A stretch of 28,187 bases of DNA from Thermoplasmata archaeon (GCA_034667685.1 JAXDQU010000098.1:1-28187), one strand, 5' to 3'. Shown: positions 1-28,187, counted from the first letter of the stretch. A program made the numbers and translations. Notes: generated by a model from the sequence alone, not told the origin.

Positions 1-30
1 CCCCTCTACCCTCGCTTCCCTTCACCGTCC

Positions 31-66
31 GAAAACTATACACGAAAGCTAAACCTACAGGTTTAG
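31..66 (+). promoter_or_regulatory. TATA-like promoter plus palindromic operator of ArsR operon 1
   Basis: GAAAACTATAC at 31-41 lies about 30 nt before the GTG at 68, suggesting a leaderless mRNA. Perfect inverted repeat CTAAACCT-AC-AGGTTTAG at 49-66. Confidence 0.7.
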
Positions 67-67
67 T

Positions 68-382
68 GTGCAGCTGGACGAGTCGTTCGCCGCGTTGGCC
101 GATCCGACGCGCCGCGCGATCCTCGCCCGGCTGGAGTCGGGCGAACGGACCCTGAGCGAGCTGGCCGAGCCGTTGCCCATGAGCCTGATGGCGGTGCAGA
201 AGCACGTGGCGATCCTGGAGGGCGCGGGTCTCGTGGAGACGCGCAAGCTGGGCCGGAGCCGCCACGTGAGGCTGCGCCCGCAGGGGCTCGCGCCGATCAC
301 CGCGTGGATCCGCCGCTCCGAGGAGCGCTGGAACGCGGCGTTCGACCGGCTCGCCAAAGTCCTGGAGGAAGATGAAGAATGA
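68..382 (+). CDS. ArsR/SmtB-family winged-helix transcriptional regulator
   Basis: FAALADPTRRAIL...ELAEPL...VQKHVAILEGAGLV...GR signature; ATGA overlap with the downstream SRPBCC gene. Confidence 0.92.
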   Translation: MQLDESFAALADPTRRAILARLESGERTLSELAEPLPMSLMAVQKHVAILEGAGLVETRKLGRSRHVRLRPQGLAPITAWIRRSEERWNAAFDRLAKVLEEDEE

Positions 383-1260
383 ACGACGACCTCACGATCT
401 CGATCGAACGCACGTTCCGCGCGCCCCCGGAGAAGGTGTTCGACGCGTGGACGGACCCCGCGAAGCTCGCGCGCTGGTTCGGCCCCGACGGCTTCACGAC
501 GACGACCCACGCGCTCGACCTGCGCGCCGGGGGCGAGTGGCGTCACACGATGCGCGGGCCGGACGGGACCGAGTACCCCAACCGGATCCGCTTCGTCGAG
601 GTCGCGCGCCCCTCGCGCCTCGTGTACGATCACCTTTCGTCGCCGCCGTTCCGCACGACGGTCACGTTCGAGCCGTACGAGGCGGGCGGCACGCGCATGC
701 GGTTCCGCATGGCGTTCCCGCACGAGGACGCGTTCCGCGTGGCGACGGAGATGCACGGCGCGAAGGAGGGCGCGAAGCAGACCCTCGCGCGCCTCGCGGA
801 CCTCGTGGACGGCCCCGGCTTCGTGCTGGAGCGCGAGTTCCGGGCCGCGCCGGAGCGGGTGTGGGCGATGTGGACGACGAGCGAGGGCGTCATGCGGTGG
901 TGGGCGCCTTCCGCGAAGGAGATGGGCTACGAGTTCCGCGTCCTCGAGATGGACGTGCGCCCGGGCGGCCGATATCGTTTCGAGATGAAGGGGCGCGGCC
1001 ACGAGCTCGTGAACGCCGGCACGTACGCCATCGTCGACGCGCCGCGCGAGCTGCTCATGGTCTGGCGCTTCGACATCTTCCTCGCGCCCGGCGAGCGCCC
1101 CTACGACGTGCCCATCCGCATCACGCTCGCGCCCACGCCCTCGGGCGGCACGCGCATGAAGTTCCGTCAGGGCTCGCTCGCCACGGGCGCGCACACCGAG
1201 GGCTCGCGGGATGGCGTCGAGCAGAACCTGCGTTACCTCGCGGCCGCCCTGGGGGAGTGA
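379..1260 (+). CDS. Tandem SRPBCC (AHSA1/START-like) domain protein
   Basis: Two copies of the ERxFRAxPExVxxxWT...xxWWxP...D(L/V)RxGGx(W/Y)R pattern. Confidence 0.9.
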   Translation: MNDDLTISIERTFRAPPEKVFDAWTDPAKLARWFGPDGFTTTTHALDLRAGGEWRHTMRGPDGTEYPNRIRFVEVARPSRLVYDHLSSPPFRTTVTFEPYEAGGTRMRFRMAFPHEDAFRVATEMHGAKEGAKQTLARLADLVDGPGFVLEREFRAAPERVWAMWTTSEGVMRWWAPSAKEMGYEFRVLEMDVRPGGRYRFEMKGRGHELVNAGTYAIVDAPRELLMVWRFDIFLAPGERPYDVPIRITLAPTPSGGTRMKFRQGSLATGAHTEGSRDGVEQNLRYLAAALGE

Positions 1261-1264
1261 GCGC

Positions 1265-1909
1265 GTGACCAAGACGTTCGTGAGCGTCACGATGTCGGTC
1301 GACGGCTACCTCGCGCCGCCGGGCCGGATGGAGGACCTGCAGGGCCCCGCGTTCGACGCGTGGACGGCGAGGTGGGGGAAGCTTCAGGATTACGTCTTCC
1401 ACCAGGAGTTCTTCCGCCGCAACCTGCGCATCCCCGGCGAGGGCGAGAAGGGTCCGGACAACGATTGGCTGCGCGGCGTCTTCGAGCGCACCGGCGTGAC
1501 GATCCTGGGCAAGCGCATGTTCGACGGCGGGGAGAAGTTCTGGCCCGAGGAGGCGCCGTTCCACACGCCAGTCTTCGTGGTCACGCACCAGAAGCGCGAG
1601 CCGTGGGTCCGGCCGGGCGGCACGACGTTCCACTTCGTCAACGACGGCATCCACAGCGCGCACCGGCAGGCGCTCGCGGTGGCGGGCGGGCGCGACGTGC
1701 GCATCGGGGGCGGGGGCGAGACGATCGCGCAGTTCCTGCGCGCGGGGCTCGTCGACGAGCTGCACGTCGCGGTCTCGCCCGTCATGCTCGGCGGCGGCGT
1801 GCGCATGTTCGACGGCGTGGACTTCGGGCGGCTCGCGCTCACGCCGCTGCCCGCGCCCGCCTCCCCGCGCGTCACGCACCTGCGGTACGCCATCGGAAAG
1901 CAGGCTTAA
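1265..1909 (+). CDS. Dihydrofolate reductase/RibD C-terminal-like family protein
   Basis: MSVDGY, ILGKRMF, IGGGGETIAQFLRAGLVDEL, SPVMLGGGVRMF motifs. Start re-called to GTG 1265, just after the upstream stop. Confidence 0.88.
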   Translation: MTKTFVSVTMSVDGYLAPPGRMEDLQGPAFDAWTARWGKLQDYVFHQEFFRRNLRIPGEGEKGPDNDWLRGVFERTGVTILGKRMFDGGEKFWPEEAPFHTPVFVVTHQKREPWVRPGGTTFHFVNDGIHSAHRQALAVAGGRDVRIGGGGETIAQFLRAGLVDELHVAVSPVMLGGGVRMFDGVDFGRLALTPLPAPASPRVTHLRYAIGKQA

Positions 1910-1956
1910 CCAAAAGGTTAAGTGTTCGGGGCGCCTACAGTTAACCCGATGGTTAA
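1905..1956 (+). promoter_or_regulatory. Two palindromic operators (TTAACC-N4-GGTTAA) overlapping the TATA box and start codon of ArsR 2
   Basis: CTTAACC-AAAA-GGTTAAG at 1905-1922 and TTAACC-CGAT-GGTTAA at 1941-1956; TATA-like TTAAGT at 1918-1923; ATG at 1949. Confidence 0.8.
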
Positions 1957-2344
1957 GGGTCGTGCCGACACGGCCGGACCTTCGGGCCCGGCCTATCGGG
2001 GCCGCGGTGGAAGCCGCGGCCCCGACCTCGACGCGGTCTTCGCCGCGCTCTCGCACCCGATCCGCCGCTCCATGATCGAGCGGCTCTCGGCGGGCGAGTG
2101 CACGGTGAGCGACCTCGCCGCGCCGCACGACGTCAGCCTCCCCGCCATCTCCAAGCACCTGCGCGTGCTCGAAGAGGCGGGCCTCCTGGAGCAGACGCCG
2201 GACGGCCGCGTCCGACGTTGCAGCTTGAACGCGGCGCCGCTGTCCGACGCCTTCGGGTGGATCGTGCAGTATCGCCTGTTCTGGGAGGACGCGCTCGACG
2301 CCCTGGCCAGGCACGTAGAAGGAAAAGGAGACCGGAAACGATGA
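1949..2344 (+). CDS. ArsR/SmtB-family transcriptional regulator
   Basis: LDAVFAALSHPIRRSMIERL...SLPAISKHLRVLEEAGLL...DGRVR. Start taken as ATG 1949. Confidence 0.92.
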   Translation: MVKGRADTAGPSGPAYRGRGGSRGPDLDAVFAALSHPIRRSMIERLSAGECTVSDLAAPHDVSLPAISKHLRVLEEAGLLEQTPDGRVRRCSLNAAPLSDAFGWIVQYRLFWEDALDALARHVEGKGDRKR

Positions 2345-2919
2345 CGACCGAATCCAACGCCAAGACGACGCCGAAGACGACCGCCCCCCACGCCACGCCC
2401 CCGCCCGCCCCGCCCGAAGGCAAGCCCTTCCAGGTGGGCGCGACGACGGCGCTCATCCACACGCAGCCCAACAAGACGGTCACGCTGCGCCTGAAGCGCG
2501 TGATCCACGCGCCCCCCGAGAAGATCTACAACGCGTTCCTCGACCCCGACGCGCTCGCCGCGTGGCTCCCGCCGCACGGCATGGTGGCGAAGACGCACAG
2601 CCTGGAGCCGCGCGTGGGCGGCAAGTTCCGCATGTCGTTCTACACCGTCAACAAGTCGTGGAGCAACACGTTCGGCGGCACGTACGTGGAGCTCGTGCCC
2701 AACAAGAAGATCGTCCACACGGACCGCTTCGAGTCGGACGACCCCAACATGCAGGGCGAGATGCGCTTCACGATCACGCTGACGCCCATCGAGGGCGGCA
2801 CGCTCGTCGAGGTCGAGCAGAGCGGCATCCCCGCGCCCGTCGCCGGCGGCTCGCCCTACGGCTGGTCGCAGAGCTTCGAGAAGCTGGCCCTGCTCGTCGA
2901 GCCCGAGCTTCCGTTCTGA
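2341..2919 (+). CDS. SRPBCC (AHSA1-like) domain protein
   Basis: RVIHAPPEKIYNAFLDPDALAAWLPP...RVGGKFRMSF...GTYVELVP; ATGA overlap with the ArsR stop; Pro/Thr-rich N-terminal extension. Confidence 0.9.
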   Translation: MTTESNAKTTPKTTAPHATPPPAPPEGKPFQVGATTALIHTQPNKTVTLRLKRVIHAPPEKIYNAFLDPDALAAWLPPHGMVAKTHSLEPRVGGKFRMSFYTVNKSWSNTFGGTYVELVPNKKIVHTDRFESDDPNMQGEMRFTITLTPIEGGTLVEVEQSGIPAPVAGGSPYGWSQSFEKLALLVEPELPF

Positions 2920-2928
2920 GGAGATGGC

Positions 2929-4356
2929 ATGACCGACCGCGCGCGTTGGCTGGGCTTCACGGTGCTCTCGCTGGGCACGCTCATGATCGTGCTCGACGCG
3001 ACCATCGTGAACGTCGCGCTCCCCTCCGTCAAGGCGGACCTCGGCTTCGGGGACGCGGGCCTCGCGTGGGTCGTCAACGCCTACATCCTCACCTTCGGCG
3101 GCTTCCTGCTCCTCGCGGGCCGGCTGGGCGATCTCTTCGGAAGCCGCAAGCTCTTCCTCGTGGGCGTCGCGGCCTTCACGCTCGCCTCGCTGGCCTGCGG
3201 CACGGCGAGGACGCAGACGTTCCTCGTCGTGGCGCGCGCCCTGCAGGGGCTCGCGGGCGCGGTCGTCTCCGCCGTCTCGCTCTCGCTGATCATGGGGCTC
3301 TTCCCCGAGCCGGACGCCCGCGCGAGGGCGATGGGCTTCTACGGTTTCATCGCCGCGGGCGGGGGCAGCGTCGGCGTGCTTGCGGGCGGGCTCATCACGC
3401 ACGCGCTCGACTGGCACTGGGTCTTCCTCGTCAACGTCCCCATCGGCGTGGGCGTGCTCGCGGCCACGCTCGCGGTCCTGCCGCGGGACGGAGCGCGCGA
3501 GCGCAAGCGCCTCGACGTGGCCGGCGCGCTCACGGTGACGGCCGCGCTGGTCCTCGCGGTCTACGCCATCGTCGGGGGCCACGACGCGGGCTGGGCCTCG
3601 GCGCGCACGCTCGGATGCGGCGCGGCGGCCGTGGCGCTCTTCGCGCTCTTCCTCCTGATCGAGTCGCGTGTCGCCGATCCGCTCGTCCCGCTCGCCATGT
3701 TCCGGCGCCGCCGGCTCGCGGCCGCCAACGCCGTGGGCGTGCTCTGGGCCGGCGCGATGTTCGCGTGGTCGTTCCTCGCCGCGCTCTACATGCAGCTCGT
3801 GATGGGCTTCGATCCGCTCCGCGTCGGCCTCGGCTTCCTCGCCGCGAACCTCATCATGGCCGTCTTCTCGCTGGGCCTCTCGGCGCGGATCGTCACGCGC
3901 TTCGGCCTGCGCGCCCCGCTCGTCCTGGGCATGGCGCTGGCCGCCGTCGGGCTCGCGCTCTTCGCCCGCGCCCCCGTCGAGGCCACCTACGCACGCGACG
4001 TGCTGCCGGGCATGCTGCTCCTGGGCTTCGGCGCGGGGCTCGCGTTCAACCCCGTCTTCCTCGCCGCGATGGAAGGCGCGAAGCCCGAGGAGTCCGGCCT
4101 CGCCTCGGGCCTGCTCAACACCTCGTTCATGATGGGCGGCGCCGTCGGGCTCGCCCTCCTCGCGAGCCTGGCCGCCTCGCGCGCCGACACGCTCGCGCAC
4201 GCGGGCGTCGCGCCTCTCGCCGCGCTGGCGGCGGGCTATCGCGCCGCGTTCCTCGTGGGCGCCGCCTTCGCCGCGCTCGCGGCGCTCGTCGGGGCGTTCG
4301 GGCTGCGCCCGGCCGCGCCTTCTTCCTCTTCCCAATCCGAAGCCGTGGAGACATGA
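2929..4356 (+). CDS. MFS drug:H+ antiporter, DHA2 (EmrB/QacA-like)
   Basis: LDATIVNVALP, WVVNAY, GRLGDLFGSRK, ARALQG, WVFLVNVPIG motifs and many hydrophobic segments. Confidence 0.93.
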   Translation: MTDRARWLGFTVLSLGTLMIVLDATIVNVALPSVKADLGFGDAGLAWVVNAYILTFGGFLLLAGRLGDLFGSRKLFLVGVAAFTLASLACGTARTQTFLVVARALQGLAGAVVSAVSLSLIMGLFPEPDARARAMGFYGFIAAGGGSVGVLAGGLITHALDWHWVFLVNVPIGVGVLAATLAVLPRDGARERKRLDVAGALTVTAALVLAVYAIVGGHDAGWASARTLGCGAAAVALFALFLLIESRVADPLVPLAMFRRRRLAAANAVGVLWAGAMFAWSFLAALYMQLVMGFDPLRVGLGFLAANLIMAVFSLGLSARIVTRFGLRAPLVLGMALAAVGLALFARAPVEATYARDVLPGMLLLGFGAGLAFNPVFLAAMEGAKPEESGLASGLLNTSFMMGGAVGLALLASLAASRADTLAHAGVAPLAALAAGYRAAFLVGAAFAALAALVGAFGLRPAAPSSSSQSEAVET

Positions 4357-5150
4357 CCATGCAGACCCAGCACGTCGCCTCGAAGGATGGAACGAAGATC
4401 GCCTACGAGACCGCAGGGCAAGGCCCGCCCCTCGTCTTCGTCATGGGCGCGATGGGCACGCGCAGGATCGCGTTCTCGAAGGCGATGCGGGACGAGCTCG
4501 CGAAGAGCTTCACGCTCTACTTCTACGACCGGCGCGGCCGCGGAGAGACCGGAGACGCCTCGCCCACCAAGTACGTCGTCGAGCGCGAGATCGAGGACCT
4601 GCGCGCGGTGTGCGAGGCGGCGGGCGGGAATCCGTTCGTCTGCGGCACGTCCTCGGGCGCCGCGCTCGCCCTCCTGGCCGCCGCGGCCGGCGTCCCCATG
4701 CGCAAGCTCGCCGCGCACGAGCCCCCCTACGCCGTGGGCGCGGAGGCCGCCACGTTCGACCGCGACTACCAGACGAACGTCACGAAGCTCGTGGCGGAGG
4801 GCAGGAACGACGACGCGGTGAAGTACTTCATGCGCACCGTGGGCGTGCCCGGCTTCATGCTCTGGGCGATGCGCTTCATGCCGTTCTGGAAGGACGCCGT
4901 CGCCGCCGCCCCCTCGCTCCCCTACGACGCCGCGGTCATGGGGAGCTTCGACATGCCCGAGAAGCGCCTGCGCGAGATCCGCGTCCCCACCGTCGTCCTC
5001 GTGGGCGGGAGCACGCCCAAGCGCCTGCGCGCGGCGGCGGACGCGGCGGCCCAGGTCATCCCCGGCGCGACCGAGCGCGTGATCCCCAAGCAGAACCACG
5101 GCATCAAGCCCGAGGCGCTGAGGGCCGTGCTGGCCGAAGAGATGCGGTAG
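4353..5150 (+). CDS. Alpha/beta fold hydrolase
   Basis: SKDGTKIAY, YDRRGRG, nucleophile elbow GTSSG, HEPP, C-terminal QNH; ATGA overlap with the MFS stop. Confidence 0.88.
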   Translation: MTMQTQHVASKDGTKIAYETAGQGPPLVFVMGAMGTRRIAFSKAMRDELAKSFTLYFYDRRGRGETGDASPTKYVVEREIEDLRAVCEAAGGNPFVCGTSSGAALALLAAAAGVPMRKLAAHEPPYAVGAEAATFDRDYQTNVTKLVAEGRNDDAVKYFMRTVGVPGFMLWAMRFMPFWKDAVAAAPSLPYDAAVMGSFDMPEKRLREIRVPTVVLVGGSTPKRLRAAADAAAQVIPGATERVIPKQNHGIKPEALRAVLAEEMR

Positions 5151-5195
5151 GCGCCCACCACAAGAGTCAAGGCCCGGGCGCGGCGCTCCGCGCAC

Positions 5196-6341
5196 GTGCG
5201 TCTCCCCCTGCTCCTCCTCGCCCTCGCCGGCCTCCTGCTGGGCGGATGCCTCGGCCAGGGCAAGGCGCCCGCGCCCGTCCTCAACACGTCGAGCGTGAAC
5301 GCGACGGCCGCGGTGGACACGGGCTCGCCCACCACCATCAGCAACGTGAGCACCGGCGCGGCGCCGCACAAGCACGACTACTGGCAGGGCAAGGAGCGCG
5401 TGACCGTGCTGCGGGAGGACCTCACCCTCGCGCCCACCGACGGCGCGAGCTTCATCCCCTTCTTCCTCGACCAGAAGCCCGCGATCGGCGCCGCCGTGCT
5501 CGCGCTCCCCGACGGGCAGACCGTCTTCGAGGGCACCGGCCGCCTGGAGTTCACGGCCACGTGGAGCGACCCCACCATCACCGGCCTCACGCTGCGCTAC
5601 AAGAGCACCGGCAACCCGGACTACGGCGCTCCCGCGCCGCTGAGCAGCGGCAAGCCGCTCGTCGTGGACGTGACGCCCGCGATGACCGACGAGCCGCACG
5701 CCAAGAGCAGCCGCTGGGGCTTCATCCTCGAAGCCGACGGGCCGGGTGGCGCCGGCCTGGCCGACGGCAAGGTCGGCGTCAAGGCGGACATCATCAAGAT
5801 GCGCGACATCGAGACGTTCCCCGCGCACCCCGACCTCTTCGCGGGCGCCGACTCGATCAAGCTTCTCGACAAGGACATGACGATCAAGAGCGACAGCAGC
5901 GCGGACACCGTGCAGGGCTTCTTCACGCACACGCTCACGCCGCCCGGCTTCGCGCCCGACAAGCCCGTGCCACCCGAGGCGAAGACGATCCTCGTGCGCC
6001 TCGACGTCAAGAGCGCCACGAGCAACATGCCGCTCGAAGACACCTCGCAGGTGAGCATGCAGTACCGCACCGCCGAGAGCGCCTTCAACTACGACGATGC
6101 GAACCAAACGAAGCACGACGGAAAGACCTACGTCTTCAAGATCGAGAGCGATCCCGTGAAGGGCGACGGCTACTACGCCAAGACCAGCGCATGGCGCCTC
6201 GACCCCGTCATCACCGACAACGTCCAGGGCCAGGAGGTCAACTGCGTCTTCGGCGACTGCTTCGCCTGGAGCATGGACGCGCACGTCACCATGATCGCCT
6301 ACAAGGACGACGTGGCGCCCGACGCCATCCTCGCGCGATAG
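5196..6341 (+). CDS. Putative lipoprotein of unknown function
   Basis: Hydrophobic signal peptide ending in lipobox-like LLGGC; GC3-biased codons; beta-rich mature region. Confidence 0.75.
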   Translation: MRLPLLLLALAGLLLGGCLGQGKAPAPVLNTSSVNATAAVDTGSPTTISNVSTGAAPHKHDYWQGKERVTVLREDLTLAPTDGASFIPFFLDQKPAIGAAVLALPDGQTVFEGTGRLEFTATWSDPTITGLTLRYKSTGNPDYGAPAPLSSGKPLVVDVTPAMTDEPHAKSSRWGFILEADGPGGAGLADGKVGVKADIIKMRDIETFPAHPDLFAGADSIKLLDKDMTIKSDSSADTVQGFFTHTLTPPGFAPDKPVPPEAKTILVRLDVKSATSNMPLEDTSQVSMQYRTAESAFNYDDANQTKHDGKTYVFKIESDPVKGDGYYAKTSAWRLDPVITDNVQGQEVNCVFGDCFAWSMDAHVTMIAYKDDVAPDAILAR

Positions 6342-6440
6342 GTCACGTTGACGACGCGATCGCTCGCCGCGCCGCCCGGGACCTCCTCGGGTGGCCGCCA
6401 CGGCGAACCTACTTGCACGTTCCCCGTCCCATCCCGCCGC

Positions 6441-6911
6441 ATGGCCTACTCTCCCACGCAGAACGCGAACGTGAAGACGGGCAACGCGACCACGGACGAG
6501 AACCTCGCGACGTTCGATCGCCTCGACTTCGAATCGTGGAACCGCCAGGACATGGACGTCTTCGAGGAGATCCACGCGCCCCACGTCATCGTCTACTACC
6601 CGGACGGCACGAGGACGGAAGGCTACGCGGCGCACGAGACGTGGGCGCGAGGCTTCTTCGCGGCGTTCGACTCCCGGATCTCCACGCACCCCGTCAAGAC
6701 CGCGACGGGCGACTGGACGAGCGTCGTGGGCGAGATGGCGGTCACCTTCGCGCGCCCGCTCAAGACGCCCGAAGGCAAGACGATCCCGCCCACGCACAAG
6801 ACGTGGAACGGCCGCATGTGCACCGTCGCCCGCTGGAAGGACGGCCGCATCGAGGAGGAGATCCTCTTCTGGGACAACGCCGCCATGATGAAGGGCGTCG
6901 GGCTGGGCTAG
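6441..6911 (+). CDS. SnoaL-like/ester cyclase (NTF2-like) protein
   Basis: NLATFDRLDFESWNRQD...HAPHVIVYYPDG...ARWKDGRIEEEILFWD. Start re-called to ATG 6441. Confidence 0.82.
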   Translation: MAYSPTQNANVKTGNATTDENLATFDRLDFESWNRQDMDVFEEIHAPHVIVYYPDGTRTEGYAAHETWARGFFAAFDSRISTHPVKTATGDWTSVVGEMAVTFARPLKTPEGKTIPPTHKTWNGRMCTVARWKDGRIEEEILFWDNAAMMKGVGLG

Positions 6912-7038
6912 TCCGATCGCCGCGCCCCGCCGCTCGCCGGGCAGGGCGGCTCCGGCCTCGTGATATCATCGCGATCCGGGCGCGCGCACGCAAGGCGCGG
7001 AGCGCCGGGCTTATGCGCGCGACCTCCGTCCGTGGCGC

Positions 7039-7479
7039 GTGACGATCAAGCGGATGGACAACGTCCTCGTCGTGGTCGAGGACCTGGAGGCCGCGAAGGC
7101 GTTCTTCGCCGCGCTGGGCATGGCGCTCGAAGGCGAGACGACCGTCGAGGGCGCCTGGGCGGATCGCGTCGTCGGGCTCGAAGGCGTCCGCTGCGACATC
7201 GCCATGATGCGCACGCCGGACGGGCACGGCGGCGTCGAGCTCTCCAGGTTCCACGCGCCCGCCGCCGTCCGGTTCGGCCCCGAGCAGGCGCCCTCGAACG
7301 CGCTGGGGATGCGCCGCATCATGTTCGCCGTCGACGACCTCGACGCGACGCTCGCTCGGGTCCGCGCGCTTGGCGCGTCCCTGGTGGGCGAGGTCGCGCA
7401 GTACGAGGACGTGTACCGGCTCTGCTTCGTCCGCGGTCCCGAGGGAATCGTGGTCGGGCTGGCCGAAGAGCTTGGCTGA
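7039..7479 (+). CDS. VOC/glyoxalase/bleomycin-resistance family protein
   Basis: MDNVLVVVEDLEAAKAFF, VELSRF, RIMFAVDDLD, RGPEGIVVGLAE. Confidence 0.9.
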   Translation: MTIKRMDNVLVVVEDLEAAKAFFAALGMALEGETTVEGAWADRVVGLEGVRCDIAMMRTPDGHGGVELSRFHAPAAVRFGPEQAPSNALGMRRIMFAVDDLDATLARVRALGASLVGEVAQYEDVYRLCFVRGPEGIVVGLAEELG

Positions 7480-7506
7480 GTCGCGGGGGCGAACCCCGAG
7501 GAGAAG

Positions 7507-7579
7507 CGCCGCCTCACGGATTTGAACCGAGGACCTTGGGATTAACAGTCCCACGCTCTACCGGCTAAGCTAAGGCGGC
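7507..7579 (-). tRNA. tRNA-Asn(GTT)
   Basis: Acceptor stem GCCGCCT/AGGCGGC, anticodon arm TGGGA-CTGTTAA-TCCCA, T-loop TTCAAAT. No intron and no encoded CCA. Confidence 0.95.
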
Positions 7580-7696
7580 AAATGGGGTGGCGTCCGCCGG
7601 GGGGCGGGCGTCGTCCGGTGGGCGGGCAGAGCGGAAGGCCCTCAAAAGGTTTTCCCGGGCGGGGACGCGCGGCTTCACGCGCCCCCGCGGGAAGGC

Positions 7697-8254
7697 TCAC
7701 TCGAGGATGTCCTCGTCGTCCTTGGCAAGGTCGGTCTTGCGCAGGTCGGGGACGCCCACGTCGCCGGCCTTGTTCTTCGGCACGGTGTCGCTGACGTTCG
7801 GCATGGCGCTCGGGGAGGAGGCGCCGCCCACGTTGGTCGATCCGCTCAGGCTGTTGGAGCCGAAGCCCGGCGAGGTCCCGCCGGCGGCGCCCACGTCGTA
7901 GCGGCTCGCGCCCAGGCTGCCCGCGGACGTCATGCCGCCCGTGGCGCCGGCGCCGCCCTTGGCTTGCGCCTTGACGTGCTGCTTGGTCTGCTGGAACTCC
8001 TTGGCGGTGGTGCCCACGACCTGGCGCGTGGTCTCGCCGGCCTTCTGGATGGCTTCCTTGGTGGCCTCGGCGAGGTTGTGCTTGCGCGCCTCGTCGGTGA
8101 AGCCCTTCAGCGCGCCCGCGACGGCGGCGACGCCCTTCTGCACGCTCTCCTTCACCTTCGTCTTCACCTCCTCGGGGCTTGCGTCCTTGAAGGAGGTCGC
8201 TTCGTTCGTCGTCCGGCTCATGTCCATGTTCGTCTCGTTCTCTTCGTTCTCCAT
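7697..8254 (-). CDS. Hypothetical LEA/apolipoprotein-like helical protein with Gly/Ser-rich disordered tail
   Basis: SD GAGGTGA (8268-8262) lies 7 nt before ATG 8254. A/K/E/T-rich amphipathic helices. The ORF-track N-terminus (to 8584) overlaps another gene and was discarded. Confidence 0.8.
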   Translation of the reverse strand: MENEENETNMDMSRTTNEATSFKDASPEEVKTKVKESVQKGVAAVAGALKGFTDEARKHNLAEATKEAIQKAGETTRQVVGTTAKEFQQTKQHVKAQAKGGAGATGGMTSAGSLGASRYDVGAAGGTSPGFGSNSLSGSTNVGGASSPSAMPNVSDTVPKNKAGDVGVPDLRKTDLAKDDEDILE

Positions 8255-8271
8255 CGTCAGTTCACCTCGAT

Positions 8272-9063
8272 TCAGAATCCTGCGCGGCCCCGGCCCGCGA
8301 ACGCCTCGCGCACCGGGCGGCCCACGTAGCGGATCTCCTCCTTCGACCGGCCCAGCCGGCGGCGCGTCTCGGCCTGCGCGGCGGCCTTGCGGCTCCGCTG
8401 CACGGCGTAGGCGACGCCCGCGACGATCGCGTAGAGCACGACCACGAGGAACGTGCCCAGCGGGTCGAAGAGGAGCTTGTTGAGCGCGACGACCAGCGCG
8501 ACGGTCAGGACGATCCACGCGGTGATCGCCACGACGCCGATGAGCGCCATCATGGCGAGGCTCGTCGTCAGGCCGCCCCACCACGCGCCCACGGCCTTGC
8601 CCAGCTCGTGGCCCACGCGTCGGGGCGCGGCGCGCGCGCGGCGGCTCGACTCGGCGACGGCGTCGGCGCGGACGCGCACCTCCTCGCGGAAGTTGTACGC
8701 GGCGTCCTTCACGTCCTCGACCTTCTCGCGCACGCGGTAGCCCGCGTCCTGCGCGGTCGACTTGACGCCGTCCGCGACGTTGGTGGCCGCGTCGGCCGTC
8801 GCCTTCGCGCCCTGGCGGATCTTGTCGCCCACCATGCGCATCTCGGGCGTGTCGGCCTGCGCGGCGCCTTCCTCGGCGGCCGCCCGGACGACCTTGCCGG
8901 CCTCCTCGACGCCGTCTTGCGCCGTCGCGCCCAGGTCGTTCTCGTCTAGCGCCGTCAGGAAGCCTTCGATGGCGCCCGCGACGGCGGCGGCGACGCGCCG
9001 CGCGCCGTCCTCCGCGTCCTGGCGGACGGATTCGTAGTCAGGGTCTCGTGTGTCGTCCGGAAT
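8272..9063 (-). CDS. LEA-like helical domain fused to a two-TM YqjE/phage-holin-3_6-like membrane domain; probable ATT start
   Basis: The frame stays open upstream of ATG 8841 to a stop at 9072-9070. SD GAGGTGA (9076-9070) lies 6 nt before ATT 9063. The extension resembles the downstream gene. Two C-terminal TM helices and a basic tail. Confidence 0.72.
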   Translation of the reverse strand: MPDDTRDPDYESVRQDAEDGARRVAAAVAGAIEGFLTALDENDLGATAQDGVEEAGKVVRAAAEEGAAQADTPEMRMVGDKIRQGAKATADAATNVADGVKSTAQDAGYRVREKVEDVKDAAYNFREEVRVRADAVAESSRRARAAPRRVGHELGKAVGAWWGGLTTSLAMMALIGVVAITAWIVLTVALVVALNKLLFDPLGTFLVVVLYAIVAGVAYAVQRSRKAAAQAETRRRLGRSKEEIRYVGRPVREAFAGRGRAGF

Positions 9064-9176
9064 GCAAACTCACCTCGGGATGCCGCTCGCTCGGCTGCGC
9101 AGCCAAAAGGGGTTCTGGCCGTTCTTTCGGAGACCCGGCCGTGCGGACGAAGCCGAGGGCGGCGCTTGGCTGCGCG

Positions 9177-10835
9177 TTGTCGCTCACGCCCGAGCAGGCT
9201 GCCGCCGTCCTTTGCGAGGCGCACGCGCTGGAGGTCCGCGCGGGCGCGGGCACCGGCAAGACGCACACGCTGGCGCACCGGGTGGCGCACCTGGCGCCCG
9301 GCCTCGCGCAGCAGTCGCGCTGCCTCGTCGTGACGTTCACGCGCGAGGCGACCGCCAGCCTCCAGCGCCGGCTTTCGTTGCTGCTGGGCCGCGACCACGC
9401 GGTGCGCGTCCTCTCTTTCCATCAATGGGCCGCGCGCGAGCTTCCGCCCGAGCTGCGCCGGTTCATGCCCGAGGCGGAGGCGCGCCGCGCGGTGGCGGAG
9501 ACGCTGCTGCGGGCGCGGCCCGGGCCCGGCTTCTCGCGCGCGCTGGGCGTGGCGCTGGGCGAGGACGCGAGCGCGCGCGTGCTGGGCGTGCTCTCCTACG
9601 CCAAGAACGCGCAGACGACGCTGGGCGCCGCGCTCGACGGCCCGCTCTCGAACCTCGCTCCATACCGGGAGGCGCTGGAGCGCGCGCAGGAGGCGTACGA
9701 GGCGCGCAAGGGCGATCGGCTCGACTACGACGACCTGCTGGTCGCCTTCCGCGACAGGCTGGCGCGCGGCGCCGCGTTCCGCCAGGAGGTCGTCGCGCGG
9801 CTCGACCACGTCTTCGTCGACGAGTACCAGGACGTCAACGGCCTGCAGGCAGACGCGGTGCGGCTCGTGAGCGCGGGCCCGCGCGGCGCCCGCGTGACCG
9901 TCGTGGGAGACGCGCGCCAGAGCATCTACGGCTTCCGCGGCGGCTCGCCCCGGCACCTGGAATCGTTCCTGAAGCCCTACGGCAAGCGCGGCGCCCGCCT
10001 CGCGCTGACGCTGAGCTTCCGCAGCGACCGCCGGATCGTCGCGGCCGCCAACCGCGCGCTGCCCAGCCGCTACCCGCTCCGTCCGCGCCAAGGCGCCCCG
10101 CGCGGCCTCGCGCCGGAGGCGCTCGCGTGCGCCGACCCGCGCGACGAGGCGCGGACGCTCGCCGACCGCGTCGAGGCGCTCCTGGCGGAGGGCGCCGACC
10201 CGCGCGAGATCGTCGTGCTATCACGCGCCCGGCACCTCGCCCTCGCCTACCAGGAGGAGGTCGTCGCCCGCCGCGCCGACGAGGCGTGGGCCGAGGACCA
10301 TCCCGGTGATATCACGGACGCCATCGACGGATTCCTCCGCGCCGCGCGGCGCGAGCGCGTCGGCCTGGCCGCGTTCGCCGCGCGCGCGGAGGGCGCGCTG
10401 GGCCGCGCCGCCCGCGTGCTCGCGCGCCGCGCCCGCGCCGCGCCGCCGCTGCCCGCGCGCCCCACCGCCGCGCGCGTGCTCGCGCTGCCCAAGGGCGAGG
10501 ACATCTTCCACGTGAAGGTCGCCACCATCCACGCCGCGAAGGGGCTCGAATGGGACCACGTGCTGCTCTGCGGCGCGCGCGAGGGCGGCCTCCCCAGCGA
10601 CCACGCGCTCCAGGCGCCCGAGCACGTCCGGGACGCGCTCGTGGAGGAGGAGCGGCGCCTGCTCTACGTCGCGATCACCCGCGCGCGCAAGAGCTTCCTC
10701 GCCACCTGGCCGCGCGTGGGCGAACGACGCGCGCACGAGCCGTGCCGCTGGCTCGCCTCCCTCGCCGCGTCCGGGTCGTTCGCATCCCTTATTCTTCAGG
10801 GCTCCATGAAGGAGCCATCAGGGATACACCCCTGA
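9177..10835 (+). CDS. Superfamily 1 UvrD/Rep/PcrA-like ATP-dependent helicase (compact)
   Basis: LTPEQ, AGAGTGKT, VTFTREA, DEYQD, VGDARQSIYGFRG, SFRS, TIHAAKGLEW, EERRLLYVAITRAR. Start re-called to TTG 9177. Confidence 0.92.
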   Translation: MSLTPEQAAAVLCEAHALEVRAGAGTGKTHTLAHRVAHLAPGLAQQSRCLVVTFTREATASLQRRLSLLLGRDHAVRVLSFHQWAARELPPELRRFMPEAEARRAVAETLLRARPGPGFSRALGVALGEDASARVLGVLSYAKNAQTTLGAALDGPLSNLAPYREALERAQEAYEARKGDRLDYDDLLVAFRDRLARGAAFRQEVVARLDHVFVDEYQDVNGLQADAVRLVSAGPRGARVTVVGDARQSIYGFRGGSPRHLESFLKPYGKRGARLALTLSFRSDRRIVAAANRALPSRYPLRPRQGAPRGLAPEALACADPRDEARTLADRVEALLAEGADPREIVVLSRARHLALAYQEEVVARRADEAWAEDHPGDITDAIDGFLRAARRERVGLAAFAARAEGALGRAARVLARRARAAPPLPARPTAARVLALPKGEDIFHVKVATIHAAKGLEWDHVLLCGAREGGLPSDHALQAPEHVRDALVEEERRLLYVAITRARKSFLATWPRVGERRAHEPCRWLASLAASGSFASLILQGSMKEPSGIHP

Positions 10836-10860
10836 ACGGCCGCACCCGCGGGAGATCAGC

Positions 10861-11547
10861 ATGGCACCACCACGAACGCTCCTCGCGCTCGGGCTCGCGG
10901 CCGTGCTGCTCGCCGCGGCGCCGCTGGCCCTCGCAGCCACCAGCACCTCGTCGAGCAGCACGACCTCCTCGAGCAGCAACCAGAACGTGAACATCCCCTT
11001 CGACAACGTCCTCGCCGCCCTCGCGCTGGGCCTGCGCGGACCCGGCGCGCTCTCCGCGATCTCCAGCGGCTCCTCGACGTCGACGACCACCAGCAGCGCG
11101 TCGCAGAACGTCGCGCTGGGCACCAACGACGTCCTCGCCGCGCTCGCGCTGGGACGCTCCGGCGGCTCGCTGGGCGGCTTCTTCGGCTCCACTTGGAGCC
11201 CCGTCGGATTCAGCAGCAGCGGGTGGGACATGGGCACCAGCTCCTGGCCCTTGATGGGCTCGTCCCTCGGCTCGCGCGGCCTGACCACCACGAGCCTCCA
11301 GGGGCACGTCGTCTACGTGCTCGACCCGAGCCTCGCCGCCACGCTGCTGCGGAGCGAGAACATCACCGCCGGCGGACGCGCGGTTCTGCTCGCGAACAAC
11401 ACGACGCTCGCGAGCCTCCTCGCCGACCCGGCGGCGGTCACCTCGTCGACCACGATGGCCTCCGGCGCGGTGGACGCGCAGTTGGCCGACGGGACGCGCG
11501 TGCTCATCGTCCCCGCGAGCGACGAGAGCATCGCGCGGCTGATGTAG
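10861..11547 (+). CDS. Secreted Ser/Thr-rich hypothetical protein with internal repeat
   Basis: Signal peptide (...APLALA); two QNVxxxxxxVLAALALG repeats, each preceded by a Ser/Thr run. Confidence 0.7.
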   Translation: MAPPRTLLALGLAAVLLAAAPLALAATSTSSSSTTSSSSNQNVNIPFDNVLAALALGLRGPGALSAISSGSSTSTTTSSASQNVALGTNDVLAALALGRSGGSLGGFFGSTWSPVGFSSSGWDMGTSSWPLMGSSLGSRGLTTTSLQGHVVYVLDPSLAATLLRSENITAGGRAVLLANNTTLASLLADPAAVTSSTTMASGAVDAQLADGTRVLIVPASDESIARLM

Positions 11548-11583
11548 CGCACTTCGCGGCCCAGCCTTGGCTGGGCCAAGAAG

Positions 11584-11668
11584 TGCGCAGATACGGATTT
11601 GAACCGTAGAATCCCTAAGGAACTAGCCCCTCAAGCTAGCACCGTTGGCCAGGCTTGGTTATCTGCGC
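11584..11668 (-). tRNA. tRNA-Leu(GAG)
   Basis: Acceptor GCGCAGA/TCTGCGC plus discriminator A; anticodon arm CTAGC-TTGAGGG-GCTAG; long variable arm; T arm TACGG-TTCAAAT-CCGTA. Confidence 0.95.
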
Positions 11669-11733
11669 GTGTGCGTCCCCGTGAGGGCGGGTTGTGCCTG
11701 GAAACCCGTTCTCGTATTTGAGAGATGGGGTGG

Positions 11734-12228
11734 TCAGAGTCCGCCGCTGAAGAGCGCGAGCGCGATGAGCAGGAGCGTGGCGACGGTGACGACCGGCATG
11801 AATGGGTATGCGGGCCGGCCGCGCGCGAGGAGCCGGGCCGCGGGCCAGGCGAGGAGCTTGAGCAGGACGAAGAAGGCCACGACCAGCAGGGGCGGGAAGA
11901 GGCTCGCCGCCGCGACGATGGCCGCGACGTCGGCCGTGGCGAGGCGCAGCCAGAGCCCCAGGGTGCGGTGGCTGAGCAGGGCGCCCACCAGGACGAGGCC
12001 CCACTTCAGGTAGAAGGGGAGCTCGGGTCGCCAGTCGGCGGCGTAGAGCTGGATGGCCAGCATGAGGACCGCGAAGGCCCACCAGACGTCCATGAACTCG
12101 CGCTGGGCGGAGAGGTGCTTCACGTCCGAGAGCGTCGCCACGACGAAGCTGCCCAGGAGGAAGAAGAGGCCGTACACCTCCCACGCCGAGAGGTCCCAGG
12201 CCAGGAAGGGGGCCAGCGCGTCGAGCAC
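11734..12228 (-). CDS. Minimal A24 prepilin/preflagellin peptidase-like membrane protein
   Basis: First Asp motif ATLSDVK, second Asp in LATADVAAI (GGAD/GxGD position), C-terminal YPFMP; several TM helices; divergent from two pilin genes. Confidence 0.65.
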   Translation of the reverse strand: MLDALAPFLAWDLSAWEVYGLFFLLGSFVVATLSDVKHLSAQREFMDVWWAFAVLMLAIQLYAADWRPELPFYLKWGLVLVGALLSHRTLGLWLRLATADVAAIVAAASLFPPLLVVAFFVLLKLLAWPAARLLARGRPAYPFMPVVTVATLLLIALALFSGGL

Positions 12229-12392
12229 GCGCGGTCACGACCCGGCCTCGCCATGAAGCCGTCGATAGCATTTGCGGTCGCGCAGCCTGGACCCCTTCAT
12301 GAGGCCCTGGAGCGCCCGACCGTGGTGTTAAATAGGCCATGCAACCGAGCTACCGGCCGAGTGGGGTTTCGGCTCCGCTCGGAGGACCAACG

Positions 12393-12872
12393 ATGAAAGC
12401 GAACCAGAAGTTCATGCGTGGCGATGACGAGGCCGTTTCCCCGGTCATCGCCGTGATCCTGATGGTGGCCATCACCGTCGTGCTGGCCGCGACCGTCTAC
12501 GTCTGGGTATCGGGCTTCGGCGCCCAGAGCGGCAACCCGCAGAAGAGCATCTCGCTCACCAGCGCGGGCGCGCTCTCCAACACCTGGAAGAACTACACCG
12601 TCGCGTCGGGCACGTCCGGCATGAAGTACAGCGACGTCACCATCACGGTGAACGGCGCGCAGCGCACCCAGGACCTGACGTTCACGACCTGCAGCACGCT
12701 CGCCTCCACGAGCGTGTTCGGCGCCTGCCAGGGCGGCGCGGCCGTCACGAGCGCGGCGTCGGTCATCCAGGCCGGCGACGTGATCTCGCTGAAGGGAATC
12801 AGCAGCGGCGACACGCTGCGCATCCTCGATGCGCAGGCCAACGCCGTCATGCTGACGCTCACCGTCGGCTGA
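12393..12872 (+). CDS. Archaeal type IV pilin (class III signal peptide, Pilin_N/DUF1628-like)
   Basis: DDEA|VSPVIAVILMVAITVVLAATVYVWV; SD GGAGG at 12381; TATA-like TTAAATA about 60 nt upstream of the start. Confidence 0.92.
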   Translation: MKANQKFMRGDDEAVSPVIAVILMVAITVVLAATVYVWVSGFGAQSGNPQKSISLTSAGALSNTWKNYTVASGTSGMKYSDVTITVNGAQRTQDLTFTTCSTLASTSVFGACQGGAAVTSAASVIQAGDVISLKGISSGDTLRILDAQANAVMLTLTVG

Positions 12873-12885
12873 TCCGGCGGCATCC

Positions 12886-12983
12886 CGCGGGGGCCCGCGC
12901 GCTCCCGCGATTCGTTCTTTTTCATCTTGCTAGCCCGCGGCACGCCCTTGGCGCGCCGCGAGCGGCCTTTTCTTGTTTTTTTC
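12886..12983 (+). terminator. Two tandem hairpin + oligo-T terminators between the pilin genes
   Basis: CGCGGGGGC/GCTCCCGCG followed by TTCGTTCTTTTT; CGCGGCACGCC/GGCGCGCCGCG followed by TTTTCTTGTTTTTT. Confidence 0.6.
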
Positions 12984-13049
12984 TCGTGGCCTGATGGGCG
13001 GGCGAAGCGTTTATCGCACCCCGAGGCCAACACACGTCTGGTGACTGTT

Positions 13050-13529
13050 GTGAAGGCCAACCAGTGCTATCGACGCGACGACGATGAGGCCGTCTCGCCC
13101 GTGATCGCGGTGATCCTGATGGTGGCGATCACCGTCGTGCTCGCGGCGACCGTCTACGTCTGGGTCTCCGGGTTCGGCGCACAGAGCGGCAACCCGCAGA
13201 AGAGCCTCTCGCTGACCAGCTCGGGGGCGCTCTCGAACACGTGGAAGAACTACACCGTGGCGTCCGCGACGTCCGGCATGAAGTGGAGCGACGTGGCGTT
13301 CACGCTCAACGGCGCGCCCTACGCGTTCGACGGCACCGCGAGCTGCTCGACGCCCACGCTCGCGGCCAGCTCGTACGCGGTCTGCCACGGCGGCGCGGCC
13401 CAGACGAGCGCGGCGACGGTCGTCGCGGCCGGCGACACGATCATGCTCAAGGGCATCAGCGGCGGCCAGACCCTGCGCATCGTGGACGCGCAGGCCAACT
13501 CGGTGATGCTCACGCTGACCATCGGCTGA
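13050..13529 (+). CDS. Archaeal type IV pilin, paralog of 12393-12872
   Basis: Same hydrophobic N-terminal helix; GTG start after a GGTGA SD; own TATA-like TTTATC near 13010. Confidence 0.9.
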   Translation: MKANQCYRRDDDEAVSPVIAVILMVAITVVLAATVYVWVSGFGAQSGNPQKSLSLTSSGALSNTWKNYTVASATSGMKWSDVAFTLNGAPYAFDGTASCSTPTLAASSYAVCHGGAAQTSAATVVAAGDTIMLKGISGGQTLRIVDAQANSVMLTLTIG

Positions 13530-13738
13530 GCTTCCCATCGCTGCGCGCCGTGGGGGGCGAAGGCCCGTCCACGGCGCGCAGCGGACCCCCCTTGTCCCTG
13601 TCACGGCATGGGGACACACCTTCTCCATGACACGCTTTCGCGCTGCCTAGCCGCTGCGCGCCAGGTCGCTGTTTTCCCCGAGAGATTTCGCAGGATCGCC
13701 GGGCCTCGTTTCGACGACGTCCGGCCCCAGCACGTTTA

Positions 13739-13754
13739 CGGAAGTGTTTTTAAG
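13739..13754 (+). promoter_or_regulatory. BRE/TATA promoter of the S-layer-like gene
   Basis: CGGAAGTG-TTTTTAAG about 110 nt upstream of ATG 13861; SD GGAGG at 13846-13850. Confidence 0.6.
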
Positions 13755-13860
13755 GGGCCCGTGGTTCGCGGCCTCAGACGGAGAGCCAGCTCTCTCACAG
13801 ATAGCTGGGCATGATCCGCGAAATGGGACGATCGTACCTCATCATGGAGGAATCAACACA

Positions 13861-16800
13861 ATGGATGCTACTACCAAGACCAAGACCTTCGCGCTCGCGT
13901 TTGCGGCGCTGATGGCCGGGTCGCTCCTCGTCGCCGGCTACGCCAATGCCGACGTCATCGCGGGCGATGCGACCAGCGGCGCGCGCAACGTCGCGGACAC
14001 GACGACGGTCCTGACCGTGGGCAACCCGATCCGGGTCCTGCACTGGAACTCGTCGACCACGAACGCGGGCGTCGCGTACCCCGAGAACACCTCGCTGTAC
14101 TACAACTCGACGATCGACCTGACCATCACGGCGGTCAACAACTCGGGCGCCGGCCAGACGGGCGGCCTCGACTTCACCGCGGGTCACACCTACCAGCTCG
14201 TCGCGCCCTCCTTCGGGACGGTCGGCAGCGCGGTCACGCCTTCGGCTGACCTCGAGCACTGCGGCTGGAGCGCGGCCAAGGTGGCCGGCTACAACGCCTC
14301 GACGAGCAACCCCACCGAGAAGGCCGCGCTGACGGACTACATGGTCCCCTGCGTGAGCGCCTCGACGGACACCTCGTCCCGCTTCGTGAACCTGACCTTC
14401 CCCCACGCCGTCCTCAACGAGAGCGGCACGTGGATGGTCAACGACACGACCAGCAACACCGCGGTCGCGCAGTTCAGCGTGGCCTCCAAGATCGGTGAGA
14501 TGACGGTCACCCTCAGCAAGACCTCGGCGACCTACACGCCGACCGTCTCGGGCGGCTTCTTCTTCACGATCACGGCGACGAACCAGGCCGGCGGTGCCCT
14601 CGTGGGCGCTGCGGTCACGATCTTCCCGTCGATCAGCGGCTTCACGAACGGCGCCCTCACGGACGCCACCGGCACGGCCACCGCTCTCCAGAGCGGCACG
14701 CCTGCGGCCGGCAAGTACCTCGTGAACGTCACCGCGAACGTGGGCGGCTCCAGCGCCGCCGACATCAAGGGCCAGGCCAACCTGACCATCAACGCGGCTC
14801 CGCTGACCTTCGCGTGGAACAGCAGCACGGCCTACACCGGCTTCCAGAACACGGTCTCCTTCACGCCGATGCTCCCCGCGGACAACGCGGGCGTCGTGAT
14901 GCCCGTCTTCCAGACCGGCTCGTCGTTCCTGAACAGCGCCGCGAAGGCGTACAACCTGTCGGTCACGTACCCTGACGGCTCGATCATCTGGGCCTCCTCG
15001 ATCGCGACCGGCGCCAACCAGACCTTCGCCTCCGCGCTGTCGGGTTGCTACAACGCGACCAACCAGCTCTGGTACGGCGCGAACTGGACCGCGAACACGA
15101 CGCTCGGCGCGGGCGGCAGCAGCTGCCCCGCGAACGTCTCCGCGCGCCTCGTGAGCGTCCTGACCGTGGACGAGGGCCAGTACCCGACCGCGGGCTCGCA
15201 CGTCAGCGCGGGCCAGGTCTCGTTCGCCCCCGGCTCGGACTTCTGGGTCGGCGGCACGTACACCTTCGGCCTGACGCTGGACACGGTGCCCTCGCTGGGC
15301 ACGGACAACCTCGTCAACGAGTACACGGGCTCGACGACCTTCGCCCCCACGGGCGCGGCGTCGATCAACCTCGTGCTCACGGAGAGCGGCAACACCGTCT
15401 CCACGCTGACGGTCCTCCCGACGGCGAGCAACGCGCTCCAGAGCCACACGCTGGCGCTGAACATCACGGGCACGAACGTCTTCTCGCACCCGCTTTGCGA
15501 GACGAACTCGGACCCCGGCCAGGCGCTCGCGCGCGCGTCGTGCAAGAACGCGAACAACAACCTCGCGGCTCCGTCCGCCACGGACGAGAAGAACTTCGTC
15601 GCCAACGTCACCGTGACCGGCGCGGTGCTCACGGGCACCAACTCGGGCCTCGTGGGCGTGCCCTCGGGCAACACCCTGGGCTCGTACAACTTCATGACCT
15701 ATGATGCGCCGACCGGCATCGTGACGATCTCCAACGTCGTCCCGACCGGCAGCGGCAACGTCGTCTTCACGGCGACGTGGCCCGGCGTGGGCACGATGAG
15801 CCTGACGGTCCCGACCTCGCAGGGCGCCGTGCTCACCAGCGACACGACCTCCATCCAGGAGGGCCAGGCGACGAACTTCACGGTCAGCGTGAAGGACGCG
15901 AACAACAACTACGTGACGACCGCGCAGATCACCTGCATCTACGAGGACGGCACGACGGCCCTGAGCAACCTCGTCGCGAACTCGGTCACGAACTCGTGCA
16001 CCGGCTCCGGCGTCCAGGGCACCGGCGCCTCCGGCCTCGGCCAGGGCGGCGTCTACAACATCAACGAGACGTCGATGGTGACGCAGAACGTCATCATCCA
16101 GGCGAAGATCCAGGCCCCCGGCGGCGGCAGCACGTCCTACGCGCTCTACCGCCTCCAGGTGACCGCGGGTCACGACTACAACGTGACGACGAACGTGGCC
16201 GACACGTCGGCGGGTCTCCCGACCTTCCTCTCCGTGAAGGCCGTGAACAGCACCGGCGCGGGCGTCCCCGCGACCACGGGTCAGCTCTACCTCCTCACCG
16301 CGCAGGAGAAGAAGGACCTGCTGGCCAACGGCACGACCGGGCTGAGCACCGTCCAGAGCGGCGGCGTCACCAGCCGCCACTTCGGCACGGGCGCGACCGC
16401 GCTCCTGGGCAACAGCACGACCTGCTGCCTGAACGCGACCGTCGTCCTCGGCGCCGGCACGTACTACGTCTACGTGCAGGACGCCGCGGGCAACGCGCTC
16501 ACCCACGACAACCTGAACAACATGCCGACGCTGACGGTGCACAACTACACCGTGAGCTTCGCGCCCCAGTCGGTCCCCGTCTGGTGGATCGGCAAGAGCA
16601 ACGTGACGGTCAACGCGACCGTCATGGACTGGCAGGGCAACAACGCGCCCAACGGCACGTTCATCCAGTACTCGGCTGCGAACAGCACCGGCGCCCTGGT
16701 GAACCCGTCGAGCCACGCCGTGAACTTCGATGCGATCAACAGCACCGCGAGCACGCTGAACGGCAAGATCACCCTGACCCTCACGGCCGGCATCCCCGGC

Positions 16801-18024
16801 ACGCTGATGGTCGAGGTCAAGCCGGCCAGCGGCCTCGGCACCTCGCAGTTCACCGGCGCGACCGGCGCCCTGATCCTCCAGGGCCCTGGCGTGACGTTCT
16901 TCCCTGAGTCGCTGACCCAGGGCCAGACCACGCCGCTGACCGTGACCGTGACGAACCTCACGGGCTCGCCCCTGGCGGGTCTCGAGGTCCGCGCGTGCGG
17001 CCAGTCGCTCAACCCGAACTTCCCGGCGACGCTCCCCGCGACGCTCGACGCGAGCCAGCAGGCGAACTGCACGGCTGTCTCGACGACGAACACGCAGGGC
17101 AGCGTCACGCTGAGCCTGTCGCCGTCCTCGGCTTCGGCGATCGAGATCTACGTGAACCTCACGGACACGAACACCTCGGTCCCCGTCTTCGGTGGCAAGC
17201 TCACGCTGAGCATCAACAACAGCTCGCCGAAGGCCGGCGACACGGTGACCCTCACCGTCGCGACGTCGGGCGGCATCCCCGTCCCCGGCGCGACGTTGTC
17301 GATCACCCACGACGGCACGGCGGTCACGAGCCCGAGCATCGACAACTCGGGCCACGCGGTCCTCAGCAACCTGACCGCGGGCAACTACTCGGTGACCGGG
17401 ACCTTCGCGACGTTCACGCCGGCGTACCTCAACTTCACCGTTGGGTCCGCGGGCGGCAACGTCACCGTGCACGGCGCGCACTTCACGCTGTCCAACCTCA
17501 CGCTGCCCGACCAGATCAACGTCGGTCAGCCCGTGACGGTCAGCGTGGACATCACCAACGATGGTGACGCGGCGGGCACGGCGGACGCCATCCTCTACGT
17601 CGGCCCTGCCGGCCACGAGGCTGCCGTCGCGACGTTCAGCTTCCCCGACCTCGCCGCGGGCTCGACCCAGCCGATCACGTTCCAGCCGTACACGCCCGTC
17701 GTGGCCGGCTCGTACCACGTGATCGTCAAGATCGGCACGCAGGCGATCGTGGACCGCACCGTGACCGTCGGCACCCCGACGGGCACGACGCCCACCAGCA
17801 CGAGCACGTCGCCCACCACCACGACGACGGCCACGTCGCCGACCACCTCGACGACGGTCACGTCGCCGACGGTGAGCTCGTCGCCCGTGACGCCGACGTC
17901 GAGCAGCACCCCCGTCAGCAGCACGACCACGAACCCGAGCCCCAAGGTGCCCGGCTTCGAGGTCGTCGCCCTGATCGGTGCCATCGGCGCCGCGCTGCTG
18001 GTCCTGCGCCGCAAGACCAACTAG
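13861..18024 (+). CDS. Large cell-surface glycoprotein / probable S-layer protein with PGF-CTERM sorting signal
   Basis: Signal peptide; Ig-like beta-rich body with dozens of N-X-S/T sequons; CARDB-like domain (VSVDITNDGDAAG); Thr/Ser/Pro linker; VPGF + TM helix + RRK terminus. Confidence 0.88.
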   Translation: MDATTKTKTFALAFAALMAGSLLVAGYANADVIAGDATSGARNVADTTTVLTVGNPIRVLHWNSSTTNAGVAYPENTSLYYNSTIDLTITAVNNSGAGQTGGLDFTAGHTYQLVAPSFGTVGSAVTPSADLEHCGWSAAKVAGYNASTSNPTEKAALTDYMVPCVSASTDTSSRFVNLTFPHAVLNESGTWMVNDTTSNTAVAQFSVASKIGEMTVTLSKTSATYTPTVSGGFFFTITATNQAGGALVGAAVTIFPSISGFTNGALTDATGTATALQSGTPAAGKYLVNVTANVGGSSAADIKGQANLTINAAPLTFAWNSSTAYTGFQNTVSFTPMLPADNAGVVMPVFQTGSSFLNSAAKAYNLSVTYPDGSIIWASSIATGANQTFASALSGCYNATNQLWYGANWTANTTLGAGGSSCPANVSARLVSVLTVDEGQYPTAGSHVSAGQVSFAPGSDFWVGGTYTFGLTLDTVPSLGTDNLVNEYTGSTTFAPTGAASINLVLTESGNTVSTLTVLPTASNALQSHTLALNITGTNVFSHPLCETNSDPGQALARASCKNANNNLAAPSATDEKNFVANVTVTGAVLTGTNSGLVGVPSGNTLGSYNFMTYDAPTGIVTISNVVPTGSGNVVFTATWPGVGTMSLTVPTSQGAVLTSDTTSIQEGQATNFTVSVKDANNNYVTTAQITCIYEDGTTALSNLVANSVTNSCTGSGVQGTGASGLGQGGVYNINETSMVTQNVIIQAKIQAPGGGSTSYALYRLQVTAGHDYNVTTNVADTSAGLPTFLSVKAVNSTGAGVPATTGQLYLLTAQEKKDLLANGTTGLSTVQSGGVTSRHFGTGATALLGNSTTCCLNATVVLGAGTYYVYVQDAAGNALTHDNLNNMPTLTVHNYTVSFAPQSVPVWWIGKSNVTVNATVMDWQGNNAPNGTFIQYSAANSTGALVNPSSHAVNFDAINSTASTLNGKITLTLTAGIPGTLMVEVKPASGLGTSQFTGATGALILQGPGVTFFPESLTQGQTTPLTVTVTNLTGSPLAGLEVRACGQSLNPNFPATLPATLDASQQANCTAVSTTNTQGSVTLSLSPSSASAIEIYVNLTDTNTSVPVFGGKLTLSINNSSPKAGDTVTLTVATSGGIPVPGATLSITHDGTAVTSPSIDNSGHAVLSNLTAGNYSVTGTFATFTPAYLNFTVGSAGGNVTVHGAHFTLSNLTLPDQINVGQPVTVSVDITNDGDAAGTADAILYVGPAGHEAAVATFSFPDLAAGSTQPITFQPYTPVVAGSYHVIVKIGTQAIVDRTVTVGTPTGTTPTSTSTSPTTTTTATSPTTSTTVTSPTVSSSPVTPTSSSTPVSSTTTNPSPKVPGFEVVALIGAIGAALLVLRRKTN
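17775..17945 (+). repeat. Low-complexity Thr/Ser/Pro linker with imperfect TSPT repeats
   Basis: Three CACGTCGCC(C/G)AC copies encoding TSPT within the pre-PGF linker. Confidence 0.65.
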
Positions 18025-18034
18025 GCGAGCCATC

Positions 18035-18070
18035 GGGGGGCGCGAGCCCCCCTTCCTTCTTTTCTTCTTC
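18035..18070 (+). terminator. Hairpin + pyrimidine-tract terminator of the S-layer-like gene
   Basis: GGGGGGC-GCGA-GCCCCCC followed by TTCCTTCTTTTCTTCTTC. Confidence 0.8.
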
Positions 18071-18146
18071 TCGATGCTCCAGCGTGAGCGCTCCGTCGCG
18101 CGTCCGGGGGCACGATTGATATCCCCCCAGGCGAACGGCCGGGCGC

Positions 18147-18602
18147 ATGATCCCGCTCGTCGAGATCGGACGCGGCCTGCAGAGGAGCCACGCGCGCCGC
18201 CGCGTCCTGGAGGCCTTGGACTGGCTGGGCCGCGCGCCCCTCGCCGCGATCGCCGAGGCCGCGCGCCAGACGCCCGCTCGCGCCCACGCGGTCCTGCACG
18301 GCGACCTGCCCGGTTTCCGGCGCGACCGCTCCCTCGTGGCGCTGGAGCTGGTGGAGCAAGCGGAGGACGGCTACGAGATCACGGCGCGCGGCCGGCTCGT
18401 CGCGAGCGCGCTGCGCCGCGAGGGCGGGATGAAGCTCCTGGTCGAAGGGCCCGTGCGGCCCGCGCCGCGGGAGGCGCGGCGCATCGCCCGCGAGACGTGC
18501 CCCGCGTGTGGACACCGGCGCGGCGAGCCGCTGCCGGAAGAAGGGAGGATCGGCTTGCCTACGCCCGAGGCTTCTGCTCGGGGGGCTTCGCGGCGGCCTT
18601 GA
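18147..18602 (+). CDS. EarA (DUF1495)-family winged-helix transcriptional regulator
   Basis: LQRSHARRRVL...LAAIA...P...AVLHG...F...SLVALELVE...YEITARG resembles the EarA pattern as I recall it; C-terminal extension with CPACG. Confidence 0.68.
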   Translation: MIPLVEIGRGLQRSHARRRVLEALDWLGRAPLAAIAEAARQTPARAHAVLHGDLPGFRRDRSLVALELVEQAEDGYEITARGRLVASALRREGGMKLLVEGPVRPAPREARRIARETCPACGHRRGEPLPEEGRIGLPTPEASARGASRRP

Positions 18603-18870
18603 GCGCCTCGGCGATCTGCTGGAGGAGGACGCTCTTCGCGCCGCGCGCGTCGATGAGGACGCGCCCCTCGGACTTCCACCAGCGCTTCGGGTGGCTCACG
18701 CCCTTCTCGAGCACCGGGCGCAGGTGCATCTTCGCGGCGATGTTGGCCACCGCCTCGGCGGTGGGATCCTCGATGGCGAGCGACTTGGGCACGCGCCGCC
18801 AGGGCCGAGGCTCGGCGATATCAAAATAGAGCGGCCAGAGCACGATCTTGCCGTCGTCGCGCGAGACCAT
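18559..18870 (-). CDS. srp19: Signal recognition particle 19 kDa protein
   Basis: VLWPLYFD...RRVPKSLAIEDP...HPKRWW...GRVLID...KSVLLQQIA. Confidence 0.93.
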   Translation of the reverse strand: MVSRDDGKIVLWPLYFDIAEPRPWRRVPKSLAIEDPTAEAVANIAAKMHLRPVLEKGVSHPKRWWKSEGRVLIDARGAKSVLLQQIAEALKAAAKPPEQKPRA

Positions 18871-18892
18871 AAAGAACAGGTGTGCGATGGTC

Positions 18893-19273
18893 CTACTCGA
18901 CGAGGACCGCGTTGATCGCGCCGTGCTGGCCGGGGCGGCTCGTGATGCGCGCCTTGCCCGCGGACGTCTGGATGATAGCGCCCTTGGTCATGATGTTGCG
19001 GCGCACGTAGTTGATGTTCGCGGGGTTGCCGGTCACGGTCTGGATCTTGGCGGGCGCGGTCTTCCCCGTCTTGGGGTTGGTGACGTTCGCGGTGTCCGCC
19101 TTGAGCATGCGCACGCGGACCTCGGCGGCGCGGATGCGCACGTACTTGCGCTTCGTCGCGCCGAGCACCGTCAGGACGGGCTCGCGGCCGATCTCGAACT
19201 TGCGCTTCTTGTGGGCCATCATCCGGCGTCCGCCGGAGGGCTTGCGCTTGGATTCGCCCTGCCAAATCGCCAT
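18893..19273 (-). CDS. rps8e: 30S ribosomal protein S8e (eS8)
   Basis: MAIWQGESKRKPSGGR...KKRKFEIGREP...NPANINYVRRNIMTKGAII...ARITSRPGQHGAINAVL. Confidence 0.96.
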   Translation of the reverse strand: MAIWQGESKRKPSGGRRMMAHKKRKFEIGREPVLTVLGATKRKYVRIRAAEVRVRMLKADTANVTNPKTGKTAPAKIQTVTGNPANINYVRRNIMTKGAIIQTSAGKARITSRPGQHGAINAVLVE

Positions 19274-19562
19274 GGACACACCTGTCTGAGGCGGCTGCGA
19301 ACCCCATGCCCCTATTTGAGGATTTGGCGGGCTGGATGGCGGACGTGGCGGAAAGGGGCCAAGGCTCCCGACGCGCGTGTTAAGTATTGGCAGGGGTGTT
19401 TCGGATGGAGCCACTCCCCGTCCCGCAGGTGCGGCACTGAGAAATCTTCTTATACAGATATGGGAACATAGGCCTCACGCACAGGGTTCCCGGCACCGCG
19501 CCGGTGGAGCTTTGCGGGATGCGCGCGATGCGCCCGTCCCCGTGCCCAGGAAGGAACAGGAG

Positions 19563-19967
19563 ATGGCTCAACTTTCCCGTCGCGAGGCCGACTTGGAGAT
19601 CATCACCGTCGAGGATCTCTCGCAGGCGATCCAGGACCGCATCGGCCTCGGCCTCGAAGAGGCGGACCGTGACGCGGAGTTCGTCATGGACATCTTCGGC
19701 TTCAACGACCGCATCATCGACAACGTCCTGGAGCCGGAGGACCGCCAGCTCTTCTACATCCTGGAAGAAGAGGGCCTCCTCACGACCGAGCGCGAGGAGA
19801 CGACGCTCTACGACGGCCGCGAGTGGCGCACCCACTACTGGCTCTTCCGCAAGGACAAGATCCTCGCCTCCGCCGAGGCCGCGCGCGCGAAGGGCGCCAA
19901 CGCGGACCACGAGTTCGGCATCTACGCCGAGATGCCGGAAGATGTTTGGGCGGCGCGCAAGCGCTGA
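19563..19967 (+). CDS. Conserved Thermoplasmatota protein (DUF6015-like)
   Basis: VMDIFGFNDRIIDNVLEPEDRQLFYILEEEGLLTTEREETTLYDGREWRTHYW; family assignment from memory; ATG follows a purine-rich SD. Confidence 0.7.
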   Translation: MAQLSRREADLEIITVEDLSQAIQDRIGLGLEEADRDAEFVMDIFGFNDRIIDNVLEPEDRQLFYILEEEGLLTTEREETTLYDGREWRTHYWLFRKDKILASAEAARAKGANADHEFGIYAEMPEDVWAARKR

Positions 19968-20010
19968 GTGGGACCAATTCTTCATACGGGGGCCGCGCCT
20001 TGCCCGGCGC

Positions 20011-20226
20011 ATGGCCCTTCCCCTTGACGTTCTCGAGCGAAGCATCAACAAGAAGATGGCGCTCCAGCTCAAGGACGGTCGCGTCATCGAGGGCAAGCTC
20101 GTCGGCTACGACCAATACATGAACCTCGTCCTGGAAGAGAGCGAGGAGAAGTCGGGCGAGACGGGTCGCCGCCTGGGCACGCTGGTGCTTCGCGGCAACA
20201 ACGTGGTGACGATCAGCCCGCAGTAA
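20011..20226 (+). CDS. lsm: Sm-like archaeal protein (Lsm/SmAP)
   Basis: PLDVL...LKDGRVIEGKLVGYDQYMNLVLEE (Sm1) and LGTLVLRGNNVVTISP (Sm2). Confidence 0.95.
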   Translation: MALPLDVLERSINKKMALQLKDGRVIEGKLVGYDQYMNLVLEESEEKSGETGRRLGTLVLRGNNVVTISPQ

Positions 20227-20271
20227 GTCCCTTCTTTAAATACGGGGCGACCCCGTGTTTCAAAATCTATA

Positions 20272-20398
20272 AGAGTGCGGCCACGCTGATGGGAATCCGG
20301 AAGGGCCCGGCTGGTAGTTGTTCAAGTGCATCCCATCCCCTCCTTGTGAGGCCAGTCTCGTCCTTCCACTCTCACATCCGCCAGGCACTTCTGGCGGA
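20272..20398. ncRNA. Candidate structured non-coding RNA between convergent lsm and map
   Basis: Nested stems and a potential pseudoknot (see findings); TATA-like CAAAATCTATAAG at 20261-20273; no codon-biased ORF. Confidence 0.35.
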
Positions 20399-20425
20399 CT
20401 CACCATTCTCCCAGCGCAGCGGCTC

Positions 20426-21325
20426 TCACGCCTTCGTCGTGACGATGCATTCGGAGTCGAGCACCAGCACCGTGTGCTCGAACTGCGTGACCTGGCCGTC
20501 CGCGATCTCGTGGAGCACCGGGTACTGCTTGACGACGCCCGCGCGCTCCAGCACGCGCATGACGTAGGGCACGCGCTCGGCGGGCACGGCCTTCGCGACC
20601 CAGCGCTCGGCGAAGGGGAGCTTCTCGTGGTGGTCCTGGACGTATTTCATCGCCTCGCGCGCCTGCGCGTCGCGCACCGGCCGCGCGCCCATGAAGTGGT
20701 AGATGTGGCCGCCGCGCGTGTCGCGGATCTTGCCGCTGCCCGTCGTGCTGAAGGGCTCGATGGCGATGGCGGTGCCCGGCTTCACGCGGCCGCGCGCGGT
20801 CTGCGCCACGTTGGGGATCGAGAGCCCCGCGTGCTGCACGTACTGGTCGACGCTGTGCCCGGTGAGGTTCACGATCGGCTGGTAGCCCCGGCCGCGGATG
20901 GTGCTCTCCAGCGCGCGGCTGATGTCCTCGATCGCGACGTTGGGCTTCACGACCGCCAGCGCGGCCGCGAGCGCGTCGCGCGTCGCCTGCGCCAGGTCGT
21001 CGAACTTGTGGGTGCCCACCTCGACGGTGATCGCCGTGTCGCCGATCCAGCCGTCGACCTGCACGCCGCAGTCGAGCTTCACGACCTGGCCCTCGGTGAA
21101 CACGCGCGTGTCGAGCACGCCGGGCGTGTCGTGCGCGGCGTCCGCGTCGAGCGAGATGCAGCAGGGGAACGCGGGCTCGCCGCCGTGGTCCGCGATGAAC
21201 TTCTCCACCGCCTCGGCGACCTCGATCATCTTGGCGCCGGGCTTCACCAGCGTCGCGCCGTAGTCGCGCGCGCGTCCCGCGAGGTTTCCGGCCTTGCGGT
21301 ACTTCTCAATCGCCTCGGCGTCCAA
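20426..21325 (-). CDS. map: Methionine aminopeptidase type II
   Basis: PAFPCCIS...AAHDTP, KLDCGVQVDGWIGDTA, NLTGHS, AIEPF, QFEHTV. Confidence 0.96.
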   Translation of the reverse strand: MDAEAIEKYRKAGNLAGRARDYGATLVKPGAKMIEVAEAVEKFIADHGGEPAFPCCISLDADAAHDTPGVLDTRVFTEGQVVKLDCGVQVDGWIGDTAITVEVGTHKFDDLAQATRDALAAALAVVKPNVAIEDISRALESTIRGRGYQPIVNLTGHSVDQYVQHAGLSIPNVAQTARGRVKPGTAIAIEPFSTTGSGKIRDTRGGHIYHFMGARPVRDAQAREAMKYVQDHHEKLPFAERWVAKAVPAERVPYVMRVLERAGVVKQYPVLHEIADGQVTQFEHTVLVLDSECIVTTKA

Positions 21326-21818
21326 CGGCTTCGACCTCGGCCGCGGCAGGCGCGCCGTCGCGCAAAACCTTTGCTTCCTCGCCGGTCGCGTCGACGCGCG
21401 CGCTGCCCGCGCTTGGCGCCACGGCGATCGGGCCGAAATGCCGCGCCAGCGCGCGCGTGCGCTCGTCCACGGGCGCGCGCACCGCGACGTGCTCGCCCGC
21501 GGCGGTGACCTCGTCGGGCACGTAGGGTCGGGCGCGCAGGCGCATCGCGAGCGTGCCGGGCCAGAAGGCGTCGGCGAGGCGGCGCGCGAGCGGCGTGGCG
21601 AACGCGACGTGCCCGAGGTCCTCGAAGCCGCCCACGACGACGTCGAGCGGGGCGTCGGCGGGCAGGCCCAGCGCCTCGCGCAGCGCGAGCGCGGCCGTCT
21701 CGTGCAGCGCGTCGGCCGCGAGCGCCTCGCCCCCGTCGAGCGGGATCGCGACGACCTCGCCCGCGTCGAGCCGCGCGGTCGCCTGCGCGATCCACTCGTC
21801 CGCGTCCACGCGGCTCAC
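21306..21818 (-). CDS. Sua5/YrdC/TsaC-fold protein, apparently catalytically degenerate
   Basis: LDAGEVVAIP, LADAFWPGTL and VAVRAP are retained; TETVYG, KxR and TSAN are absent. GTGA overlap with the mbf1 stop. Confidence 0.72.
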   Translation of the reverse strand: MSRVDADEWIAQATARLDAGEVVAIPLDGGEALAADALHETAALALREALGLPADAPLDVVVGGFEDLGHVAFATPLARRLADAFWPGTLAMRLRARPYVPDEVTAAGEHVAVRAPVDERTRALARHFGPIAVAPSAGSARVDATGEEAKVLRDGAPAAAEVEAVGRRGD

Positions 21819-22324
21819 TTCTTCTCGAGCTGCTTCTTGATGAGGTCGCCCAGCGTGAGGTCCTTCTGGGCGGTGGCGGTGAAGGCCTGGCCGCCCATGC
21901 CCGCGGGCGTCTCGGGCTTCTCCTTGAGCTTGATGCCCAGCTCGCGCTCCAGCTTGGCGATCAGCGTGTCGGGCGGGTGGTACGTCCCCTTCTCGGCGTT
22001 GGCGAGGTTGCTCGCCCGCTCCTTGATCCGCTCGCCCAGCTGCTCGACCGTCATGCCCTTCTTCTCGCGCCCGCGGCGGATGCGCTCGCCGTAGTCCTCG
22101 ACGAGCTCCTCCTGCATGTTGTCGTAGATGTCGCGGGGCTTGCCGCGGACCGCGCGGCGCTCCATGGCCTGGGTCGTCTGGCTGCGCCCCGTGACCTCGG
22201 TCCGTGCGCCGGCCTGCTCGACGCCGAACTTGACGCAGTTGCCGCAGACGGACATGGTCGTGCCCTCGATCAGGGCGCGACGAAGCGTCGGGAACTCCTT
22301 GCCGCACATCTCGCAGGAGGGCAT
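21815..22324 (-). CDS. mbf1: Archaeal multiprotein bridging factor 1 (Zn-ribbon + HTH)
   Basis: CEMCG...IEG...VCGNC, ELVEDYGERIRRGREKKGMT, KLERELGIKL, LTLGDLI. Confidence 0.94.
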   Translation of the reverse strand: MPSCEMCGKEFPTLRRALIEGTTMSVCGNCVKFGVEQAGARTEVTGRSQTTQAMERRAVRGKPRDIYDNMQEELVEDYGERIRRGREKKGMTVEQLGERIKERASNLANAEKGTYHPPDTLIAKLERELGIKLKEKPETPAGMGGQAFTATAQKDLTLGDLIKKQLEKK

Positions 22325-22348
22325 CGGCGACCCGAGGGCCGGCTTCGG

Positions 22349-22381
22349 GATAAAGCCTGGCGTTTCCACAAACGCTTAATA
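22349..22381. promoter_or_regulatory. Divergent TATA boxes for mbf1 (leaderless) and pan
   Basis: CTTTATC on the minus strand (22355-22349), about 28 nt before the mbf1 ATG; TTAATA on the plus strand at 22376-22381. Confidence 0.55.
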
Positions 22382-22464
22382 TGGAGCAACCCTACCCAAC
22401 GCCTGCGCCGCCCCCGGGGAAAAGGCGTTTTTCCCGAGAAAACTCGCGCAAAGGAAGCTGCCCC

Positions 22465-23718
22465 GTGTCCGAGGACGACATCTTCACGCCGCTCCCCATG
22501 GACGGGATCGTTCCGAGCGAGGACGACGAGCGCTACCTGATCGAGCGCGTCAAGCACCTGGAGGAGCGCAACGCGCAGCTCCGCGACCAGAAGCGCCGGC
22601 TGGAGACCCAGTACCGCAACGCCGAGAACGACCGGCAGCGCCTCGCGCGCGAGATCAAGCACATCAAGGCGGAGACGGAGAAGCTGAAGTCCCCGCCGCT
22701 CATCGTCGGCTACGTCAAGGACATCCTGGAGGACGGCCGCGTCGTGCTCAAGAGCAGCACCGGCCCGCACTTCGTCGTCCACGTCGCCGAGTTCGTCGAC
22801 CGCGCCACCATGAAGGCCGGCGACCGCGTCTCGCTCAACCAGCAGAGCCTCAGCGTCGTGGGCGTGCTGCCCGCCTCGCTGGACCCCGCGGTCTACGGTG
22901 CCGAAGTGGTCGAGCACCCGACCGTCACCTACGAGGACGTCGGCGGCATCAAGGCGCAGCTCCAGGAGATCCGGGAAGCGATCGAGCTCCCGATGAACCG
23001 CCCCGAGCTCTTCGAGCGCGTGGGCATCGACCCGCCCAAGGGCATCCTCCTGCACGGTCCGCCCGGCACGGGCAAGACCTTGATCGCCAAGGCCGTCGCG
23101 CACCACACGAACGCGACGTTCATCAAGCTCGCGGGCTCGGAGCTGGTGCAGAAGTACATCGGCGAGGGCGCGCGTCTCGTGCGCGAGCTTTTCCAGATGG
23201 CGCGCGCCAAGGCGCCCAGCATCCTCTTCATCGACGAGCTCGACGCCATCGGCGCGTCGCGCTACGAAGCGAGCACGTCGGGCGACCGCGAAGTCCAGCG
23301 CACGCTGATGCAACTGCTCAGCGAGATGGACGGCTTCAGCCCGCGCGGCGACGTCAAGATCATCGCGGCCACCAACCGCCCCGACATGCTCGACTCCGCG
23401 CTCACGCGCCCGGGCCGCTTCGACCGCCTCATCGAGATCCCGCGCCCCGACCTCGACAGCCGGCGCGAGATCTTCGGCATCCACACGCGCCGCATGAGCC
23501 TCGGCGGGGACGTCGACCTCGCGCGCCTCGCGCTCCAGGTGGGCGAGGACACCACCGGCGCCGACATCAAGGCCGTCTGCACCGAGGCCGGCATGTTCGC
23601 CATCCGCGAGGAAAGGGATGCGGTGTCCATGGTCGACTTCGAGAAGTCGATCCGCAAGCTCCTGGGCCAGAAGATCGGCGGCGCGCAGAACCTGCACAAG
23701 GACAGCGCGTTCGCCTGA
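22465..23718 (+). CDS. pan: Proteasome-activating nucleotidase (AAA+)
   Basis: Coiled coil, SPPLIVG OB domain, Walker A GPPGTGKT, Walker B FIDELD, AATNRPD...RPGRFDR, C-terminal AFA. Start re-called to GTG 22465. Confidence 0.95.
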   Translation: MSEDDIFTPLPMDGIVPSEDDERYLIERVKHLEERNAQLRDQKRRLETQYRNAENDRQRLAREIKHIKAETEKLKSPPLIVGYVKDILEDGRVVLKSSTGPHFVVHVAEFVDRATMKAGDRVSLNQQSLSVVGVLPASLDPAVYGAEVVEHPTVTYEDVGGIKAQLQEIREAIELPMNRPELFERVGIDPPKGILLHGPPGTGKTLIAKAVAHHTNATFIKLAGSELVQKYIGEGARLVRELFQMARAKAPSILFIDELDAIGASRYEASTSGDREVQRTLMQLLSEMDGFSPRGDVKIIAATNRPDMLDSALTRPGRFDRLIEIPRPDLDSRREIFGIHTRRMSLGGDVDLARLALQVGEDTTGADIKAVCTEAGMFAIREERDAVSMVDFEKSIRKLLGQKIGGAQNLHKDSAFA

Positions 23719-23737
23719 CGTCGCCACGGCAACGTTC

Positions 23738-24685
23738 ATGATTCGCTTGGCCGTCCCCCGGCTCGTGAGGCCCTTCGCCTGCCTTCTCGTGGCGCTCGCC
23801 CTGCCCCTCGTGGCGGCGCAGCCCCTGCCGCAGCAGCAGGCGAACGCGGCGCAGGTCTCGGGCTTTCTGGAGGACCCGGGCCATCCGCTCGGTCCGGGCG
23901 CGAACGAGACGATCGTGCTGAGGATCCACTACGTCTGGAGCGAGGCCTCCGTGGCGCAGCCGAATCCCGACAGCGGCGACCTGACGAACTCGAGCACCGC
24001 GCCCACGAAGATCACCTACGTCCCGAAGGCGATCCCCACGTGGATCGACAACGTGAGCTTCGATCCGCCCGTCACCTGGGCCCCCTCCACCGCCAACGGC
24101 GCGCCCCTCGCGCCGGGCGCCTCCGAGGAGCTCAAGGTCAACGTGATCCTCCACGTCAAGCCCGGCGCGCCCGCGCTCAACCACCAGAACCTGACCATCT
24201 CGCTCCATGCGGACGCCAACGGCGCCACCGGCGCGGCGGACGGCACCACGACCGAGTTGATGCTGCGTCCCGCCGACAACCCCGCGATCAAGATCGAGCC
24301 CAAGGGCGGCAACACGACCGCGGTCAAGGGCGGCCGCGGCGTGCCCATCACCTTCCTCGTCCACAACGTGGGCAACGACGAGACGACCGTGCAGCTCAAC
24401 GTGAGCACCCGCCCCCAGGACAGCATCGTCGACTTCCCGCCTGTGGTCACGCTGCGCCCGGGCGAGACGCAGCCCGTCGACGTCGTCCTGCGCGTCCCCT
24501 GGACCTACGGCGAGGAGGGCTCGCTGGAGCTCTCCGGCACGCCCGTCTCGGGCGACGCGACCGGCGCCGTCGCGAAGGCCACCGTCGACGTCGTGGGCCA
24601 GTCCGCCGTGCCGAGCGTCGAGCCGCTCCTGCTTCTGACGGGCATCGGGCTGCTCGCGTTGTTCCACCGCAGGCGGGTCGCCTAG
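23738..24685 (+). CDS. Secreted Ig-like surface protein with VPXXXP-CTERM-like anchor
   Basis: Signal peptide; VHNVGN-type Ig/CARDB-like domain; C-terminus VPSVEP + TM helix + HRRR. Confidence 0.72.
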   Translation: MIRLAVPRLVRPFACLLVALALPLVAAQPLPQQQANAAQVSGFLEDPGHPLGPGANETIVLRIHYVWSEASVAQPNPDSGDLTNSSTAPTKITYVPKAIPTWIDNVSFDPPVTWAPSTANGAPLAPGASEELKVNVILHVKPGAPALNHQNLTISLHADANGATGAADGTTTELMLRPADNPAIKIEPKGGNTTAVKGGRGVPITFLVHNVGNDETTVQLNVSTRPQDSIVDFPPVVTLRPGETQPVDVVLRVPWTYGEEGSLELSGTPVSGDATGAVAKATVDVVGQSAVPSVEPLLLLTGIGLLALFHRRRVA

Positions 24686-24782
24686 TTTTCCCTGTGGAGC
24701 ATAGTTTCGACTCCACGGAGACGTTCCACGCATCTTTATGCCGGAGCCACGGCTCTCGTGGCCATTCCGAGGAGGGTTGCAC

Positions 24783-26987
24783 ACGGCCAAGACCGTCGCC
24801 GAGGAGCTCGCGAAGAAACAGAAGGAGATCAGCGTCTCCGAGTTCTTCGAGCGGAACAAGCACATCCTGGGCTTCGACAGCGCCGTCCGCGCGCTCATCA
24901 CCTCCATCAAGGAGGCGGTGGACAACGCGCTGGACGCCTGCGAGGAAGCCTCGATCCTGCCCGACCTGTACGTCGAGATCCAGCGCACCGGCCCCGCGGC
25001 CAAGCTGGGCCAGAACGAGGAGCTGGTGATGATCGTCGAGGACAACGGCCCCGGCATCGTCAAGCAGCAGATCGGCAACATCTTCGGCAGGCTGCTCTAC
25101 GGCTCGCGCTTCCACGCGATCCGCCAGAGCCGCGGTCAGCAGGGCATCGGCATCTCGGCCACCGTGATGTACGGCCAGCTCACGACGGGCAAGCCCGCGA
25201 TCGTCTACAGCAAGATCGGCGAGAAGCAGCCGGTCATCCTGACGCACCTGAAGCTCGACACGCGCAACAACCGCCCGGACGTGCTCAAGCAGGAGCCCGT
25301 GTTCGGCGACGAGCGCTGGGCGGCGAAGGAGCACGGCACGCGCATCGAGGTCGCGATGGTCGGCAAGTACCAGCGCGGCGCGCAGTCGATCTTCGAGTAC
25401 CTGCGCTCCACGGCCATCGTCAACCCGCACGCGCGCATCACGTTCAAGGAACCGGACGGCACGACCACCGTCTTCGAGCGCGCGACCGACATCCTCCCGC
25501 CGCCCGCCAAGGAGATCAAGCCTCACCCCGAGGGCATCGAGCTGGGCACGCTCCTGAAGATGGCGAAGAACACCTCCGCCAAGACGCTCACCACGTTCCT
25601 CCAGGAGGAGTTCAGCCGCGTCTCCGCGGAGAAGGCCAAGGAGATGTGCGACGCCGCGAAACTCTCCTCGCACCTGAGCATGGAGAAGTTCGACCTCGAC
25701 GAGGCGAAGGCGCTCCTCGCCGCGATCCCGAACGTGAAGCTCCTGCCCCCGCCCACGGACTGCCTCAGCCCCATCGGCGAGGTCCTCGTGCGCAAGGGCC
25801 TGAAGAAGGAGCTGCCCGACTGCGAGTTCATCGCCACCGTCACGCGCCCGGCCAGCGTCTACAGCGGCCGCCCGTTCGTCGTCGAGGCGGGCCTCGCGTA
25901 CGGTGGCGGCCTTCCCAAGGACGAGCCGGTGCGCATCATCCGCTTCGCCAACCGCGTGCCGCTCCTCTACCAGAAGGGCGCGTGCGTCTCCACGGGCAGC
26001 GTCGAGGCGATGGACTGGCGCCGCTACGAACTGGAGCAGCGCGGCGGCAAGGGCGTCCCCATCGGGCCCGTCGTGCTCCTCGTCCACGTCGCGTCGGTCA
26101 ACGTGCCCTTCACATCGGAAGCGAAGGAAGCCATCGCGGACATCGACCAGATCCGCAACGAGGTCGTCCTCGCGCTGCGCGAGTGCGCGCGCAAGATGGG
26201 CTCGCACGTGCGCAAGAAGGCCAAGCTGGCGCGCATGAAGGAGAAGGAGGAGGTCATCCGCAAGCTGATCCCGAAGATCGCGGAGAAGGCCGCCGCCATC
26301 ACGGGGAAGCCCGTGCCGAACTACGAGCTGGTGATCGCGCGCATCATGAACAACATGATGATCACGGACCAGATCGAGGCGCTCCCGAAGAAGGGGCTGA
26401 AGGTCTCGATCACGCTCACGAACTACTGCAACTTCGGCAAGACGTTCACGCTCTACAGCGCGATCCCGCACAACGTCGCGCCCACTGAAGTCACGCCCGA
26501 GCCGGAGAAGCTGGAGGACGGCTTGATCCAATGGAAGGTCAAGCGCATCCCCACCGGCGAGAAGGAGGTCGTGAGCTTCCTGCTCCCCGGCCTCGACGCC
26601 ACCGACTTCGACGAGACGGACCTCTATGTCAAGGGCATCGACGAGGAATTGGTCATCGGCGCCGAGCCGTGGAAGGGCAAGGAGGAGCTTCCGCGCATCG
26701 AGGTCGAGTCGGTCAAGACGATCAGCGCCGAAGGCGTCGTCACCGAAGGCATCGTCGACAAGGACGAGCCCGAGATCGCCAACGCCGACATGGAGGAGGA
26801 CCTCGAAGCCGAGAAGGGGCTATCCAAAGCCAAGGGCAAGAAGGAGGTCGAGCTCGCGGCCAAGGACGCCCGTCCGAAGGCCGCCCCCGCGGCGAAGAAG
26901 AAGGGCACTGCGTTCCCGATGCCGAAGGCCGCGGTCGCGCAGCAGAAGGCCGCCGCCGCGGCCAAGAAGAAGGGAGGGAAGAAGTAG
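24783..26987 (+). CDS. top6B: DNA topoisomerase VI subunit B (start uncertain: ACG 24783, TTG 24777 or ATG 24738)
   Basis: [61 protein letters not shown]. Confidence 0.95.
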
Positions 26988-28121
26988 ATGGCGAAGAAGA
27001 AGGCCGCGAAGGCGGACACGAGCGCGCCGATCACCGAGCGCCAGAAGGCCGCGATGGTCGAGCTCAACAAGATCGCCGAGTCGATCTACGAGGACTTCGC
27101 GCACAGCCGCATCCCGAACCTCGAGCTCTCCGTGCGCAGCAAGAGCAACATCCAGTTCGAGGACGAGCTCAACGTCTGGAAGTACGGCGAGAGCACCACC
27201 GAGCGCAGCGCCAAGAAGACCGACGGCGCCTACATGCTGCTCCGGACGATGTACCTGGCCGAGTTCATCAAGCAGATGATCAACGAGTCCAAGTCGTCCA
27301 CGCTTCGTGAGACCTACTACATCAGCGAAGGGTGGGACCTCGCCAAGTTCCATGACCAGTCGGAGTCCGACAAGCTCGCCGAGGACCTGGAGATCATCAC
27401 GCTCTGCCTGCGCGAGGACTTCAAGCTCCGCCCCGAGGAGAGCGGCGCCTCGATGCTGGGCAACATCACGTTCGAGGAGATCACGCGCGACGGCAACCGC
27501 AAGCGGTTCAACTGCCGCGACGACGTGGGCGACGCGGGCTACACGATCCCCTTCAACGTCGAGAAGGAGAAGCTGAAGATCCTCGACCACGACGCCGACT
27601 TCATCGTCGCCATCGAGACGGGCGGTATGTACGACCGCCTCATCGAGAACCGCTTCGACGAGACGAACCGCGCGATCCTCATGCACCTCAAGGGCCAGCC
27701 CGCGCGCAGCACGCGCCGGCTCCTGAAGCGTATCAACGAGGAGACGAACCTCCCCGTGGTCGTCTTCACCGACGGCGACCCGTGGTCGTTCCGCATCTTC
27801 GCCTCGGTGGCCTACGGCGCCATCAAGACCGCGCACATCTCGGAGTACCTCGCCACGCCCAGCGCGCGCTACCTCGGCATCACGCCCTCCGACATCGTCA
27901 ACTACGACCTGCCCAGCGACAAGCTCTCGGAGCAGGACGTCAAGGCGCTCGAAGCCGAGCTCACCGACCCGCGCTTCGCCGACGACTGGTGGAAGGGCGA
28001 GATCGAGCTGCAGCTGAGCCTCCAGAAGAAGAGCGAACAGCAGGCGCTCGCGAAGTATGGCCTGGACTTCGTGACGGATCGCTATCTGCCGGAGAAGCTC
28101 GGCGAGATGGGGATCCTCTAG
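26988..28121 (+). CDS. top6A: DNA topoisomerase VI subunit A
   Basis: STLRETYY (catalytic Tyr region), [22 protein letters not shown] Toprim motifs, KKSEQQAL. Confidence 0.97.
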
Positions 28122-28135
28122 AACCTGCTGCGAGG

Positions 28136-28151
28136 TCTTTCTTTTCATTTC
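28136..28151 (+). terminator. Oligo-T archaeal terminator after top6A
   Basis: TCTTTCTTTTCATTTC about 15 nt after the stop. Confidence 0.55.
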
Positions 28152-28187
28152 TGCGTGGCGCTTCGCTTGCCGCCATCACGCGAACAC

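Follow-up and report, generated by a model that had tools for sequence, protein, structure and literature searches.

AUU-initiated genes behind a Shine-Dalgarno (SD) site have been described in bacteria, including infC and pcnB of E. coli. AUU is a poor start codon where it has been measured in bacteria. Initiation at codons other than AUG, GUG and UUG has been documented in both bacteria and eukaryotes. For the archaea, a full-text literature search found no gene shown to depend on AUU or CUG. Ribosome profiling of Haloferax volcanii placed about 30% of putative alternative initiation sites at near-cognate codons; the authors' account of these sites leaves them out of the analysis as potential false positives and demonstrates for no gene that it depends on one (Gelsinger et al. 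2020, PMC7261190). The locus analysed here is also archaeal, and it differs from the H. volcanii sites in that a conserved domain depends on the proposed AUU. The aIF1 of Saccharolobus is reported to discriminate against non-canonical starts in vitro (Monestier et al. 2018, PMC6237735). aIF1 genes are present in the genome examined here and, given this discrimination, they count against AUU use. Their presence carries no information on regulation, for which the preliminary description had suggested a setting of stoichiometry or a sensing of aIF1 fidelity.

The gene lies on the minus strand of a contig from a Thermoplasmata archaeon; the whole stretch of 28,187 nucleotides that was analysed is called the window below (Table 1). 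The annotated open reading frame, 8841-8272, has 189 codons. The preliminary description had proposed that this frame continues upstream to a non-canonical start. Direct reading of the sequence bore this layout out. The frame is open across 9069-8275; GAGGTGA stands six nucleotides ahead of an ATT, with all coordinates correct; and the next gene mirrors the arrangement with the same motif, a spacer of 7 nt and an ATG. The TGA within the upstream GAGGTGA is in frame, two codons ahead of the ATT. Because of this stop, and because there is no in-frame ATG, GTG or TTG from 9069 down to ATG 8841, that is for 74 codons, a full-length product needs the ATT. It is the only near-cognate codon of the open frame near the SD site; the next ones are an ATC at codon 33 and a CTG at codon 37. 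Initiation directed by the ribosome-binding site at this AUU, yielding a protein of 263 residues, is probably the correct reading.

The locus shares with infC and pcnB a near-cognate AUU at normal spacing from the ribosome-binding site, the lack of a canonical alternative, and an expected output that is low and sensitive to initiation fidelity. There are also several differences. The host is archaeal and uses aIF1/aIF1A/aIF2 and a non-formylated Met-tRNAi, not IF3. An autoregulatory logic is not evident, since the gene encodes a membrane protein instead of an initiation factor. Finally, with an in-frame GTG also present in the relatives, it is ambiguous whether the AUU is conserved as a start. 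The gene is most likely an archaeal addition to the known class of weak starts.

Table 1. Coordinates of the features at the locus and of the two comparable starts in the same genome. Positions refer to the window unless a contig is named.
Feature	Position	Strand	Remark
BRE-like box CCAGAAC of the presumed promoter	9112..9118	-	putative function
TATA-like element CCTTTTGG	9103..9110	-	putative; may be common to the divergent UvrD-like gene
Predicted transcription start zone	9076..9082	-	26-32 nt past the TATA start, by calibration with leaderless and tRNA genes
Shine-Dalgarno GAGGTGA with in-frame TGA 9072-9070 and out-of-frame GTG 9073-9071	9070..9076	-	7-nt complement of 16S
Spacer GTTTGC, 6 nt, with T run 9068-9066	9064..9069	-	one base longer than in orthologs
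Out-of-frame GTG plus 11 codons and stop, candidate competing mini-ORF	9038..9073	-	read from the sequence
Proposed AUU start codon	9061..9063	-	only in-frame near-cognate codon by the SD site
N-terminal extension, 74 codons, helical domain	8842..9063	-	conserved; absent from database calls
Remaining CDS with stop	8272..8841	-	PF07332 two-helix membrane part at about 8341-8571
Downstream paired gene, 185-aa soluble paralogue of the N-terminal domain	7697..8268	-	SD GAGGTGA 8268-8262, 7 nt, ATG 8254-8252
thrC, GGAGGTGA + 6 nt + CTG	G000:C75:20946-20962 (L057 487-503)		identical layout in G003 (L060)
fpg-like gene, CTG directly before Pro-Glu-Leu-Pro-Glu-Val	G000:C31:19257-19283 (L056 492-518)		

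GC3-biased codons had been noted in the extension. The GC fractions at its three codon positions are 0.85, 0.50 and 0.88, which is a coding pattern. Windows without any start-like codon amounted to 69 of 2876 controls; such a gap is uncommon, and it is not extreme over 74 coding codons. Among 41 related genomes that were searched, seven of the eight others in the family have an ortholog, and no further orthologs were found in the order (15 genomes) or the class (21 genomes). Scans of metagenome_contigs and genome_contigs for more orthologs returned only identical loci and one locus cut at its 5' end. The DNA of the start region is readable in five family orthologs (the start region of G008 was left out), and the extension is conserved in all five. 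The 14 other members of protein alignment A2 also have it conserved, and the core motif is kept in all 15. In the four genomes of the same genus, the match extends to query residue 3-12, that of G004 being in two pieces. The N-terminus of the G006 ortholog is divergent and uninformative on the start.

The extension shares 73% identity with G003, versus 66% for the remaining protein, and 21 of 23 residues are identical in the closest database relative (P0003). Comparison with outgroups assigned 3-5 lineage-specific changes in the extension to the present genome and 3-4 to G003. The NG86 omega is 0.35 for the extension and 0.59 for the remainder; these values are distorted by the extreme GC3, so that their absolute size is unreliable and they are usable only for comparison between the two parts of the gene. 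The extension evolves no faster than the remaining gene, under purifying selection and with no speed-up in this lineage. The reported resemblance to the downstream protein was recovered by tblastn (E 3.5e-4) and by a profile match at 7955-8200 (E 2.1e-7). Taken together, sequence comparisons establish the 74 extra codons as coding sequence that is under constraint.

The 263-residue protein is all-helical. AlphaFold2 placed helices at residues 108-198 and 202-256, with pLDDT 71-85 over residues 151-240. The mean pLDDT is 58.6; the model is confident only for the membrane hairpin, and the N-terminal domain is below 50. The N-terminal 150 residues are thus predicted to be helical with low confidence. 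The protein matches PF07332 (Phage_holin_3_6) with 29.7 bits, a narrow margin over the gathering cut-off of 28.4, and 11 of the 13 database matches (P0001 to P0013) carry a precomputed PF07332 assignment. An NCBIfam search for function gave sub-threshold GvpQ matches only. E. coli YqjE is another member of PF07332. The likeness to PF07332 consists in the C-terminal two-helix membrane domain, which is just over the Pfam threshold. The differences are the N-terminal helical region of about 150 residues and the soluble paralogue of that region encoded by the next gene. The pair with the 185-residue paralogue is found in the present genome and in G003, G001 and G004, and the family seems, on sequence grounds, to expand by tandem duplication. 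The neighbours examined, a tRNA gene, a glyoxalase-like gene and a UvrD-like helicase gene, give no phage context. The public protein P0001 lacks 76 residues, including one conserved domain, because it was called from 8835 with 187 residues. About half of the database orthologs look similarly cut, which would amount to a systematic annotation error in GC-rich archaeal metagenome assemblies. In G004, the ortholog is longer (G004:C50:24331-25877; L007, L015, L017), with an inserted repeat of helical segments and further paralogous copies after it.

The 16S gene of the assembly ends in ...GGATCACCTCCT; GAGGTGA therefore pairs with it perfectly over 7 nt. SD 5-mers were found at -20 to -3 of 106 of 522 well-bounded ATG starts, compared to 31 of 522 in the control window. 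The spacing from GGTGA to ATG is enriched at 4-8 nt genome-wide, and the 6-nt spacer is inside this range. Four genes have their first in-frame GTG embedded in GAGGTGA, and all four have an ATG 1-3 codons further on. Such GTGs are therefore normally parts of the ribosome-binding site in this genome, and not starts. A genome-wide enrichment of ATY after GAGGTGA was not visible. No RNA structure beyond that of shuffled sequence was predicted for the 70-nt start region (z = +0.92).

A TATA-like sequence upstream of the SD site, similar to one at a tRNA gene, had also been noted. CCAGAAC followed by CCTTTTGG (9118-9103) does resemble the tRNA promoters of the same genome, in which purine-rich BRE-like boxes (GAAAC, CAAAC) are followed by TATA elements, the CTTTTG type included. 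Three tRNA genes (Val-tac, Arg-cct and Asn) are also preceded by elements of the CCTTTTGG type. The position of CCTTTTGG is conserved in the genus; by manual count, 38-41 nt separate CCAGAAC from the GTG/GGT in the SD-like motif of the present genome, G003, G004, G001 and G002. Genome-wide, A/T 4-mers have their peak 27-31 nt ahead of well-bounded starts, both ATG and GTG; since the peak precedes both start types, leaderless mRNAs are common in this genome. The distance from TTTT at 9108 is 35 nt to the GTG and 45 nt to the ATT, so that neither falls at the leaderless mode. Leaderless initiation at the AUU was rejected on this ground, 45 nt being set against 27-31 nt. Transcription is predicted to start at about 9076-9082. 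The leader would then be about 3-9 nt for the GUG, and about 13-19 nt for the AUU, with the ribosome-binding site contained in it.

Several observations were made on this promoter region and on similar ones. The divergent UvrD-like helicase gene may share the A/T box, the plus strand reading CCAAAAGG (window 9103-9143). It has a candidate GTG start at 9141, about 36 nt from the box; its longest ORF call, from 9048, overlaps the start of the target gene and is probably too long. On another contig (G000:C40:5048-5080), a TATA-like CTATAGGG is followed first by GGAGGTGA and then by a GTG, 30 nt past the TATA start. The SD-like string there would be upstream of a leaderless transcript, and SD-like strings would therefore not always be in the mRNA.

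The start regions of the orthologs were compared at the DNA level. In G003, G001 and G004, GAGGTGA is in frame (GAG GTG ACN) and is followed after 5 nt by ATT, ATC and ATC, respectively; the in-frame GTG is 2-3 codons before this Ile codon. The spacer of the present gene is one base longer than in all four relatives (a one-column gap in the alignment), and the extra base moves the GTG of the motif out of frame and the TGA into frame. At the homologous distance, G002 carries GAGGGTGAT; it has no ATY, and an in-frame GTG is found 12 nt upstream. ATT is a rare codon, with a frequency of 0.0007 among coding codons compared to 0.0315 for ATC (about 2% of Ile codons), and it is kept in both the present genome and G003. 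Rare codons ending in A/T are also expected near 5' ends from mRNA structure, which is an alternative reason for the kept ATT. Among the database proteins, P0004 begins with MSPIPDD, P0005 and P0006 with MVIPDD, and P0007 with MHHEVTIIPDD; in each, a canonical start is 1-6 codons before the Ile. Six of the 11 database orthologs (P0002-P0012) were called from internal codons: P0002, P0003, P0008, P0009, P0010 and P0012. The called starts of P0003, P0009 and P0012 fall within the conserved domain, as would be expected of a gene caller if these genes, too, had only non-canonical starts. The idea of a conserved non-AUG start is ambiguous: ATT/ATC is kept 5-6 nt after GAGGTGA in four of five genus members, but G003, G001 and G004 also have the in-frame GTG, and G002 has neither the ATY nor the GTG of the motif. 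These sequences fit two histories. In one, the ATY start would be genus-wide, and the in-frame GTG of the relatives would be a by-product of the motif, as in the four control genes. In the other, GTG would be ancestral on a near-leaderless mRNA and would have been displaced here by a 1-nt insertion; either the pre-existing Ile ATT would then have become the start, or the N-terminal domain would have been lost from the product.

The in-frame GTG of the relatives and the one extra spacer base make a recent start-displacing frameshift the main rival, and a serious one, which we consider unlikely. It supposes that the genus start is the GTG within GAGGTGA, that a single T was inserted in the T run 9068-9066, and that the gene is now silent or truncated, the truncated product having 187-189 residues from ATG 8841/8835 and no N-terminal domain. 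The GAG GTG ACN in frame in G003, G001 and G004, with the 1-nt gap, is what such an event would leave behind, and the database orthologs beginning with M-S-P-I-P-D-D and M-V-I-P-D-D point to the Ile as perhaps an ordinary conserved residue, as does G002 with no ATY at the homologous position. However, the constraint in the extension is not relaxed, and there is no stop or second indel in 263 codons, a point that would weigh little if the event were very recent, since no decay would then be visible. Leaderless GTG starts are common in the genome and the GTG of the orthologs is only 35-38 nt from the TATA-like box; this distance is nevertheless past the leaderless mode, and GAGGTGA-embedded GTGs were binding-site parts in every control case. 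Moreover, ATG 8841, on which the truncated product would rely, has no preceding ribosome-binding site, and the present allele is the sole one seen in three runs of three studies. Since the closest relative (P0003) is also called internally, the out-of-frame state may predate the species. The proposal of an SD-driven AUU start therefore stands in part: the ATT and the coding extension are real and offer the best-supported route to the full-length protein, with the recent frameshift as the serious rival.

The two other alternatives concern the extra base itself and its consequences. If it were an assembly or sequencing error, the true sequence would have one T fewer and the gene would start at the GTG as in the relatives. 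The difference is a single base inside a short homopolymer and the coverage is low (depths of 5.3, 8.5 and 3.4 for runs X1, X2 and X3; contigs also drop rare variants), which would speak for an error. Against it, a run of three Ts is not error-prone on short-read platforms, and independent Logan contigs of the three runs are concordant, one of them being from a different study and year. The contigs of X1 and X2 span 8700-9400 with no differences; they belong to two studies, either of which may be the source sample. The contig of X3, from a third study in another year, covers 8914-9171; it has no gaps and differs by a single substitution, at 8947. The read-level check proposed for 9061 thus gave agreement between contigs of three runs from three studies, with no gaps over 9061-9076. 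As there is no indel in any of them, an assembly artefact is very unlikely. The full-length protein might also be made by recoding, that is, by a start at GUG 9073 and an early +1 shift into the main frame, or by reinitiation past the 11-codon mini-ORF. The GUG is near the 5' end and the frames do differ by +1; however, AGU-UUG-CAU has no slippery pattern for +1 re-pairing, the run of three Ts is too short for transcriptional slippage, and the mini-ORF ends at 9038, with the next canonical in-frame start 197 nt away. On these sequence arguments, +1 frameshifting, transcriptional slippage and reinitiation were rejected, and recoding of either kind is highly improbable. Assembly error and recoding, together with any other explanation, take up the small remaining share of the probability. 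The locus is contained in soil metagenomes; a search for RNA runs that contain it listed none.

For initiation at the AUU, we infer the transcription start, the use of the codon, its efficiency and any regulatory meaning as follows. The BRE/TATA promoter (9118-9103) would give a short mRNA leader beginning at or just before GAGGUGA. The 3' end of the 16S rRNA in the small ribosomal subunit would pair with GAGGUGA, hiding its GUG and placing the P site 6 nt downstream. The initiator tRNA would then start on AUU, the sole near-cognate codon there, presumably inefficiently, and the UGA within the binding site would shut the frame upstream. The next gene, encoding the soluble paralogue, has the same binding site with an AUG. 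If the membrane partner is translated from a weak start and the soluble partner from AUG, the pair might be made in unequal amounts.

Similar arrangements were found elsewhere in the genome by a screen for a strong binding site with a near-cognate codon, an upstream stop and no canonical start. The screen gave 14 rows, mostly spurious; it is biased by design to spacings of 3, 6 and 9 nt and was not used for statistics. Most of the 14 rows, and most of the rows with no start after a ribosome-binding site, were rejected as shadow frames or as having a canonical start in another frame. Two cases, thrC and an fpg-like gene, are comparable to the present gene. The thrC product matches TIGR00260 with 287.9 bits (cut-off 167.1), and in the alignments to other threonine synthase models, residue 3 falls on profile position 2-4. 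In G002 (L062), the layout is GGAGGTGG + 6 nt + CTG. The other orthologs start with GTG (G001 and G004), ATG (G006) or TTG (G007), at the same spot or within 5 codons of it. The N-terminal zinc ribbon has its first CxxC ahead of the next canonical start; this CxxC is conserved in six of seven orthologs and is CxxH in G002. A conserved CUG start of thrC in the present genome, G003 and G002 is therefore likely from sequence comparison. thrC is a cleaner case than the present gene, because a near-cognate codon is the only option in three genus members.

In the fpg-like gene, which encodes an fpg/nei-like DNA glycosylase, the CTG is 6 nt past the TGA stop of the upstream gene, and GGTGAT overlaps this stop. 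The N-terminus aligns to position 1 of five Fpg models and to position 2 of the Pfam domain. In the Fpg family, the N-terminal proline is the catalytic nucleophile. An ortholog was sought in the eight other family genomes and was not found; the assignment of the contig to the same organism is presumed. Both genes resemble the present one in having a strong ribosome-binding site with a frame-closing TGA, a 6-nt spacer, a near-cognate codon and a conserved N-terminus; the codon is CTG in these two and ATT here. The two cases would make near-cognate initiation led by a ribosome-binding site a recurring feature of the genus, and with them the use of AUU at the present gene becomes more probable a priori. 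It may tentatively be proposed, at somewhat less than even confidence, that AUU and CUG starts behind a full-strength binding site are a regular, selected feature of a gene set including thrC, with the UGA of the GGAGGUGA motif acting as an in-frame barrier. If so, archaeal initiation with aIF1/aIF2 would tolerate, and perhaps exploit, weak starts much like bacteria with IF3, and gene callers would systematically truncate proteins with such starts. The present locus, thrC and the fpg-like gene offer concrete sequences for the study of near-cognate initiation and aIF1 dependence in archaea.

The archaeal nature of the host was confirmed by TBP genes in the assembly and by the titles of the ortholog records, which are mostly Thermoplasmatota. 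The contig L027 of G003 is titled 'Proteobacteria bacterium', although it belongs to the same archaeal genus, with 68% protein identity at the locus; it is probably a mislabelled MAG. The 3.48-Mb assembly of 124 contigs has two tandem TBP genes (G000:C8:82749-83822), with four consecutive TBP-domain matches and open frames of 189 and 182 aa. In many tRNA genes, 50-70 nt of G+C-rich sequence separate a TATA-like element from the mature 5' end. These long distances suggest unusually long 5' leaders of the tRNAs, tRNA-Asn of the window (7506-7579) being one example.
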